Below, in pieces: positions 1 through 64,000 of a stretch of DNA of 64,000 bases. Each line of letters begins with the position of its first letter. Position 1 is the first letter of the stretch. Both the position numbers and the translations under genes were made by a program. A model generated the notes under the pieces. The model saw only the letters and a program-made list of their open reading frames with translations. It ran no database searches and had not been told where the DNA came from. The stretch lies in assembly GCA_964641965.1 (NCBI GenBank), contig CAZXLD010000015.1, positions 17,516 to 81,515 on the forward strand. The letters are read 5' to 3'. The stretch is from an uncultured Saprospiraceae bacterium. Lineage in GTDB: Bacteria > Bacteroidota > Bacteroidia > Chitinophagales > Saprospiraceae.

Positions 1-117
1 CAATGCCAAGTAGTCGGCAATAGCACCATATGTACTGACTCGCCCCCTGGGAATGAGTCGAGTCACTTCGTACACTTGTTCGTAATAGGAAACCTTGGTT
101 TTCTTGTCTTTATCCAT
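1..117 (-). CDS. MGMT/Atl-family DNA-binding-domain protein, first 39 codons only (gene runs off the left edge)
   Basis: Hand translation from the reverse-strand ATG at 117..115 gives MDKDKKTKVSYYEQVYEVTRLIPRGRVSTYGAIADYLAL. This matches the conserved VY-x2-V-x2-IP-x-G-x-V-x-TYG-x-IA opening of methylated-DNA-protein-cysteine methyltransferase-domain proteins. It is absent from the ORF track because it is truncated. Confidence 0.6.
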   Translation of the reverse strand, partial: MDKDKKTKVSYYEQVYEVTRLIPRGRVSTYGAIADYLAL

Positions 118-455
118 TTCCTTTTAACAATTCCACATCTAGACCCACCCAACAGATATATTCTTTTTTAAGTTTGTTGGCACGAGCAATTTGATCTTTT
201 TCCATTGTACGTCAATCCACTTTTCCTCGCCCTGACGACAGATGAGATGATCTGGTTTTTGATAGGATTTTCTCTAACTGCAGCAGGGTTTGTGTTAATA
301 ATTACCATTCAAAAATGGAAGAAAAAAGATCCTAGGCAGAACCAATAAATTCAAATTGCTTTATTTCATAAACCAACTGGGAAACATTTAACTAGACCCA
401 AAGGACATCCCACTGGGTTGCCCCAAAGTGCTAAACTTGCAACAAATATAGACCG

Positions 456-1109
456 ATGCTGAAAACCCGCGTTAAAGCAGGAGGTATTACTAATCTAACG
501 GATGCCCGTTACTTCGCAGCCTGGGAAGTGGAATGGTTGGGGTTTTGTCTGGACCCGAATGCCCAACCGCATCTTAGCCCACAGGAAATGATGGCCATTC
601 GTGAATGGGTTGAAGGTGTACGGGTAGTTGGGGAGTTCAACATGCAATCAGCAGCAGAACTGGAAGCTTCCATACAACTCCTTCAACTCGACGACTTATT
701 TGTTGGTCCACTTGCTTCCACAGAAACATTGAAAGAGCTTCAACCCGATATCCCGGTAATTAAGGAGTTATTCTACGACCCTTCAGATCCCGTTGGAACC
801 ATCCAACAACAATTTGAAGCCTTTACACCCTATGTTTCGCTGTTTCAACTGAGCTTGGATAAACAAGGGGTTGAATGGAAGGATTTGAATAAGGAAACGG
901 TCCTCAATCTGAGGCTTCTTTACGATTGGGCGAGTCAATTCCCTCTTCTACTCGGCATTCAGGTCCCACCGGACCAACTCCCACAATTGCTTACAGCACT
1001 TCCGCTTCAGGGGATTTGTGTCCAGGGAGGTGAGGAGGAGCAAGTAGGTTATAAATCGTTCGATGAACTGGATGCTTTCTTCGAAGCCATTGAGGAGGAA
1101 GAAGCATAG
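456..1109 (+). CDS. Phosphoribosylanthranilate isomerase (TrpF)-like TIM-barrel protein, divergent
   Basis: The N-terminus KTRVKAGGITNLTDARYFA resembles the PRAI opening K-I/V-C-G-I-T-x-x-E/D-DA. Length is 217 aa. There are no trp genes nearby, and Gly sits where the catalytic Cys is expected. Confidence 0.5.
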   Translation: MLKTRVKAGGITNLTDARYFAAWEVEWLGFCLDPNAQPHLSPQEMMAIREWVEGVRVVGEFNMQSAAELEASIQLLQLDDLFVGPLASTETLKELQPDIPVIKELFYDPSDPVGTIQQQFEAFTPYVSLFQLSLDKQGVEWKDLNKETVLNLRLLYDWASQFPLLLGIQVPPDQLPQLLTALPLQGICVQGGEEEQVGYKSFDELDAFFEAIEEEEA

Positions 1110-3394
1110 GGCACCTTACTTTTTCGTTGGTCCTGGCGCTGCCGGTTTCCTGGGGTGGTTTCCGGAAGAAAACGCCTGATCAGCAGCGGAATCAAAAATA
1201 AATCACTCAACAAAGCACTGATCAAAGTCAGGCTGATTAACAGACCGATAATCACGCTCGGGGGGTGAATGGAAAAGAGCATCACCATAAACCCGAAAAA
1301 CAGAATAATGGATGTAAGCACGATCGCTTTTCCTGTTTCGGTAAATGTGATTTGTAACGCCTCCTCCTGACTCATACCTTTATTTAATGCCAGCTTGTAT
1401 TTACTCAAAAAGTGGATTGTATCGTCAACAGCGATACCAAAGATGACAGCAAAGACAATGGAAATGCCGGCTTCTAATTCAATGCCCAAGAACCCTAGAA
1501 GCGCACCGGCCAGAATAAGTGGAAAAAGATTGGGAACCAACGAGATCAATAACATCCGGATATCCCGAAACAATAAAGCCATTAATAGGCTGACAATCAA
1601 GATCGCAAACCCAAGTCCAAGCAGCAGGTCTCGCCGGACATAAGCCGCATTTTTGTCAATAATCAATCCGGTACCGGTGCGAGCCACCTTTATGATGTTG
1701 GTATCCACATTGGATTGCATCCAGTTGTCAAATCGGTTATTAACAGCCTTGATGCTATCTGCTCCGATATCAAAAACTCGACTGGTAATACGGGCTTTCG
1801 ATAGATCCTTGCTTACCAATACGTTTGCCTGGGTTTGAGGGAATCGCGCAGCCAAAGCTTTAAACCGATTAAAGGTAGCCTCTTCCTCTGGTAAACGATA
1901 GCTGGCTTCCCTATTCCCAGAATACATCTGATTCATGCTTTTATAAAGCATTGAAATGGATCCAATCGCTTTCAAATTAGGTTCGGAGTGCAGATATTGT
2001 TCAATCGATTCAATTTCCCGAACCACCTCAAAGTCCGTTACCTTCCGGTCATCCTGCGCATATACCGCAAACTCTACTGGTCTGAATCCGGTCAGGTGCT
2101 GTTCAAAAAATAGAAAGTCCTCGGTGATCTTCTCCCCGATCGGCATATTCTTGATGATGCTGTAGTTGGTCGTAATCCGGGATATCCCCCATAGACTAAG
2201 GGCTAAAAGTAAAAATCCGCCGAGTGCAATTTGTCTGGGATAGTTTAGCGTGAGGCGATAAGTTCCTAGCAACAGGCCTTCCCATTTTATGCCCTTTCCA
2301 AGTCGCATGATCTGGTGGGTCTTAAACCAACTTAGAACAGCAGTTGTAAAGAGAATTACAGTTACATAAGCAATGAGCACGCCCACCGCTGAGTTAATTC
2401 CAAAATCTCGAATGGGTTGGATACGGCTGGTGGTCAGAGAAGCAAAGCCTACCGCTGTGGTTAAAGAGGTTAAAAGAGTAGCAAGTCCGATTTCCTTTAT
2501 TGACGTACGAATTGCATTGCGCCGACTTTCCCCTTTCTGGAGTTCATCCACATATTTGCTCATGATATGGATGACATCACTGGTACCCACAATAATCATG
2601 AGAACAGGATATAATGCCGCCATTGCATTTAACTCTCTTCCGGCAATTCCCAAAAAACCAATAAAGAGCAGCATCCCCAACCCTATAGATACCAGGGCAA
2701 CCATCACTCCGATCGGCTTACGAAAGATGAGAAAGAGAATCAAGCTTACCAGAATGGAGGCTACACCTGCAGACACGATAATTTCCCGTTGTTGCATACG
2801 CACCAACTCTTTTTGAAAATAGGGCCTCCCGAGAAAATGATATTCCTTGAATCCAAAATCTGCCACCTGCTGCTGCAGCTCCCCCATCAATTCTTTGGAC
2901 TGGTCTAAATCAATGCTATTGATTGTTTTTAAATAGATGACCAGCGTGTTTCCATCCTGGGATATCAAATTGTAAACCAACCGTTCGTCTTGTAGCACTT
3001 TTTGCCGGTCTTCGGCATAACGCTGAGGCTGATTCAAATGGATAGCAGGTATGCTGGTAAACCCAAATGGGGTTTTTACAGGATAAGCAAATTGGGTTAG
3101 GGACTGGACTTTGGCAATATGGGGAAGGTTGCGGCAAGCCAGGCTAAACTGATGTACCTGATTGAGAAAAACAGAATCAAAAACCCCCTCCGGACGATGC
3201 AACGCAACCAATAAAAAGTTATCATCTGACTCAAATTCGGCAATAAACTCCCGAAATACTTCCAAGTCCGGGTCGCCTTGTGGGAAGAACTGCTCAAAAT
3301 CAAATGTAAATTGCAAGCGTGGCACCTGCAGTACACTGATGACTGCCAGTATACCGAATCCAAGTAATACCGACCAACGAAATCCTGAAGTCAT
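1049..3394 (-). CDS. MMPL/COG1033-type RND-superfamily exporter (paralogue of 13024..15330)
   Basis: 781 aa with two blocks of about six hydrophobic helices separated by large soluble loops. It has the conserved GIAVDDTIHFLSKY motif. The N-terminal FEQFFPQGDPDLEVF...DDNFLLV aligns with the second exporter in this window. Confidence 0.8.
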   Translation of the reverse strand: MTSGFRWSVLLGFGILAVISVLQVPRLQFTFDFEQFFPQGDPDLEVFREFIAEFESDDNFLLVALHRPEGVFDSVFLNQVHQFSLACRNLPHIAKVQSLTQFAYPVKTPFGFTSIPAIHLNQPQRYAEDRQKVLQDERLVYNLISQDGNTLVIYLKTINSIDLDQSKELMGELQQQVADFGFKEYHFLGRPYFQKELVRMQQREIIVSAGVASILVSLILFLIFRKPIGVMVALVSIGLGMLLFIGFLGIAGRELNAMAALYPVLMIIVGTSDVIHIMSKYVDELQKGESRRNAIRTSIKEIGLATLLTSLTTAVGFASLTTSRIQPIRDFGINSAVGVLIAYVTVILFTTAVLSWFKTHQIMRLGKGIKWEGLLLGTYRLTLNYPRQIALGGFLLLALSLWGISRITTNYSIIKNMPIGEKITEDFLFFEQHLTGFRPVEFAVYAQDDRKVTDFEVVREIESIEQYLHSEPNLKAIGSISMLYKSMNQMYSGNREASYRLPEEEATFNRFKALAARFPQTQANVLVSKDLSKARITSRVFDIGADSIKAVNNRFDNWMQSNVDTNIIKVARTGTGLIIDKNAAYVRRDLLLGLGFAILIVSLLMALLFRDIRMLLISLVPNLFPLILAGALLGFLGIELEAGISIVFAVIFGIAVDDTIHFLSKYKLALNKGMSQEEALQITFTETGKAIVLTSIILFFGFMVMLFSIHPPSVIIGLLISLTLISALLSDLFLIPLLIRRFLPETTPGNRQRQDQRKSKVPYASSSSMASKKASSSSNDL

Positions 3395-3463
3395 ACCTTA
3401 TTGTTGAATCGTTAAGGAAACGATTGAAAACCGGTTTGGTTCCTATTAAGTATGCAGTCCTCT

Positions 3464-3496
3464 TTTGTACATTAATATTCCAGTCAACTACCTTTG
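3464..3496 (+). promoter_or_regulatory. Candidate Bacteroidota sigma-A promoter for rnhB (-33 TTTG / -7 TAnnTTTG)
   Basis: TTTG at 3464..3467, a 21-nt spacer, then TACCTTTG at 3489..3496, 43 nt upstream of the rnhB ATG. The consensus is recalled from Bacteroides/Flavobacterium promoter studies. Confidence 0.45.
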
Positions 3497-3538
3497 CTCC
3501 TAATTGTATTTTCCTATTTTTCTTGAGCAATTACTCCT

Positions 3539-4165
3539 ATGGGGCTTTCGCCGGATCTAAGTCCATTTTACGAATCCACTGAAATCGAAGCGGGATGTGA
3601 CGAAGCGGGGAGAGGCTGTTTGGCCGGACCGGTTGTTGCAGCAGCTGTCATACTACCCAAGCATTTTGCCGATGAGACCTTACGTGATTCAAAGAAGCTG
3701 TCTCCACTCCAGCGGCTAGCATTAAGGGAACGAATTGAACGAGAGGCCATTTGTTGGGGCGTGGGAAGCCTTTCACCTGCAGAAATTGATCAGCATAATA
3801 TTTTGAAAGCTTCTTTCCTGGCTATGCACCGTGCACTAGACCAACTAACGACTTTACCCACCTCGCTTTTAATTGATGGCAACCGGTTTTTACCCTACAA
3901 AGCTATTCCGCATCACTGTATGGTCAAAGGAGATGATCGCTTCTTAGCCATTGCCGCTGCTTCTATTCTGGCAAAGACTTATCGGGACGAGATGATGAAA
4001 ACTCTGCATCAACAATACCCACAATTCTGCTGGGATCAAAATAAGGGTTATCCTACCAAAGGTCATCGGGAAGCTATACGAAAGTATGGTCCTAGTCCCC
4101 ATCACCGAAAAAGCTTCCAATTACTTCCCCGGCCTGAGCAAGGGAAATTCCCAGGTTTCAAATAG
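3539..4165 (+). CDS. rnhB: Ribonuclease HII
   Basis: Classic [21 protein letters not shown] active-site start, plus DSKKL and ASILAK motifs. 208 aa. Confidence 0.95.
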
Positions 4166-4168
4166 TTG

Positions 4169-4831
4169 TTATTGAAGAAAGGGGTTCGACTGGCGCTCAG
4201 CTCCGACAGTGGTAGCTGGCCCGTGGCCTGGATAGACAATCACGTCATCCTCCAGGGACAAAAACTCCCTCTCGATGCTTTGAATCAACGTTTGGTGATC
4301 TCCTCCTGGAAGGTCCGTTCTACCAATACTCCCTTGAAAAAGGACGTCGCCTCCAATCACATAGCCTCCGGCTTGATCATAAAAACTGACGCTGCCCGGA
4401 GAATGGCCTGGAGTGAAGAGAATCTCCAGTGTAATTTCTCCAATCTGAATTTGCCCGCCTACCTCCAAGAAAATTTCAGGCTCAACAGATTCTATCGGGT
4501 CGAATGGGATACCAAATAGCTGAGCGGATACCGGAGCAGACTTTAGCACCGCCATTTCGTCCGGATGAATGGCTAATGGAAGGCCGTAAGTCTGTGCAAC
4601 AAAACCATTTCCCAGAATATGGTCAATGTGGCAATGGGTATTAATCAGCCATTCCGGACGGAGCTGCTGATCGCTAATGAATGTGATTAACTGATCCTTT
4701 TCCGCCGGATTGGAGCACCCCGGGTCGAAGATTGCACATGTATTATTGTCGGCTACTACCAAATAGGTATTTTCCTGGAAGGGATTAAAGGTCAGGGTAA
4801 CAACACGAGCCATTCTTAAGCCGTTTGCCAT
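4169..4831 (-). CDS. MBL-fold metallo-hydrolase (glyoxalase II-like)
   Basis: HxHxDH motif THCHIDHILG, and downstream TPGHSPGS and GDVLF motifs typical of hydroxyacylglutathione-hydrolase-like proteins. Confidence 0.85.
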   Translation of the reverse strand: MANGLRMARVVTLTFNPFQENTYLVVADNNTCAIFDPGCSNPAEKDQLITFISDQQLRPEWLINTHCHIDHILGNGFVAQTYGLPLAIHPDEMAVLKSAPVSAQLFGIPFDPIESVEPEIFLEVGGQIQIGEITLEILFTPGHSPGSVSFYDQAGGYVIGGDVLFQGSIGRTDLPGGDHQTLIQSIEREFLSLEDDVIVYPGHGPATTVGAERQSNPFLQ

Positions 4832-4943
4832 TGGAAAGCGTGGAGAAAATAGATTATTTTACAAATGCTTCACTAGAAATGAGGTCGGCATCATAAAACT
4901 TGTCGGCTAAAAATATGTCTTTTCTGATAAAGGGCTTTTTCGC

Positions 4944-7900
4944 ATGCAATATAGGTTTTTACATATCCTTGGCACCGTGTGCCTTTTCCTCTCGCTGACC
5001 ACAGTTTCCGGGCAAGGAACGGAGGTTACTTTTGGCAAAAACCGGGTCCAATTTCATCGGGACTTCGACGAATGGGTCCAGTACGAGAGCGATAATTTCA
5101 TCACCTACTGGTATGGAGAAGCCCGCAATATCGGCCAGGCTACGGTTCAGCTGGCCGAATACGATTTCGCAGAGATTCAAGCGCTGCTAGAACATCGGAT
5201 CAATCAAAAAATGGAAATCCTGGTCTATACAGACCTTACCGATATTAAGCAAAGCAACATTGGGAATGAGGACGTTTTTACCAATACCGGTGGGAAAACC
5301 AAGATCGTAGGAAACAAGGTCTTTGTCTATTACAACGGAGACCACAACGCACTCCGGAAACAAGTCAGAGAAGGCATTGCGACAGTGTACATGGAGTCCA
5401 TGTTATTTGGCTCCAATCTCCAGGAAATCGTTCAGAACGCGGTTATGCTGAACCTCCCTGAATGGTTCAAGGAAGGATTGATCGCCTATGCCGGAGAACC
5501 CTGGAATACCCGTCAGGATGATGAACTTCGCGATCAACTTTTTTATAAGAAATACAAGGACTTCAAGCGATTTTCCCAAGAGCACCCCCGGTTGGCCGGT
5601 CAGTCGATGTGGTATTACATTAGCGAAGTCTACGGGAAGGCTACCGTCTCCAATCTGCTTTACTTAACCCGTATTAACCGGAGTATTGAAAGTGGGTTCT
5701 TGTATGTCCTTGGGCGCCCTTATGAAATGATTGTGAACGAATGGACACTTTACTTCAAGGAACGCTACGGTGCAGAAAACCAGGTAAGGGAATATCCAGC
5801 TGCCGGACAGGTAGAGTTTAAAAACAAGCACATGTTGCCGCTAACCAATATTCGGATTAGCCCGGATGGGCAGCGGATTGCCTATGTGCTCAATGAGATT
5901 GGCCGGTATCGAGTAATCGTTCAAGAACTCAATAACCCAAAGAAGAAAAAGGAAGTTCTCCTGAGAAAAGGCAATAAAAACCCCTTTCAGGCTACCGATT
6001 ATGCGTATCCCTTGTTGGCATTTGACCCTACCGGCCAGGAACTGGCTATTATGTATGAGCACCGGGATCGGGTACGGCTGCTTCGGACCAACATGCAAAC
6101 CGGAAAGTCAACTACAGAATTGCTAGGTGTGCAATATCAACGGGTCTATTCGATAGACTACATGACCCCAAACAATCTATTGCTATCGGCGTCGTCCAGA
6201 GGTATTTCCGACCTTTATGTTTATTTTCTGAATACCAGGCAGGGGCAACGGATCACTAACGATATCTGGGATGACCTGGATGCAACCTACGTTCGGATTG
6301 GAGACCGGAGGGGCATCCTTTTTTCCTCGAATCGTCCCGATAGCTTGATGGAAAATGTCCGGATGGATACCATCCTCCCGATCGGAGACTTTAACTTGTT
6401 CTTTTACGACATGGACAAAGGAGAACGCGAACTGGTCCAAATTACCAAAACCCCCTTGGCAAACGAACGGAACCCCATTGCCCTTAGTGATGAATATTTT
6501 GGATACCTGAGCGATCGGAGCGGAGTGTTCAATAGGGAAGCGGGCAGGCTCGAAGACTATATCCATCACTATGAACAGGTGGTTACATTAGTCGATGGAG
6601 AAGCCATTCGACTGCATATCGATTCCACCTTGCAGGATATTGATTCTACCCTGATTGACACCATAACGATAGAGCCGATCTATAAAACGAGGGCTGTAAT
6701 TCACAACCAAACGAACTATCGCCAGAATATTCGCCATCAGCACAGTTCGGTTCGATCTTCCAAAGTGGTTGAGGTTTTCCAAAATGGATTGGAACCTCAA
6801 ATATTTGTAAGTCGTATGGACCCTGAGTTTTCCAAACCCGCTCCGGCAACGGAATTCATGCAACGGCTACGCCAATCCTTCTCAGGAACCGGTCCCTTCC
6901 AGAAAGCCAACTTGAATCCGGGCGGTTTTTACCAACAAGGGAGGTTACAGCCTCAACCAAATCGCCCCCAGACAGATGAAACTAAGGATATCCCTGAAGA
7001 AGCTCCTATTTTTCAGGTCCCCGAAGACTCCAAATCCAAGCCCGACAGTACTATAGATATTGATAATTACCTCTTCCAATCCGAATTTGACACCAATGAA
7101 TCTGCTCCTCAAACGACAGTGGCGCCTGCTCCTGAAAAAAAGGACCCCAATGCGCCCGCATCGGAGAGAACAGAAATTCAGGTCCTTCCACAGTCAGATG
7201 TACCAGCAGAGCAGGAAACGGTATCGGATCGCAAGGTATACCGATTCAGGCCTGGCAGGATTATACCCTACCGCCTGAAATTTAGAACAGATTTCGTCAA
7301 TGTTTCCCTGGACAATAGTGTATTGTTTGAAGGATTAAACACCTTTTCTGCCGGCCAGGATAATTTCGGAGTACCTCCGGCAGGGATCTTGATAAAAGGA
7401 AATTTCAAGGACCTGCTGGAAGACCATGAATTTGAAATTGGGGCTCGGATTCCAACCACTTTTGATGGATCAGAGTACTTCTTCATATACAAGAATAAGA
7501 AACACCGTTTCGACCATCAGATTAATTTCTATCGGAGAAGCCAGCGCCTCAATCAACCCAGTGGCAACGGAATTCCACAACGAGCCAAGCAACGTATTTT
7601 GCTAGGTCAATATGAGGTGCGTTACCCGCTGGATATTTTCAGGAGTTTCCGAGGAAGGCTCACGCTAAGGGACGATCGCATTACTCAACAAGCATCAGAT
7701 TCCATCAACCTTCAAGTCCCTACTGATAACCAACAACGCGTTGGCTTGCGTTTGGAATATGTATTTGACAACACGCTTCAAAGAAGTATCAATATCCTGA
7801 ACGGAACACGCTACAAGGTATATGCAGAAGTGTACAAACGCTTTGATCTGGAAATTCTGGACGGCTTCAGCTTTGATTTTGGGGAAGGGTTTATGACGAT

Positions 7901-8489
7901 AATCGGACTTGATTTCCGGCATTATGAACGCTTACTCAAACATTCTGTGATAGCCCTGAGGCTTTCCGGCGCCACTACTTTTGGCTCGGAACGGATCTTG
8001 TATTATTTGGGGGGGGTAAACAATTGGTTGTTCGCCGATTTCGATCAATCCTTAGCAACACCTCCAGGAAACTTTGCTTTTGAAGCCCTGGCAGCTCCTG
8101 TCCGAGGATTCCCCTATCGAGCCCGAAACGGAGGCAGCTATGCCTTGTTTAATGCAGAAGTCCGGGTTCCGGTGTTTCAATACATTTCTCAGCGGATTCG
8201 GTCAGCCTTCATCCGCAACTTCCAGATTATTGGGTTTTTCGATGCGGGTACTGCGTGGGAGGGAGCTTCGCCATTTAGCGACGACAATCCACTCAATATT
8301 ACCAATGTCGGAGATGGTCCTGTTCGATTACGCGTGAAATTTTTCAGGGACCCAATTATTGCAGGCTACGGATTTGGGGTCCGCACTACTCTTTTTGGAT
8401 ATTTTTTCCGAATGGATTATGCCTGGGGGGTGGAGACCCGAGAAGTGTTAAGCCCACGTTTTCACTTTTCCCTGGGGACCGATTTCTAA
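4944..8489 (+). CDS. Large outer-membrane protein: signal peptide, degenerate peptidase-MA-like region, TolB/PD40-like repeats, Pro/Gln/Glu-rich linker, Omp85 (D15)-like C-terminal beta-barrel
   Basis: The N-terminal signal is LFLSLTTVSGQG. Central IRISPDGQRIAY-type PD40 repeats are present. The C-terminus has LGG...VRGFPY...FFDAGTAW...GYGFGVRT...FRMDYAWG and ends in an aromatic residue (..GTDF), as in Omp85-family barrels. Confidence 0.5.
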   Translation: MQYRFLHILGTVCLFLSLTTVSGQGTEVTFGKNRVQFHRDFDEWVQYESDNFITYWYGEARNIGQATVQLAEYDFAEIQALLEHRINQKMEILVYTDLTDIKQSNIGNEDVFTNTGGKTKIVGNKVFVYYNGDHNALRKQVREGIATVYMESMLFGSNLQEIVQNAVMLNLPEWFKEGLIAYAGEPWNTRQDDELRDQLFYKKYKDFKRFSQEHPRLAGQSMWYYISEVYGKATVSNLLYLTRINRSIESGFLYVLGRPYEMIVNEWTLYFKERYGAENQVREYPAAGQVEFKNKHMLPLTNIRISPDGQRIAYVLNEIGRYRVIVQELNNPKKKKEVLLRKGNKNPFQATDYAYPLLAFDPTGQELAIMYEHRDRVRLLRTNMQTGKSTTELLGVQYQRVYSIDYMTPNNLLLSASSRGISDLYVYFLNTRQGQRITNDIWDDLDATYVRIGDRRGILFSSNRPDSLMENVRMDTILPIGDFNLFFYDMDKGERELVQITKTPLANERNPIALSDEYFGYLSDRSGVFNREAGRLEDYIHHYEQVVTLVDGEAIRLHIDSTLQDIDSTLIDTITIEPIYKTRAVIHNQTNYRQNIRHQHSSVRSSKVVEVFQNGLEPQIFVSRMDPEFSKPAPATEFMQRLRQSFSGTGPFQKANLNPGGFYQQGRLQPQPNRPQTDETKDIPEEAPIFQVPEDSKSKPDSTIDIDNYLFQSEFDTNESAPQTTVAPAPEKKDPNAPASERTEIQVLPQSDVPAEQETVSDRKVYRFRPGRIIPYRLKFRTDFVNVSLDNSVLFEGLNTFSAGQDNFGVPPAGILIKGNFKDLLEDHEFEIGARIPTTFDGSEYFFIYKNKKHRFDHQINFYRRSQRLNQPSGNGIPQRAKQRILLGQYEVRYPLDIFRSFRGRLTLRDDRITQQASDSINLQVPTDNQQRVGLRLEYVFDNTLQRSINILNGTRYKVYAEVYKRFDLEILDGFSFDFGEGFMTIIGLDFRHYERLLKHSVIALRLSGATTFGSERILYYLGGVNNWLFADFDQSLATPPGNFAFEALAAPVRGFPYRARNGGSYALFNAEVRVPVFQYISQRIRSAFIRNFQIIGFFDAGTAWEGASPFSDDNPLNITNVGDGPVRLRVKFFRDPIIAGYGFGVRTTLFGYFFRMDYAWGVETREVLSPRFHFSLGTDF

Positions 8490-9562
8490 ACGGTATTTCC
8501 TTCTCCCATTTTTTCAGCATTCTCGGCAACCTGGAGTGCTTCAATTACGGGTTCTAGATCGCCATCTATCACTTGTTGTAAATTGAAATTTTTGGAATCA
8601 CCTTCCAGCCGGTGATCTGTTACCCGGTTCTGGGGATAATTGTAGGTTCTGATTTTGTCGGACCGATCCCCTGACCCGACTAGTGAACGGCGCTTGGCGG
8701 CTTGTTTGGATTCGTGTTGTTCTTGCTGGAAGGAAAAAATCTTTTGATAAAGGCGCTGCAGGGCAATCTCCCGGTTTTTAATCTGTGATCTCCCGTCTGT
8801 ACTTTCAGCTACTATCCCTGTTGGGATATGTGTAAATCGAACTCCAGACTCCGTTTTGTTCACGTGCTGACCACCGGCTCCGCTCGACCGGAAGGTATCA
8901 ACTTTCAAGTCCGCCTTATTAATGTTGACATCTTCCATTTCAAGTTTGGGCATCACGGCAACCGTGGCAGCTGAAGTGTGGACCCTCCCTTGTGATTCCG
9001 TTTTCGGAACCCGTTGCACCCGATGGGCTCCGGACTCAAACTTTACCCTACCATATACATCTGTACCGCTTACCTCGAGTACGATCTTACTGTATCCGCC
9101 AGCGGTTCCCTCATTTGCATCAACCACTTCAGTCGACCAACCCTGAGCCTCAAAATATTTACCGTACATACGGTAGAGGTCACCTGCAAAGATGCCAGCT
9201 TCATCACCGCCTGCACCCGCTCGAATTTCAAAAATGACGTCCTTTTCATCTTCCGGATCTTTTGGAATGAGTAGAATTTTGATCTTTTCCTCTAACTCCT
9301 CCCGCCGGGGCTCTAACTGCTCAATCTCTTCTGAGGCCATAGCTTTCATGTCTGGATCGGCTTCCCCGAGCATTTCTTTTGCTGTCTCCAAATTGGACAG
9401 CAGATTTTTGTACTCCAGATAGATATCTACAACTTTCTTTAGCGATTTATACTCCTTACTCACCTTCGTGTAGCGATCCATATCCGCCATGATCTCGGGA
9501 TCTGCCATTTGATTTTCCAAGTCGAGATAGCGATTATGAATTACCTCCAATTTTTCAATCAT
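8486..9562 (-). CDS. prfA: Peptide chain release factor 1
   Basis: GGQ motif (SGAGGQHVNKTESGVR) and an RF1-type PxT tripeptide context (VQRVPKTESQGRVHTSAATVAVMP). 358 aa. Confidence 0.95.
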   Translation of the reverse strand: MIEKLEVIHNRYLDLENQMADPEIMADMDRYTKVSKEYKSLKKVVDIYLEYKNLLSNLETAKEMLGEADPDMKAMASEEIEQLEPRREELEEKIKILLIPKDPEDEKDVIFEIRAGAGGDEAGIFAGDLYRMYGKYFEAQGWSTEVVDANEGTAGGYSKIVLEVSGTDVYGRVKFESGAHRVQRVPKTESQGRVHTSAATVAVMPKLEMEDVNINKADLKVDTFRSSGAGGQHVNKTESGVRFTHIPTGIVAESTDGRSQIKNREIALQRLYQKIFSFQQEQHESKQAAKRRSLVGSGDRSDKIRTYNYPQNRVTDHRLEGDSKNFNLQQVIDGDLEPVIEALQVAENAEKMGEGNTV

Positions 9563-9764
9563 ACCAATTTATATCGTTGATCCTGCCAAAATGAAGGGCC
9601 TTGGGAGCAAAAAGCATTACGGCTTTTCTCCATTTTCTAAGGTGAATAAGCCCTTTCATTACCTACATTATGTAACAGCCCTTATTTCGATTAGCATACA
9701 AAGGTAGGCAAAACACATTTTAGATGAATAGGCCAGGCGTAGTACGTTTTGCTAATTTTATTGG

Positions 9765-10451
9765 ATGGATGAACCGATTTTGTTGCATTTGGAGACCTCC
9801 TCAGAAAGAGGTTCTGTCGCCATCAGCAAGGCCAATACACTATTATCCTACCAGGAAATGGAAGCCGCTTACCAGCATGCGGCCCAGATCAATGGGCTAA
9901 TAATGGAGTGCATGAAAGCTGTTAACTTACAGTTTGAGCACCTGGATGGCATTTCAGTGGGTAGTGGACCGGGTTCGTATACCGCCTTAAGAGTAGGTGC
10001 CTCAACAGCAAAGGGAATTGCCTATAGCCTTGATATTCCATTAATTGTGATTCCTACCCTATTTGGGTTAGCACACCGGATGGCAGTACAGGCAGAGAAA
10101 ACACCAGAGGCTGTATTGGTACCGATGCTCGATGCAAGGCGAAACGATGTGTATACAGCCACCTTCGATAGCCAATTGAAAGAGATTCGAAAACCTGAGA
10201 TGATCACGCTATCCGACAACTATTTGGATGGTTTAGGAAATAAGAAAATCTGGGTTGCCGGGAGCGGTTCTACAAAAGCCCTTCAGCTTTTAGATAGGCC
10301 CATTATCGACTTGGAAATACAAGTATCTGCCAAGTGGCATATAGTTCCTGCGATGCAACTTTGGACATCCAAATCCTATACTGATCCCGCCTATTTCTCA
10401 CCTAATTATATCACTGCTCCCAATATCACCCAGCCCAAAAAGAGGCTGTGA
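9765..10451 (+). CDS. tsaB: tRNA t6A37 threonylcarbamoyl-transfer protein TsaB
   Basis: LHLETSSERGSVAI opening and GSGPGSYTALRVGASTAKGIAYSL, typical of the YeaZ/TsaB family. 228 aa. Confidence 0.9.
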   Translation: MDEPILLHLETSSERGSVAISKANTLLSYQEMEAAYQHAAQINGLIMECMKAVNLQFEHLDGISVGSGPGSYTALRVGASTAKGIAYSLDIPLIVIPTLFGLAHRMAVQAEKTPEAVLVPMLDARRNDVYTATFDSQLKEIRKPEMITLSDNYLDGLGNKKIWVAGSGSTKALQLLDRPIIDLEIQVSAKWHIVPAMQLWTSKSYTDPAYFSPNYITAPNITQPKKRL

Positions 10452-10496
10452 ATATTGGGTCGGCAATAAATGAGGACTTTTCTAAGATAATTTTTT

Positions 10497-10504
10497 TAAT
10501 TTTG
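10497..10504 (+). promoter_or_regulatory. Candidate -7 promoter element TAATTTTG upstream of first ArsR gene
   Basis: Exact TAnnTTTG match 119 nt upstream of the ATG at 10623. No convincing -33 TTG was found. Confidence 0.3.
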
Positions 10505-10559
10505 TACTCCTATCCGAGATCAAGACCTTTAGCAAACCCATTAAACCCTCAACCCATTT

Positions 10560-10584
10560 CCCCTAATTGACGCACAATTAGGGG
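10560..10584. promoter_or_regulatory. Perfect 9-bp inverted repeat CCCCTAATT-N7-AATTAGGGG (operator candidate or tsaB terminator)
   Basis: Read directly from the sequence. It lies between the TAATTTTG motif and the ArsR start and is followed by a T-rich tract (TGATCTTTCTTT). It could therefore also act as an intrinsic terminator for tsaB. Confidence 0.35.
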
Positions 10585-10622
10585 TGATCTTTCTTTAGTT
10601 AAACACGAAACGAACTTTGTTA

Positions 10623-10958
10623 ATGGGCAAACAGAAAAAGATCTCCGTCCCCTTAAAAGAAGACGGCATCCAATTAAACTACGATGAACTCCGGAGAGCA
10701 GTTTTGGTGCTAAGAGCCATTAATCACAAACTCCGCCAACGTATCATTGATCTGTTAGAAGAGTCCGATAGCCTCACAGTCACTGATATTTACATTAAGC
10801 TCCGCCTTGAACAGTCTGTTGCCTCTCAACACTTGGCTATCTTACGCAGAGCCGGTGTGGTCCAGACTCGTCGTGACGGTAAATTTATCCATTATTCCTT
10901 AGATCGCGACCGCCTTCAACTCATCTCGGAATTGGTTGAACAATTAAACCTTTCCTAG
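10623..10958 (+). CDS. ArsR/SmtB-family winged-helix transcriptional regulator (copy 1)
   Basis: LRAINHKLRQRIIDLL...LEQSVASQHLAILRRAGVVQTRRDGKFIHYSL is the canonical ArsR HTH-plus-wing pattern. The start was moved to the first ATG; the track ORF begins at a TTG at 10617. Confidence 0.8.
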   Translation: MGKQKKISVPLKEDGIQLNYDELRRAVLVLRAINHKLRQRIIDLLEESDSLTVTDIYIKLRLEQSVASQHLAILRRAGVVQTRRDGKFIHYSLDRDRLQLISELVEQLNLS

Positions 10959-11014
10959 CGTCAGACCTTCCGATCTACCTCTTGTAAGCACCTTTCCCAG
11001 CATTTTTCGTAGAT

Positions 11015-11022
11015 TATCTTTG
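11015..11022 (+). promoter_or_regulatory. Candidate -7 promoter element TATCTTTG upstream of second ArsR gene
   Basis: Exact TAnnTTTG match 79 nt upstream of the ATG at 11101. It is followed by an imperfect inverted repeat at 11035..11057 (CTTAAATCTT-GAAA-AAGATTAAG). Confidence 0.3.
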
Positions 11023-11100
11023 TCTTTAATTGGACTTAAATCTTGAAAAAGATTAAGAAAAGATATATCTATCGAGAAGGCTTCTTTGAATTGAACTACT

Positions 11101-11421
11101 ATGCAGAAAACAGAAATTCGTATCAGCGTGAATCAGGAGCAGCTTTCATCTGCTGCAGAACTCCTTCGAGCACTAGCTCATCCTCTGCGGCTCAAAATTA
11201 TTGGTTTCATCGATAAAAATGATTCCATACACGTAAATAAGATTTACAATTCATTGAAATTGGAACAATCGATCACTTCCCAACACCTTCGTATACTCCG
11301 AATAGCGGATGTTGTACGTACTCAGCGGGAAGGAAAATTTATCTTTTACAGCTTGAATTATGACCGCCTCGGAAATACGATTAAAGCTATCCGGTCATAC
11401 TTGAAGAAAATCGAAGATTGA
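11101..11421 (+). CDS. ArsR/SmtB-family winged-helix transcriptional regulator (copy 2, paralogue of copy 1)
   Basis: LRALAHPLRLKIIGFI...LEQSITSQHLRILRIADVVRTQREGKFIFYSL aligns residue for residue with the upstream copy. Confidence 0.8.
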   Translation: MQKTEIRISVNQEQLSSAAELLRALAHPLRLKIIGFIDKNDSIHVNKIYNSLKLEQSITSQHLRILRIADVVRTQREGKFIFYSLNYDRLGNTIKAIRSYLKKIED

Positions 11422-11657
11422 TCTTGCTGAAAAAATAGGTTTCGGCATCAAATCTAAGAGCGTATTGAGTTTTGGCTTTTGGAGGGAATGACACCAAATT
11501 TAGTTACATGACGACCCTTCGGGTGTCAGCATGCAAGCATCTGTACAAGGCACCTTAAAGGCGTATAGCCAAAGCTGTGCAACCGAAAAGAAACGCAGGA
11601 CAGGACAAAATCTGGCAAGTACAGCTCAAAGCTTCAAATCTCAACATGCTCTGATCC

Positions 11658-12404
11658 TCAAGAAGGATCTTGGTCTTGAAATTGATCGCCAGGTTCTGAG
11701 CTTAACTTTGTTTGGGCTGCCGATGAAGCATCTGTACTCTCTGAAGATTTTCCCATTTCATCAGGAGGTGCTGCGGTATCTACTTCTTTTTTCTCTTTCC
11801 AGCCCGATGTAGAATGAAAAAAGAGAATCATGATAACCCCCATGGTTATAGACAAGTCTGCCAAGTTAAAAACAGGCTTAAAAAATTGGACATATTGCCC
11901 TCCGGCAAACGGTATCCAAGAAGGCAGCACACCGGCCCAAACCGGCATATAAAACATGTCCACCACCTTCCCGTAAAAGAAGCTTGCGTATCCTCCTTCG
12001 GGTGGAAACAGTTGAGCAATGCCGCCATGTACACCCGAGGCTGAAAAGATAACGCCGTAAAATGCGCTGTCGATAATATTCCCCAAGGCCCCGGCCAAAA
12101 TGAATGCGAAACTACTAATCAAGCTGAACGGAGCCCTTGTTTTCAGAAGAACGGTAAGGTAATAGGTAAGCAACAAAACCGCCAGCAATCGGAACAAGCT
12201 AAGCGCTAATTTACCGTTGGAGCCACCAAACTGTAGGCCAAATGCCATTCCGTTGTTCTCTACAAAATGAATGCGAAGCCAATTCAGCCCGAGCAAATGA
12301 AACTCCTCCCCATACGCCATATGCGTTTTTACCCAAACTTTGATGGCCTGATCCAGGATCAGCACAATAGCTATGAGGAGTAAAGTTTTATTTCGAACGC
12401 TCAA
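11658..12404 (-). CDS. lspA: Lipoprotein signal peptidase II with a ~45-aa acidic/Ser-rich C-terminal tail
   Basis: LILDQAIK, ENNGMAFG, GALGNIIDS, VVDMF and FNLAD motifs of the LspA (A8 peptidase) family. Confidence 0.85.
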   Translation of the reverse strand: MSVRNKTLLLIAIVLILDQAIKVWVKTHMAYGEEFHLLGLNWLRIHFVENNGMAFGLQFGGSNGKLALSLFRLLAVLLLTYYLTVLLKTRAPFSLISSFAFILAGALGNIIDSAFYGVIFSASGVHGGIAQLFPPEGGYASFFYGKVVDMFYMPVWAGVLPSWIPFAGGQYVQFFKPVFNLADLSITMGVIMILFFHSTSGWKEKKEVDTAAPPDEMGKSSESTDASSAAQTKLSSEPGDQFQDQDPS

Positions 12405-12526
12405 CAGTTGGAATTCCTAAGATTGAATTATAGCGCCTTGGGATACAGGCTGAAATAGTGAATTATCAAATGCGCCCATGGAAGCATTTGAATAACACTC
12501 CAAATAACAACTTTCAGAATGGAATG

Positions 12527-12910
12527 TTATTTTACCCGTTTTCTATTTTGCTTGGCTTCAATACTCAATGTGGCATGAGGAACAGCCATGAGTCTTTCTT
12601 TTGCAATCAGCTTGCCAGTTTCTCTACAAATACCATATACCTTATTCTCAATCCTTAGAAGGGCATTTTCCAGGTGTTGAATGTGCTTGCGTTGGCGGCT
12701 AGCCATAGAGGTGAGTCGCTCATTTTCAGCAGTCCCGGTACCATCATCCAGACCCCGAATCTTGGCATCCGGATTGTCAGCAAGCTCTTCTAATTGATTC
12801 AGGTAAAAGTTGAGCTGGGCCCTAGCTTCATCCAATTTATTATTGATCAAAACCCTAAATTCTTCCAATTCAGGATCGGTATATCTTGTTTTTACCTCTT
12901 TCCCATTCAT
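12527..12910 (-). CDS. DksA/TraR-family zinc-finger protein
   Basis: An N-terminal coiled-coil region is followed by YGICRETGKLIAKERLMAVPHATLSIEAK, typical of Bacteroidota DksA/TraR-like proteins found next to lspA. Confidence 0.8.
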   Translation of the reverse strand: MNGKEVKTRYTDPELEEFRVLINNKLDEARAQLNFYLNQLEELADNPDAKIRGLDDGTGTAENERLTSMASRQRKHIQHLENALLRIENKVYGICRETGKLIAKERLMAVPHATLSIEAKQNRKRVK

Positions 12911-13023
12911 GACAGTTCTCCTTTTTGATTTCTGTAAAATAGGTAATTAGGCGAGTTTAATTTTACCATTTACTGAATGCGAAAATAATAATTCTATTAA
13001 ATGGGGGTAATGGAAATATCTTT

Positions 13024-15330
13024 TTAATCATCCACCTTTGCCAGTTCCTTGTCAATATTTTTTTTCCGATCGTAAAAAAGAAACAATAGAACAGGCAAAA
13101 GTGTCAGATCGAAAAAGGCCGCCAAGAAGAGGGTAACAGCCACTAAACCACCTAGATAAAAGGTCCCCAAAAAGTTTGAAAAGGTGAGCGTTAGAAAGCC
13201 ACATAACAGGATAATGGTAGTCAAGGCGATCGCCTTTCCAGTAGATACGATCGTGTGTCTCAGGGCTAAAGTCACAGATGATCTTGCTTGCATTTCTCTT
13301 TGAAACCGGGAAAGGAAGTGAATGGAATCATCTACCGCAATTCCGAAGGAAAGAATGAAGATAATTGAAGTAGAAATTTTAAGATCGATGCCGTAAAAAC
13401 CCATAACTCCTGCTATCACGATCAATGGGAGCAAGTTTGGAATCAGCGATAACAAACCCAACCGGACAGATCCCAAAACAATTGCAAAAAGAATTCCGAC
13501 CAAAGCAATAGCGACCGATAATCCCCACAGGACATTCTTTGCCAGGTAACTATTATTTAGATCAAGTAAATGAGGGGTACCAGTAACGTGGACTTGGAAA
13601 GGAGTATTTGTCAATTCCTTTTTGACCCACTCCATCAATGCCTGGTTGCGCATGGAAAAAACTGCGCTGCCTTCATCTTTAGTTAGTCCACTGATTCGCA
13701 TCCATGGCTTCTTTTCCGAGGATACATATTTACCCCAAATATCCTGGCCCGTTTCCTGTTTAAACCTATCGATCAAGTTCGTGACATCTTCCTGCGAACT
13801 TGGTAAGCTATAAAAATCAGGATCTCCTCCCTTGGAGACTTGATTGGCCTGTTTCAAGATTTCTACTGGGGAAATCAGACTCCCAACCCCATAGGTAGCT
13901 AATAGAAAGCTATCCAATCGTTCAATCTGCCGCAATACTTTTAATTGTAACAGGTCGGCATTCTCTTGTTTGGCTACCAAGGCAATTTCCATACCTCTTG
14001 CGCCGGAAAAATGACTTTCGAAAAAATGGAATGCCTGCCTTCTGGGATGATCTGGCTTTAAGTCTTCCAGTAAATAATTGTTCACCTTCAATTGGGTGAT
14101 CCCGATTGGACTAACCAATAGTACCAAGACCGATATCACAATAACCAATTGCCTATTATTCATGACCCAGGAAAGCCATTGCAACAGCAGTCGGTTCCAC
14201 CAGGCCGAACGATCGGAAAAACCCTTAAACACCTCACCATATAATACAAGAATTGCCGGTATTAAAGTGTAGGTAAGTAAAAGGGCAAAAAACAAACCAA
14301 CGGTTGTCACCCATCCCACTTCGATCAAGGGTATAAAAGTGGAAGTAGTCAAAGTAAGAAACCCGACGGCAGTAGTCATCGTAGTCAGCAAAGTAGCTGT
14401 ACCCACTTCCTTTACTGCCTTTTTGAGTGCCTGGCTCAGCCCCAGGCCTGCTTTGCGATAAAGCTGAAAATGGGTAACTAAGTGGATGGCATCTGCAACA
14501 CCAATGACCAGGAGCACTGTAGGTATAATATTGGAGATCAGATCAAATGGCTTTCCGGACACCGCCATCAAGCCAATCGTCCATAAAACGGATAATCCGA
14601 CCACAATAAGGGGAAGAGCTACGCCCAGCAAAGTTCGATAAGCCCAAAAAAGCAGAATAAATACAGCTAGTATAGAAGTTCCGGTGAATAGGACCGTTTC
14701 GAATTGCAGCGTCCGAATGAATGTAGTTTGCCCAAAGCATTTGCCAGCTATTTCAGCATGATCCACCTCCATTTCGTCAACCAATTGCTGAACTTCCGTA
14801 GAAAGGTCAGCGCAAAATTCATCCGAATCAGCAGCTTTGTGCCACAATTGAAGGAGAACCGCCTTGCGATCCTCACTGAAAAAGGATTTAATCCACCCTT
14901 TTTGCTGGAAGAAAAACAAGCTGTCGGAACGATACCGCTCTGGGTTATTTAGATGAAAAAATGGCGTGGATAGCACCCGTGGACCAAAGGGATTCGGATT
15001 GCGCCTTTGAAATCGGAATTGGGTAGGATTAATGACGCGTTCTGTCTGAGGAAGCTTCTCCAGCCTAGTTGTTAACTGGTTAAGTTGATGAAGGAAACTG
15101 GAGTCAAATACACCTTGCGCTGGTCGAAAACCGATCAGGATGTAATCATTGTCAACGCCAAACCGATCCTGAAATTGATAGAAAAACTCAGTATCTGGAT
15201 CACCAATTGGAAGGAACCGTTCCAGGTCATAGTCGAAGTACAGTGCCCGGGTTTGCCAAAGCCAAAAAACGCTGATTAGAATGGTAAAGAAAATTCCCCA
15301 ACGACTAAATCGTTTAAATCGATCCATCAT
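13024..15330 (-). CDS. MMPL/COG1033-type RND-superfamily exporter, last gene of the type III PKS operon
   Basis: Two 6-TM bundles, the GIAVDDSIHFLSRF motif, and an N-terminal LERFLPIGDPDTEFF...DNDYILI paralogous to 1049..3394. The start is set at the ATGATG at 15330/15327 (MMDRFKRFSRWGIFF), which overlaps the PPTase stop by 14-17 nt. The track ORF extends to 15435. Confidence 0.8.
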   Translation of the reverse strand: MMDRFKRFSRWGIFFTILISVFWLWQTRALYFDYDLERFLPIGDPDTEFFYQFQDRFGVDNDYILIGFRPAQGVFDSSFLHQLNQLTTRLEKLPQTERVINPTQFRFQRRNPNPFGPRVLSTPFFHLNNPERYRSDSLFFFQQKGWIKSFFSEDRKAVLLQLWHKAADSDEFCADLSTEVQQLVDEMEVDHAEIAGKCFGQTTFIRTLQFETVLFTGTSILAVFILLFWAYRTLLGVALPLIVVGLSVLWTIGLMAVSGKPFDLISNIIPTVLLVIGVADAIHLVTHFQLYRKAGLGLSQALKKAVKEVGTATLLTTMTTAVGFLTLTTSTFIPLIEVGWVTTVGLFFALLLTYTLIPAILVLYGEVFKGFSDRSAWWNRLLLQWLSWVMNNRQLVIVISVLVLLVSPIGITQLKVNNYLLEDLKPDHPRRQAFHFFESHFSGARGMEIALVAKQENADLLQLKVLRQIERLDSFLLATYGVGSLISPVEILKQANQVSKGGDPDFYSLPSSQEDVTNLIDRFKQETGQDIWGKYVSSEKKPWMRISGLTKDEGSAVFSMRNQALMEWVKKELTNTPFQVHVTGTPHLLDLNNSYLAKNVLWGLSVAIALVGILFAIVLGSVRLGLLSLIPNLLPLIVIAGVMGFYGIDLKISTSIIFILSFGIAVDDSIHFLSRFQREMQARSSVTLALRHTIVSTGKAIALTTIILLCGFLTLTFSNFLGTFYLGGLVAVTLFLAAFFDLTLLPVLLFLFYDRKKNIDKELAKVDD

Positions 15331-15847
15331 ATTGATCAACAGCCGGCCAAACAAATGCCTGAAAACGACCATGGTGACTCTTGGAAACAGGTAGGGTTCG
15401 ATGAGTGTTTCGAAACCTTGCGGACAAAGCTCCACTTTGTAGTTTTTCCAAAATGTATTCCCCGCTTGAGATCACAACCTTAGCATCCCAAAAATCAATT
15501 AGACTTACCGTATCCTGTACCCCTTTCTCACAACAGTATACGTGTATAAACTCAGGAGTCTGAAGCATTCGAAAAGCATAGGTACCTCGCGTGCCTATAA
15601 CATACATGGAGTCCATGTAAACCTGATAGGCTTTAGGCCGATGCAGACGTTGGCAGCCTGCCCGACGCTCTAGCTTGTAGGCACTTTCTTTAGCTGCCCA
15701 TAGCACCCATTTATTCACCATCTGCCCCTTGATACTCTGAAATTGCTCCCATTCCAATGGATGTAAAACCTTCTCCCAAAACCGCGTTTCACTAGCTCGG
15801 GAATTCGATTCCGCCAATCGGAGATCAACAATATCATTGCCGATCAA
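15314..15847 (-). CDS. 4'-phosphopantetheinyl transferase
   Basis: MIGNDIVDL opening and WAAKESAYKL motif of the AcpS/Sfp superfamily. 177 aa. Shares a 4-nt overlap with the upstream ACP gene. Confidence 0.75.
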   Translation of the reverse strand: MIGNDIVDLRLAESNSRASETRFWEKVLHPLEWEQFQSIKGQMVNKWVLWAAKESAYKLERRAGCQRLHRPKAYQVYMDSMYVIGTRGTYAFRMLQTPEFIHVYCCEKGVQDTVSLIDFWDAKVVISSGEYILEKLQSGALSARFRNTHRTLPVSKSHHGRFQAFVWPAVDQYDGSI

Positions 15848-16098
15848 TTGGAGCTGATTTTACCTTCGATGATATCCAAGGCTGCCCCAACAGTCAACAT
15901 TTTCTCAGCAGACTTGTCATCGATTTCGATGTTAAAGGCATCTTCGACATCTAATATGATATCTACCAGGTTGGCAGAGTTGATGCCGAGATCATCCAAC
16001 AAATCGGTTTCCTCTGTTAGGCTTTTGAAAGCAACCTGATTCTGAACGTAGGGTTGGATAATCTGTTGGAGGGTAGTTGTTAATTCTTTCCGTTCCAT
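15844..16098 (-). CDS. Acyl carrier protein (cluster-dedicated)
   Basis: The DDLGINSANLVDIILDVEDAF helix-II region contains the phosphopantetheine-attachment Ser. The start is set at the internal ATG at 16098 (MERKELTTTLQQ), 1 nt after the KS stop. Confidence 0.8.
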   Translation of the reverse strand: MERKELTTTLQQIIQPYVQNQVAFKSLTEETDLLDDLGINSANLVDIILDVEDAFNIEIDDKSAEKMLTVGAALDIIEGKISSN

Positions 16099-16099
16099 C

Positions 16100-17377
16100 C
16101 TAAGTCTGAAAATTTTTAAAAATGAGCACACTATTTACATCTCCAAAACCAAAGCTAGCTTTCGCAAGGTACTCTATATCAGGCACTGAAAGGCTTTGCC
16201 GAGGTATCCGGTCCGGATGCACGAGGGATTCAATTTGAGGATGGAGGTCTTCACAATTGAGCGAAGGATGCACAAAACGATGCATTAACTGAAGTACTGC
16301 AGCGACAGATTCTATGGCCCCAGCGCCGCTAAGGCAATGGCCCACCATAGATTTCAGCGAGTTAATTAATGGAAAATCTTGCCCACATCTGTTTAGGGCA
16401 CTGACCCAGGAATCTATTTCAATGACATCTCCTCTAGTGGCAGTGAGGTGCCCGGAAATCACACCGATCTGATCAACTTCGATTTTGGATTCGTTTAGCG
16501 CTCCCCGAATACACCGCTCTATTCCATCTGGGTTTGGGGCAGTCATACTCCCTCCATTTCTTTGACCTCCAGAATTTGTGTACCCGCCAACTAATTCTGC
16601 ATAGATGACAGCCCCTCGTTTTTGAGCTGCCTCCAGTGATTCCAGTATAAATGCCCCGGCACCGCTGCCCGGTACAAAGCCTGAAGCTGTAGCGCTCATA
16701 GGCCTTGAACCCTGCTCAGGATGATCATTGAATCTTCGGGTAAGAACCCGCATAGCGTCAAAGCCCCCCCAAATGTAGGGTCCATCTGTATCGCAAGACC
16801 CGCAAAGCATCCGTTCAGCTTTACCCGTTCTTATATGCTCGCTGGCCAGACGCAATGCTTCAGTACCTGTGCTGCATGCGGATGCATTGGCGACAACCCA
16901 ATTTCCCAATCCGAAGCGTCCACCTAGGTAAGCACTTGGACCACTAGCCATGGTTTGAGTGACCGTATGGCTACCCATGCGCTTTACCTTGTTACTGTCA
17001 ATCAAATAAACGCCATCCCGGATAGGCCGTACGCCGGATAATCCAACTCCAAAAATGCAACCTGTATCCCAATCAGGGGTGTTGTCTTTCTGCTTTTCCA
17101 GACCGGCATCAGCCCAAGCTTCCTCCGCAGCTATTATCCCATAAAGCAGGTTGTGTGCTGTCAATTGGCGAAGCTCAAGCTCAGAAAAATAACGGGCTTT
17201 CAACTCATCCGTTAACATCGGCGCCCCACCAATGCAACATCCGAAATGCTTTTCTTCCAACTCCGGAAAATACCGAATACCGGATTTCCCAGATTGAATG
17301 GCTTCCAAAAAAGCCGGAATCCCAATGGCATTCGGAGCAACAACCCCCATTCCTGTCACCACCACTCTTCTGGTCAT
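16100..17377 (-). CDS. Beta-ketoacyl-ACP synthase, KAS I/II (FabF/FabB-like, Cys-His-His)
   Basis: RRVVVTGMGVVAPNA opening, the active-site Cys in NASACSTGTEAL, and the two His residues in SGHLTATRGD and MVGHCLSGAGA. Confidence 0.9.
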   Translation of the reverse strand: MTRRVVVTGMGVVAPNAIGIPAFLEAIQSGKSGIRYFPELEEKHFGCCIGGAPMLTDELKARYFSELELRQLTAHNLLYGIIAAEEAWADAGLEKQKDNTPDWDTGCIFGVGLSGVRPIRDGVYLIDSNKVKRMGSHTVTQTMASGPSAYLGGRFGLGNWVVANASACSTGTEALRLASEHIRTGKAERMLCGSCDTDGPYIWGGFDAMRVLTRRFNDHPEQGSRPMSATASGFVPGSGAGAFILESLEAAQKRGAVIYAELVGGYTNSGGQRNGGSMTAPNPDGIERCIRGALNESKIEVDQIGVISGHLTATRGDVIEIDSWVSALNRCGQDFPLINSLKSMVGHCLSGAGAIESVAAVLQLMHRFVHPSLNCEDLHPQIESLVHPDRIPRQSLSVPDIEYLAKASFGFGDVNSVLIFKNFQT

Positions 17378-17844
17378 ACGTGATGGTTACTGTCACGCAA
17401 AATCATTCCTGCCAAGGTTCCCCGGCACGCGATTTCACCCAAGGTGTTTGTCATTTCTGCGCTCACTTTAAGCTTACCTAATCTCAGGTAATGCTTTTTT
17501 GCCAGAACCTCCACCCGTTCACCAGGTAGGACAGGCTGCAGGAACTCTACCTGAGAATGCGTAAAGGCAAATCTTCGCACATTTCTGGTCTTGTGGGTTC
17601 CGGTGAGAAAGATTCCCCAGGCAGCCAATCCGATCTGGGCCATACATTCAGTGAGGATTACCCCCGGAGTAACTGGAATACCTGGAAAATGGCCCTTGTA
17701 AAAGAACTCGTCCTCCCGAAAAGTGTAAGTTCCCAGGATATGGTCAGGAGTCATTTCCAAGATCTTGTCTACAAATCGAAAGGGCGCTGCATATGGAAGT
17801 AGATCCACACACAGCTGCAAATCGGCTGTTGATGTTTGGTCCAT
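17374..17844 (-). CDS. FabZ/FabA-like hotdog 3-hydroxyacyl-ACP dehydratase
   Basis: The YKGHFPGIPVTPGVILTECMAQ catalytic His/Glu motif. 156 aa. Confidence 0.85.
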   Translation of the reverse strand: MDQTSTADLQLCVDLLPYAAPFRFVDKILEMTPDHILGTYTFREDEFFYKGHFPGIPVTPGVILTECMAQIGLAAWGIFLTGTHKTRNVRRFAFTHSQVEFLQPVLPGERVEVLAKKHYLRLGKLKVSAEMTNTLGEIACRGTLAGMILRDSNHHV

Positions 17845-17847
17845 GAA

Positions 17848-18654
17848 CTAAACATTTTTTTCTCCGCCATCCACCGGCAAAATAGCACCGTTTACCCAGG
17901 CGGCTTCATCCCTGCAAAGTAAGTAGATAAAATCAGCAACATCTTCCGGGCGAGTCAGCCGACCCAGCGGATTTCGTTCCTGAGATTGCTTTTTTAGTAG
18001 TTCCTGATCGGGTATCATAGCCAACGAAGGGGTAGGGGTCACTCCAGCCTGTATCAAGTTGCTTCGAATGCCATAATAACCAAATTCAGCCGCAATGGAG
18101 CGAGACATGGATTCCAAGGCTGCCTTCGCTGCCCCCACTTGGGCATAATGAGGCCAAGTCCTGTAGCTACCTTCGCTGGTAAGACCAAGACATCGACTAT
18201 CCGCTGCGAAAAATCCTCGACTGAAAAGCGCTTTTATCCAGTGATAGTAACTTAGGGCCATAGCTTCAAAAGTAAGCGCAAAATCGTCAGGCCGAGCCAG
18301 AGTTTGGTCTTTTTGGAGAGAAGCAGGAGAGAGTCGTTTCAGGTTTCCTCTAGAAATACTATGGAGAAATAAGCGCACTTTGCCATTTTGGCCTAAAGCA
18401 GGCATCAATTCATCCAGGATTTCAACCTGCCGCTCCTGGCGAAGTGCATCCCGGTTAAAAGTGATCAGTTGGACTCCAGTGGACTTTAAGCAATCCCATT
18501 CTTTTTCCAACTCTGGTAACCGCTGCCTTCGGTCCCGATGCACAATGCACAAATGCATCCCTTCACTTGCCAATTTATGGGCTGTTGCTAAGCCAATACC
18601 GCTGGAGCCACCCAAAATAACTGCCCAGTAATTTTTTTCTTGGAAGGTACCCAT
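17848..18654 (-). CDS. SDR-family reductase with an enoyl-ACP reductase (FabI/FabL-like) Y-x6-K signature
   Basis: Nucleotide-binding ILGGSSGIGLATA. YAQVGAAKAALES aligns with E. coli FabI YNVMGLAKASLEA (Tyr-x6-Lys) rather than the Y-x3-K of FabG-type ketoreductases. Confidence 0.7.
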   Translation of the reverse strand: MGTFQEKNYWAVILGGSSGIGLATAHKLASEGMHLCIVHRDRRQRLPELEKEWDCLKSTGVQLITFNRDALRQERQVEILDELMPALGQNGKVRLFLHSISRGNLKRLSPASLQKDQTLARPDDFALTFEAMALSYYHWIKALFSRGFFAADSRCLGLTSEGSYRTWPHYAQVGAAKAALESMSRSIAAEFGYYGIRSNLIQAGVTPTPSLAMIPDQELLKKQSQERNPLGRLTRPEDVADFIYLLCRDEAAWVNGAILPVDGGEKNV

Positions 18655-18655
18655 A

Positions 18656-19720
18656 TCAAGACCAATTTAGGAGGATACGCTGTGCCGAAAAACCGGGGCC
18701 AAAACTCAACATCATACCCTTATCGCCACGGTTTACTTTTCCGTTATTCATCAAAAAGTCCAGCACATACAGTACGGTCGCACTGGACATATTACCATAG
18801 CGTCGAAATATTTCCTTGGTCCCGTCAATATTTTTCCCACGTGGGGCCAACATCTCCTCTACCAAACGCATAATCTTTTTACCACCAGGATGAAATACAA
18901 AATGGTCAATTTGGTCCAGATCGGTTCCGTGACCCTCCAGAAATTCATCCAGCACTTCCGGCATGTGGGCTGCAATTGTTTCTGGAACTTGTGGATCCAG
19001 CACCATTCTGAAGCCCGAATCAACTACTTTATACCCCATCATATGGATAGCATCGTAAAAATGATACATTCCTGATGGCCCAAGTGCTGGTCCTAGATTT
19101 TCTGAGTCAGGCCCTATGATTGCACAAGCGACACCATCTCCAAACAGGGCTGTGCTCACGATGTTGGCCATGCTATAATCATTCGCCTGAAAAGTGCAAG
19201 AAGGGAACTCGGCGGCAATAACCGCTGCTGTTTTGCCAGGCTGGGCCTCCAAAAGCTGTTTGGCATAGATCAACGCTGATACTCCTGCCGCACAACCCAT
19301 CTCTGTGACTGGAAGACGGACCACATCCTGTCGCATCCGAAACTTATTAATCAAATAGGCATCAACGGAAGGGATCATGAAACCGGTACAACTTACCGTA
19401 ATCAGGTAGTCTAGTTCAGACGGATCCAGCCCACTCTTGGCCAAGGCACCGCCCAAGGCCTCTTCCGACAAGGCAATAGCATGCTCAATATAGTGGTCGT
19501 TTCGAGCTTCAAAGCTATCGAATCGAATCATATCTTCCGGTGCTGTAACCGTGTAGCGTTGATCGACTTCAGCGTATTGAAAAATACGAAGCGCCTTTCG
19601 CCTCAGCCGGTCCGGCTGGTCCGACAACCATTGCTCTGCGTGCATGCAGGATTCAGCATTGGTTTTACGAAGCTCAGGCACTGCGATTGCCGTTGCAAGT
19701 ATTTTATTGAGTGCACTCAT
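18656..19720 (-). CDS. Type III polyketide synthase (chalcone/stilbene synthase superfamily)
   Basis: The Cys-His-Asn triad contexts are VSCTGFMIPS, FVFHPGGKKI and YGNMSSATVLYVL. 354 aa. Confidence 0.9.
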   Translation of the reverse strand: MSALNKILATAIAVPELRKTNAESCMHAEQWLSDQPDRLRRKALRIFQYAEVDQRYTVTAPEDMIRFDSFEARNDHYIEHAIALSEEALGGALAKSGLDPSELDYLITVSCTGFMIPSVDAYLINKFRMRQDVVRLPVTEMGCAAGVSALIYAKQLLEAQPGKTAAVIAAEFPSCTFQANDYSMANIVSTALFGDGVACAIIGPDSENLGPALGPSGMYHFYDAIHMMGYKVVDSGFRMVLDPQVPETIAAHMPEVLDEFLEGHGTDLDQIDHFVFHPGGKKIMRLVEEMLAPRGKNIDGTKEIFRRYGNMSSATVLYVLDFLMNNGKVNRGDKGMMLSFGPGFSAQRILLNWS

Positions 19721-20474
19721 GGTTTGAATTGAATAATAGCATTTGCCATCGAAAGGCCCATCGCCATTTCAGGTGATAATCCTTGCAATTGCAGGCTCGA
19801 AGATAGGATTCAAGATCACTCCTGCGAAAAGCTTTTCGAATGGAAAGCAAACCGTCGTGTCGTGCCATACCGGAAATCCTGAACAACCTGCTCCAAATCT
19901 GAAATAAAACAAATGCCATACGGTTGCGATGGAGGTCATTGATCAAGATACATTGTGTACTAGGCAACGAGAGTAGCTGCTGCAGTAAAGATATGATCTC
20001 CTCATCTGTAAAGTGATGCAGAAAAAGAGAACACAGGTAAATGTCTCCTTCGGGCAAATCCGGCACGTGTAAGGCCTCCGCTTTCTTGTAAGTGATTTCA
20101 GAGAAATTCTCGCTTTCCCTACAGGCATAGGTTAGCACATGCTCGTTTGCATCCACCCCAATCAACTCCACTTTCGAATCAAATTTGCGAAAATAGCGTG
20201 CCAGATATCGCAGAGTATCCCCGCCTCCACATCCCAGGTCCACGATTCGAAGAGGTCTATCCAGTTGATGTGGTGTTTGTTTTAGGTAGATTTTTAGTGC
20301 TTTCAGCACAATGAGATATCCTCCGAGCCACCGGTTGACCTTCTCTATCCCGTTTAGAGCTCCTTCAATCTCTACCCCTCCAAGATCCAGATCATCCATC
20401 AGCTCGGGGCGAGTATCTCTAGTTGGCAACCACTCACGCATATTCAGGTACGATTGGTTGAACGGGTTTACCAT
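19704..20474 (-). CDS. Class I SAM-dependent methyltransferase (SrsB-like position)
   Basis: Motif I is IVDLGCGGGD. An alternative ATG at 20441 would reduce the overlap with the upstream gene to 8 nt. Confidence 0.8.
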   Translation of the reverse strand: MVNPFNQSYLNMREWLPTRDTRPELMDDLDLGGVEIEGALNGIEKVNRWLGGYLIVLKALKIYLKQTPHQLDRPLRIVDLGCGGGDTLRYLARYFRKFDSKVELIGVDANEHVLTYACRESENFSEITYKKAEALHVPDLPEGDIYLCSLFLHHFTDEEIISLLQQLLSLPSTQCILINDLHRNRMAFVLFQIWSRLFRISGMARHDGLLSIRKAFRRSDLESYLRACNCKDYHLKWRWAFRWQMLLFNSNHECTQ

Positions 20475-21570
20475 GCGTCAAGGTGATCAACTTCTGCGTA
20501 AGCCCCGGAAAATATGCCCCAAATCCAACGAGCTTATCCATGAGGAAGGGAATCCAGCACATTTGCTGTAACTGCCTGCCTACCCATAGCCGATTCGCAA
20601 AGGTGTTGCGCCAGTACCTTTGGTAAGCCTGGTGCAATTCTGTTTCTGAAATAGACCCGTTGAGGTAGGAAGCACCTAGGATAGCTGCCTGATAGCCGCC
20701 CTGAATCGCCATCGCCATACCGTTTCCGCAAAGCGGACTGATTAACCCTGCAGAATCCCCTGCATAGAGTACCCCGGATTCAACAGCAGGCCTGGGCGAG
20801 AAGGAAATATTTGAAATGGTAAGGGGCTTTGCCCATAATCTTTCTCCTCTGGTAAATAGGTCGGAAAGGGCTTGATTCCTGGATAAAACCTGTTTTTCCA
20901 ATTGCTCTATAGAACCTGCTTTCCGCAACTGATCAGCATGAACCAAATAACAGACGTTCACCTTCCCATCCTCCACCTGGGATACCCCACAATACCCCTT
21001 AGGAAAATGGTGCAATTGGACCTCATTCGATGGCATTGCCCAATGCATATGGTACTTAACGCCCATCCAGGGACTCCTTCCCGGCATTTGCGGACGCATC
21101 TGCTTATCTAATACAGATCGTTTACCCTGGCAACCGATGACTAGCTTTGCAACTATGGAATCTCCTTTCTTGGTTTGCAATCTATACCCACCCGCCTCCG
21201 GCTGGATAGCCATTACCGACTCCTGGGTGCGAATAGCCACACCGAGTGCTTTGGCCTGAACAGCAAGAAAATGATCTAATGCATATCGACTTATGCTGAA
21301 TGCCCCCAATGGGAGTGAAACTTGCAGTGCAACTCCAGAACAGGTCGTTACACTCAGCCGGTCGATGTAGACTGGATTTAAACGATGCGGAAAGAGACCT
21401 AAATGCTCAAGCAATGGCTTTACTTCTAAAGAAATATACTCGCCACATACTTTATGTCTGGGGTAATTTGACTGCTCTACCAGAATTACCCGAAACCCTT
21501 TTTTTGCTAACGTGATCGCGCAGGTCAGCCCCGCCAACCCTCCGCCAATAACGGCAACCTCGTTGTTCAT
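20434..21570 (-). CDS. FAD-dependent oxidoreductase/monooxygenase (geranylgeranyl-reductase-like fold, SrsC-like position)
   Basis: Dinucleotide fold VAVIGGGLAGLTCAITLAKKG...VEQ, and the GD motif YAGDSAGLISPLCGNGMAMA. Confidence 0.8.
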   Translation of the reverse strand: MNNEVAVIGGGLAGLTCAITLAKKGFRVILVEQSNYPRHKVCGEYISLEVKPLLEHLGLFPHRLNPVYIDRLSVTTCSGVALQVSLPLGAFSISRYALDHFLAVQAKALGVAIRTQESVMAIQPEAGGYRLQTKKGDSIVAKLVIGCQGKRSVLDKQMRPQMPGRSPWMGVKYHMHWAMPSNEVQLHHFPKGYCGVSQVEDGKVNVCYLVHADQLRKAGSIEQLEKQVLSRNQALSDLFTRGERLWAKPLTISNISFSPRPAVESGVLYAGDSAGLISPLCGNGMAMAIQGGYQAAILGASYLNGSISETELHQAYQRYWRNTFANRLWVGRQLQQMCWIPFLMDKLVGFGAYFPGLTQKLITLTHGKPVQPIVPEYA

Positions 21571-22139
21571 GGAAGCAAGTTACAAGAAAGCTTTACTTCG
21601 ACCGTATTTCCCAAGATGAAGCTTTTGGAGCCTACATTGAATTCGAGTCGGTTTAAAGAGAAACTTCCTTCGAGGTGAATTCCATTGCCTTGTGGTGTGA
21701 CCGTGAAAGGAAATTCGATGTTTTTGGTTACCCCTTTGATCGTAAGCCTACCTGAAAAGAGATAGCCATTAGCATCTTGGCGAATGGACTCAGATCGGAT
21801 TCGGATCACGGGAAAATGCTCCTGGTCAAAGTATTTTTCCTGCATTAGATGTTCATCCCGCTTGTTGATGCCTGTTTTCATGGAAGCCACAGCAACAGTC
21901 GCATCCAATTTAGATTGGCTGGGTTGCTCGGGATCAAAGGATCCCTTAACAGAAAGGTCTCCCAAATCGCCATCCACCCAAAATCCGGCATTCTTAATCC
22001 TGAATTCAACTTTCTCACTACCCGCCTCCAAAGTGGAGTAGACAGTAGACAATCCCGGGTAGCCCGGACCACTTGCTAACAGCATAAAAACAGTACTTAG
22101 TATCATATTCATATTCCAGGAACATCCATGAATAGACAT
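21567..22139 (-). CDS. YceI-like lipid/polyisoprenoid-binding protein, secreted; first gene of the PKS operon
   Basis: Signal-like MNMILSTVFMLLASG, then the YceI pattern (EFRIKNAGFWVDGDLG..., SMKTGINKRDEHLMQEKYFDQEHFPVIRIRS, GRLTIKGVTKNIEFPF). The true start may be the ATG at 22112. Confidence 0.75.
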   Translation of the reverse strand: MSIHGCSWNMNMILSTVFMLLASGPGYPGLSTVYSTLEAGSEKVEFRIKNAGFWVDGDLGDLSVKGSFDPEQPSQSKLDATVAVASMKTGINKRDEHLMQEKYFDQEHFPVIRIRSESIRQDANGYLFSGRLTIKGVTKNIEFPFTVTPQGNGIHLEGSFSLNRLEFNVGSKSFILGNTVEVKLSCNLLP

Positions 22140-22173
22140 TGTTGGAGCTGGAAAATAAAATCCGGCTTTGTGA

Positions 22174-22818
22174 TTAACCTTTTTGAATAGCAGATTTATA
22201 CACTGCCAATAGTTCGCTAAGCATCATAGCTGTAGCGCCCCACAACACTTTCCCTTGCAAATCAAAATAGGGTACGTTATTAAGGGCAATACCTTCACCT
22301 ACCGTCATTTGAGTAATCTGGACTGCTCTGGGCTCCACGAATTTTAAAAAGGGAAATTCGAGGACCGATTTAACCTCTGATACTTGGGGTGTAAAAGCAG
22401 GAGCATAATCCAGCACACCCACAAATGGGTGAACCAAGAAATTGCTGACCGGAATATACAGCTCCGTCAAGCTCCCTAAAACCTGAATATCACCCTGGCG
22501 TACACCAATTTCTTCTTCTGTTTCCCTAAGCGCCGTATTCTCCATCTGACCATCTTCTTCTTCGAACCGACCTCCTGGAAATCCGATCTGACCTCTATGG
22601 CGATCCTTCGGATTATTGGAAACACGTTCGATAAATACTAAATGCCATTCCCGCTTTTTGGGATAGAGCAGGGCCATAACACCTGCCCGATTCACTCTTT
22701 TTGGAGGGTGCACTGCATGTTTACGGCTAACATGCGCCATTTGGAATTGGGCTTCTTCTCCCGGAAGGGGTAACTCTAGCTGACTTTGAATGATATGTGG
22801 AAGGTCTGTAGTTTTCAT
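22174..22818 (-). CDS. NUDIX hydrolase, CoA pyrophosphatase subfamily
   Basis: Nudix box GGRFEEEDGQMENTALRETEEEIGV, preceded by the CoA-pyrophosphatase signature ..ERVSNNPKDRHRGQIGFPGG. Confidence 0.8.
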   Translation of the reverse strand: MKTTDLPHIIQSQLELPLPGEEAQFQMAHVSRKHAVHPPKRVNRAGVMALLYPKKREWHLVFIERVSNNPKDRHRGQIGFPGGRFEEEDGQMENTALRETEEEIGVRQGDIQVLGSLTELYIPVSNFLVHPFVGVLDYAPAFTPQVSEVKSVLEFPFLKFVEPRAVQITQMTVGEGIALNNVPYFDLQGKVLWGATAMMLSELLAVYKSAIQKG

Positions 22819-22905
22819 ATGCTGGTTATGTAACCCAAAAACAGGTTCCCAGTTTCATGAAACAGCCAAATGATAAATATGGGGCCAAAGTTCTGGCTAT
22901 CGTAC

Positions 22906-22950
22906 ACAAAAAATAAATGGGCCTTACCGGAATCCCGCAAAGCCCATTCA
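22906..22950 (-). terminator. Intrinsic terminator after the hemD-like gene
   Basis: On the minus strand the stem is AATGGGC (22948..22942) pairing with GCCCATT (22922..22916), with a 19-nt loop, followed by TATTTTTT. It separates the hemD-like gene from the NUDIX/PKS genes downstream. Confidence 0.5.
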
Positions 22951-22971
22951 CGATTCAAAAACAAGAAAATT

Positions 22972-23751
22972 TTAGTCCTTATTGGAAACTTGTAAATAGC
23001 GCTCCAATGCCATGGTCATGGAAGGGATCTCTGGAGCTGGGGCCTGAATGTTAATCGTGAGCCCGTGTTCTTCAACAGCTCGGCTGGTACTATTTCCGAA
23101 TACTGCAATCCGGGTTTCGTCTTGGGTAAAATCCGGAAAATTCTCGTAAAGCGATTTGATGCCAAGTGGGCTAAAAAACACTAGCACATCGTATTTCACA
23201 TCACTCAGGTCGCTCAAGTCACTGCTGACTGTTCGATACATCAAGGCATCTTTCCAATCAAACCCATTTTCCGTCAAGAAATTAGAAACCGCCTGGCTTC
23301 CAAGATTGGAACAAGGAAGTAAAAACTTCTCTTTAGCCTTGTGTTTCTTCAGAGATTGAGCAAGATCCTGAATAGTCCGTTTTCCTACAAATACCTTCCG
23401 TTTGCGATAGGTAATGAACTTTTGAAGGTAATTAGCCACAGCACCGGTCATACAGAAATACCGGGTTTCCATAGACATTTTGATTCGCATCTCGTCAAGG
23501 ATACGATGAAAATGATCTACAGCATTTTTACTGGTAAAAATGATGGCAGTATACTCATCCGGACGGACTCGTTGCTTGCGGAATTCTTTTTCGGACACAC
23601 CTTCCACATGAATGAAAGGCCGCCAATCAATTTGAAGACCAAACCGTTTCTCCAATTCATAATAGGGAGAGCGTTCAGGCTTGGGTTGGGAGATGAGAAT
23701 TGTTTTCACTGGTTTGTACGCCTCCTCCCTCGCTTTTGCGTTAACTGACAT
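22972..23751 (-). CDS. Uroporphyrinogen-III synthase (HemD)-like protein, Bacteroidota type
   Basis: VKTILISQPKPERSPYYELEKRF...WRPFIHVEGVS...TAIIFTSKNAVDHFHRI matches the conserved Bacteroidota HemD-like family as I recall it. It has the usual DUF4271 neighbour. Confidence 0.7.
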   Translation of the reverse strand: MSVNAKAREEAYKPVKTILISQPKPERSPYYELEKRFGLQIDWRPFIHVEGVSEKEFRKQRVRPDEYTAIIFTSKNAVDHFHRILDEMRIKMSMETRYFCMTGAVANYLQKFITYRKRKVFVGKRTIQDLAQSLKKHKAKEKFLLPCSNLGSQAVSNFLTENGFDWKDALMYRTVSSDLSDLSDVKYDVLVFFSPLGIKSLYENFPDFTQDETRIAVFGNSTSRAVEEHGLTINIQAPAPEIPSMTMALERYLQVSNKD

Positions 23752-23776
23752 TCAATGAAGTTTTGGGAAAAACTTA

Positions 23777-24769
23777 TTAGAATGTCCCGATTGATGGGGC
23801 CAAAAAAAACTGTATCAATTTGACTACCACCAAAACAGGCGCGATTTCGACGGTGCAAATATACAACAAAAAATGGAAAAAGCGTCCAAGAAAATATTGA
23901 TTTACAATAACCAAGGTGCGAAGGACCCGGAGTATGAGCAAAAACGAGCCGCCGATCCCTACTGCAACTAAAAGCCAAAACCACGTCGTACTAGGCAGAA
24001 AAAGGATTAGCAGGTTAAACAGAAATAAGACTAACCCCATGGCAGTGCCAAATAAAATTATGGTGAAATGGTACAAGTTGATTCCCCGTTTTCCAGGGAA
24101 CAATAGGCGCACCCATCGAAGCAAGGCTCGCTTCGCCATGTAATGGGCAAATACCAGAAAGACCAGTAACCCCAGCCACCACCATCCCAAATTTTGAGCT
24201 CGGATCTCCCATATCCCGATGGCATGGTATAAAAACAAGGCACCATTGAGCAAAAAGAAAACAAAAAACAAGCGAAATGGAAGGTTATCCCGGGTTTCCC
24301 TTTCCCTGAATAATTGCGTAAAGGCCCCATCCTGAAGAAGGGCCCGAATGGAGATGTATAATTCTGCTCGATAAAAGTTCATCAGGACTGCGAAGAAAAC
24401 CAGCAACCCCAGCACGATCCCGAACATCCATCCTCGGGAAAGCCCCTTTTGACCAACCAACTGTTGAGCGGGCTCTTCTACCATGGAATCAGGGGTATTC
24501 ATGTTCCGAAGCTCAAATGGATTGTCAGATCCTTCTGTAATTTCAACTGGGTTTTCAGCACGATCCTGAGTCGGATCCATTACCAGCTCGAAGGGATTCG
24601 CCCCCTTTGTTTCCAATGGAGTTTCCTTTTTTTGAGCAGTGGTATCAGGTGTTAAGCCCGGAGCTAAATCAAACGGGTTTTTGGTTTGCTGAGCACACAG
24701 AACTGGCTGCCCTATCCAAAGGCAGACAATGCTTGCCAGAATTAGGATGATTCTACTCCTTTTGTCCAT
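23777..24769 (-). CDS. DUF4271-like multi-pass membrane protein
   Basis: Signal peptide, a Pro/Asn-rich N-terminal region with repeated NPFEL motifs, then about six hydrophobic helices. It occupies the conserved position next to the HemD-like gene. Confidence 0.6.
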   Translation of the reverse strand: MDKRSRIILILASIVCLWIGQPVLCAQQTKNPFDLAPGLTPDTTAQKKETPLETKGANPFELVMDPTQDRAENPVEITEGSDNPFELRNMNTPDSMVEEPAQQLVGQKGLSRGWMFGIVLGLLVFFAVLMNFYRAELYISIRALLQDGAFTQLFRERETRDNLPFRLFFVFFLLNGALFLYHAIGIWEIRAQNLGWWWLGLLVFLVFAHYMAKRALLRWVRLLFPGKRGINLYHFTIILFGTAMGLVLFLFNLLILFLPSTTWFWLLVAVGIGGSFLLILRVLRTLVIVNQYFLGRFFHFLLYICTVEIAPVLVVVKLIQFFLAPSIGTF

Positions 24770-24910
24770 AGCATGTGCAATATAATAGATGCTCCCAGCA
24801 TTATTTCTTCCCCTTCTGCCTCCAATTATTCTACCCTACAATTTCTTTATTTTGTTAATAAGCCGTTAACCGGTTTTCAGCCTATCTGGCCAGCCATTAT
24901 ATTGATCCCT

Positions 24911-26191
24911 ATGAGCAATCGCCGCATTCAGCAATTGGTAGTATTGGGAGCTATTGTCATTGCCACCACGGTTATTTTACAGACATTTTGGGTCTTTAAT
25001 ACCTGGCAGTTTAATGCATCTCAATTGGACAGACAGGTTACTTTAGCACTGAGGCGCGTGGCACAAGACCTTGCCGATGTAAATGGGAGTCAGCTATCAA
25101 ATCAAGGATTGATCCTAAAAAAAACCAGCAACTATTATGTAGTAAATACCAGGGACATCATTGAACCAAGTGTACTGGAATTTTTCCTTCGAAAACACAT
25201 GGACTCGGTAGCCCTTCGATTAGATTATGAGTATGCTATTTTTGATTGCGCATCAGACGAAATGACATTCGGAAAATATGTCCGCTATAACCAACTCGAA
25301 CCTTCACCCCTGCTGGAAACCCTACCAAAGGAACAAGGACTGAACTATTATTTTGGCATTCAATTCCCTACCATGGGCCAGCACTTAGTCCACCGTATGG
25401 GCTTCTCCCTTGGCTTGTCTGCTGTCTCTTTACTCTCCCTGTTCTTCTTTGCCTTTTCTCTGTATATCATCTTGAAACAAAAGCGATTATCAGAGTTGCA
25501 GAAGGATTTTATCAATAACATGACCCATGAGTTTAAGACTCCAATCTCTACCATTCGAATTGCCTCAGAGGTATTGGCTCGATCTCCTATAGTAGGTCAA
25601 GATAACCGGCTGAAAACCTATGCTCAAATCATTCAAGAGCAGAATCAACGTTTAAATAATCAGGTAGGTCGTGTCCTACAATTGGCCCAACTTGAGCGCA
25701 GTTCATTTATTCTGAACGGTAAACCGATAGACCTCAACCAATTGGTTACACAAGTCGCTGAAAGTATGGAGATCAGAACCAGGGAAAATGGGGGTTTGCT
25801 CTCGTTAGATTGTCCGAAGGAGGAGGTTTGGATTCAGGCAGACCCTTTTCATACCCGCAATGTGATCCACAACCTGTTGGATAATGCTTTTAAATATGCC
25901 CAGCCCCATCCAAAGGTCCGCTTGGAACTCACACCCCACTCTGAAGCAATCCAATTGATTATCTCTGATAATGGGCCAGGCATTCCTTCGGAATTTAAAG
26001 ACAAGGTCTGGGAGAAGTTCTTTCGGGTTCCATCCGGTAACCTTCACAATGTGAAAGGATTTGGACTGGGACTGTATTATGTGAATATGATTTGCCAAAA
26101 GCAACGTTGGTCCCTTGCGTTGGAATGTCCGGTCGATGGTGGGACTACTGTTCGAATTGGTATCCCCAGAACTAAAAAGGAAATTCAATGA
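24911..26191 (+). CDS. Sensor histidine kinase (HisKA + HATPase_c)
   Basis: H-box FINNMTHEFKTPISTI, N-box HNLLDNAFKY, and G-boxes DNGPGIP and GFGLGLYYV. The start is set at the ATG at 24911 (MSNRRIQQLVVLGAIV); the track ORF starts at 24773. Confidence 0.85.
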   Translation: MSNRRIQQLVVLGAIVIATTVILQTFWVFNTWQFNASQLDRQVTLALRRVAQDLADVNGSQLSNQGLILKKTSNYYVVNTRDIIEPSVLEFFLRKHMDSVALRLDYEYAIFDCASDEMTFGKYVRYNQLEPSPLLETLPKEQGLNYYFGIQFPTMGQHLVHRMGFSLGLSAVSLLSLFFFAFSLYIILKQKRLSELQKDFINNMTHEFKTPISTIRIASEVLARSPIVGQDNRLKTYAQIIQEQNQRLNNQVGRVLQLAQLERSSFILNGKPIDLNQLVTQVAESMEIRTRENGGLLSLDCPKEEVWIQADPFHTRNVIHNLLDNAFKYAQPHPKVRLELTPHSEAIQLIISDNGPGIPSEFKDKVWEKFFRVPSGNLHNVKGFGLGLYYVNMICQKQRWSLALECPVDGGTTVRIGIPRTKKEIQ

Positions 26192-26892
26192 TTCGAGGAA
26201 AACTGATGTATGTGGAAGACGATGAAAGTCTGAGCTTTGTTACGCAGGATAATCTGGAGCTGGAAGGATACCGCTTAAGCTGCTATTCGGATGGTAAAAG
26301 TGCGCTGGAGGCCTTTCGCAAGGAACCTTTTGACCTTTGCATTCTGGATGTCATGCTACCGGAAATGGATGGTTTTACCCTAGCTGAACATATTCGAGAA
26401 TGGAATCCGGAGGTCCCCATCCTTTTTTTAACGGCTAAAAGCTTGCCCGAAGATCGGCTCCATGGCTTGCGGCTAGGAGCGGACGACTACCTGACGAAGC
26501 CTTTTAACATAGAGGAATTGATCTTAAAGATTGAAATATTTCTAAAGCGAAGAAAGGTCATTCCCCTAGTAGATCAGGAAAAGCCCTTCTCACTCGGTGG
26601 AGCTACATTTGATTATCCCAACCTAAATCTAAAGGTGAATGGTACAGCTCGAAAGCTCACCCAAAAGGAAGCAGACTTATTGTTGTTACTGGTCCAAAAC
26701 CCCAATCAAGTACTCAAGCGGTCCGAAATTTTGATCCAGGTATGGGGTTCCGATGATTATTTTCTGGGCAGGAGCCTGGATGTATTCATTTCGCGCCTCC
26801 GAAAATATCTCAAGGAAGAACCTTTATTACAGATCGAAACCCTCCACGGAGTTGGGTTCAGGCTGCTGACAGAAAGCTCCTTAATTCCTTGA
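26188..26892 (+). CDS. OmpR/PhoB-type response regulator
   Basis: Receiver domain (VEDDESL, DLCILDVMLPEMDG, LTAK) plus a winged-helix output (LTQKEADLLLLL..., GVGFRL). Shares an ATGA overlap with the kinase gene. Confidence 0.9.
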   Translation: MIRGKLMYVEDDESLSFVTQDNLELEGYRLSCYSDGKSALEAFRKEPFDLCILDVMLPEMDGFTLAEHIREWNPEVPILFLTAKSLPEDRLHGLRLGADDYLTKPFNIEELILKIEIFLKRRKVIPLVDQEKPFSLGGATFDYPNLNLKVNGTARKLTQKEADLLLLLVQNPNQVLKRSEILIQVWGSDDYFLGRSLDVFISRLRKYLKEEPLLQIETLHGVGFRLLTESSLIP

Positions 26893-26895
26893 AAA

Positions 26896-26928
26896 TTTGG
26901 AGATTATGTAAACAAGCAATTACATTTG
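26896..26928 (+). promoter_or_regulatory. Candidate Bacteroidota promoter for the PpiD-like gene (-33 TTTG / -7 TACATTTG)
   Basis: TTTG at 26896..26899, a 21-nt spacer, then TACATTTG at 26921..26928. This is the same geometry as the rnhB candidate. It argues against the GTG at 26930 and for the ATG at 27056 as the start codon. Confidence 0.45.
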
Positions 26929-27055
26929 CGTGATTTTTCCCGTTATGGCAGCTTCCTGCTCCAGTTTTTTTACCGGGAAAGGCTATTTTTGCGACCTCTT
27001 GAAAAGATCCTTCTGTAGAAGGCAGGCAGAACTACTGCCGATAAAACGGAGATAC

Positions 27056-29170
27056 ATGGCACTAATCACCAAGATCAGAAAGAACTTCATTCTCATCATT
27101 ATCCTTATTGGCTTAGGGCTCGGAGGATTCATTATTATGGATATGACCTCCGGGCAACAAAGTGCTTTTGGAGGTCCAAATACCACTCTTGGATCAATTG
27201 AAGGAGAAAAGATCAGTTACAATGACTTCATGCGAACAGACCAAGTTCGTGAACAAATGGTATTTCGAGGCAGCGACCCATTCTTCCGCCGTGAATTACT
27301 ATGGAATTTTACCGTAGAAAAAGTTCTTGTAGAACAAGAAGCAGAAGCCTTGGGCCTAGGAGTAAGTAAAACTGAGCTTTTAGACTTGCAGTTCGGCCCA
27401 AATCCAAGCCCGATCATCCAACAGTACTATCGGAATCCCAGGACAGGACAATTGGATCGCAATCAGCTCAACCAGATTAAGCAAGCGATTGAGTCCAATC
27501 AATTCTCCAACCCACAGTTTCGGGCATTTTGGGCACAACAGGAAAAGGAAGTGATCAAAGAGCGTCTGCAATCCAAATTGGGATTCATGGCTGCCAAAGG
27601 AATTTATACGCCTACTTGGATGGCCGAATTAGGTAATACGGCCCAGAATCAGCGGATGGAACTTGAGTTTGTTGCTGTTCCTTTTGATGAACTCGATAAT
27701 TCCGAAGTTACCCTTACAGACGACGACCTCAAGGCTTTTATCCAAGACAATAAAGCCCGATTTACCAATAAGGAAGAAACCCGAAGAGTCGCTTATGCCA
27801 CCTTCAATGTGACTCCTACAGCCTCCGATTCCGCCTCCTGGAAGAAGGTAATTGCCGATTTGATCCCTGAATTTGAAGAAACGACCGAAGATTCCCTGTT
27901 CGTTCAGGCTCGATTCGGACGGATGGATCCCGCTTATTTGAAAAAAGATCAGGTGAGTCCCTCCTTGGCAGATACTGTTTTTTCGGTTCCAGTCGGAACC
28001 GTGATTGGTCCCTATGTAGAAGGTCGGTTTTATCAGGCAGTAAAAGTAGTGGACCGGAAAGTCCTTCCAGATTCTGTTCGATCACGCCACATCCTGTTAA
28101 GAGCTACTACGCAGGAGGAGGCCAATGCAGCATTTAGCACAATTGATAGCCTAAAGCAAGTCCTGGAATCCGGAACGGGTACTTGGGACTCCTTGGCCCT
28201 CGCATTCGGCACAGATGGGACGCGAACCAATGGAGGAGATCTGGGCTATGCCGCACCCAATCAAATGGTCAAGCCGTTCAATGATTTGATCTTTTTCCAG
28301 GGTGAAGTTGGAAAATTATATGTATTGCCCACCGAGTTTGGCCTGCATTTAGTGGAAATAACGGACCGAAAATATATTGACAATGAAGAAGGAGTAAAAT
28401 TGGCATTTCTGGAACAGTCTATCCTCCCTTCAGAAGATACGCAAAAGGAACGCTATGAAGCTGCCTACGAATTTTTGGGCGGCAATCAAACCATAGCGGA
28501 CCTAAGAGCTGCTACAGATAGTAGGAATATAACTTTGGAAACCTCTCCTGCATTGAAGAAGAATGACTTCAATATTGGGACATTAGGCTCAGGGCAATCT
28601 TCTAGAGACATCATTAAGTGGGCATTTGAAAGCGGCGATCCCGGAGATGTTTCTCCGGAGATTTACAGCTTCCGCGAACCCACTGAAAATTATACGAACA
28701 AATACGTGGTCGTAGCACTAGAGTCGGTTCAGGACCCCGGACTGGCAAAACTTGAAAATATTCGTCAGGATATTGAACCCGAAGTAATTAACCAGAAAAA
28801 AGCAGCCTTACTCACCTCCCGGATGGAAGGAAAATCACCAGAAGCTATCGCGTCCGAATTTAGTATAGAAGTTGATTCTATTTCTGGTGTAACTTTTAAT
28901 ACTTCAACCATTCCGGGTTTGGGGTACGAGCCCAATCTGGTTGCGGCTGCATTTGGCTTAGCACCGGGTGCGGAATCAGAGCCCATTGTGGGCACGAGCG
29001 CCGTATTTAAGATCCGCATGGTTGAGAAGCCGGAGGTCGGAATATTGGGTAATATCCCACAACTGAGACGTTCCCTGTCTTCTTCACCAAGACAAATGGC
29101 CCAAACTCAATTGATTTCCGGGCTTAAAGATAAAGCTTCTATCAAAGACAATCGATCAGATTTCTTTTAA
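27056..29170 (+). CDS. Periplasmic chaperone / parvulin-type peptidyl-prolyl isomerase (PpiD/SurA-like)
   Basis: N-terminal membrane anchor ITKIRKNFILIIILIGLGLGGFII, and a parvulin core SRHILL...GGDLGY...FGLHLVEI. Confidence 0.8.
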   Translation: MALITKIRKNFILIIILIGLGLGGFIIMDMTSGQQSAFGGPNTTLGSIEGEKISYNDFMRTDQVREQMVFRGSDPFFRRELLWNFTVEKVLVEQEAEALGLGVSKTELLDLQFGPNPSPIIQQYYRNPRTGQLDRNQLNQIKQAIESNQFSNPQFRAFWAQQEKEVIKERLQSKLGFMAAKGIYTPTWMAELGNTAQNQRMELEFVAVPFDELDNSEVTLTDDDLKAFIQDNKARFTNKEETRRVAYATFNVTPTASDSASWKKVIADLIPEFEETTEDSLFVQARFGRMDPAYLKKDQVSPSLADTVFSVPVGTVIGPYVEGRFYQAVKVVDRKVLPDSVRSRHILLRATTQEEANAAFSTIDSLKQVLESGTGTWDSLALAFGTDGTRTNGGDLGYAAPNQMVKPFNDLIFFQGEVGKLYVLPTEFGLHLVEITDRKYIDNEEGVKLAFLEQSILPSEDTQKERYEAAYEFLGGNQTIADLRAATDSRNITLETSPALKKNDFNIGTLGSGQSSRDIIKWAFESGDPGDVSPEIYSFREPTENYTNKYVVVALESVQDPGLAKLENIRQDIEPEVINQKKAALLTSRMEGKSPEAIASEFSIEVDSISGVTFNTSTIPGLGYEPNLVAAAFGLAPGAESEPIVGTSAVFKIRMVEKPEVGILGNIPQLRRSLSSSPRQMAQTQLISGLKDKASIKDNRSDFF

Positions 29171-29197
29171 AGGAGTCTCCTGATATACCAGAAAAAC

Positions 29198-29233
29198 GGG
29201 GGTGCTTTCAGAGGAAAGTCATCCCCCTTTTTC
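29198..29233 (+). terminator. Intrinsic terminator after the PpiD-like gene
   Basis: GGGGGTGCTTTC-AGAG-GAAAGTCATCCCCC forms an imperfect hairpin followed by TTTTT, 28 nt after the stop codon. Confidence 0.6.
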
Positions 29234-29502
29234 ATGATTTTTTGTCATCTTTGCCACCCGTAATCGCCGTATAAGACCAACTTCTAAAACATTCCACCAT
29301 GGCTGACGAAATAAAGAATGCCGGCATCAAAGGATATTGTCTACTTGGAATTATAGTCTTCCTCCTCTTATTCACCATCCTGGTGGTAGGAATATACCAA
29401 TACAACTTTCTTTACCTGGGTAATTAAACCCTTGCAGCTATTTTAGGTAGAAGTTGCTGTAGAATGGGCAGGAAGAAAGACCAGTCTTTCAGCGCCATCT
29501 TT

Positions 29503-30450
29503 TCAATGACTTACCCTGATTCCATTTTCAGGACTCTGTACAGTCTTTAGAAATTGAATGGCTTCATCCAGACTCCGCAGAATAGATGAGTTTTGAGGTG
29601 GATTGACTTGTTGAGCTACGATTTGATAGCCAGATAAGAGTAGATGAGTATTGGGGAAAAGCTCAGAAAGGCGATCAACGTACCGCTGAATCGGTTCCTT
29701 CGCAAACGATTCAGTAATCATGGTAAAAATGTAATCGGGCTTGTGTATCGTACAGGCATCTTTCAAATCTCCAATTGAAATATCCTGGCCGATGTAGACT
29801 ACGCGATTCTTCCGCACTTTTAACATATAGTGCATGAAAAGCAAGGTCAATTCTTGCTTTTCGCCCTCAGGTAGGTACAATAAAAACTTCTTTCCAAGAT
29901 GTTCGTTTGGAAGTGGTTCCTGATCAATAGCCACGATAAGCTTTTGCCGGATCAGGTAACTCATAAAATTTTCCTGGACGGGTGTAATTGAACCTGTAAG
30001 CCAGAGCAGACCCAACTTTTCGAGGAAAGGATAAATTACCTCCAACATAGTTTGCTCGAAACCCAACTGTTGTATGTTTGTACCCACAATGCGATCAAAC
30101 TTGGCTTCGTCCATCTCGATCATGGCCAAGGTAAGTGCATCGAGTTGAGTTCCATACTCCACGTTAATCTCCGAAATAGCCGCTACTTTTTCTGCCAATT
30201 CCTGCTGACTCATTTTTGCGATCCGTGATATTCGGATTCCATTTTTATTCAGCAGAGCGATGTTAAGCAAGAGCTTAAGATCATCGTCGTTGTAGTATCG
30301 GATATTGGTCTTGGTACGCTTTGGCTGGATAATACTGTAGCGTTGCTCCCACACTCGTATAGTGTGTGCCTTGATACCGGTGAGTTTTTCCAAATCACTG
30401 ATGGAATATACGGCCACGATTAACGCTTTCTGGAGTGCATAGTGTAGCAC
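29503..30450 (-). CDS. MerR-family regulator with a CarH/LitR-like helical-bundle plus B12-binding-like Rossmann domain (signature His residues replaced)
   Basis: MerR HTH YSISDLEKLTGIKAHTIRVWEQRY...RYYNDDDL. Downstream are W-x9-EN (WLTGSITPVQEN) and LPEGEKQELTLLF...VVYIGQDISIGDL, which align with the CarH W-x9-EH and E-x-H-x-x-G regions. The true start may be the GTG at 30417. Confidence 0.75.
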   Translation of the reverse strand: MLHYALQKALIVAVYSISDLEKLTGIKAHTIRVWEQRYSIIQPKRTKTNIRYYNDDDLKLLLNIALLNKNGIRISRIAKMSQQELAEKVAAISEINVEYGTQLDALTLAMIEMDEAKFDRIVGTNIQQLGFEQTMLEVIYPFLEKLGLLWLTGSITPVQENFMSYLIRQKLIVAIDQEPLPNEHLGKKFLLYLPEGEKQELTLLFMHYMLKVRKNRVVYIGQDISIGDLKDACTIHKPDYIFTMITESFAKEPIQRYVDRLSELFPNTHLLLSGYQIVAQQVNPPQNSSILRSLDEAIQFLKTVQSPENGIRVSH

Positions 30451-30494
30451 CCTGTCATCTGAAATAATTACGTGAGTAACGCGCTCTATATTAA

Positions 30495-30521
30495 AAGGTT
30501 TATGCTTTTGTAAGGTTTATG
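30495..30521. promoter_or_regulatory. Tandem direct repeat AAGGTTTATG (17-nt period) in the MerR / T9SS-cargo divergent intergenic region
   Basis: AAGGTTTATGcTTTTgtAAGGTTTATGaCTTTTT read directly from the sequence. The copies are at 30495..30504 and 30512..30521. Confidence 0.25.
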
Positions 30522-30643
30522 ACTTTTTGGATCTGGCAGAAGGTTGAGGTGCTGGAAGCAGGCTATGGCAATGAAAATTTCTATTAATTTGGAGCTTTGC
30601 CTTTCGTTGGCTGACTTTCCCTTTCATGTAAAAACTCCGGCTC

Positions 30644-33544
30644 ATGAGCAAATGGTTACCGCTTATCTTAATCCTTTTCTTTACCGGTTTAGTGTGGCAG
30701 AGTAAAGCCCAAGATCAAACCTGCCTGTACCTGATCGACTTACAAGCTCCGGCAGGCAATGGTCTAAATGGCGCTTTTCTTGAAGTTATAGCCGAATCGG
30801 ATACATCTACATTTACTTTACAGTCCGGTAATCAACGATTTATCGAGCTCCCGATACCCAATGGGGAAGAGTTTCGGATTTTGCTAAATCCAGGCCTATT
30901 GGGTTTTGACAATACGGCCTACGCCATTGTAAATAGTTTTGACCCCAATGCGATTGAGCCGGTCGAAGTCTTTAATGATAGAGTGGATTTCCTCTCCGTG
31001 ATCCGAGCAATCGGGCCAGCTTCCTGTGCTACTTGCCAGGCTGTTATTCCACCGCTGGTCAACATTGACCGAATCAGGGCCAGTACGGCAGACGTAAATT
31101 GGGGGGAACTGCCCCAGGCAGAAAGTTACCTGGTTGAATACGGAGAGACTGGTTTCCTACCCGATAGCGGAATAGTAGAACAAGTAGTCGATAATTCGAT
31201 CCGCCTGATGGGGCTGATCCCCAAGACTCAATACGACGTATACCTCTCTGCCGTTTGCGCAGCCGGTGATACCTCTGAACGCCGCGGGCCCTTCACCTTT
31301 GAAAGTCGATTCGAACAGGACGCTGGCGTAGCCAGTGTAGACATCCCCACAGCCGATTGTGCCTTGGAGGCATCCTCTTTACCTCTTCAGGTCCAGGTAG
31401 CCAATTTTGGTTCGACCCCGCAGTCGTTAGTTCGATTAGGTTTCAGTGTCAATGGTGATCCTGTAGCCATAGATTACCCAAGAGATGGCGTATATACAGG
31501 TATCATTGGAAGTGGCCAAAGCGACGAATTCCAATTTGATGCCCAGATCAGCCTTGCGGAAGGCCCAGGCGACTACGAAATCCAGATCTGGACGTTTTTG
31601 GATGGAGATGAGGACCTGACCAATGACACCTTAACCTATATTTACACCCTGCAAACCCGCATAGACAGCTTTCCCTATCGGGAAAACCTGGATAGTACGT
31701 CCCGCATTCTAGGTATTGAAACCACCAGCCAGAGCGCTTCCTGGCAATTTGGTACGTTGGAAGGCCCCAGATTTCTGAAGGAGCCAAGTAGCGAAAATTC
31801 CTGGTTTTCGGTTCGCGAAGCAGGGCAGGAAGGAGAACCTGAATTAAGCTTTCTTCGATTCCCATGCCTTGATCTGTCCGAATTTGAAGAAGATCCCCTA
31901 CTCAGCTTTGCTTTTCGTATTGCAAGCTCCAATACCTCAGGATTCAATAGTGCCTGGGTTGAATACAGTTTGGATGGTGGTGCCAATTGGGATCGTTTGG
32001 GCGTCCAGGGAACTGGTCTGAATTGGTACAATGGGTCCTTTGTGGAGCCTGGTGCGGCTATTTGGTCTCCTGATTTTAATGGCCAGGATTTTTCGACTGT
32101 TTGGACTACCGTAATACACCCATTGGCCGGTTTGGCAGGAGCTGACGATGTCAAATTAAGATTGGCCTATCAAACGCTTGATGAGCCTGCCGATTATGAT
32201 ATTCTATTAGACAATCTTCAGGTTTATGGCCAGGCTGAAAACGACCTTACAGCCATAGAAGCAGAACGTATCTCATCGGTTTTTCTTTGTGAGGAGAATC
32301 AAATAGAACACTCCGTTCGATTTGAATTTGCTAACATCGGGACCCTGGCCCAAAGCGATATACTGGTTGGGTTTGCTATCAATGATGATCCTGGAGGTGT
32401 AGTTGCACTAGATCCCGCTTCGTTAGGACCCAATGAAACGGCAGAACGGACCTTACCTATCTTGACTCCAAATGAGCCTGGTTCTTATCAAATCAGGTTA
32501 TGGGTCTCTGGAGAAGAAGATAATAACTTCTTAAACGACACCCTAACCATCAATTTCGACATCCCGGACCCTTCTGTACCATTTAAGGAGGACTTTGAAA
32601 ACTTGGAATTTGTGGAGCTGCCTGTCGGATGGAGATTGTCACAGTCCTCCTCGATTGAGGCTCCTTTCTCGGGTAGCACTAAAGTATTGGCTTATACGCC
32701 CATCCCTCCTGCTGCTGAAGTACAATATACCACTCCGCTCATCGGCCCACTTGGAGTAAGTGACTCTCTCTTATTTGATCTTTTTTTGAATTTTGTTCCG
32801 GAAGATGACTTTTCGATTTTGGTAACCGCTTCTTCAGATTGCTTTGCCAGTAGTGTAGTGGTTGAAGAATTTGAGGCTACTGACCTTCAAGAAGTATTTA
32901 CCTTTTTTACATCCTCTTCCAGCTTGGCAGACCTCGCCGGAGAAGATGTACAGTTCCGTTTCCGGTTCTCTAGCCCGTCCCTTGGTACAGTTGGAAACTT
33001 TTTCCTGGATAATGTGAGTGTCATCGGATGTCAAGCAGATTTCAACCCACAAGTAGAAATTGTCGATGCTTCCTCGCCTTCGGCAAACGATGGAAGTATT
33101 ACTGTTACCCCAACTACAGGTGTGGGACCATTCTCCTTCGAGTGGAACACCGGTGATACAACTTCATCGATCAATAATTTGGCTCCTGGGAGCTATTCAG
33201 TCCTTATACAAGATTCCACAGGTTGTTCCCAGATGGTGCTTGCTGAAGTGGATGTAGTTACCTCGACCCAGGAACTATCGTCAGCTATTGAATCCGTGAC
33301 ATTGATGCCGAACCCAACGGGATCAACCACTCAATTAATTGCGAATTTTGATAAGGCCGTTCAAGTTGACTGGCAACTATTCAATATCAATGGCCAGCTT
33401 CTCCAGCAATCGGGTTCGCCAATTTTAGTAAGCAGATTAAACGAACAAGTTGACCTGAACAGTTATTCTCCAGGGGTCTATTTGCTGAAGCTGCGAGTAG
33501 AAAATCAGATACAAACACTTAGGATTGTCCGAACCGGATTTTAA
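30644..33544 (+). CDS. Secreted multidomain T9SS cargo (FN3-like domain, SprB repeat, Por-type C-terminal sorting domain)
   Basis: Signal peptide LILILFFTGLVWQSKAQ. FN3-like STADVNWGELPQAESYLVEYGETGF...YDVYLSAVC. SprB repeat DASSPSANDGSITVTPTTGVGPFSFEWNTGDTT...GSYSVLIQDSTGCS. C-terminal domain MPNPTGSTTQL...GVYLLKLRVENQIQTLRIV (TIGR04183-like). Confidence 0.8.
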   Translation: MSKWLPLILILFFTGLVWQSKAQDQTCLYLIDLQAPAGNGLNGAFLEVIAESDTSTFTLQSGNQRFIELPIPNGEEFRILLNPGLLGFDNTAYAIVNSFDPNAIEPVEVFNDRVDFLSVIRAIGPASCATCQAVIPPLVNIDRIRASTADVNWGELPQAESYLVEYGETGFLPDSGIVEQVVDNSIRLMGLIPKTQYDVYLSAVCAAGDTSERRGPFTFESRFEQDAGVASVDIPTADCALEASSLPLQVQVANFGSTPQSLVRLGFSVNGDPVAIDYPRDGVYTGIIGSGQSDEFQFDAQISLAEGPGDYEIQIWTFLDGDEDLTNDTLTYIYTLQTRIDSFPYRENLDSTSRILGIETTSQSASWQFGTLEGPRFLKEPSSENSWFSVREAGQEGEPELSFLRFPCLDLSEFEEDPLLSFAFRIASSNTSGFNSAWVEYSLDGGANWDRLGVQGTGLNWYNGSFVEPGAAIWSPDFNGQDFSTVWTTVIHPLAGLAGADDVKLRLAYQTLDEPADYDILLDNLQVYGQAENDLTAIEAERISSVFLCEENQIEHSVRFEFANIGTLAQSDILVGFAINDDPGGVVALDPASLGPNETAERTLPILTPNEPGSYQIRLWVSGEEDNNFLNDTLTINFDIPDPSVPFKEDFENLEFVELPVGWRLSQSSSIEAPFSGSTKVLAYTPIPPAAEVQYTTPLIGPLGVSDSLLFDLFLNFVPEDDFSILVTASSDCFASSVVVEEFEATDLQEVFTFFTSSSSLADLAGEDVQFRFRFSSPSLGTVGNFFLDNVSVIGCQADFNPQVEIVDASSPSANDGSITVTPTTGVGPFSFEWNTGDTTSSINNLAPGSYSVLIQDSTGCSQMVLAEVDVVTSTQELSSAIESVTLMPNPTGSTTQLIANFDKAVQVDWQLFNINGQLLQQSGSPILVSRLNEQVDLNSYSPGVYLLKLRVENQIQTLRIVRTGF

Positions 33545-33557
33545 GGATGAACATAAA

Positions 33558-33565
33558 TAGATTTG
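33558..33565 (+). promoter_or_regulatory. Candidate -7 promoter element TAGATTTG upstream of bshA
   Basis: Exact TAnnTTTG match 85 nt upstream of the ATG. No good -33 element was found. Confidence 0.3.
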
Positions 33566-33649
33566 TTATTTTTTGGTTACCGACTCCCCCCAAAGCGAAC
33601 TTTTTGGTAATTAAAATGTCATGATTGAATTGGTAAAAAGGGCATAAAC

Positions 33650-34813
33650 ATGAAAATTGGAATCGTCTGTTATCCCACCTACGGAGGAAGCGGGGTTGTA
33701 GCTACGGAGTTGGGACTGGGATTAGCTTCCGCCGGGCATGAAATTCATTTCATTACGTATAAGCGTCCGGCACGATTATCCTCCTTTCACGAAAATGTTA
33801 CCTACCATGAGGTAAACGATGCGGATTATCCACTTTTTGAATATCCGCCATATGATACCGCCCTGGCCAGTAAGCTGGTGGATGTTGTCAAGTTTGAAAA
33901 CCTGGACCTGTTGCATGTACATTATGCCATTCCACATGCAGCGGTCGCCTACATGGCTAAAAAAATCCTACTGACCGAGGGAAGGTATGTTCCGGTAATC
34001 ACCACCCTTCATGGAACCGACATCACCCTGGTTGGAAAGAATGATGCCTTCCGGCCTGTGGTAGCCTTTTCTATCAACAAATCTGATGGCGTAACTGCTG
34101 TATCGGAAAGTCTGAAGCAACAGACTTATGAATACTTCTCCATTGAAAAAGAAATAGAAGTACTCTATAATTTCATTGACTTCACCCGATTTACCAAGCT
34201 AAATAAAGATCACTTTAAGAAAGCTATAGCTCCAAACGGGGAACGAATCATCACACATACCTCCAATTTCCGAAAAGTCAAGCGCGTCGAAGATGTGGTC
34301 CATGTTTTTAAAAAAATCTTCGATCGGGTACCTTCCAAGCTCCTGTTGATTGGAGATGGACCTGAACGCCACAACATGGAGCAATTGTGCCGAGACCTTG
34401 GCCTATGCGATGAAATCCGTTTTTTAGGCAAGCAGGATGCTATAGAAGAGCTCCTTGCCGTTTCAGACCTTTTCATAATGCCATCTGAAAGTGAAAGCTT
34501 TGGGCTGGCAGCGCTGGAAGCCATGGCCTGCGAGGTACCCGTAATCTCTACTGACGTAGGTGGTCTTCCGGAGGTAAACCTTCATGGTAAAACCGGCTTT
34601 CTGAGTAAGGTGGGAGATGTAGAGGAAATGGCCCAGTATGCCAGCATTATTCTCGAAAATAACGACACGCTCCAAACCTTCCGCCGTAATGCATTGGCTC
34701 AAGCCAAACGGTTCGACATAAAAAATATCCTACCCCAATACGAAGCTTACTACGAGAAGATCCTTAAGCATGCTATATGGAATAAAACACGACAGCTTAC
34801 AGCTACAGATTAA
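33650..34813 (+). CDS. bshA: N-acetyl-alpha-D-glucosaminyl L-malate synthase (bacillithiol biosynthesis GT4 glycosyltransferase)
   Basis: MKIGIVCYPTYGGSGVVATELGLGLASAGHEIHFITY and TTLHGTDITLVG, plus the C-terminal PSESESFGLAALEAMACEVPVISTDVGGLPEV. This matches BshA closely as I recall it. Confidence 0.85.
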   Translation: MKIGIVCYPTYGGSGVVATELGLGLASAGHEIHFITYKRPARLSSFHENVTYHEVNDADYPLFEYPPYDTALASKLVDVVKFENLDLLHVHYAIPHAAVAYMAKKILLTEGRYVPVITTLHGTDITLVGKNDAFRPVVAFSINKSDGVTAVSESLKQQTYEYFSIEKEIEVLYNFIDFTRFTKLNKDHFKKAIAPNGERIITHTSNFRKVKRVEDVVHVFKKIFDRVPSKLLLIGDGPERHNMEQLCRDLGLCDEIRFLGKQDAIEELLAVSDLFIMPSESESFGLAALEAMACEVPVISTDVGGLPEVNLHGKTGFLSKVGDVEEMAQYASIILENNDTLQTFRRNALAQAKRFDIKNILPQYEAYYEKILKHAIWNKTRQLTATD

Positions 34814-34970
34814 TTCTCCTGGTGTACCAATCTATTTTATAAAGAGATTTCCAGCGGCTCTCTGTCAAAGGATAGCAAAGGAAAAGCATCTAGTTGGCTT
34901 GGATGGCACAACGATCTAAGTCCTTGTAATCCATGACAAACTTTTGGGTCAGAATTAGTTGACACCACTG

Positions 34971-37337
34971 TCAATTAATAAAGACGATTTTACCAACCTC
35001 AGAATCGGCGGTACCATCAAAGCCCGCAAAATCTGGGTTGGAAGTGCTGAAGATGAGATAAACCCCGGTATTTACCCTTCGACCATTATAATCTCTACCG
35101 TCCCAAATCGCCTGGCCCCCCAGGGCTTCTGTCTGGAATACCAGCCTTCCGGATACATCTGTTATTTTCACAATAGCGTCTCTAGCCAAGCCACGAACTG
35201 TAATGGGTCCATCATAATCCGGTCGAACCGGATTTGGGAAAACTTCAATTTGACTCTGGTGGACAGTTCCTCCCTCCACAGCATCGCCTTGGTAGGACTG
35301 AATGCCCTTGAGTGTACCTATAAAGACCTCTCCGGACTTAGGGTCTATCGTGATGTCCTGGATCGTATTTGAGAATAGTGGAGAGTTGGATTCCGTAAAA
35401 CGCATCACTTCTTCTTCTCCGCTTGGTGAAAGGACAAAGATGCCGTTGTTCGTTCCTACCCACTTTCGGTTAGCGCCATCGACCGCAATGGTGGTCACAT
35501 TCTCTGTTTCCAACAGAAAGGCATTAAAACCGTCTTGTTCTACAATTCGAAGAGTACCTTGACAGAATTCCTCAAACGCACCGAATCCACATTCAAAAAT
35601 GATTACTCCTTTCTCGGTACCCACCCAGACGTCACCATTGAGATCAGCTGCTACACAGCGGACCCGTACCGAAGGCAGATTGCTATTGGAAGTTGTGAAG
35701 AATTTACACCGGTCATCTCCAGGGTCTTCTGGATTCCCTTCATCATACACATAAACACCGCCATTCCAGGCACTCATCCACTTAAACCCATTTAGATCCA
35801 CGTCAATCTCATATACCCGAATGGTGGGATCTCCGCACAATCGATAGGAGGTCCACTCTCCATCTGCAGAAAGACTTGCCAGGGAATTGGTAGCCTCTGG
35901 ATTGGTAATCCAAAGCGTATTATCCTCATCAAAGGCAAGACCGGCGGCACGCGTTCGAGTATTGAGAACTCTGGAACGACCCAAAGCTGAATTGGTTTCA
36001 TCAAAAACCACCATCTCCTCCCCGTTCCACTGAGCAAGCCCACGCATATAGGATGCCGCATATACAAACCCGGTAGCTGGATTTACGGCGACATCAATAA
36101 AGTCAAGTAGGTTGTCGTCAAAATTATCGGGATCGCCTTCGAAAATTGGGGTATTCTCAATGTTGAAGGTAGTCCAGTTCCCTTCAATTAGAGAAGAAAA
36201 ACCGTCCCGGACAAACCGATTACCCAAATTTTGATTAAGCCCTCCTGATGCTAACCAAAAATCCCCTTCCCAAACAGTCATGGCTTTATTTTCGATCGAA
36301 GGTGGACCCTCAAAGCTGGTAATGGAACAGTTTTCCGTATCCAGATTGTCAACCCGTCTGAACCCTTGGCCGCGGTCGGCAAGCCAAACTCTGCCCTGCT
36401 GATCTTCAACAGCATCTTTAGGATCAAAGTGGCACCCTCCCCCTAATGTTTGGAGATTGCCCTGAGCAGTAAGCACCTCCACACTAGCCCTGCAGCCTTC
36501 CGGGCAAGACCCAAATCCAATGAAAAGATTGTTAGACGAAGCAGAAAGATAATTGACCGGACGAGTTTCACTTGCACGAACTGGAATTACCTCTTCCCCC
36601 CCGGCCTGATAGCTGTATACCGTATCCCCCAGGTTGAAATACAATTGGTCCTGGAAAGTAGATAAGCTGTTGGAAGTATACGAACTTGGCAGACCTTGAT
36701 CAGGCCCAAAAAACTCCCAGTTACCAAAATCGGCCAGATTATCAGCAGATAAAGGTGCCCTGAAAATTCCATCATTCGAGGCTGCATATAGAGTGTCTCT
36801 GAATACTGCCAAGTCTAGGACCGGAAAGCCTGAGAAAGTAGTGAATACAAATTCCTGCTGGACCAGATTGATTTCGGACAACCCAAAATTGGTCGCGATG
36901 ACAATAGTTGAGTCATTAAAAGACCGGATTCGGTTAATGCTTTTATCTGAGGAGATCCCGTCAAAGTTCAGGATTTGGCTATTGGTGACAATCTCCTCTC
37001 CACGTATGAAATCGAGGATACTGTTTTGATAAGTGACCACCAGGGTTTCGGTAGGCTGATGGTAGAAGCACAATTCGGGAGAAGATTCAGAAAACCCGTC
37101 TATTTTCGATAGGAAGGTTACAGAAAGATCCTCTTTATCGAAGGCAACCAGGCCTTCACCGGTGGTAAAAAAGACTTCATTCTGGCTTTGGGTAACGGCA
37201 ACACCAGCAACGAAGGGTAGCAGACTTCGCCAAGTGCCAATTGCCTGGTTTTGTTGACCTTGCAGCAATTGGGCAGTGATTACCAGCACCGAAAGAACGG
37301 CAATTCGAACAAGCATCGCATTCAATTTATTGAACAA
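34971..37337 (-). CDS. PorZ-like beta-propeller protein with T9SS C-terminal domain
   Basis: Signal peptide, then about 650 aa of repeats resembling the two-component-regulator-propeller type. The C-terminus is VFPNPVRPDYDGPITVRGLARDAIVKITDVSGRLVFQTEALGGQAIWDGRDYNGRRVNTGVYLIFS, which I recall as characteristic of PorZ-type proteins. Confidence 0.55.
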   Translation of the reverse strand: MFNKLNAMLVRIAVLSVLVITAQLLQGQQNQAIGTWRSLLPFVAGVAVTQSQNEVFFTTGEGLVAFDKEDLSVTFLSKIDGFSESSPELCFYHQPTETLVVTYQNSILDFIRGEEIVTNSQILNFDGISSDKSINRIRSFNDSTIVIATNFGLSEINLVQQEFVFTTFSGFPVLDLAVFRDTLYAASNDGIFRAPLSADNLADFGNWEFFGPDQGLPSSYTSNSLSTFQDQLYFNLGDTVYSYQAGGEEVIPVRASETRPVNYLSASSNNLFIGFGSCPEGCRASVEVLTAQGNLQTLGGGCHFDPKDAVEDQQGRVWLADRGQGFRRVDNLDTENCSITSFEGPPSIENKAMTVWEGDFWLASGGLNQNLGNRFVRDGFSSLIEGNWTTFNIENTPIFEGDPDNFDDNLLDFIDVAVNPATGFVYAASYMRGLAQWNGEEMVVFDETNSALGRSRVLNTRTRAAGLAFDEDNTLWITNPEATNSLASLSADGEWTSYRLCGDPTIRVYEIDVDLNGFKWMSAWNGGVYVYDEGNPEDPGDDRCKFFTTSNSNLPSVRVRCVAADLNGDVWVGTEKGVIIFECGFGAFEEFCQGTLRIVEQDGFNAFLLETENVTTIAVDGANRKWVGTNNGIFVLSPSGEEEVMRFTESNSPLFSNTIQDITIDPKSGEVFIGTLKGIQSYQGDAVEGGTVHQSQIEVFPNPVRPDYDGPITVRGLARDAIVKITDVSGRLVFQTEALGGQAIWDGRDYNGRRVNTGVYLIFSTSNPDFAGFDGTADSEVGKIVFIN

Positions 37338-37394
37338 TAACCCGAAAGGCGCACCCGCTAGTATACAATGAAGGCGTCCTTAGGCAGGTAAATA

Positions 37395-37970
37395 TCATCG
37401 ATAAAGACGGTTGTCTGACAAGTAACGAAATACAGGCTCCGGAACCAGATATCGAATGGACCTACCCTCCTTCAGGCATTGGCGAATATAAGTAGCTGAA
37501 ATCTGCAATAGTGGAGCTTCATATACGACTACGTTCGGATGACTATCATAAGCCCCATTGGATGCGTTAGGTCTACGATACACTCGAATCTGATAATCCC
37601 GCAAGAGGAGCTCGAAGTTTTTCCATTTATGCAAACTATTCAGATTGTCCGATCCCATGATCAGCGCAAATGATCGGGTGGGATACCGCTCTTTCAGGTA
37701 GGTCAATGTGTCTATAGTGTAAGAAGGCTTGGGAAGGCCAAACTCAATATCGCTTGCCCTAAGCATAGAATTGTCCTCCACTGCCAAGTGGACCAAATGA
37801 AGCCGATCATAATCGTTGGCCAGGCTCGATTTAGGCTTTAGTGGATTATGTGGAGAAACCACCAGCCAAACTTCCTCCAGATCGGTTTGGGTAGCCATGT
37901 AATTGGCAATGATCAAATGCCCGATGTGGATGGGATTAAAAGATCCAAAAAAAAGTCCGGTTCGTTTCAT
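37395..37970 (-). CDS. nadD: Nicotinate-nucleotide adenylyltransferase
   Basis: GLFFGSFNPIHIGHL (HxGH-type nucleotidyltransferase motif) and a C-terminal ISATYIR motif. 191 aa. Confidence 0.9.
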   Translation of the reverse strand: MKRTGLFFGSFNPIHIGHLIIANYMATQTDLEEVWLVVSPHNPLKPKSSLANDYDRLHLVHLAVEDNSMLRASDIEFGLPKPSYTIDTLTYLKERYPTRSFALIMGSDNLNSLHKWKNFELLLRDYQIRVYRRPNASNGAYDSHPNVVVYEAPLLQISATYIRQCLKEGRSIRYLVPEPVFRYLSDNRLYR

Positions 37971-37995
37971 GGGTAAAAGGGAAAGTATGTTGCCA

Positions 37996-38349
37996 CTAAT
38001 CCAGGGGAAGATCCACTTTCCAGGTATCTTCTAGTTGTTTCAATCGGAAGGTCATATCGTAACGGACTTCTTGGTCTTCGATCTCACAAATACAATCTAT
38101 GAATACCCCAGCTCGCTGACAATCAATGGATAAGAAACTGGATTCAAGTCGAGTAGTATCAGTTGGAAACTTTTTCATCAGGGTTTCCACATCAGCCAAC
38201 CTTCTAGCTTCTTCAGGTGTACTCAGCGCCATGGCCGATTGAAAATCATTTTGATCTAAATAAGCCTGATAAGCTCGAACTACTTCCTCCGGGCTGGTGG
38301 TTGTTGAATTGCAAGCTGAAAACAAGAGCATATAGAATAGAAAAGGCAT
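37996..38349 (-). CDS. Small lipoprotein of unknown function
   Basis: The internal ATG at 38349 gives MPFLFYMLLFSACNS with a lipobox (FSAC). No recognisable domain. Confidence 0.4.
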   Translation of the reverse strand: MPFLFYMLLFSACNSTTTSPEEVVRAYQAYLDQNDFQSAMALSTPEEARRLADVETLMKKFPTDTTRLESSFLSIDCQRAGVFIDCICEIEDQEVRYDMTFRLKQLEDTWKVDLPLD

Positions 38350-38422
38350 GGGCAAAGACCAATTCTTATGCACAAATGCTCTTTCCTGCCTAGATCCCTT
38401 ATTGCATTCAGGCATTTTAAAC

Positions 38423-39538
38423 CTAATTGCTAAGCATTACAGGCATGACCAACATGAGAATACTCTCTCCATCAGGTTCTTCGGTTGGCAATAAAATGCC
38501 TGCGCGGGTAGGAGAGGCCAATTCCATTTTCACTTCATCTGAATCCAGGACCCCTAACATTTCAACTAGAAACTTGGCATTAAAACCAATGGTTATGGGT
38601 TCACCTTCATAGGTACAGGGAAGACTTTCAGAGGCTTCGTTGGAAAAGTCTAAGTCTTGAGCAGAAACATTAATACGGCCATTGTCAATACCTAACACTA
38701 CCTGATTGGTGGTTTTGTTTGCGAATATGGCTATCCGTTTCAATGAACTTTGAAAGTCTTCGCGCGCAATCGTCAGGATGTTTGGGTTATCGACCGGAAT
38801 CACAGCGTTGTAGTCCGGGTAGCGGGCGTCAATCAGTCTACAAATCAATTGGGTATTTCCAAATTGAAAAAATGCATTGGCTTTATTGAACGATAAAAGC
38901 ACCTCTTCACCAGCCGGCAAAGCCCCTTTCAGCAGATTTAACCCCTTTTTAGGTACAATAAAGGAAGTACTTACTTGTGAGGAGAGGTTGTTAAAAGTAT
39001 ACTTGACCAATTTGTGTGCATCTGTAGCGGCCATGGTCAACTTAGTCATCTCCACTTGGAAATAAACCCCGGTCATCGCTGGGCGAAGTTCGTCGTTACT
39101 CGTTGCAAACAAGGTTTTGTTGATTGCCTGGATCAACATATTGGATTGCAAGCTTACCTGATCTACATTTTCAGCCTCCGGTAAACTGGGGTAGTCTTCC
39201 CCGTTTTCTCCTGCCAGTTTATACTTTCCTACAGAAGAGGTAATCTCGATGTTAAAATTATCCTCATCAACGGAGAAGGAAATAGGCTGAGCAGGTAAGG
39301 CCTTTAAAGTATCTACTAGGATTCTCGCTGGAACAGCAACTTGGCCTTCCTTTTCCTCATTAACTTCAATTTCGGTAATGATCGAGGTTTCCAGATCAGT
39401 AGCAGCAATAGTAAGCTTACCATCTTTCAGGGTAAATAGGAAATCATCCAGTATGGGTAAAACCGGATTGGAAGAGATCGTCCCGCTAGCAATTTGTAGT
39501 TGCTTGAGAAAATCCGCTGAAGAGACGCTAAACTTCAT
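38423..39538 (-). CDS. dnaN: DNA polymerase III beta sliding clamp
   Basis: MKFSVSSADFLKQLQ opening and three-domain clamp length, with ...RLIDARYPDYNAVIP... and a C-terminal MLVMPVML. No dnaA lies adjacent. Confidence 0.95.
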   Translation of the reverse strand: MKFSVSSADFLKQLQIASGTISSNPVLPILDDFLFTLKDGKLTIAATDLETSIITEIEVNEEKEGQVAVPARILVDTLKALPAQPISFSVDEDNFNIEITSSVGKYKLAGENGEDYPSLPEAENVDQVSLQSNMLIQAINKTLFATSNDELRPAMTGVYFQVEMTKLTMAATDAHKLVKYTFNNLSSQVSTSFIVPKKGLNLLKGALPAGEEVLLSFNKANAFFQFGNTQLICRLIDARYPDYNAVIPVDNPNILTIAREDFQSSLKRIAIFANKTTNQVVLGIDNGRINVSAQDLDFSNEASESLPCTYEGEPITIGFNAKFLVEMLGVLDSDEVKMELASPTRAGILLPTEEPDGESILMLVMPVMLSN

Positions 39539-39577
39539 GGTATACGACAATTGAGTTAGTTAGTACCAGATAACGAA

Positions 39578-39585
39578 CAAAAATA
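39578..39585 (-). promoter_or_regulatory. Candidate -7 promoter element (TATTTTTG on the minus strand) for dnaN
   Basis: The plus strand reads CAAAAATA at 39578..39585, 40 nt upstream of the dnaN ATG. Confidence 0.3.
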
Positions 39586-39614
39586 GTTTTTCTACGATTA
39601 TTTTGTTTCTTGAA

Positions 39615-39635
39615 TAATCCACAAGTTGTGGATAT
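39615..39635. promoter_or_regulatory. Inverted pair of DnaA-box-like 9-mers
   Basis: TAATCCACA (39615..39623) and TGTGGATAT (39627..39635). Each has one mismatch to TTATCCACA/TGTGGATAA. Together they form the palindrome ATCCACAA-G-TTGTGGAT. Confidence 0.4.
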
Positions 39636-39666
39636 TCGGGTCTCCTGCAGCCCTTAGAATGAATTC

Positions 39667-40947
39667 ATGCCTAACCGACGTATCCCTCCAATTATCCATC
39701 CGGTCTCCAAAGTAGTGCTCCCTGTTCCGGAGCAAATGCTGCTCTCTAATGGCATCCCGCTTTACAGGATTCCCCCGGGACAAGAGGAAATGCTTCGGCT
39801 GGACATTCTGATCGATGCCGGTAGGCCTCGGGAAAAGGCTCCTTTAGCAGCTCGTGCAGTGGGATCCTTATTGAAAGAGGGTACTGCCTCTTTTTCAGGT
39901 GCAGAAGTGGCAGAACAATTTGATTTTTATGGGGCTACCCTATCAACTCCGTTCCAAATGGACGGTATCCATCTAGTCGTGTACACTTTGTCCAAGCATG
40001 CCACCAAAATAATACCCATCGTTGCATCAGTTTTGCTTGAGCCAACTTTCCCGGATACCGAGTTGGACAATATGAAGGAACGGTATGCACGACATTTAGA
40101 GGTAGAATTGAGAAAAACGGATGTGGTTGCCTATCGTGAACTAACACAACACCTTTTCGGAAAATCTCATCCCTATGGATATAACAGCACCTCTGAATTG
40201 TATAACAATATTACCAGGCAGATGGTCCGGGAGCACTACCAGACCCACTTTCATGCCGGCAACTGTCGCCTGATCCTAAGCGGTGGGGCGGGAGAAGCAA
40301 TTATCCAGCTCATTGACCGTCTAATTTGCCAACCTATGAGAAAGGGGAGTAATAAGCCATTTGATATTCCCGCTCCTAGCATAGAGCAGCCCAGCAGCTA
40401 TCGCCAAAGCCTGCTTCCTTCTGTCCAAACAGCCATCCGAATCGGGAGGCGTGTACCTACAAGACACCACCCGGATTACCCGGGTTTATACCTTCTGAAT
40501 ACCATCTTGGGCGGTTATTTCGGTTCCAGATTGATGGCTAATATCCGGGAGGAAAAAGGGTATACCTACAACATCTATTCCAGTTTGGACAGCATGCGTT
40601 TTGGTGCTTATTTCTACATCGGTACCGAAGTGGGTCATGAATTCGTAGAACCCACATTGGATGAAATAAAAAAAGAAATCCATCAGCTTCAGCATGAACC
40701 AGTGCCTGAGGAAGAGCTCCAAATGGTAAAGAACTATATCATGGGAAGCTATTTAACACTCTTGGACGGACCATTCCAAGTGGCCGACCTGATCAAAGGG
40801 TTCTTACTGGAGGATGTTCCTTTCGAACAATTCAAGAACTGGATTGAAGAAATAAATGTCCTGGATGAAGATCGAATTCTTGAACTTGCCAACCTCTATC
40901 TAGCCGATGATGAAATGTGGGAAGTGATTGTAGGAAATGCATCTTAA
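39667..40947 (+). CDS. M16 (pitrilysin/insulinase) family protein, apparently lacking the HxxEH zinc motif
   Basis: Two-domain M16 architecture with GSRLMANIREEKGYTYNIYSS in the C-terminal half. I could not find an HxxEH motif in the N-terminal region. Confidence 0.7.
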   Translation: MPNRRIPPIIHPVSKVVLPVPEQMLLSNGIPLYRIPPGQEEMLRLDILIDAGRPREKAPLAARAVGSLLKEGTASFSGAEVAEQFDFYGATLSTPFQMDGIHLVVYTLSKHATKIIPIVASVLLEPTFPDTELDNMKERYARHLEVELRKTDVVAYRELTQHLFGKSHPYGYNSTSELYNNITRQMVREHYQTHFHAGNCRLILSGGAGEAIIQLIDRLICQPMRKGSNKPFDIPAPSIEQPSSYRQSLLPSVQTAIRIGRRVPTRHHPDYPGLYLLNTILGGYFGSRLMANIREEKGYTYNIYSSLDSMRFGAYFYIGTEVGHEFVEPTLDEIKKEIHQLQHEPVPEEELQMVKNYIMGSYLTLLDGPFQVADLIKGFLLEDVPFEQFKNWIEEINVLDEDRILELANLYLADDEMWEVIVGNAS

Positions 40948-41200
40948 TTACTGACTATCAGCCCCTTATAACTCACATGGTTTGGCAGATCACTTCCCGA
41001 ACAATAGTGTTATATTTAGGGCTGAACGAAAGAAAAAATGTTACCTGCGGTTTTTAGAAAATTCCTTTTTTTGCATGGCTTAGTGGGGCTAATGACTTGG
41101 AAACTTAATCGTTGAACGTGCACTAAAACTCAATTTGCTGAAGAGCATTTCTGGGTCGCTATGAGGATACTAATTTTACAACCGCATCACATTATAACAC

Positions 41201-42241
41201 ATGCGCCTATTCAGCTTGTTTCGACAGGAGCTTGCTATCGACCTTGGCACAGCCAATACTTTGATCATCCAGGATGGAAATGTGGTCGTGGATGAGCCAT
41301 CTATTGTTGCCCTGGATAACACCACCAAAGAGACTATAGCCGTTGGGAAAAAAGCCATGCAAATGCATGAGCGTACCCACAATAATATTCGAACCATTCG
41401 CCCGCTCAAGGATGGCGTTATTGCCGACTTTCAAGCGGCAGAACGTATGATAGAAGGCCTCATACGAATGATAAATAATAAACGACGCTTGTTGAGCCAT
41501 CTGAAAATGGTGATCTGTATTCCCTCTGGAATTACCGAAGTAGAAAAGCGTGCTGTATTTGATTCGGCAGACCATGTAGACTCCAAGGAGACTTATTTGA
41601 TCTACGAACCTATGGCTGCTGCGCTCGGGATCGGGTTGGACGTGGAGGAGCCAGAAGGTAATATGATTATCGATATCGGCGGAGGTACTACCGAAATTGC
41701 GGTAATTGCCCTCTCTGGAATTGTGGGGGACCAGTCTATTCGGATAGCCGGCGATGAGTTTACCCAAGACATTGTGGAGTACATGAAACGACACCACAAT
41801 CTCTTAATTGGAGAACGAACCGCAGAGCAGATCAAAATTCAGGTTGGATCAGCATTAAAAGAATTGGAAACGCCGCCGGATGACTACGCTGTCAACGGGC
41901 GGGACCTGATGACCGGAATACCCAAGCAGGTCAAAATCACCTATTCCGAAATAGCGCAAGCATTGGATAAATCAATTTCGAAAATAGAGGATGCCATTCT
42001 CAACGCCCTGGAGAATACACCACCAGAGCTTTCCTCTGATATTTTTAAAAATGGTTTGTATCTGACGGGAGGAGGAGCCTTGCTTCGTGGGCTCGGACAC
42101 CGTATTTCTCAAAAGACCAAGCTCGCCGTGCATGTTGCTGAAGATCCGCTCCGAGCAGTTGTCAAAGGCACCGGAATTGCGCTTAAAAACACCGATCACT
42201 ATAAATCCATCCTTATAGCAAGAGACCGAAGAGGCATCTAG
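41201..42241 (+). CDS. mreB: Rod shape-determining actin homologue MreB
   Basis: ELAIDLGTANTLI, RPLKDGVIADF, IDIGGGTTEIAVI and LTGGGALLRGL motifs. Confidence 0.95.
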   Translation: MRLFSLFRQELAIDLGTANTLIIQDGNVVVDEPSIVALDNTTKETIAVGKKAMQMHERTHNNIRTIRPLKDGVIADFQAAERMIEGLIRMINNKRRLLSHLKMVICIPSGITEVEKRAVFDSADHVDSKETYLIYEPMAAALGIGLDVEEPEGNMIIDIGGGTTEIAVIALSGIVGDQSIRIAGDEFTQDIVEYMKRHHNLLIGERTAEQIKIQVGSALKELETPPDDYAVNGRDLMTGIPKQVKITYSEIAQALDKSISKIEDAILNALENTPPELSSDIFKNGLYLTGGGALLRGLGHRISQKTKLAVHVAEDPLRAVVKGTGIALKNTDHYKSILIARDRRGI

Positions 42242-42269
42242 AATCCGGGTTTGAAAAAATGAACATAGT

Positions 42270-43112
42270 ATGCAACGGCTGATTCGATTCTTTATCCGGT
42301 ACAGTCAGTTCTTCATTTTTCTATTCTTGGAAATGATTGCCCTGTTTATGGTGGTTACCTACAATCAGAAACAGCGGGATATCTTTAATGGCAGTACCAC
42401 GGCTGTGGTAGCTTATCTGTATCAAAGTCAAAAAATCTTTACCGATTACGTTGACCTCCGGCAAAAGGTAAATGACCTGTCTCAGGAAAATGCAGCCCTA
42501 AGGAGATCCGTGTATGAACAAAAGACCTTGCTCCGAAAACTCCAACGCAGGCCCGAGGCTCCTAAGCTTGATCCAACCTTTATTGACTCCACCTACCGCT
42601 TTATTCCGGCTTCGGTCTTGAGTAATTCCCAAAGCTTGCGCAATAACTTTATCACACTCGAAAATGGTAGTGATCACGGTATTCGCTCAGGTATGGGGGT
42701 TATTGGTCCGGAAGGTGTCGTAGGGATCGTCAGCCACGTCACTCCGCAATACAGTCGAGTCATGTCCATGTTGCATTCCCAGTTTCGCTTATCTGCCGGC
42801 CTGGAAGGAAAAAACTACTTTGGCACCTTACAATGGCCAGGTAGAAACGTAAAGCTTTTTCGCTTGGATGATATCCCCATACATGCAGAAATTGAGAAAG
42901 GTGACCTTGTGGAAACCAGCGGCTTCTCTTACATTTTTCCCCGAGGTATTCAGATAGGGACCGTACAGGAAATAACCATTCCCAGAGGAGGGTACTATTA
43001 CGAATTGTCTGTTGAATTATCTCAGGATCTTTCCAATTTGCATAGTGTGTATGTTGTAGATCACCCTTACAGCGACAATTTAGAAGCGCTCAATACCGAC
43101 TTTGATTTATGA
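42270..43112 (+). CDS. mreC: Rod shape-determining protein MreC
   Basis: N-terminal TM helix, a coiled-coil (NDLSQENAALRRSV), and a C-terminal beta domain (GVIGPEGVVGIV, DLVETSG...FPRGIQIGTV). Confidence 0.85.
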   Translation: MQRLIRFFIRYSQFFIFLFLEMIALFMVVTYNQKQRDIFNGSTTAVVAYLYQSQKIFTDYVDLRQKVNDLSQENAALRRSVYEQKTLLRKLQRRPEAPKLDPTFIDSTYRFIPASVLSNSQSLRNNFITLENGSDHGIRSGMGVIGPEGVVGIVSHVTPQYSRVMSMLHSQFRLSAGLEGKNYFGTLQWPGRNVKLFRLDDIPIHAEIEKGDLVETSGFSYIFPRGIQIGTVQEITIPRGGYYYELSVELSQDLSNLHSVYVVDHPYSDNLEALNTDFDL

Positions 43113-43627
43113 ATCGCGAAATCGGCGCCCAAGCGTTTACTTTAATCTTGGTTATTGTCCTTCAAGCACTGATTTTCAAGCAGCTGGCTGAATGGGTCGC
43201 CGGTACATACCCGGTACACGTATTCATCTATCCCCTCTTTATACTCTTCCTTCCGCTATCCACGCCCAACTATCTGGTCCTCTTACTTGGGTTTTTGATC
43301 GGATTTTGTGTAGATATTTTTTATTTCAGCTTTGGTGTACATACCAGTGCTTCTGTGTTTACGGCGTTTATTCGCGTAGTATATCTTGAATATTTTAAAC
43401 CTCAGGCGCGATACGAAGGGGAAAAAATAAAATTTCGTGATGTAGACTGGCCCTGGATAGCTCGTTACACGAGTCTTTTATATTTTTTACACATCCTGTG
43501 GTATTTCTCCGTAGAGTTCTTTTCGTTCGCTCTAATTTCCCAAGTGTTAATTCACACCTTATTCAGCTTTTTAGCCTCCCTTATTTTTGTAAGTTTATTC
43601 CTAATGATTTTTAAACCAAGAGGTTGA
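43109..43627 (+). CDS. mreD: Rod shape-determining protein MreD
   Basis: 172-aa polytopic membrane protein in the canonical mreC-mreD-mrdA position, with a 4-nt overlap with mreC. Confidence 0.7.
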   Translation: MNREIGAQAFTLILVIVLQALIFKQLAEWVAGTYPVHVFIYPLFILFLPLSTPNYLVLLLGFLIGFCVDIFYFSFGVHTSASVFTAFIRVVYLEYFKPQARYEGEKIKFRDVDWPWIARYTSLLYFLHILWYFSVEFFSFALISQVLIHTLFSFLASLIFVSLFLMIFKPRG

Positions 43628-43628
43628 C

Positions 43629-45473
43629 ATGGCTGGTATTATGATCCCGAGGCACCTAATCATCCGGTTTATATTCTTTTTTGCGGCCTTGTTCCTGATT
43701 ATCCGGATTTTTATGCTCCAAGTTTGGGAACAATCTTACCAAAGAAGGGCAGAAGCAACTACAGTAGAAGAAATTTTTCTATATCCCTCCAGGGGTTTGG
43801 TTCGCGACCGAAGCGGGAAGATTTTGGTTTATAATAAACCTATGTACGACCTTCTGGCCGTATATAGTCGAATTGACCATCAAAACTTTGATACCCTTCG
43901 CTTTTGCAGTTTGCTAGATATCTCAGAAGAAGAATTTATTGAAAATCTCTCGAAAGACTGGAATAGCCCCAGGTTCTCTAAATCCTTACCCTTTGTATTT
44001 AAAAGTAAGATACCCGATACAGTATATACGCGCTTTCAGGAGTATTTGCATGAGTTTCCAGGCTTTTACACTTCGCTACGAAGCGTAAGAGGCTATCCGC
44101 ATTCCAGCGCTTCTCATTTGGTAGGTACAATTCGAGAAGTTAATCCTGCGGAGGTTGAAGCAGATGATTTTTACGGCCCAGGAGACTACATTGGTGATTC
44201 GGGCCTTGAACTCGCTTACGAAAAAAAGCTAAGAGGTAAAAAAGGCGTACGCTACGTGCTGAAAGACAATCTGGGGAGGGAGGTAGCTGACTTTAGTGAG
44301 AAATCCTCTTCTCCACCTGAACTAGGGGCTGAATTGAGATCTACCATTTCCCTAGAACTCCAATACTATGCTGAATCCTTGATGGCCAATAAAATAGGCA
44401 GTATTGTTGCCCTTGAGCCCAAGACAGGAGAAATTTTAGCAATGGTAAGTACCCCGGGATTTAATCCGAATGACCTGACCATCAGTAATCATAGATCAGA
44501 TGCTTATTTTCGATTGCTAAACGATCCGGGAAAACCATTTTTCGATCGGTCTGTCATGGCTCAATACCCACCCGGTTCTCTGTTCAAGCCTTTGGTAAGC
44601 TTGATTGCCTTGCAAGAAGAGGTCATTCATAAGGACATGACGATCAGCTGTCCAGGTGGATATGCTTTTAATGGAAAGATTCTCACCGGCTGTCATAAAC
44701 ACCCCACTTGTAGAAATGTATCTGAGGCCATTCAACATTCTTGCAACGCCTACTTTGTAACTGCTTTTCGCAGAATTATCGACAAACATGGTTTCTACAA
44801 GGCCGGGGATGGGTTAAAGGATTTCAACGAGCACCTGCGGTCGTTTGGATTAGGTAAACGATTGGGTATTGATTTCCCAAGAGAGAAAGCTGGAAACACC
44901 CCCAGCAAAGCCTATTATGACAAATGGTATAAAGGGCAACGCTGGAATTCCATTTGGCTGAGGTCTCTTGGCATCGGGCAAGGTGAACTCCTCTTGACCA
45001 ACCTGCAAATGGCAAACCTGGCAGCCATCATCGGTAACCAAGGCTACTACAGGGTTCCTCACCTCGTTACAGCTATTGACGGAGAACCCATTGATGAAGA
45101 CCTGCTCCAACCTCAAAAAGTAAAAATCGACGCTCCTCATTTTGAACCCGTTATCCATGGCATGGAACTAGCTGTGAATGCAGGAACGGCTACCCTGGCC
45201 TACATTCCAGATATCCGAGTTTGTGGTAAAACCGGTACAGCAGAAAATCCACATGGCAAAGATCATTCCATTTTTTTTGGATTTGCTCCGCGTGTAAATC
45301 CCAAAATTGCCATTGCGGTATATGTAGAAAATGCTGGTTTTGGCGGTACCTATGCAGCACCCATTGCGAGCCTTGTCATGGAAAAGTGGATTCGCAATAT
45401 GGAAGAGATCCACCCAGCTCGAAAATGGATTGAAAAACGTATGCTGGAAGCCAACTTGATTGCCCAACCCTAA
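43629..45473 (+). CDS. mrdA: Penicillin-binding protein 2 (elongasome transpeptidase)
   Basis: SxxK (PPGSLFKP), SxN (HSCNAYF) and KTGT (CGKTGTAE) motifs, an N-terminal TM anchor, and the PBP dimerisation region. Confidence 0.9.
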   Translation: MAGIMIPRHLIIRFIFFFAALFLIIRIFMLQVWEQSYQRRAEATTVEEIFLYPSRGLVRDRSGKILVYNKPMYDLLAVYSRIDHQNFDTLRFCSLLDISEEEFIENLSKDWNSPRFSKSLPFVFKSKIPDTVYTRFQEYLHEFPGFYTSLRSVRGYPHSSASHLVGTIREVNPAEVEADDFYGPGDYIGDSGLELAYEKKLRGKKGVRYVLKDNLGREVADFSEKSSSPPELGAELRSTISLELQYYAESLMANKIGSIVALEPKTGEILAMVSTPGFNPNDLTISNHRSDAYFRLLNDPGKPFFDRSVMAQYPPGSLFKPLVSLIALQEEVIHKDMTISCPGGYAFNGKILTGCHKHPTCRNVSEAIQHSCNAYFVTAFRRIIDKHGFYKAGDGLKDFNEHLRSFGLGKRLGIDFPREKAGNTPSKAYYDKWYKGQRWNSIWLRSLGIGQGELLLTNLQMANLAAIIGNQGYYRVPHLVTAIDGEPIDEDLLQPQKVKIDAPHFEPVIHGMELAVNAGTATLAYIPDIRVCGKTGTAENPHGKDHSIFFGFAPRVNPKIAIAVYVENAGFGGTYAAPIASLVMEKWIRNMEEIHPARKWIEKRMLEANLIAQP

Positions 45474-46657
45474 TGAAACCCAAAAAAACACTCGGTTTTT
45501 TCTTGACCAGCTTGCTATTAGGTTTAACCTGCCAAGCCTTTTGCCAACTGGATAGTCTGGTAGAATTGAAACTGGTTTTCGCCGGCGATATCATGGGCCA
45601 TGATAGCCAGATTGAAGCTGCGCAGATCAAGAAGGACAGCCTGTACGATTATTCCAAATGTTTTGCTTACGTTTCACCCATACTCAAAGAAAAGGATCTT
45701 GCTATTGGGAATCTTGAACTTACCTTACCCGGTGAGCCACCGTATCAAGGCTACCCACAGTTCAGGAGTCCGGATGAGCTTGCCTTGGCCTTGCGTTATT
45801 CGGGATTCAACGTACTGGTTACGGCGAATAATCACTCTAATGATGCCGGCCCACAAGGGCTACGCTCCACTTTAGAAACCCTGGATAACTATCATTTCCA
45901 TCATACCGGTACTTTCCGGAATCCTTTTGAAAGAGAGGCGTACTATCCCCTGTTGATCTACCGAAATCAATTCAAGATCGCAATATTAAATTATACGTAT
46001 GGAACCAATGGCATTCCTACCAAGTCGCCTACCATTGTAAATCGGATAGATACAAGCTTGATCCGTAAAGACATGAGACAAGCCGAGCAATTAAATCCGG
46101 ATTTTACTATTGTAATTTTACACTGGGGAAAGGAATACCAAACGATCGAAAACGCCAAACAAAAGGCATTGGCAACTAAGCTGATCCAGTGGGGAGCTGA
46201 CTTAATTATTGGTTCTCATCCCCACGTCGTACAACCTATACGGGAAGAAAGGATTCATGACAAAAAGGATAGGGTGAGGTCGGCTTTGGTGGTTTATTCC
46301 TTGGGAAATTTCATCTCAGGGCAAACTAAGAAATACACCAACGGAGGTCTACTTTTCGAGGCTACTCTGCAGAAAAATATTAATTCCGGACAAACAATAT
46401 TAGCGAAGCACCATTACATCCCGTGTTACCGCTATAGATCCAGGGATTCAACTGGTAAGCGGCAATTTGCCGTACTACCCATAATGCCCTATCTAGAACA
46501 ATCCCCCCGGAACTTGACGCTATCCGAAACCCATCGAAATGCAATGCAAGCCTACCGGAAACATGTAATGGATGTCATGGTGGGGAGTGATGGCAAGGAA
46601 CGAAAATTTACTTCTACCGAATGGAGTGGCATGCTTGAAAACGGGACCACCAAATGA
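45473..46657 (+). CDS. CapA/PGA_cap-family metallophosphoesterase-like protein, secreted
   Basis: Signal peptide FFLTSLLLGLTCQAFC. Motifs AGDIMGHD, IGNLELTL, TANNHSNDAG, ILHWGKEY and GADLIIGSHPHVVQP. Confidence 0.7.
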   Translation: MKPKKTLGFFLTSLLLGLTCQAFCQLDSLVELKLVFAGDIMGHDSQIEAAQIKKDSLYDYSKCFAYVSPILKEKDLAIGNLELTLPGEPPYQGYPQFRSPDELALALRYSGFNVLVTANNHSNDAGPQGLRSTLETLDNYHFHHTGTFRNPFEREAYYPLLIYRNQFKIAILNYTYGTNGIPTKSPTIVNRIDTSLIRKDMRQAEQLNPDFTIVILHWGKEYQTIENAKQKALATKLIQWGADLIIGSHPHVVQPIREERIHDKKDRVRSALVVYSLGNFISGQTKKYTNGGLLFEATLQKNINSGQTILAKHHYIPCYRYRSRDSTGKRQFAVLPIMPYLEQSPRNLTLSETHRNAMQAYRKHVMDVMVGSDGKERKFTSTEWSGMLENGTTK

Positions 46658-47145
46658 TCATATCTGCTATCGTAGCCGTAAGTCGAAACGGTTTTATTGG
46701 GAAGAACAACCAAATTCCCTGGTATCTGCCCGCCGATCTCAAATATTTTAAGCGGACTACCTTGCACCACCACATTATTATGGGTCGCAAAAGCTACCTC
46801 TCCATTGGCCGACCTCTTCCAAAGCGGGAAAATATTGTGGTGAGCAGAGACCCATTTCTGGTGGTAAATGGATGTACGGTAGTTCATTCTATAGAGGAGG
46901 CTATCCAATTTGCCAAGGACCATGGTGAGGAAGAAGCTTTTATCATTGGAGGCGGGGAGATTTATAGGCAAAGTGTACCCCTTTGGGACCGGCTGTATTT
47001 GACCGAGGTAGATATAGAAGTAGAAGGGGACGTACGATTTGTAGAATGGGATTCAAAAGAATGGCAACTGGTTAGCGAAGACAACCATTCACCTGATGAA
47101 AAGAATGAATTTGCTTACAGTTTTAAAATTTACGACCGATTTTAA
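46654..47145 (+). CDS. folA: Dihydrofolate reductase
   Basis: ISAIVAVSRNGFIGKNNQIPWYLPADLKYFKRTT, IMGRKSY and FIIGGGEIY motifs. 163 aa. Confidence 0.9.
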   Translation: MIISAIVAVSRNGFIGKNNQIPWYLPADLKYFKRTTLHHHIIMGRKSYLSIGRPLPKRENIVVSRDPFLVVNGCTVVHSIEEAIQFAKDHGEEEAFIIGGGEIYRQSVPLWDRLYLTEVDIEVEGDVRFVEWDSKEWQLVSEDNHSPDEKNEFAYSFKIYDRF

Positions 47146-47196
47146 AATAATTTGTTTAAATTAACCCTTCTTTAAAACACGACTAAACCCCATTTT

Positions 47197-48531
47197 GTGA
47201 AAGAAGAGTTGCTCCATTACGTGTGGCGCCTCGGCCGTTTTGATCATACTGGTCTCCTAACCACACAACAAACTACCCTTACAATAATCAAAAAGGGTAT
47301 TTCCAATACTAATGCCGGTCCAGACTTTCTCGAAGCGAAAGTTAAGATTGGCCCTACTACCTGGATGGGATCAGTTGAAATGCACCTCCGATCTTCGGAT
47401 TGGTATCGACATCAACACCACCTGGATCCAGCTTACAAGAACGTAGTACTCCATGTTGTATTAGAGGAGGATGAACCCGTTTTTCATCCCAGCGGAGAAC
47501 GAATCCCCTGCCTGGAATTAAAAAGCAGGATTGAACCTAAACTTAAAAACAGGTATCAACAGCTGATTAATCAAGAGCATTGGATTCCCTGCCAGCCTGT
47601 TTTCCCCAACATGGCATCAGAAAAGCTGGAGTTTTGGTTACAGCGTCTAGCTATCGAACGCTTACAAGATAAAACCAGGGCTATTTCCCACCTCCTGGAA
47701 CAACAAAAAGGGGACTGGGAGGCTATGTTGTTTCAGGTAATCACCTTGGTACTCTTGGGGAAAGTAAACCAAAGTGCTGCTGAAAGATGGGCAGCAAGCC
47801 TTCCTATACCCTTGGTCCGGAAATATCGGCACCGCCTGTTTTTGCTGGAAGCCTTATTCTTTGGTCATGCAGGCTTGGTTGCGGCCGAAGGAGAGCCCTA
47901 CCCAAACGATTTAGAGCGTGAATACACCTATCTGAAAAAGAAACATGGGTTAAAACCAATAAATGGTTCCTGTTGGAAATTCATGCGAATGAGACCCGCT
48001 AATTTCCCGACTTTACGACTAGCTCAGCTGGCAACACTTTGGCATTGCAATGATCATCTATTTGAAAAAGTACTCGCCGCCTCTAACCTGAAAGAAATAG
48101 AAAATCTTTTCACGGTAGAAGTCTCTCAATACTGGAAAACGCATTTTCGCTTTGGCAAATCGTCTGCACCAAAGAATAAACGTTTGGGCAAACAGACCCT
48201 CCACCTCTTGGCTATTAATGCAGTGGCTCCCTTACAGTTTTTGTACGGACAAATGCGGCACCGACCCGAACTGAAAGACCGGGCCATCCAGCTCTGGGAA
48301 GAGACGCCGGGAGAAAATAATTCGGTTTCACGAAAATGGTCCACCTTGGGTATGCATGTGGAATCAGCCTTCCAATCTCAAGCGCTACTGCACCTCAAAT
48401 CCAAGTACTGTAGTCAGATTCGTTGCCTTGAATGCCAGATCGGCCAAACTATTTTGTCCGTCGACCACCCCGAATCCGTTCAATCAAACCAGTCTGCTCA
48501 GTCCAATAGGCCAATGGAAAAACCCAAATAA
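47197..48531 (+). CDS. DUF2851-like protein
   Basis: The GTG-initiated MKEELLHYVWRLGRFD opening and the ..NAGPDFLEAKVKIG..W.GSVEMHLRSSDWYRHQHH pattern match the Bacteroidota DUF2851 family as I recall it. Confidence 0.65.
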   Translation: MKEELLHYVWRLGRFDHTGLLTTQQTTLTIIKKGISNTNAGPDFLEAKVKIGPTTWMGSVEMHLRSSDWYRHQHHLDPAYKNVVLHVVLEEDEPVFHPSGERIPCLELKSRIEPKLKNRYQQLINQEHWIPCQPVFPNMASEKLEFWLQRLAIERLQDKTRAISHLLEQQKGDWEAMLFQVITLVLLGKVNQSAAERWAASLPIPLVRKYRHRLFLLEALFFGHAGLVAAEGEPYPNDLEREYTYLKKKHGLKPINGSCWKFMRMRPANFPTLRLAQLATLWHCNDHLFEKVLAASNLKEIENLFTVEVSQYWKTHFRFGKSSAPKNKRLGKQTLHLLAINAVAPLQFLYGQMRHRPELKDRAIQLWEETPGENNSVSRKWSTLGMHVESAFQSQALLHLKSKYCSQIRCLECQIGQTILSVDHPESVQSNQSAQSNRPMEKPK

Positions 48532-49261
48532 GAGCAGGCAAAAGGTTTTCCAAGTTAAGCCTTACGATATCCAATAACTGAAAACCAATTCCAATAATTA
48601 GAACGCCTCCAACGGAGGAAAGCAGATCTAGACGAATCGGATTCATAAAAGGTTTCAACCGAACAGCTAGTAGGGTTATTCCTCCCTGGACAATCAACAT
48701 TGGGATTACAGAGAAAAGAACTCCAACACCAAAAGAGGCAGCTAGCGCTACAGAAGAGAACCCATCCAGCATACTTTTGATTAAGAGTAATTCTCGTCTT
48801 CCCTCCAGGCCCTCTTCCAAAGCACCAAGTATAGTGACAGAACCAACGCAAAAAAGTAAGAATGCGGTAATTAAGCCTTCAGTAAATCTTGGATTTCCAA
48901 TAGATAACCTAGCCTTAAGCGCTTCACTTGAGGCATTTAAGGCCTCCTGGATACCAAGTAATTCTCCAGAAAACCCACCCAAAATGAGGCTGAACAGAAA
49001 AACTAATAAATAACCATCTGGAAGGCGAAGCGCCATTTTCATGCCAAGCAATAAGGTGCCTAACCCAATTGCTTGAAAAAGAATTGACTGTAAGTTTTCT
49101 GAAAAGATTCCACCCAAAGCCAGGCCAGCTGTACCCCCTAGAAGCACTGCCACCATATTAACGAAAGTGGCAATCGGGAGGTGAGTCTTTTGCAATCTCT
49201 TCGGTTTTAATTTGAAGGAACGAAAATGCAAAAAAGAATTGGAAGACCATTTTGGTACCAT
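48449..49261 (-). CDS. DUF554-like membrane protein (start uncertain)
   Basis: IATFVNMVAVLLGGTAGLALG and the repeated Gly-rich TM pattern resemble the YdfK/YqgA-type DUF554 family. The N-terminal ~30 aa of the track ORF are probably not translated. The 3' end overlaps the convergent DUF2851 gene by 83 nt. Confidence 0.6.
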   Translation of the reverse strand: MVPKWSSNSFLHFRSFKLKPKRLQKTHLPIATFVNMVAVLLGGTAGLALGGIFSENLQSILFQAIGLGTLLLGMKMALRLPDGYLLVFLFSLILGGFSGELLGIQEALNASSEALKARLSIGNPRFTEGLITAFLLFCVGSVTILGALEEGLEGRRELLLIKSMLDGFSSVALAASFGVGVLFSVIPMLIVQGGITLLAVRLKPFMNPIRLDLLSSVGGVLIIGIGFQLLDIVRLNLENLLPALIWVFPLAYWTEQTGLIERIRGGRRTK

Positions 49262-49326
49262 GCCTCGAATTCTATGTCGAAAGAAGAGACCGCATGTTTA
49301 TCGTTTTTACCATTTTTACAAAGCCT

Positions 49327-50394
49327 ATGGTCGATAATATTGTTTTACGTATACTATTGGCTCCTTTTTCTTTGCTCTATGGATTAGGAGTCAGCTTCAG
49401 ATCGTTCCTATATCGAAAAGGGTATTTGCGATCGGTTGCTTTTTCCATTCCAGTTATATCGGTGGGCAACTTGTCTGTTGGTGGGGCAGGTAAAACGCCT
49501 CATGTGGAATACCTGATCCGCCTGTTAAGAGATTACATCAACGTGGCCACTCTGAGTAGAGGATACGGGCGAAAAAGCAGGGGCTTTAAGTGGGTACATC
49601 GTCAGATGAATGCCGACGAAGCTGGTGATGAGCCGTTGCAATACAAAAGAAAATTTGAAGGAATCTGGGTAGCTGTTGGAGAAAGTCGAACACTGGCAAT
49701 CCCTGAAATGCTCAGCGGTCAGCCAGATCTGCAAGTAATCATTTTGGATGATGCTTTTCAGCACTTGGCCATCCGCCCTGGATTGAATATCCTACTCTCG
49801 GAATACAGTTATCCATTTACGACCGACTGGTTACTCCCAAGCGGACGCTTGAGAGAATGGCGCTCAGGCTACAAACGAGCAGATCTCATCATCGTCAGCA
49901 AATGTCCTGTTGACCTCACTATGGATGAAGCAAGAAAACTGAAAGAAAGTATCGATCCAACACCAAATCAACAGATCTTTTTTTCCTACTATCAATACAG
50001 TTCGCCTTATTCCTACTACGATCCCAGGATTTTACTTTCCTCTTGGGAAGGGCTTGAGATACTATTGGTTACCGGGATTGCACGAACAGATTACCTGGCC
50101 AGTTATCTGGAACAACTCCCTATCCGGTTTCATCAACTAGAATTTACAGATCACCATGCCTTTACAGAGTCCGATATGGAACGCATCCTAAAAGCCTTTC
50201 GACAACTTCCATCCGAAAAAAAGATCTTACTCACTACCGAAAAGGATGCCATGCGCCTGGAAAAATTCAGGAACTTCCTAGCTATCGAACAAGTACCCAC
50301 CTACATACTACCAGTACAGGTGGCCTTCCATTTTGACCAGGGACCAGATTTTGATGCAACCATCCAAAGTTTCTTGCTTGCCTTTACATCTTGA
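49327..50394 (+). CDS. lpxK: Tetraacyldisaccharide 4'-kinase
   Basis: P-loop context ISVGNLSVGGAGKTPHVEYL, plus SRGYGRKS and ILDDAFQH motifs. The start is set at the ATG at 49327 (MVDNIVLRILLAPFSLLYG). Confidence 0.85.
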   Translation: MVDNIVLRILLAPFSLLYGLGVSFRSFLYRKGYLRSVAFSIPVISVGNLSVGGAGKTPHVEYLIRLLRDYINVATLSRGYGRKSRGFKWVHRQMNADEAGDEPLQYKRKFEGIWVAVGESRTLAIPEMLSGQPDLQVIILDDAFQHLAIRPGLNILLSEYSYPFTTDWLLPSGRLREWRSGYKRADLIIVSKCPVDLTMDEARKLKESIDPTPNQQIFFSYYQYSSPYSYYDPRILLSSWEGLEILLVTGIARTDYLASYLEQLPIRFHQLEFTDHHAFTESDMERILKAFRQLPSEKKILLTTEKDAMRLEKFRNFLAIEQVPTYILPVQVAFHFDQGPDFDATIQSFLLAFTS

Positions 50395-50971
50395 AGGCTG
50401 TATACACAATTTGCTCTCCTTTTGAAAAGGAAGCTGGCTAGAAAAAACTCCAGGGCATAAAACTTGGCACAACAACCCGTACCCTAATCCAATCCGACCA
50501 CTCCTTTACTATTAGGTAGGTAATCAATAACTCAATCGACCGATCCATGAAGGTTATATTGGACATAAAAAAAGAATCCTCGAAATTGGATTGATAAGAG
50601 TACATTAATCCCATGATGCTCTGAACCGAAATGAGCATTGTCTAGTGGGATGAGATTTACTTACTCCTCCCTTTGGACATACAATCTGAATTGCGCCGTT
50701 ACCTTAATTGGATTTTGATATTCATGCCAATGCGTGTACTCGTTATCATTAATTCAAGTCTACAGGGGCTTGATTTTAATACCGATTTATATTGAGAAGG
50801 TCGCAAATTAAAACAGGCTAATCAAGACATGAGCGAGCGTAAGCTCGTGAACCGCGAAGCAGATGAGTAGGCCAGGCATAGCCTAAGCTCTGGGATCTGC
50901 GCATTCAGTAGAGGAATCAAGAAGTCAGACAAACAAATACAGATAGGTTTTAGGAAGTATGAACCCACGCT

Positions 50972-51001
50972 CGCCCTCCCCCCCTTGGGCGGGCTTTTTT
51001 T
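50972..51001 (+). terminator. Strong plus-strand intrinsic terminator in a convergent intergenic region
   Basis: GCCCTCCC-CCCCTT-GGGCGGGC (4 bp, one mismatch, then 3 bp of G:C pairs) is followed immediately by seven Ts (50995..51001). No annotated plus-strand gene ends within 580 nt upstream. Confidence 0.55.
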
Positions 51002-51029
51002 ATCCCCACCTCAGTTCTACTTCTACAGT

Positions 51030-52616
51030 TTACCCAAATAGTTTTATTTCAGTCTCGGGAACATGGATTGTCCTATGGTCAACTGTACGATCCTCGATAT
51101 CCGCTGCTCCATTTTCCAACCTTAGGACCCCTCGAGGACAAACAGCAGAGCAAATTCCGCAACCTACACAAGAAGCCCGTACGATATTCTGTCCCTTCTG
51201 CGCATAAGCCCTTACATCGATTCCCATTTCACAATACGTACTACAATTCCCGCAGGAAATACACTGACCTCCATTTGTTGTAATTCTAAAGCGGCTGAAA
51301 AAACGTTGCTGAATTCCTAAAATGGCAGCCATGGGACAACCGAAACGGCACCAAACCCGACTTCCCATTAAGGGATAAAAACCAACACCAACTACGCCAC
51401 TGAATATGGCACCGATCAAGAAACCGTACCATGACCGAAGCTGGTAGCTTTGAACAAAGAAAGGATGGCGCCCCCCACCTAAATGAGCAAACCAGAGAAG
51501 CCCCAGAATAACACCACCGAAAACCAAAGCCAGTTGCTTTGCCCGGGGATCAAAATCCCGAAAGCGTTGCTTATCCAAGAATAACCAGGCTCCCAATCCA
51601 CCGATCAATAAAGTGGTAAAACCCACAAAAAAGTCTCTGGAAAACCATACGCTTTCCCCTTGGTCTGAGAAATACGAATAAAGCACCCCTATAGTCATGA
51701 CCACTACGAATACCAGAACACCATGGATTAGCCAACGCTCAATTTGCCAGGCACGCAATGACTTATCCGAAAGATGGCGAAATGGATCACCTGCAGTTTC
51801 TGCCAGCCCTCCACATCCACACACCCAAGAGCAATACCAACGCTTTCCAAAAAAGTAGGTAAGGATTGGCGAGATTACGAAGATCATTGCAACTCCGAAG
51901 ATCAACATGAATAAACCAAAGGCGCCGCTATTAATCATGCCATTCAAATTCCAATCGAAGAAGAAATAATAGTTAAGCGGCCACATATTTTTGAAATCAT
52001 TGTACGGTTGATTTAATCGAAGCATGATTTCAGGCAAAAGAAATGCAAACCCCGTCTGGAAAAACATAACCGAAAGGGTCCGAATTACCTGGTACCTGTT
52101 GTGCCTATATTTCCAAATGAACTTGATCCCAAACAGCAGTATCGCAAGGGTATATAATGTGCCGTAAACGAACCATTGACTTGCCGGTTGACCTTTCAGG
52201 AATTGGCTAAGCGGATCAAACAAGGCAACCAGTCCCGTATTCGCGTTCCCGTTTTCTCCAAGCCCTAAATACGAAGGGTAAAAATAGAGCAGTACGTAAA
52301 AGCCCGTAATTATGATGCCCGCTACCCATGCCCACAAGCCCCGGTGTGTGAGTGAGGTCAGGAAGTTTCCATTATTTTTAATGCCCTCCGGATGTAACAT
52401 GTAGGCCCTCCAAGAAAAGCCAATCACCCCAACGGTCATTAAACCAAGTGACAAACCAAGCCAGGCAGCATACCCGCTGGGTAAGGTGCCGAATCCGGCC
52501 AGGAATAGGATAAGCAACCCTATTCCTCCAATGGCAGCAAAAGCTTTTTGCGGACGATCAGTAAACGGATGCCCGGAAGCTGCCAGGGAAAGACTATGAT
52601 CAATTGATTGGCTCAT
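51030..52616 (-). CDS. Polytopic membrane polyferredoxin (NapH/CcoG-like 4Fe-4S binding protein)
   Basis: About 10 hydrophobic helices. Cys motifs are YCSWVCGCGGL, WCRFGCPMAA, CISCGNCSTYCEMG and CVGCGICSAVCPRG. Confidence 0.75.
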   Translation of the reverse strand: MSQSIDHSLSLAASGHPFTDRPQKAFAAIGGIGLLILFLAGFGTLPSGYAAWLGLSLGLMTVGVIGFSWRAYMLHPEGIKNNGNFLTSLTHRGLWAWVAGIIITGFYVLLYFYPSYLGLGENGNANTGLVALFDPLSQFLKGQPASQWFVYGTLYTLAILLFGIKFIWKYRHNRYQVIRTLSVMFFQTGFAFLLPEIMLRLNQPYNDFKNMWPLNYYFFFDWNLNGMINSGAFGLFMLIFGVAMIFVISPILTYFFGKRWYCSWVCGCGGLAETAGDPFRHLSDKSLRAWQIERWLIHGVLVFVVVMTIGVLYSYFSDQGESVWFSRDFFVGFTTLLIGGLGAWLFLDKQRFRDFDPRAKQLALVFGGVILGLLWFAHLGGGRHPFFVQSYQLRSWYGFLIGAIFSGVVGVGFYPLMGSRVWCRFGCPMAAILGIQQRFFSRFRITTNGGQCISCGNCSTYCEMGIDVRAYAQKGQNIVRASCVGCGICSAVCPRGVLRLENGAADIEDRTVDHRTIHVPETEIKLFG

Positions 52617-52649
52617 AATGAGGCTTGAATTTTAGGGAAAAGGAAAAAA

Positions 52650-53987
52650 TTAAGCTTGGAGAAAAGAGAACACCTGATTCCAGCTTCTTTTCTTTTTTAT
52701 AGCAATCGGAACACCTGTTTTATCTGTGAATTGGCTGGCTACGTGCTGCTCATATTCATGAAAAAACTCCGGATCGAAGTTGGCCAGACGCAAGTTTGGC
52801 AGTACCTCCGGTACTGTTTTTTCTTCCCGAAGCCATTTTTCACATACTTCGTGCCGAAACCGAATACCCATAAGTTGGAAACCTTTGATGATGAGGCTTT
52901 CCTGTTCATAAACTATACGTACGCTCTTTTTACCATCTGTAGCTTCCCAATAAAGCGTATCGTAATTGGATGGCAGCTTGACGGGCACCTCCCCGTAAAT
53001 CTGATACTCAATGTCAAAAAATTTGGCCGAGTTAAACCAGATTCCAGGATCATAAGCTACCGGATTCCCACAAATTCCATGAGCCACAGTTTCTCCCATC
53101 ATCCGGCCGGTGTACCAAACGGCTTCAATGGGCCTTCTTCCGGGTTTAGGTTCGCGTATCTGGGCACAATCTCCAATAGCATATACGTCGGGTAGATTTG
53201 TTTGCAGATATGCATCTACCAAAATTCCTTTCTGAACTTCCAGTGGTGAATCCTTTAAAAACCCTATCGAGGGGTGTACGCCGGCAGTCAGACCAACAAA
53301 TTGGCATTCTATTTGGTCACCGTGATTTGTAACCACTGCCCCTGCGGCCCCGGTGCCATCATCCATAATTTCCTTGAGCTCTGTTTTTAATCGAAGGTCG
53401 ATGCCATGTTCTCTTATGTGACGATTGATCATTTCGGATTCCTCCGGAGGAATTACGGCGTTCCAAAAACTGGCTTCTCGCACCAAGAAGGTAACCGGTA
53501 TATGCCTGGAATGGAACATTTCCGCCATTTCAATCCCGATCAAACCTCCTCCGACAATAACTGCTCTTTCGAGATTCTCACTGGCATCCAGCATACCCTG
53601 TAAGTCCTGGTAGCTTACCATACCTTGTACCCGGCGTAAATCTTGACCCGGCCAACCAAATTTATTGGGAGAAGAACCCAATGCCAGTACCAACTTGTCA
53701 TAGGAGATCACCTTTTCCTGGGTTGTACGCAATTGTTTTTTTTCGAAATCAATGTTATCAATCCAGGCCCGAACCAGGTGAATCCGGTTTTGTTCCCAGA
53801 ACCAATCCTGATATGGCTTGGTATCTTCAAACCTCATGTGCCCCATGTAAATGTACATTAGAGCCGTTCGGGAGAAGAAATGGTCGGTCTCTCCGGAAAT
53901 CACAGTGATATCATGATCACTAAATTTTCGAATAAAACGAGCAGCCGTAATCCCACTGATCCCGTTGCCGAGTATTGCAATATGCAT
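52650..53987 (-). CDS. FAD/NAD(P)-dependent pyridine-nucleotide-disulfide-family oxidoreductase
   Basis: MHIAILGNGISGITAA (FAD fold), AVIVGGGLIGIEMA (NAD(P) fold) and YAIGDCA motifs. It lies 33 nt upstream of the polyferredoxin gene. Confidence 0.8.
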   Translation of the reverse strand: MHIAILGNGISGITAARFIRKFSDHDITVISGETDHFFSRTALMYIYMGHMRFEDTKPYQDWFWEQNRIHLVRAWIDNIDFEKKQLRTTQEKVISYDKLVLALGSSPNKFGWPGQDLRRVQGMVSYQDLQGMLDASENLERAVIVGGGLIGIEMAEMFHSRHIPVTFLVREASFWNAVIPPEESEMINRHIREHGIDLRLKTELKEIMDDGTGAAGAVVTNHGDQIECQFVGLTAGVHPSIGFLKDSPLEVQKGILVDAYLQTNLPDVYAIGDCAQIREPKPGRRPIEAVWYTGRMMGETVAHGICGNPVAYDPGIWFNSAKFFDIEYQIYGEVPVKLPSNYDTLYWEATDGKKSVRIVYEQESLIIKGFQLMGIRFRHEVCEKWLREEKTVPEVLPNLRLANFDPEFFHEYEQHVASQFTDKTGVPIAIKKKRSWNQVFSFLQA

Positions 53988-54191
53988 GTTGAAAGATGGG
54001 TTTGAAGTTCATTGCGCTGATAACACCTGTAAGTTGATAAAAAATTAGGCCTGCTCCCTACCCCGAGCTGTCCAGAAACAGACACTTGTAGAAAACAAGT
54101 TTAAACTTTAATATCTTCTTTTTTCTGTTTTGTTAAAAAGTCTAGACAGGAGAATTGGGTTCGAACAACGGAATAGATGAAGTCAACCCTG

Positions 54192-54257
54192 AAAAAATCC
54201 AGCTGGTAATCTCAGTCAATGCTTTTTACAGCTAGCTGATTACCAGATATCATTTTT
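54192..54257 (-). terminator. Hairpin with flanking A- and T-runs downstream of queD (possibly bidirectional)
   Basis: The 9-bp stem is CTGGTAATC (54203..54211) pairing with GATTACCAG (54238..54246), with a 26-nt loop. AAAAAA lies at 54192..54197 and TTTTTT at 54252..54257. The large loop lowers confidence. Confidence 0.4.
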
Positions 54258-54359
54258 TCACAATGAGTCGCAAACTTTGTGTAAGCAAGGAGAAAAGTAA
54301 ATGGATCTTTTACAGCTGGAACAGTTTTATCCAAGCAGAACTTGGCCCATCAAATGCTG

Positions 54360-54770
54360 CTACATAGCAGGATATTCAACATAGTTACGTGGAGTTTCGT
54401 ACAGGCGTACACCTAACTCATACTTTTGATCCAGCTTTTTACGCAACAAGCTCCAAATGACAAAACAGATATTTTCAGCAGTGGGGTTCAGCTCTTTGAA
54501 CTCTATCGTATCCAGATTTAAATTCTTGTGATCGAAACGATCCTCTATTTCTGTCTTGATCAGATCTTTTAGGACTTTTAGATCAATCAGGTAGCCGGTT
54601 TCCTGATCAACTTCCCCTGTCACTTTTACTTCCAGATCATAGTTATGACCGTGATAATGTGGACTATTACACAAGCCGAAAACCTCTTCATTTTTTTTGT
54701 TATCCCAGTTCGGATTATGTAGCCGGTGGGCTGCATTGAAATGGGCTTTCCGGAAAGCAGAAATTCTCAT
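54360..54770 (-). CDS. queD: 6-carboxy-5,6,7,8-tetrahydropterin synthase (PTPS-family)
   Basis: FNAAHRLHNP, CNSPHYHGHNY (Cys plus the HGH zinc/catalytic motif) and LYETPRNYVEY. 136 aa. Confidence 0.85.
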   Translation of the reverse strand: MRISAFRKAHFNAAHRLHNPNWDNKKNEEVFGLCNSPHYHGHNYDLEVKVTGEVDQETGYLIDLKVLKDLIKTEIEDRFDHKNLNLDTIEFKELNPTAENICFVIWSLLRKKLDQKYELGVRLYETPRNYVEYPAM

Positions 54771-54905
54771 AATTCAGATTTTCCATCTAAACAACAGGAA
54801 GCTGAATGGGTTGAATCTCTTTTTGCAGGATCTGATTATCCCGCTCCGGATTGAGGTGCCCTGGTTTCGTTTATTTGATTATTTTTAGGGAATAATTTTT
54901 TCGTA

Positions 54906-55388
54906 TTGAGCCTGAATGCAATCCATCCATATGAGATGGACAAAATTGATGGAGGAAAAGTCCGTTTTTCGGACTTCAAGGGAAAGAAATTAATGGTGGT
55001 TAATGTAGCTTCAAGATGTGGCTACACATCGCAATACCAGCAATTGGAAGAATTGTATCAAGCGTTTAAGGAAAAGCTGGTAATTGTGGGTATTCCATCC
55101 AATGACTTCGGTGGGCAAGAGCCAGGCAGTAATGAAGATATTGCTTCTTTTTGCCAATCTAATTATGGCATTAGCTTTCTGATGACAGCCAAAGTAAGCA
55201 TAACGGGACCGAAAGCGCATCCTGTGTATCAATGGCTTACGATGAAGGAATACAATGCTGTTCTGGATAGTGAAGTAAAGTGGAATTTCAATAAATTTTT
55301 GATCGACGAGGAAGGTAGATTGCTAAAATGGCTCCCTTCCTCTGTAAGCCCACTTGACCCTGAGGTAATTGATTGGCTTTCCACCTGA
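54906..55388 (+). CDS. Glutathione peroxidase (Cys type)
   Basis: NVASRCGYTSQY, FPSNDFGGQEP-like IPSNDFGGQEP, and WNFNKFLI motifs. A TTG start fits the conserved N-terminus better than the internal ATG. Confidence 0.9.
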   Translation: MSLNAIHPYEMDKIDGGKVRFSDFKGKKLMVVNVASRCGYTSQYQQLEELYQAFKEKLVIVGIPSNDFGGQEPGSNEDIASFCQSNYGISFLMTAKVSITGPKAHPVYQWLTMKEYNAVLDSEVKWNFNKFLIDEEGRLLKWLPSSVSPLDPEVIDWLST

Positions 55389-55430
55389 TTGCCTTTTCTC
55401 CTAGATCGACAGGCTCCTCAATCGGAGCAT

Positions 55431-56579
55431 ATGCGATTTCTAGATATTCCCAGTTTAGAATCAACAACCGACGCCCTATTTGGCCTGGTCCAACAAAATC
55501 GTTTGCCGGGTGCGCTGCTCCTTGTAGGCCCCGCAGGTGGTGGGCAGTTGGCACTTGCGCTTGCATTGGCTAAAGCTGCTCTTTGCACCAATCCCCAAGA
55601 GGGTCGAGCATGCGGTAAATGTCCTTCATGCCTTAAAGTGGAGAAGTTGGTCCATCCTGACCTGCTATTTTCTTTCCCTTACATCGATCCAAAAGTTACT
55701 GCTGACCACTATCTGAGCGAATTCCGAAACCAGCTAATCGCCAATCCGTTTATCGAGGTTCAGCATTGGCTGGAAGCGATTGGAGCCGAAAATAAACAAG
55801 GTAAGATCTACGCCGCAGAATGCAGCGCCATCAATCGAAAGCTAAGTCTAAAGACCTTTGAATCCGCAACCCGAATACTCATCCTTTGGCGCCCCGAATT
55901 CCTGGGGCCAGGAGAAGGAAATCGCCTCTTGAAACTGATCGAGGAACCTCCCGAAGGCACTACTTTCCTTTTAGTAGCTGAGAATACCGAACTCATTCTG
56001 CCTACGGTCCTCTCCCGCTGTCAGATCACACACATTCCTCGGTTTCAAGAAGAAGATATTATGGCCTACCTGGAGGCCGAAAAATCCGTTTCTCCAAACG
56101 CGGGTAGGGCCATTGCCCGTTTGGTAAATGGCAATTTGAACGCCGCCATTCGACTTGCGGAGGAAACGCATGAAAACTATGGTTCCTTTTTTCTCAATTG
56201 GTTTCGAACGACCTGGGAAGGAAAAGGATATGAGCTCGTCCAAACAGCAGAGCAAATCGCTCAGTGGAGTCGAAACCGACAAAAAAGTTTACTTCAATAT
56301 GCTCTGTTTTTTCTGAATGAGCTTCTTGTTCTAAGATATAGAGGCGCAGAACACCTCCGCCTTACTACAGAAGATCAACAAGCAGCTACTAAATTGAATA
56401 AGCTGCTCTCTTTTGAACAGATTGAGTCACTTACAACCATTTTTTCTGAGGCCATCGGGCAGATCGAACGCAATGCGAACGGAAAGCTACTCTTCCTGTG
56501 TTTGGGATTGTGCATCCACCGTATTCAAAGAGGAAAACAGATGCTCGAATTGAGACCGAAGGAAATCAACATATATTAA
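55431..56579 (+). CDS. holB: DNA polymerase III delta-prime subunit
   Basis: LPGALLLVGPAGGGQLALALALAKAALC and the zinc module CGKCPSCLKVEKLVHPDL, plus the SRC motif LSRCQ. The start is set at the ATG at 55431. Confidence 0.85.
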   Translation: MRFLDIPSLESTTDALFGLVQQNRLPGALLLVGPAGGGQLALALALAKAALCTNPQEGRACGKCPSCLKVEKLVHPDLLFSFPYIDPKVTADHYLSEFRNQLIANPFIEVQHWLEAIGAENKQGKIYAAECSAINRKLSLKTFESATRILILWRPEFLGPGEGNRLLKLIEEPPEGTTFLLVAENTELILPTVLSRCQITHIPRFQEEDIMAYLEAEKSVSPNAGRAIARLVNGNLNAAIRLAEETHENYGSFFLNWFRTTWEGKGYELVQTAEQIAQWSRNRQKSLLQYALFFLNELLVLRYRGAEHLRLTTEDQQAATKLNKLLSFEQIESLTTIFSEAIGQIERNANGKLLFLCLGLCIHRIQRGKQMLELRPKEINIY

Positions 56580-56589
56580 ACGAAGGATT

Positions 56590-57849
56590 ATGGGATGTGC
56601 AGGATGTACTGTATCAAATGGTAAGCCCAACGGATGTAAAAGCAATGGTGGGTGCAGCACCGGAGGTTGCAATCGATTAAACACTTACGATTGGCTTTCC
56701 GATCTTGACCTCCCCACGATGGACCCGTTTCCCAAAGTGGAAGTAAGCTTTAAAAATGGGGCCCGTAAATCTTTTTACAATGTGCCCAACCAACTACAAG
56801 TGGCCACGGGGGATAATGTTGTAGTGGAGACAGGCAATGGCTATGACATCGGAAAGATTAGCCTGTCCGGCGAGTTGGTTCGGCTCCAAATGAAAAAGAA
56901 GCGAATCCCGGAAGATGCCAAACTGACTCCCGTATTGCGGGTAGCTAACCCAAGAGATATGGAGCGGCTGCAGGAGGCCCGTGAATTGGAAGTGCCCACC
57001 ATGGTAAAAGCCAGGGTAATTGCGCGCTCGTTGGATCTCAAAATGAAGATTGGCGATGTAGAGTATCAAGGTGATAAGCGCAAGGCCACCTTTTACTACA
57101 CTGCAGACGGCCGGGTTGATTTCAGGGAACTGATCAGGCATTATGCCCGCGAATTCAGAGTTAAAATTGAAATGCGGCAAATAGGTGCCCGGCAAGAATC
57201 GGCACGTATAGGAGGACTGGGTTCTTGCGGTCGGGAATTATGCTGCTCTACCTGGCTGACCGATTTTAAAAGCGTGTCAACGGCAGCGGCCCGCTATCAA
57301 AATCTATCCATAAATCAAAGTAAACTTTCCGGGCAATGCGGCCGCTTGAAATGCTGCCTCAATTATGAGTTGGATACCTATATGGAGGCCCTAGGTGACT
57401 TCCCCAAAAAGGCGGATAAGCTTTTCACTGAAATGGGAAAAGCCAGTTTAATTAAAACTGATATTTTCCGGCGGCTCATGTATTATGCATTTGATAATTC
57501 ATCTGCCAGGGGTAAGTTACATGCACTTGAGATCACCCAGGTCAAAATTATCCTAGAGATGAATGCAGAAGGGAAAAAACCATTAGACCTGGCCAGCTAT
57601 GCTGCCCGAATCGATACCCTGGAAGAGGAAGCCGTCGATTTTGACGATGATGTAACTGGAGTGGTTGAATTACCCAGTGAAAAGAAAAAGAAAAGTCGAA
57701 AGCAGCGGAAGAAACGGGATAATCGGCAGAAAACAGTCGGAAAGAAAAACCCCAAGAGTGAAAAATCCGGTTCAACGGAAGAGAATCGAACTAAAAAGCG
57801 AGGCGGGCGTAATAAAAAGCGACAGAACCCCAATCAAAAAAAGAATTAG
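56590..57849 (+). CDS. PSP1-domain protein (YaaT/RicT-like) with a Cys-rich N-terminus and a highly basic tail
   Basis: The PSP1 core has GSCGRELCCSTWL and GQCGRLKCCLNYE. It shows the classic holB-yaaT synteny. The tail is KKKKSRKQRKKRDNRQK... Confidence 0.85.
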   Translation: MGCAGCTVSNGKPNGCKSNGGCSTGGCNRLNTYDWLSDLDLPTMDPFPKVEVSFKNGARKSFYNVPNQLQVATGDNVVVETGNGYDIGKISLSGELVRLQMKKKRIPEDAKLTPVLRVANPRDMERLQEARELEVPTMVKARVIARSLDLKMKIGDVEYQGDKRKATFYYTADGRVDFRELIRHYAREFRVKIEMRQIGARQESARIGGLGSCGRELCCSTWLTDFKSVSTAAARYQNLSINQSKLSGQCGRLKCCLNYELDTYMEALGDFPKKADKLFTEMGKASLIKTDIFRRLMYYAFDNSSARGKLHALEITQVKIILEMNAEGKKPLDLASYAARIDTLEEEAVDFDDDVTGVVELPSEKKKKSRKQRKKRDNRQKTVGKKNPKSEKSGSTEENRTKKRGGRNKKRQNPNQKKN

Positions 57850-57932
57850 CTTTTATTCGTGTTGTGACCAGCAACTAATACCTGGCCATTATGCGTATTT
57901 AACAAACTTAAACTGAACGAATTCAATTGTCC

Positions 57933-59339
57933 ATGCAATACGATGTAACGGTTATCGGATCAGGCCCCGGCGGCTATGTAGCTGCGATCAGATGTGCCCA
58001 ATTAGGTCTAAAAACAGCCATCATTGAGCGCTACCCTACGCTGGGAGGGACCTGCCTGAATGTTGGATGTATCCCTTCAAAAGCCCTGTTAGACTCCTCC
58101 GAGCATTTTCATATTGCAGAAGCTCGATTTGCTGAGCATGGAATTGACATCAACAAGCCCAAGGTGAATATGCCGCAAATGATCAAGCGGAAAAACGAGG
58201 TGGTGGATGCCAACGTCAAAGGGGTGGACTTTTTAATGAAGAAAAATAAAATCACCGTCCACCAGGGTCATGGTACGTTCAAGGACAAGCATACCATTTC
58301 TATTGCCAAAGAGGATGGCAGCAGCGAAGAAATTACCAGTGATAAAGTGATCATTGCCACGGGCTCCAAGCCGATCATGCCGGCAGATTTTCCATACGAC
58401 AAACAACGTGTCATTACTTCCACCGAAGCTCTGAATATTGAGGAAGTTCCTAAAAAAATGGTCGTCGTGGGTGGAGGGGTAATTGGCCTGGAATTAGGCT
58501 CTGTTTTTGCTCGTCTTGGCACCCAGGTAGAGGTGGTAGAATTCATGGATCGCATTTTGCCCGGCATGGATAAAGACTGCGGGAAAGAGCTTCAACGGTC
58601 CATGAAAAAACTAGGTGTCAAGTTTCATACCCGTCACAAGGTCACCGACATCAAGATCAATAAGAAAAGTGTCACGGTTTCGGTTGAGCCCCGAGATGAA
58701 GGGGCGGAAGCTTTCACGCTTAATGTGGACTACTGCCTGGTTTCTATTGGCCGGCGTCCATATACGGATAAGCTGGGTTTGGAAAATATTGGGGTAGAGA
58801 CCGACGAAAGGGGCAGGGTGCTGGTCAACGAGTACCTTCAAACCCAAGTAGACAACGTTTATGCCATTGGCGACGTGATCCGAGGCGCCATGTTGGCACA
58901 TAAAGCCGAGGAAGAAGGTGTTATGGCAGCGGAAATTATTGCTGGTCAACATCCGCACATCGATTACAATCTCATTCCAAATGTGGTGTACACCTGGCCT
59001 GAGGTAGCTTCTGTTGGTCAAACCGAGGAGCAACTTAAAGAGGCAGGTATTCCCTACAAATCAGGAAAGTTCCCGATAAAAGCGCTGGGCCGTGCACGTG
59101 CCAGCATGGATTTGGAAGGGATGGTGAAGGTGTTGTCTCATCAGGAAACCGATGAGATCCTGGGCGTTCATATGGTTGGCCCTAGGGCTGCCGATATGAT
59201 TGCAGAAGCTGTGGCGCTGATGGAGTTCAGAGCTTCTGCTGAAGATGCGGGGCGGATGAGCCACGCCCACCCTACTTATACCGAAGCGATGAAAGAGGCG
59301 GCTCTGGCTGCGAGCGAGAATCGGCCTATTCATTTGTAA
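57933..59339 (+). CDS. lpdA: Dihydrolipoyl dehydrogenase (E3)
   Basis: YDVTVIGSGPGGYVAAIRCAQLG and the redox disulfide GGTCLNVGCIPSK, plus a C-terminal HAHPTYTEA. The start is set at the ATG at 57933. Confidence 0.95.
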   Translation: MQYDVTVIGSGPGGYVAAIRCAQLGLKTAIIERYPTLGGTCLNVGCIPSKALLDSSEHFHIAEARFAEHGIDINKPKVNMPQMIKRKNEVVDANVKGVDFLMKKNKITVHQGHGTFKDKHTISIAKEDGSSEEITSDKVIIATGSKPIMPADFPYDKQRVITSTEALNIEEVPKKMVVVGGGVIGLELGSVFARLGTQVEVVEFMDRILPGMDKDCGKELQRSMKKLGVKFHTRHKVTDIKINKKSVTVSVEPRDEGAEAFTLNVDYCLVSIGRRPYTDKLGLENIGVETDERGRVLVNEYLQTQVDNVYAIGDVIRGAMLAHKAEEEGVMAAEIIAGQHPHIDYNLIPNVVYTWPEVASVGQTEEQLKEAGIPYKSGKFPIKALGRARASMDLEGMVKVLSHQETDEILGVHMVGPRAADMIAEAVALMEFRASAEDAGRMSHAHPTYTEAMKEAALAASENRPIHL

Positions 59340-59566
59340 ATCCGAATAGGTGAAATTAAATTGCCCAAACAAAAGGACTAGCACATTTTACTTAAGATGT
59401 TAATCGAACGGGAGGACATGACAAAAGCTAGCCCTCCCATTCTCTTGGTTGTATTTAACCTACAGCGATATCAGCAACTATGATGAAGCTGGTAACGAAT
59501 CCGACAATGGTTAAAGTAAACATAGTGAATAGTTTAGTATCCTTTAATTTAAGAATAATCAGGACA

Positions 59567-61000
59567 TCATCCTAATTTCTTTTCGCTGATCTTCTCTAAC
59601 AACCAACTCTTTTGGATAGAATTACTTTGTTTGATCTCTTGATCTATTTGAGTCAGATCCTCCTTTTCAAAAGGTTGAACAAAGGCTACTTTTTTTACTA
59701 GTTTAAGTAATAATAGATATTGTTGTTTTATTTCCTTGGAGATACCTTTCTTCCTGCGTAAATATATTCGAAAGGATTCCAATAAAGACTCTAGGGAGCG
59801 AAATTCATCCATCTCGTAATAAGTCTTCAATAACAACAAACGACTTCCAAGGGAATAAGAAAGATCTCCATATTCTACCCTGGAAAGTTGTTTGATCACT
59901 AAATCAAATTTTCGCTGATGAAAATAGACCTTCGCCAGATTATAGTTGAGTGCGTTTTCTTGTTCTTTTTGGGGAATTTTAGGGGTAAATTTTTGAATAA
60001 AGTCTTCAACCCATGTATATTCCTTGACTTGCAAGCCAACTGTAATTATATTCCGATAAAAGGCAAAACTCAATTTTCCATCTTCCAGAATTATTTCTTT
60101 TGAGATCCCTATTTTAAAAAGATCAAACAATTCGTGAAAAAAATAGGCGTCACCTTTATTGATTTTGGTATTGATACAATAATTATAAAGGTGAATGAAC
60201 AGAGCCTTCTGGTCTTTAGAAGAAAATACTTGCAATTTTATTGTAAGTAAATGTTTTAGCCTTTGATAAGACTCTTCTTGCGATGAGGAATCATGCAATT
60301 TGATTACCAGATAATACGCATTGATCAATGGGTGTTGTAAAACCTCTGATTGGAATAACCATTGTTCGATTTCCGGAGTAATAGTCTTAGAGGGTTGGGA
60401 ACTATCCATGCCCTTATATCTAGTGTAGTCAAGGTAATCCCCGATAAATCTCAACTTTTCCAGAGCGAAGAAAAAGTCGAGTTTTTTGTCTGCTTCTTCC
60501 AGGCCTCTAAGGCTGCTTACAAAATTGGATAGTTTTTCCTCCTGTTCGTGCCGAATCTTGAAGAACAGATATTGTTGGTAGAAATCCTCAGCATCCAGTT
60601 TTTCTTTCTTATGGAGTAAGCTATTCTGCTTTTTTGCAATACTATGAAATTGTTTAGTGAGCGACCGCTCGGAAAGAGATCCCAGCAACTCATTTCCAAC
60701 TTTCTCTTTGCTGGAATGCCATTTTTCAAGGGCGATAAACTGATAAAACAACTGGATTAACTCGGAGAATAGCCTGCGCAACTGTAAATCATCATAAGGC
60801 CTTTCCTTATACAACGATTCCCAAACATCTGGTTTAGTGAGTTGTTCTTTATTCGGATTCAAAGAAGGCAAGATCAAGTCAAGCAAAGAAACGAGTTCAT
60901 GTTTTTCACAGAAATAAGGAGATAAAACAAAGGTTTTAAACTTTCGCAGAGAGTTCGCATCCAAAGATCGGAGTAAATAAATGAGTTTGGGACTAGGCAT
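59567..61000 (-). CDS. Hypothetical all-helical (TPR-like?) protein, low-GC orphan
   Basis: An uninterrupted 477-aa ORF rich in K/E/L/F/Y, with no motif I recognise. GC is about 30-37% on three hand-counted 60-nt lines, against about 48% in neighbouring lpdA. Confidence 0.5.
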   Translation of the reverse strand: MPSPKLIYLLRSLDANSLRKFKTFVLSPYFCEKHELVSLLDLILPSLNPNKEQLTKPDVWESLYKERPYDDLQLRRLFSELIQLFYQFIALEKWHSSKEKVGNELLGSLSERSLTKQFHSIAKKQNSLLHKKEKLDAEDFYQQYLFFKIRHEQEEKLSNFVSSLRGLEEADKKLDFFFALEKLRFIGDYLDYTRYKGMDSSQPSKTITPEIEQWLFQSEVLQHPLINAYYLVIKLHDSSSQEESYQRLKHLLTIKLQVFSSKDQKALFIHLYNYCINTKINKGDAYFFHELFDLFKIGISKEIILEDGKLSFAFYRNIITVGLQVKEYTWVEDFIQKFTPKIPQKEQENALNYNLAKVYFHQRKFDLVIKQLSRVEYGDLSYSLGSRLLLLKTYYEMDEFRSLESLLESFRIYLRRKKGISKEIKQQYLLLLKLVKKVAFVQPFEKEDLTQIDQEIKQSNSIQKSWLLEKISEKKLG

Positions 61001-61165
61001 TGGCTCTAGGCTTTTCCAGACAAATTATTGAGAAAGCGTACATTAATAATTGTTTTTCAAATAATTGTACAATCATAGTGAATTACTTTGAGTTGACAAA
61101 TCCCGATAACTGTGCTTTCAAAAATGTAGATTAGTGCTTAACTAGAATGACATAAACTAATCCTG

Positions 61166-62545
61166 ATGAATCGTTTCTTCCTATTCTTCCTATTTATCTG
61201 TGCAAGTTCAATTTGCACTTCTCTTAGAAGCCAAGCCTGCGAGAGCATGATCAAGTTTGCATTTGCAGACGAGAAGAAGGTCGTGATTTACAATATGAGT
61301 ACCGGTTACGATCAGGTACAATGGGATTTAGGAGATGGAGAAGTTCATCACTTCAGTAACGATGCAGTAGTAGTAGATTATGCCGAGTTTCCTGTTACAG
61401 TTTGCCTGACTATAACTAACGAAGCAGGTTGTTCAGATCAATCTTGTGTCGAAATTTACCCCGGTTCACCAGATGATATTTGCCAAACTACTGATTGTAT
61501 CTGGCCAGGCGATATGGATGGCGATGGGAAAGCGAATAATTATGATCTGTTGCGCCTGGGTTTTGGAATTGAGGAATTGGGAACACCCAGGACCCATTTT
61601 CCCATTGCTGACGACTCCATAGCTTGGTTGCCTTCATTTGGCGAAGATTGGTCCCTAGAGTTTATGGGAACAAACTTTAAGCATTTTGATGCAAATGGAA
61701 ACGGGGTCATCGAAGAAAAAGATAAAGAGGCTATCCTTTACAATTATGATCCCGATTTCGATTTTCAGACCATTCAAGATTCAGATGGTCCGAAAGTCTA
61801 TTTGGAATTCCAGGACAGTTCTATTCAAATAGGTCCAGGTGCCAATGAAAAAGTTCATGTAGACCTCCAGATAAGATTAGGTACTTTTGATTTTCCAGTT
61901 ACCAATATCCAGGGAATTGCTTTTTCAATAGATTATCCAAACAGTATTGTAGAACCTGGATCCGCAAGAGCATTTTATCCGGATACCTCATTTTTTGGTC
62001 GTTCGGAAGAAGTGATCACGATTCAGAAGGACCTTTTTTCTTCTAGCCTGGGCAGACTTGATCTAGGTTTAAGTAGGCGGTCGGGCAGAGAGATCACCGG
62101 TTTTGGCACCATTTTTACTACTTCCTTTGTTGTGATCAGTGACATTGCTATCGGAAAGGGAGTCAATTCAATCCCATTTGAGGTCTCCATTTCAAAGGTC
62201 GCCCTGGTCAATAATCAAGGTCAATTAGTTCCCGTACAGCTTGAAAGTGTCCCTGCAAGCATTGATCTCCAAATAGGGACGATCACCTCCACCCGACCCA
62301 ATCCAACGCTAAACAACAAGCTTCAACTCTTCCCCAATCCAACTTCCAGCCTGACTCGATTGCAATGGACCGACCTACAGCCAGAATGGATTCAGGTTAC
62401 CGATGCCTTAGGCAAAGTAGTGCTCCGCCAACAGGCTAATAGTGACTATCTGGATCTGGATACCCGTGGGTGGGGAAGTGGCCTGTATTTGGTCCAAATT
62501 GGTACCTCCGATGGAACAGCCACCAAACGATTAATGGTCCGATAA
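61166..62545 (+). CDS. T9SS cargo with PKD-like domain, two dockerin/EF-hand-like Ca-binding loops, a possible cohesin-like module and a Por-type C-terminal sorting domain
   Basis: Signal peptide. PKD signature VQWDLGDGE...TITNEAGCS. Loops DMDGDGKANNYDLLRL and DANGNGVIEEKDKEAIL. C-terminal domain LQLFPNPTSSLTRLQW...GLYLVQIGTSDGTATKRLMV. Confidence 0.75.
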   Translation: MNRFFLFFLFICASSICTSLRSQACESMIKFAFADEKKVVIYNMSTGYDQVQWDLGDGEVHHFSNDAVVVDYAEFPVTVCLTITNEAGCSDQSCVEIYPGSPDDICQTTDCIWPGDMDGDGKANNYDLLRLGFGIEELGTPRTHFPIADDSIAWLPSFGEDWSLEFMGTNFKHFDANGNGVIEEKDKEAILYNYDPDFDFQTIQDSDGPKVYLEFQDSSIQIGPGANEKVHVDLQIRLGTFDFPVTNIQGIAFSIDYPNSIVEPGSARAFYPDTSFFGRSEEVITIQKDLFSSSLGRLDLGLSRRSGREITGFGTIFTTSFVVISDIAIGKGVNSIPFEVSISKVALVNNQGQLVPVQLESVPASIDLQIGTITSTRPNPTLNNKLQLFPNPTSSLTRLQWTDLQPEWIQVTDALGKVVLRQQANSDYLDLDTRGWGSGLYLVQIGTSDGTATKRLMVR

Positions 62546-62552
62546 AACGGAG

Positions 62553-63218
62553 CTATTTACCGGCAACTACGATCACGATTTCGCCCTTGGTAACGCCATC
62601 GGTCGCATAATAGTCAGCTAATTCGGAAAGGCTACCCGGCCTAACTTCTTCGTGCAGCTTTGATATTTCTCTGCAGACACAAGCCTGCCGATCTTCACCG
62701 CAGTACTCGGCTAATTGCTGTAGGGCTTTAATTAGTCGGTAGGGCGACTCATACAAGATAAACGTGTATGGCAGCTCCGACAGATAGACCAACCTCGTTT
62801 GCCTCCCTTTCTTCTGAGGCAAAAACCCCTCGAAAAAAAAACGATCCGAAGGCAGTCCGGACGCTACCAATGCCGGCACAAAAGCGGTAGCACCAGGCAG
62901 CGCTTGAACACCAACGCCTGCCATGTGGCAAGCTCTGGCTAAAAGGAAACCCGGATCAGAAATTCCTGGCGTCCCAGCATCGGAAACCAGGGCCATCTGC
63001 TTTCCGCTCGCAAGCTCTCGAACAATTGACTCAATGGATTTGTGCTCATTGTGCGCATGGAAACTGCGCATGGACGTGTTTATGTTAAAATGCTTAAGCA
63101 GCTTTCCCGTATTGCGGGTGTCCTCCGCTAAAATAAGATCAACTTCCTTGAGAACCCGAATTGCCCGGAAGGTCATATCTTCTAAATTGCCAACGGGAGT
63201 GGGCACCAGGAAAAGCAT
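62553..63218 (-). CDS. rsmI: 16S rRNA (cytidine1402-2'-O)-methyltransferase
   Basis: LFLVPTPVGNLEDMTFRAIRVLKEVDLILAEDTR, DAGTPGISDPG and YESPYR motifs. Confidence 0.9.
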   Translation of the reverse strand: MLFLVPTPVGNLEDMTFRAIRVLKEVDLILAEDTRNTGKLLKHFNINTSMRSFHAHNEHKSIESIVRELASGKQMALVSDAGTPGISDPGFLLARACHMAGVGVQALPGATAFVPALVASGLPSDRFFFEGFLPQKKGRQTRLVYLSELPYTFILYESPYRLIKALQQLAEYCGEDRQACVCREISKLHEEVRPGSLSELADYYATDGVTKGEIVIVVAGK

Positions 63219-63227
63219 GCATTCGAT

Positions 63228-63485
63228 TTATTCGCCCACCTGATCCACCGTAAAGGTGTAGGTTTCCATAATTACATTGGCCAACAGTTTTCGACAGGCT
63301 TCATCTACTTTGGCCTTTGCCTCCGTTTCATTTTCGGCTTCTACCGTCATGCTCACATGCTTTCCGATCCGAACTTGCCCAACCCCGTGAATATCCAGAT
63401 TCACCATATTTTTCTCCACTGTTTTACCTTGAGGGTCCAACAGTTCCTGGTGGGGCATAACATCAATTTCCGCCTGGTATTTCAT
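63228..63485 (-). CDS. purS: Phosphoribosylformylglycinamidine synthase subunit PurS
   Basis: 85 aa. MKYQAEIDVMPHQELLDPQGKTVEKNM...GKHVSMTVEAENETEAKAKVDEACRKLLANVIMETY is the typical PurS pattern. Confidence 0.9.
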   Translation of the reverse strand: MKYQAEIDVMPHQELLDPQGKTVEKNMVNLDIHGVGQVRIGKHVSMTVEAENETEAKAKVDEACRKLLANVIMETYTFTVDQVGE

Positions 63486-64000
63486 CGGACTGATTTGATT
63501 TAAAAATAAGGGAAAGAAGAATATACAAAAGGATGGTGCCTACTAATCCAGCTTCTCTAAGCCACGTGATGAGTAAGACCGCCGAAAGCACGAAGATAAT
63601 TCGAATCTGGTTTCCCTCCCAGTTCAGGCTTTTGAATTTCAAGCTGAACAAAGGAAGCTCCGATACCAGCAATGCACTTACCGTTCCAATCACGGGATAC
63701 AAGACAAACGGCGAAGTAATCCAATTGCCTAAGGAGAAAGTGTTAAAGGTGGATATCATTAGAAGTCCAATCGCTAATAGAGCAGATGCTGGAGTAGGTA
63801 AACCCAAAAATCCATCTTCTTGCCTAGTATCCAGATTAAACTTGGCCAGTCGGACCGCTGAAGCCAAGGTTACCAAGAAGGCTGGAATAGCCCACGGATC
63901 CAGACTGCCAGACCCTAACCCATTGGATGCTAGTAAAATGTAATAGATCAGCCCAGGTATTACCCCAAACGACACCATATCTGCCAGTGAATCCAGTTGT
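63463..64000 (-). CDS. pssA: CDP-alcohol phosphatidyltransferase (phosphatidylserine synthase-like), C-terminal part; gene runs off the right edge
   Basis: Hand translation upstream of the track ORF continues in frame as QLDSLADMVSFGVIPG. This is the end of the D-x2-DG-x2-AR-x8-G-x3-D-x3-D signature and is followed by hydrophobic helices. Confidence 0.75.
   Translation of the reverse strand, partial: QLDSLADMVSFGVIPGLIYYILLASNGLGSGSLDPWAIPAFLVTLASAVRLAKFNLDTRQEDGFLGLPTPASALLAIGLLMISTFNTFSLGNWITSPFVLYPVIGTVSALLVSELPLFSLKFKSLNWEGNQIRIIFVLSAVLLITWLREAGLVGTILLYILLSLIFKSNQSDEIPGGN

Follow-up and report, generated by a model that had tools for sequence, protein, structure and literature searches.

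A tightly packed type III polyketide synthase operon of a Saprospiraceae bacterium with a probable role in the synthesis of a tailored phenolic lipid

Operons of the MT-FADox-T3PKS class join the genes for a SAM-dependent methyltransferase (MT), an FAD enzyme and a type III polyketide synthase (T3PKS). In C. glutamicum the T3PKSs of this class yield pentadecyl- and heptadecylresorcinols (C15/C17); pentadecylresorcinol is a substrate for methylation by HidA, and hydroxylation of the ring has been proposed for HidB (PMC10896814; PMC6836626). HidC is proposed to draw its starter straight from the cellular pool of thioester-activated fatty acids (acyl-ACP, or activated palmitate in PMC6836626). 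Genes for an ACP, a ketosynthase (KS), a dehydratase (DH), an enoyl reductase (ER) and a PPTase are absent from hid-type operons, and most are without an exporter or lipid binder.

We report that a 64,000-nucleotide stretch of DNA from an uncultured Saprospiraceae bacterium (contig CAZXLD010000015.1; here the window) carries T3PKS, MT and FAD genes that are co-directional, as they are in hidABC (hierridin, picocyanobacteria) and in the Planctomycetota operons, the order being FAD-MT-T3PKS in the window and MT-FAD-T3PKS in hid. On balance, we consider it probable that the operon directs the formation of a tailored phenolic membrane lipid of alkylresorcinol, methoxy-alkylphenol or alkylquinone type. 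Recomputing the open reading frames on the window gave the ten minus-strand ORFs, from 22139 to 13024, that the initial annotation had listed, and its family assignments for all ten proteins were borne out by Pfam and NCBIfam. The features are as follows:

22908..22951, minus strand: intrinsic terminator hairpin with U-run, between HemD and NUDIX
22174..22818, minus strand: NUDIX hydrolase, CoA-pyrophosphatase-like (Pfam NUDIX; NCBIfam NF007980 CoA pyrophosphatase, 72 bits, under the 134 cutoff)
21567..22139, minus strand: YceI-like lipid/polyisoprenoid-binding protein (Pfam YceI, 104.7 bits; hydrophobic N-terminal segment)
20434..21570, minus strand: FAD-dependent oxidoreductase, GGR / group-A monooxygenase / halogenase fold (Pfam FAD_binding_3)
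19704..20474, alternative start 20441, minus strand: SAM-dependent methyltransferase (Pfam Methyltransf_25/11/12; NCBIfam PRK06202, 134 bits)
18656..19720, minus strand: type III polyketide synthase (Pfam Chal_sti_synt_N/C)
17848..18654, minus strand: SDR, FabL/FabI-type, probable enoyl-ACP reductase (Pfam adh_short_C2, 137 bits; Y170-x6-K177)
17374..17844, minus strand: FabZ-like 3-hydroxyacyl-ACP dehydratase (H52, E66; Pfam FabA; NCBIfam FabZ, 67-69 bits, under cutoff)
16100..17377, minus strand: FabF-like beta-ketoacyl-ACP synthase (C168, H310, H347; Pfam ketoacyl-synt N and C)
15844..16098, minus strand: dedicated acyl carrier protein (Pfam PP-binding; phosphopantetheine Ser41 in LGINS)
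15314..15847, minus strand: AcpS-like 4'-phosphopantetheinyl transferase (Pfam ACPS, 37 bits, residues 2-63)
13024..15330, minus strand: MMPL/HAE3-type RND transporter, putative lipid exporter (Pfam MMPL, 165 bits, two stretches)

The tight junctions claimed earlier were reproduced from the ORF coordinates: -4 for YceI/FAD (21567-21570), -17 for MT/T3PKS, +1 for T3PKS/SDR, +3 for SDR/DH, -4 for DH/KS and -4 for ACP/PPTase, where the PPTase start codon is TTG. The FAD/MT junction is -41 for the longest ORF and -8 from Met12 (start 20441, chosen by gene callers in two of three identical contigs); KS/ACP is +1 with ATG 16098 (the longest ACP ORF begins at GTG 16131), and PPTase/MMPL is -17 with ATG 15330 (the longest MMPL ORF begins at GTG 15435; for the 768-aa form homologue alignments begin only at approximately residue 10). 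That this leaves no room for internal promoters is an argument from spacing only; four TAnnTTTG matches lie within the coding sequence. Judged by its layout the locus is a real, tightly packed operon, and since homologues of each gene are conserved, in unchanged order, in approximately 30 other species we regard the gene set as not due to chance.

The hairpin at 22908..22951, followed by UUUAUUUUUU (U-run), has a predicted folding energy of -24.3 kcal/mol (z -5.85; 0/200 shuffles equally stable) and probably delimits the transcription unit on its 5' side. The NUDIX gene lies 34 nt upstream of YceI with no terminator in these 34 nt, and it occupies the equivalent position, 4-6 nt before YceI, in two related loci (L048 and L055); a third (L056) has no NUDIX gene. 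Given the strong terminator upstream of NUDIX, the transcription unit probably comprises 11 genes, with NUDIX possibly the first, and probably does not end at 22139 as first assumed. Downstream of MMPL an RNA fold search found no terminator-like fold that would define the 3' end of the unit.

Comparison with 32 recovered related loci, spanning Flavobacteriia, Cytophagia and Saprospiria, provides insight into which genes belong together. Specifically, seven genes (FAD, MT, T3PKS, DH, KS, ACP and PPTase) constitute a core, each being present in 24-32 of these 32 loci from Bacteroidota. Carriers include Flavobacterium, Polaribacter, Aquimarina, Spirosoma and Saprospiraceae, with Chitinophaga pinensis and Flavobacterium luteum among the culturable ones. 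Apart from the core genes no neighbour is conserved across the 32 loci, and the retention of the core across three classes while other neighbours vary argues for one functional unit. The SDR gene is present in 15 of the 32 loci; as about half are without an enoyl reductase, the private elongation chemistry is predicted not to be uniform among them. The MMPL gene follows the PPTase gene in L048-50, L055 and L056 (with a different genomic context in L056), and a YceI gene adjoins the cluster in L006, L048-50, L055, L031 and L014, Aquimarina clusters included. On this distribution MMPL and YceI are accessories conserved in the Saprospiraceae-like lineage, and these two and perhaps NUDIX would be lineage-level additions to the core. 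The eight biosynthetic genes are found together across classes of Bacteroidota, MMPL and YceI in some loci only. The seven- or eight-gene core is a very widespread Bacteroidota cluster, represented in the window by a Saprospiraceae-type variant, and not the unique merger of three biosynthetic logics suggested by the initial annotation; antiSMASH routinely flags this family as 'T3PKS' in Bacteroidota. In the publications retrieved, T3PKS clusters of this kind are listed as common (9-11% of Flavobacteriaceae BGCs, without a MIBiG match), and our literature search found no publication naming the product.

The T3PKS, with motifs kept across 32 homologues, has THNS (1u0m), PKS11 and CylI as its best PDB matches. 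The His (FHPGG) and Asn (GNMSS) contexts had been correctly recognised and correspond to H277 (codon 18890-18892) and N310 (18791-18793). The catalytic Cys had been misplaced in SCTGFMIPS, the Cys of which is C111, another conserved Cys; alignment with the GC(A/V)AG Cys of THNS, PKS11 and CylI identifies it as C143 in TEMGCAAGV (19292-19294). Moreover, K282, five residues past the catalytic His, occupies the ACP-docking position; bacterial T3PKSs that use ACP carry Arg or Lys there, and plant enzymes carry Ala (PMC7064976). The position of ArsB W281 / ArsC G284 reads in the alignments as Tyr in the window T3PKS and Leu in CylI, and since CylI is a resorcinol former this position is not predictive here; the sequence cannot tell resorcinol from pyrone cyclisation. 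This absence of a sequence determinant, together with the presence of the alpha-pyrone synthase PKS11 (1.2e-47) beside THNS among the best solved structures, would suit an operon of unchanged architecture in which the T3PKS, instead of an aldol cyclisation, lactonises its product to an alkylpyrone (as PKS11, PKS18, BpsA and ArsC do), with methylation and reduction or oxidation to follow. We consider this unlikely, the MT and FAD enzyme having homologues in hid-type operons, where the T3PKSs yield alkylresorcinols, and the Bacillus pyrone methyltransferase BpsB being of another type (membrane-bound ICMT).

This homology extends to all three proteins, which are 30% (T3PKS), 32% (MT) and 27% (FAD, over 97% of the length) identical to those encoded by the Paludisphaera operon (L051, Planctomycetota), and the FAD enzyme is a homologue of the 'fdo'/HidB-type gene product of such operons. 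Its AF2 model (pLDDT 91.5) has 3oz2, FasV, Bmp2, PltA, 3nix and PqsL as top Foldseek matches, and the NCBIfam scores (GG-reductase superfamily 108 bits, QhpG 105 bits) are both under cutoff. The family invariants are GGGLAG, H-x-V-C42-G-E-Y and G-D272-x-A-G, and the WxWxIP motif was not found in the family. Since the K-V-C-G-E and G-D-x-A-G invariants and the top fold match resemble geranylgeranyl reductases, the enzyme could reduce a C=C bond instead of hydroxylating. The flavoprotein belongs to the GGR/halogenase/group-A fold group and may be a hydroxylase or a reductase; experiment did not settle the role of the planctomycete homologue either (PMC10896814).

Among the proteins of the carrier-bound acyl line, the SDR has FabL as its best NCBIfam match (120 bits, under cutoff), matches B. 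subtilis FabL (3oic) over its full length and also 2,4-dienoyl-CoA reductase, and its Y170 and K177 do not vary among 16 homologues; the FabI/FabL-type Y-x6-K motif makes it a probable enoyl reductase. The DH motif HFPxxPxxPG...E is conserved among homologues. The KS scores 270 bits against NCBIfam fabF (cutoff 494), its best PDB match is FabF 1j3n (2.5e-56) and Cys-His-His is kept in 29 homologues. The ACP scores 46-51 bits against the NCBIfam ACP models, under cutoff, with the Ser conserved in 25 homologues, and in the PPTase, which has an unusual length (177 aa), GNDIVD, WxxKE(S/A)xxK and SHHG are conserved in 28. Because all five fall under the NCBI housekeeping equivalog cutoffs, we take them to be specialised paralogues. 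The private line of the initial annotation is present as genes but falls short of a complete FAS: the SDR is of the enoyl-reductase type, and with neither a ketoreductase (KR) nor an acyltransferase in the cluster the line is incomplete. The cluster also has no loading enzyme and no FAAL, and the charging route of the private ACP is a guess.

Conceivably, the FAS-like genes (KS, DH, ER, ACP and PPTase) serve one pathway and the T3PKS trio another, the two lying side by side and the former giving, e.g., a specialised fatty acid, or else a lipid like the aryl polyenes, that is exported by MMPL. The DH orthologues also match ApeI-like/ApeP-like Pfam families, and aryl-polyene loci likewise carry MMPL-type exporters. 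Furthermore, hid-type operons function without ACP or KS (PMC10896814). However, order and adjacency are kept across Bacteroidota classes while the remaining neighbours vary, there is one KS with no CLF partner, no aryl-starter ligase and no DarA/DarB, the FAS-like set is without an enzyme for chain release, a task that would fall to the T3PKS, and a second phylum independently links ACP and KS to T3PKS and FAD; we find two pathways improbable. That the T3PKS-like enzyme is a FabH-like priming ketosynthase giving a modified acyl chain with no aromatic ring is very improbable. The enzyme does match the Pfam domains of the FabH C-terminus and has Cys-His-Asn in common with KAS III, but it scores far higher as a T3PKS (DpgA 171 and THNS 166 vs FabH 79 bits), both Chal_sti_synt domains are present and the homologous Planctomycetota trio makes resorcinols (PMC10896814).

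The MMPL protein has two hydrophobic bundles (~212-416 and 604-752), and its NCBIfam matches are HAE3 TIGR00921 (214 bits, under cutoff) and HpnN (133 bits). The YceI-like protein, which is probably periplasmic, matches E. coli YceI and polyisoprenoid-binding proteins in the PDB, its homologues with solved structures being polyisoprenoid/lipid binders.

Returning to the phenolic lipid, catalytic residues and domains are present and conserved in all the enzymes, and the steps beyond the sequence features cited are those we infer. The AcpS-like PPTase would activate the dedicated ACP at Ser41, and the FabF-like KS (Cys-His-His) would join malonate on this ACP to a fatty acyl chain supplied by primary metabolism, the condensation itself shifting the chain onto the private carrier. 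Housekeeping FabG, the FabZ-like DH and the FabL-type enoyl reductase may then complete one or more cycles, KR and acyltransferase presumably being supplied by the primary FAS as both are missing from the cluster. The T3PKS (C143/H277/N310, with Lys282 at the carrier-docking position) would accept the acyl chain from the private ACP, add approximately three malonyl-CoA units and cyclise the product to a resorcinol, after which the HidA-like MT would methylate the ring and the HidB-like flavoenzyme would probably hydroxylate it to a hydroquinone or quinone. Finally, in the Saprospiraceae-like lineage the MMPL/HAE3 RND pump would pull the lipid out of the inner membrane and the YceI-like lipid binder may ferry it towards the outer membrane. 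The central idea of a T3PKS/MT/flavoprotein module with a dedicated ACP line and a lineage exporter is thus upheld by synteny, hid-type homology and Lys282.

Among other known systems, SrsABC of Streptomyces griseus shares the three enzyme classes with the window, and the Srs alkylresorcinols are methylated and hydroxylated to alkylquinones (PMC10896814). Unlike the window, SrsABC has no carrier-protein line and no exporter. The T3PKS of the Ftp system of Myxococcus xanthus is FtpA (cited in PMC10896814). This system combines a stand-alone ACP with a fatty acyl-AMP ligase, the dedicated ACP supplying the T3PKS as that of the window would, and methylation and oxidation to an alkylquinone follow. 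The window cluster, in contrast, has no acyl-AMP ligase; the FabF-like KS with DH (sometimes ER) would replace the loader, and the PPTase is private. In ArsABCD (Azotobacter vinelandii) and Steely (Dictyostelium) a FAS-type machine passes a long acyl chain directly to the T3PKS, and Steely1 is among the PDB matches of the window T3PKS; these are complete type I multidomain FASs, whereas the window cluster has discrete type II parts that are incomplete, with neither KR nor AT. Aryl-polyene/flexirubin clusters resemble the window in having discrete ACP, KS and DH and an MMPL-type exporter, but the window cluster has neither their KS/CLF pair, aryl-starter activation and KR nor DarA/DarB, and its core enzyme is a T3PKS. 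HpnN, MmpL and BstA are RND/MMPL-family pumps for hydrophobic envelope lipids that work with periplasmic carriers; the matches of the window MMPL to HpnN, MmpL3/4/5 and BstA (NCBIfam, PDB) are weak and under curated cutoffs, and its pairing with a YceI-type binder is a putative one. Finally, the megaplasmid ACP-KS-T3PKS-FAD monooxygenase (+MT) cluster of Novosphingobium/Sphingobium likewise combines a T3PKS with a discrete KS and a discrete ACP, without DH, ER, PPTase, MMPL or YceI, its FAD enzyme, MT and KS being 28%, 30% and 30% identical to those of the window. Since this KS likeness is, by score, below that of the window KS to FabF, KS and ACP were probably joined to the T3PKS independently in Novosphingobium/Sphingobium.

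Our analysis points with moderate confidence to an operon in which an acyl carrier protein (ACP) feeds a type III polyketide synthase (T3PKS) and which would yield a tailored phenolic lipid that is exported in this lineage; the individual steps are less secure than the overall picture. The positions of ten co-directional ORFs agree exactly with those of the initial annotation, and all ten of its family assignments were upheld by Pfam and NCBIfam. Specifically, the domains found are, in gene order, YceI, FAD_binding_3 (flavoenzyme, FAD), class I SAM methyltransferase (MT), Chal_sti_synt N and C (T3PKS), adh_short_C2 (SDR), FabA/FabZ (dehydratase, DH), ketoacyl-synt N and C (ketosynthase, KS), PP-binding (ACP), ACPS (PPTase, PPT) and MMPL. 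The features of the locus are:

13024-22139, minus strand: ten co-directional ORFs, YceI to MMPL
18656-21570, minus strand: FAD-MT-T3PKS, adjacent and co-directional
20434-21570, minus strand: flavoenzyme
22174-22818, minus strand: CoA-pyrophosphatase-like NUDIX gene, 34 nt 5' of YceI
22908-22951, minus strand: intrinsic terminator directly after HemD, upstream of NUDIX

The recomputed junctions are -4 (YceI/FAD), -41 or -8 (FAD/MT, with the start at Met1 or Met12, respectively), -17 (MT/T3PKS), +1 (T3PKS/SDR), +3 (SDR/DH), -4 (DH/KS), +1 (KS/ACP, with ATG 16098), -4 (ACP/PPT, the PPT start being TTG) and -17 (PPT/MMPL, with ATG 15330). For ACP and MMPL, the starts of the longest ORFs (GTG 16131 and GTG 15435, respectively) are unlikely, since the homologue alignments begin only at the later methionines. 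The terminator upstream of NUDIX has a predicted folding energy of -24.3 kcal/mol (z -5.85 vs shuffles) and is followed by a U-run, and no terminator was found between NUDIX and YceI. Because this strong terminator precedes NUDIX, the transcription unit probably starts at NUDIX and comprises eleven genes; the ten ORFs described initially stand, and the extent of the unit is probably one gene larger. Nothing terminator-like was found 3' of MMPL, so the 3' end of the unit is open; DksA-like and LspA genes follow after a gap of 113 nt. A consensus scan for sigma-70 promoters and terminators gave counts no higher than those of shuffled sequence, and the Bacteroidota -7 motif TAnnTTTG was uninformative, with four matches inside the operon and none in the gaps that precede YceI and NUDIX. 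The hairpin in the HemD/NUDIX gap was not picked up by the consensus scan. Across the whole 64-kb window no tRNA genes, and no Rfam families at the gathering threshold, were detected.

Some observations concern the surroundings of the operon. The gap between NUDIX and YceI is 34 nt in the window and 4-6 nt in two related loci (L048 and L055), and NUDIX is missing from a third (L056). The presence of a CoA/acyl-CoA-cleaving type of enzyme beside an ACP/PPTase cluster could reflect a functional link or mere context. Two tandem ArsR-family HTH regulators (10617-10958 and 11101-11421, plus strand) adjoin LspA and occupy the same place in L048. A histidine kinase and the following 234-aa gene, presumably a response regulator (24773-26892, plus strand), are divergent from DUF4271-HemD; L048 and L049 have a histidine kinase/response regulator pair at the corresponding position, and it is possibly a local regulator. 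Within 16100-21570 the GC content is 0.48-0.49 in the KS, DH, SDR, T3PKS and FAD genes, a mild step from the 0.446 of the window outside the cluster, and 0.42-0.44 in the MMPL, ACP and YceI genes.

Among species-level genomes the closest relative of the T3PKS is found in an uncultured Saprospiraceae MAG (81% identity; flanking HemD 92%), and thousands of homologues with approximately 55-58% identity are spread across Bacteroidota, e.g. in Chitinophaga, Flavobacterium, Muricauda, Owenweeksia and Halocola. To compare gene content, the ten window proteins were mapped by tblastn on 32 Bacteroidota loci from one-genome-per-species data, and all ORFs of these loci were clustered. The order FAD-MT-T3PKS-(SDR)-DH-KS-ACP-PPT recurs in Flavobacterium, Polaribacter, Aquimarina, Spirosoma, Saprospiraceae and unclassified Flavobacteriales. 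In the 32 loci, some of which are short contigs, T3PKS is present in all, MT in 31, DH in 29, FAD and KS in 28 each, PPT in 27, ACP in 24 and SDR in 15. No further gene family is common to several genera, and the conserved functional unit is therefore seven or eight core genes. Of the full set, the core recurs across Bacteroidota, and MMPL, YceI and NUDIX are kept in some lineages. The whole arrangement, with NUDIX, YceI, MMPL and the same flanks (DUF4271-HemD and DksA-LspA, typical Bacteroidota housekeeping genes), is retained in L048-L050 and L055, where the T3PKS is 68-69% identical. Elsewhere, Flavobacterium-type loci lack SDR and have a T3PKS-DH gap of about 100 nt or less; some Saprospiraceae and Flavobacteriales loci (L012, L016 and L022, at about 14387-15535) carry a 144-aa multi-pass membrane protein without Pfam match and a second methyltransferase after PPTase; and in Aquimarina (L031 and L014) an alpha/beta hydrolase (Abhydrolase_3 esterase) sits between DH and KS, with YceI adjoining PPTase on the opposite strand. 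One main rival to the ACP-fed reading is that the FAS-like and T3PKS gene sets, kept in this common order, are functionally independent.

The T3PKS (354 aa) exceeds the cutoffs of both Pfam domains (PF00195, 73.8 bits; PF02797, 68.8 bits). Its triad, C143 (GCAAG), H277 (HPGG) and N310 (GNMSS), aligns with THNS, PKS11 and CylI and is conserved in 32 homologues. The His and Asn contexts (FHPGG and GNMSS) had been correctly recognised from the start; the catalytic Cys had been placed in SCTGFMIPS and has to be moved to C143 (TEMGCAAGV), the residue that lines up with the active-site motif GC(A/V)AG of the same three enzymes, the Cys of SCTGFMIPS being C111, a separate conserved position. The protein is about equally far from the characterised bacterial enzymes (THNS and PKS11 approximately 166 bits, DpgA model 171, CylI 119, PKS18 101). 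A FabH-like priming role for this T3PKS-like enzyme is another main rival. Five residues past the catalytic H277 lies K282, at the ACP-docking position (CHS A308 equivalent), which is Arg in THNS and Lys in PKS11 and CylI; in general it is Arg/Lys in bacterial T3PKSs that use ACP or CoA and Ala in plant enzymes (PMC7064976). A third main rival, a pyrone scaffold instead of a resorcinol, concerns the product of cyclisation. Prediction of resorcinol vs pyrone from the ArsB W281 / ArsC G284 / PKS18 L266 site was dropped, as the site was not predictive in the available alignments.

The five FAS-like proteins score well under the NCBI curated cutoffs of their housekeeping equivalogs and are, judged by these scores, specialised paralogues.

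Scores of the FAS-like proteins with the curated models
KS: model fabF, 270 bits (cutoff 494)
DH: model fabZ, 67 bits (cutoff 155)
ACP: model ACP, 46 bits (cutoff 70)
SDR: model FabL, 120 bits (cutoff 328)
PPTase: model PPTase domain, 25 bits (cutoff 45)

Conservation of catalytic residues was assessed over 16-32 homologues per protein. Conserved are C168, H310 and H347 of KS, the FabZ-type H52 and E66 of DH, the phosphopantetheine Ser41 (LGINS) in the PP-binding domain of the stand-alone ACP, and the GNDIVD, WxxKE(S/A)xxK and SHHG motifs of PPTase. In SDR, Y170-x6-K177 (HYAQVGAAK) is invariant, and the protein matches B. subtilis FabL over its full length and also 2,4-dienoyl-CoA reductase. 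This Y-x6-K motif is the signature of an enoyl reductase (ER), not that of a ketoreductase. Assignment of SDR as a ketoreductase was rejected on the basis of the invariant motif and the FabL/DECR matches. A FabG-type ketoreductase (YxxxK) was not found in the cluster, the sole SDR being of the Y170-x6-K177 type; moreover, neither the cluster nor its flanks encode a malonyl-CoA:ACP transacylase or acyltransferase domain, and no AMP-binding domain, as of a fatty acyl-AMP ligase to load the ACP, was detected in the ten genes or flanks. The private ACP/KS/DH/reductase line of the initial annotation is borne out as to KS, DH, ER, ACP and PPTase; ketoreductase, malonyl transferase and acyl-AMP ligase are missing. 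Since the SDR motif is of the enoyl-reductase type, the line is one without a ketoreductase, and by its gene content it is not a stand-alone FAS.

Of all members of the cluster, the flavoenzyme is the one assigned with least certainty. Sequence models tie between the geranylgeranyl-reductase (GGR) superfamily (108 bits) and QhpG-type monooxygenases (105 bits), both below cutoff. Family invariants are GGGLAG, H-x-V-C-G-E-Y, G-Y-C-G and G-D-x-A-G...P-L-x-G-N-G-M, which we take to be closer to GGR motifs than to the GDAAH of classical aromatic hydroxylases. The AlphaFold model is confident (pLDDT 91.5), and its predicted fold matches about equally well a GGR-like protein, phenol and pyrrole flavin halogenases, PqsL, 3-hydroxybenzoate 6-hydroxylase and a Cytophaga flavoprotein of unknown function. 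A canonical halogenase was rejected despite the many fold matches, the family having G-Y-C-G in place of WxWxIP. In the hierridin C pathway the enzyme of the chlorination step is not assigned (PMC6836626). The halogenase-like fold predicted for a HidB-like flavoenzyme may provide a lead to this step, the Bacteroidota family itself being without WxWxIP.

The MMPL protein (Pfam MMPL 165.5 bits, in two stretches) has hydrophobic bundles at residues 212-416 and 604-752, i.e. two repeats with two transmembrane bundles, and reaches the cutoff of none of the curated subfamilies HAE3, HpnN, MmpL3 and BstA (TIGR00921 213.6 vs 351.9; HpnN 133 vs 752). The YceI domain scores 104.7 bits vs a Pfam threshold of 23.7, and solved YceI homologues (PDB) are polyisoprenoid or lipid binders. 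In L056 (T3PKS identity 58%), whose cluster follows a trp operon and has neither YceI nor NUDIX, MMPL again comes after PPTase; its presence in this different setting argues that the linkage is more than inherited context. In L054 the core is present and MMPL is absent. The T3PKS operon of 'Saltatorellus ferox' includes a gene for a 'lipid/isoprenoid-binding protein' (PMC10896814), which by analogy echoes the YceI association in the window.

In the pathway that we favour, PPTase would activate the private ACP (ACP*), and the FabF-like KS would carry out a condensation between malonyl-ACP* and a fatty acyl chain supplied by primary metabolism, thereby shifting the chain onto the private carrier. 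Housekeeping FabG together with the private DH, and the private ER where present, would complete the cycle(s). The T3PKS would then accept the chain from ACP*, add malonyl-CoA and cyclise it, most likely to a 5-alkylresorcinol, whose ring MT and the flavoenzyme would tailor to give a lipid resembling hierridin or an alkylquinone. Removal of this lipid from the inner membrane would, in this lineage, fall to MMPL and YceI, a concrete and testable idea for lipid exit. A further-reaching proposal, which we offer as tentative and consider rather unlikely in its entirety, is that KS-DH(-ER)-ACP-PPTase represents an undescribed mode of T3PKS priming in which condensation by the FabF-like KS moves a primary fatty chain to a private carrier and replaces the acyl-AMP ligase or type I FAS, the product being a conserved Bacteroidota envelope phenolic/quinone lipid that in some lineages is passed by MMPL and periplasmic YceI to the outer membrane.

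Among the BGCs of Flavobacteriaceae, the share of T3PKS clusters was 9% in a study of 66 genomes from several phyla and 10.7% in a set of 2,680 genomes of this family. Genome-mining papers describe them as 'likely novel type III polyketides' or as having no match in MIBiG. Because such papers list these clusters as common, the locus is neither a one-off merger nor new to automated mining, and a reading as a unique merger of three logics is not supported, its core recurring over Bacteroidota. In the full-text literature searched, which excludes most subscription journals and where absence is not proof, we found no characterised Bacteroidota T3PKS cluster and no account of the KS/DH/ACP/PPT content. 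The locus is thus best described as an orphan that appears, from its genes, to be a distinct phenolic-lipid T3PKS variant with an incomplete type II FAS-like starter module and a private PPTase, of which the MMPL exporter and YceI binder appear to be part in some lineages. If most Flavobacteriaceae T3PKS clusters have the eight-gene core, a single experiment in a cultivable strain that carries it would link a very large family of orphans to a product and also probe a new way of supplying type III PKSs with starters. In other phyla phenolic lipids of this class are known to function in beta-lactam tolerance, in cyst envelopes and in alternative respiration (PMC10896814), and given these roles a conserved Bacteroidota version could bear on the envelope biology of abundant marine and soil bacteria.

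Compared with known systems, the cluster shares KS, DH, ER and ACP with a complete type II FAS and differs in having neither ketoreductase nor malonyl-CoA:ACP transacylase. It resembles Ftp/Cyl-type ACP-fed T3PKSs in its stand-alone ACP (Ser41) and basic docking residue (K282), whereas those systems charge the ACP by means of a fatty acyl-AMP ligase, which is absent here. The KS/CLF pair, aryl-starter enzyme and DarA/DarB of aryl-polyene/flexirubin loci are likewise not in the cluster: its KS is single, DarB models reach only 28-32 bits on the T3PKS (cutoffs 450-550), and no ligase or ammonia-lyase for an aryl starter was found in the ten genes or flanks.

The cluster was also compared with the hid/Srs-type operons, a planctomycete plasmid operon being used as stand-in for SrsA/B/C, ArsB/C, FtpA-E and HidA-C. 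The flavoenzyme was searched by tblastn against plasmids, which gave two informative loci. One of these, on a plasmid of Paludisphaera borealis (Planctomycetota; L051), is the stand-in operon of methyltransferase, FAD oxidoreductase and T3PKS; the window proteins match it with 32% (MT, 2e-24), 27% (FAD, 2e-21) and 30% identity (T3PKS, 6e-42), and while L051 is annotated only, its class is characterised (PMC10896814). As in hid/Srs-type operons, T3PKS, MT and FAD are adjacent and co-directional in the window (junctions -17 and -8/-41), and all three are homologous to L051. The order differs, being MT-FADox-T3PKS in hid-type operons and FAD-MT-T3PKS in the window and all Bacteroidota loci; cyanobacteria also have the variant hidC>hidA>hidB. 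The study of this class found 58 planctomycete MT-FADox-T3PKS operons, related to cyanobacterial hidABC; in C. glutamicum their T3PKSs gave pentadecyl- and heptadecylresorcinols, which gained a single methyl group when MT and FAD genes were co-expressed, and the study did not settle what the FAD enzyme does (PMC10896814). For the hierridin pathway, methylation of pentadecylresorcinol by HidA has been observed in vitro, and ring hydroxylation is the function proposed for HidB (PMC6836626). Of the 40 plasmid matches to the flavoenzyme, 17 belong to Sphingobium and Novosphingobium, and the one sphingomonad locus inspected, on the megaplasmid pLA3 of Novosphingobium pentaromativorans (L052, 363766-367840), encodes DUF2147, ACP, KS, T3PKS and FAD monooxygenase with a divergent methyltransferase. 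This apparently uncharacterised cluster is a parallel to that of Bacteroidota. Its KS is 30% identical to the window KS and scores below the match of the window KS to FabF; because the two are so distant, discrete KS and ACP seem to have joined the T3PKS/FAD/MT set more than once.
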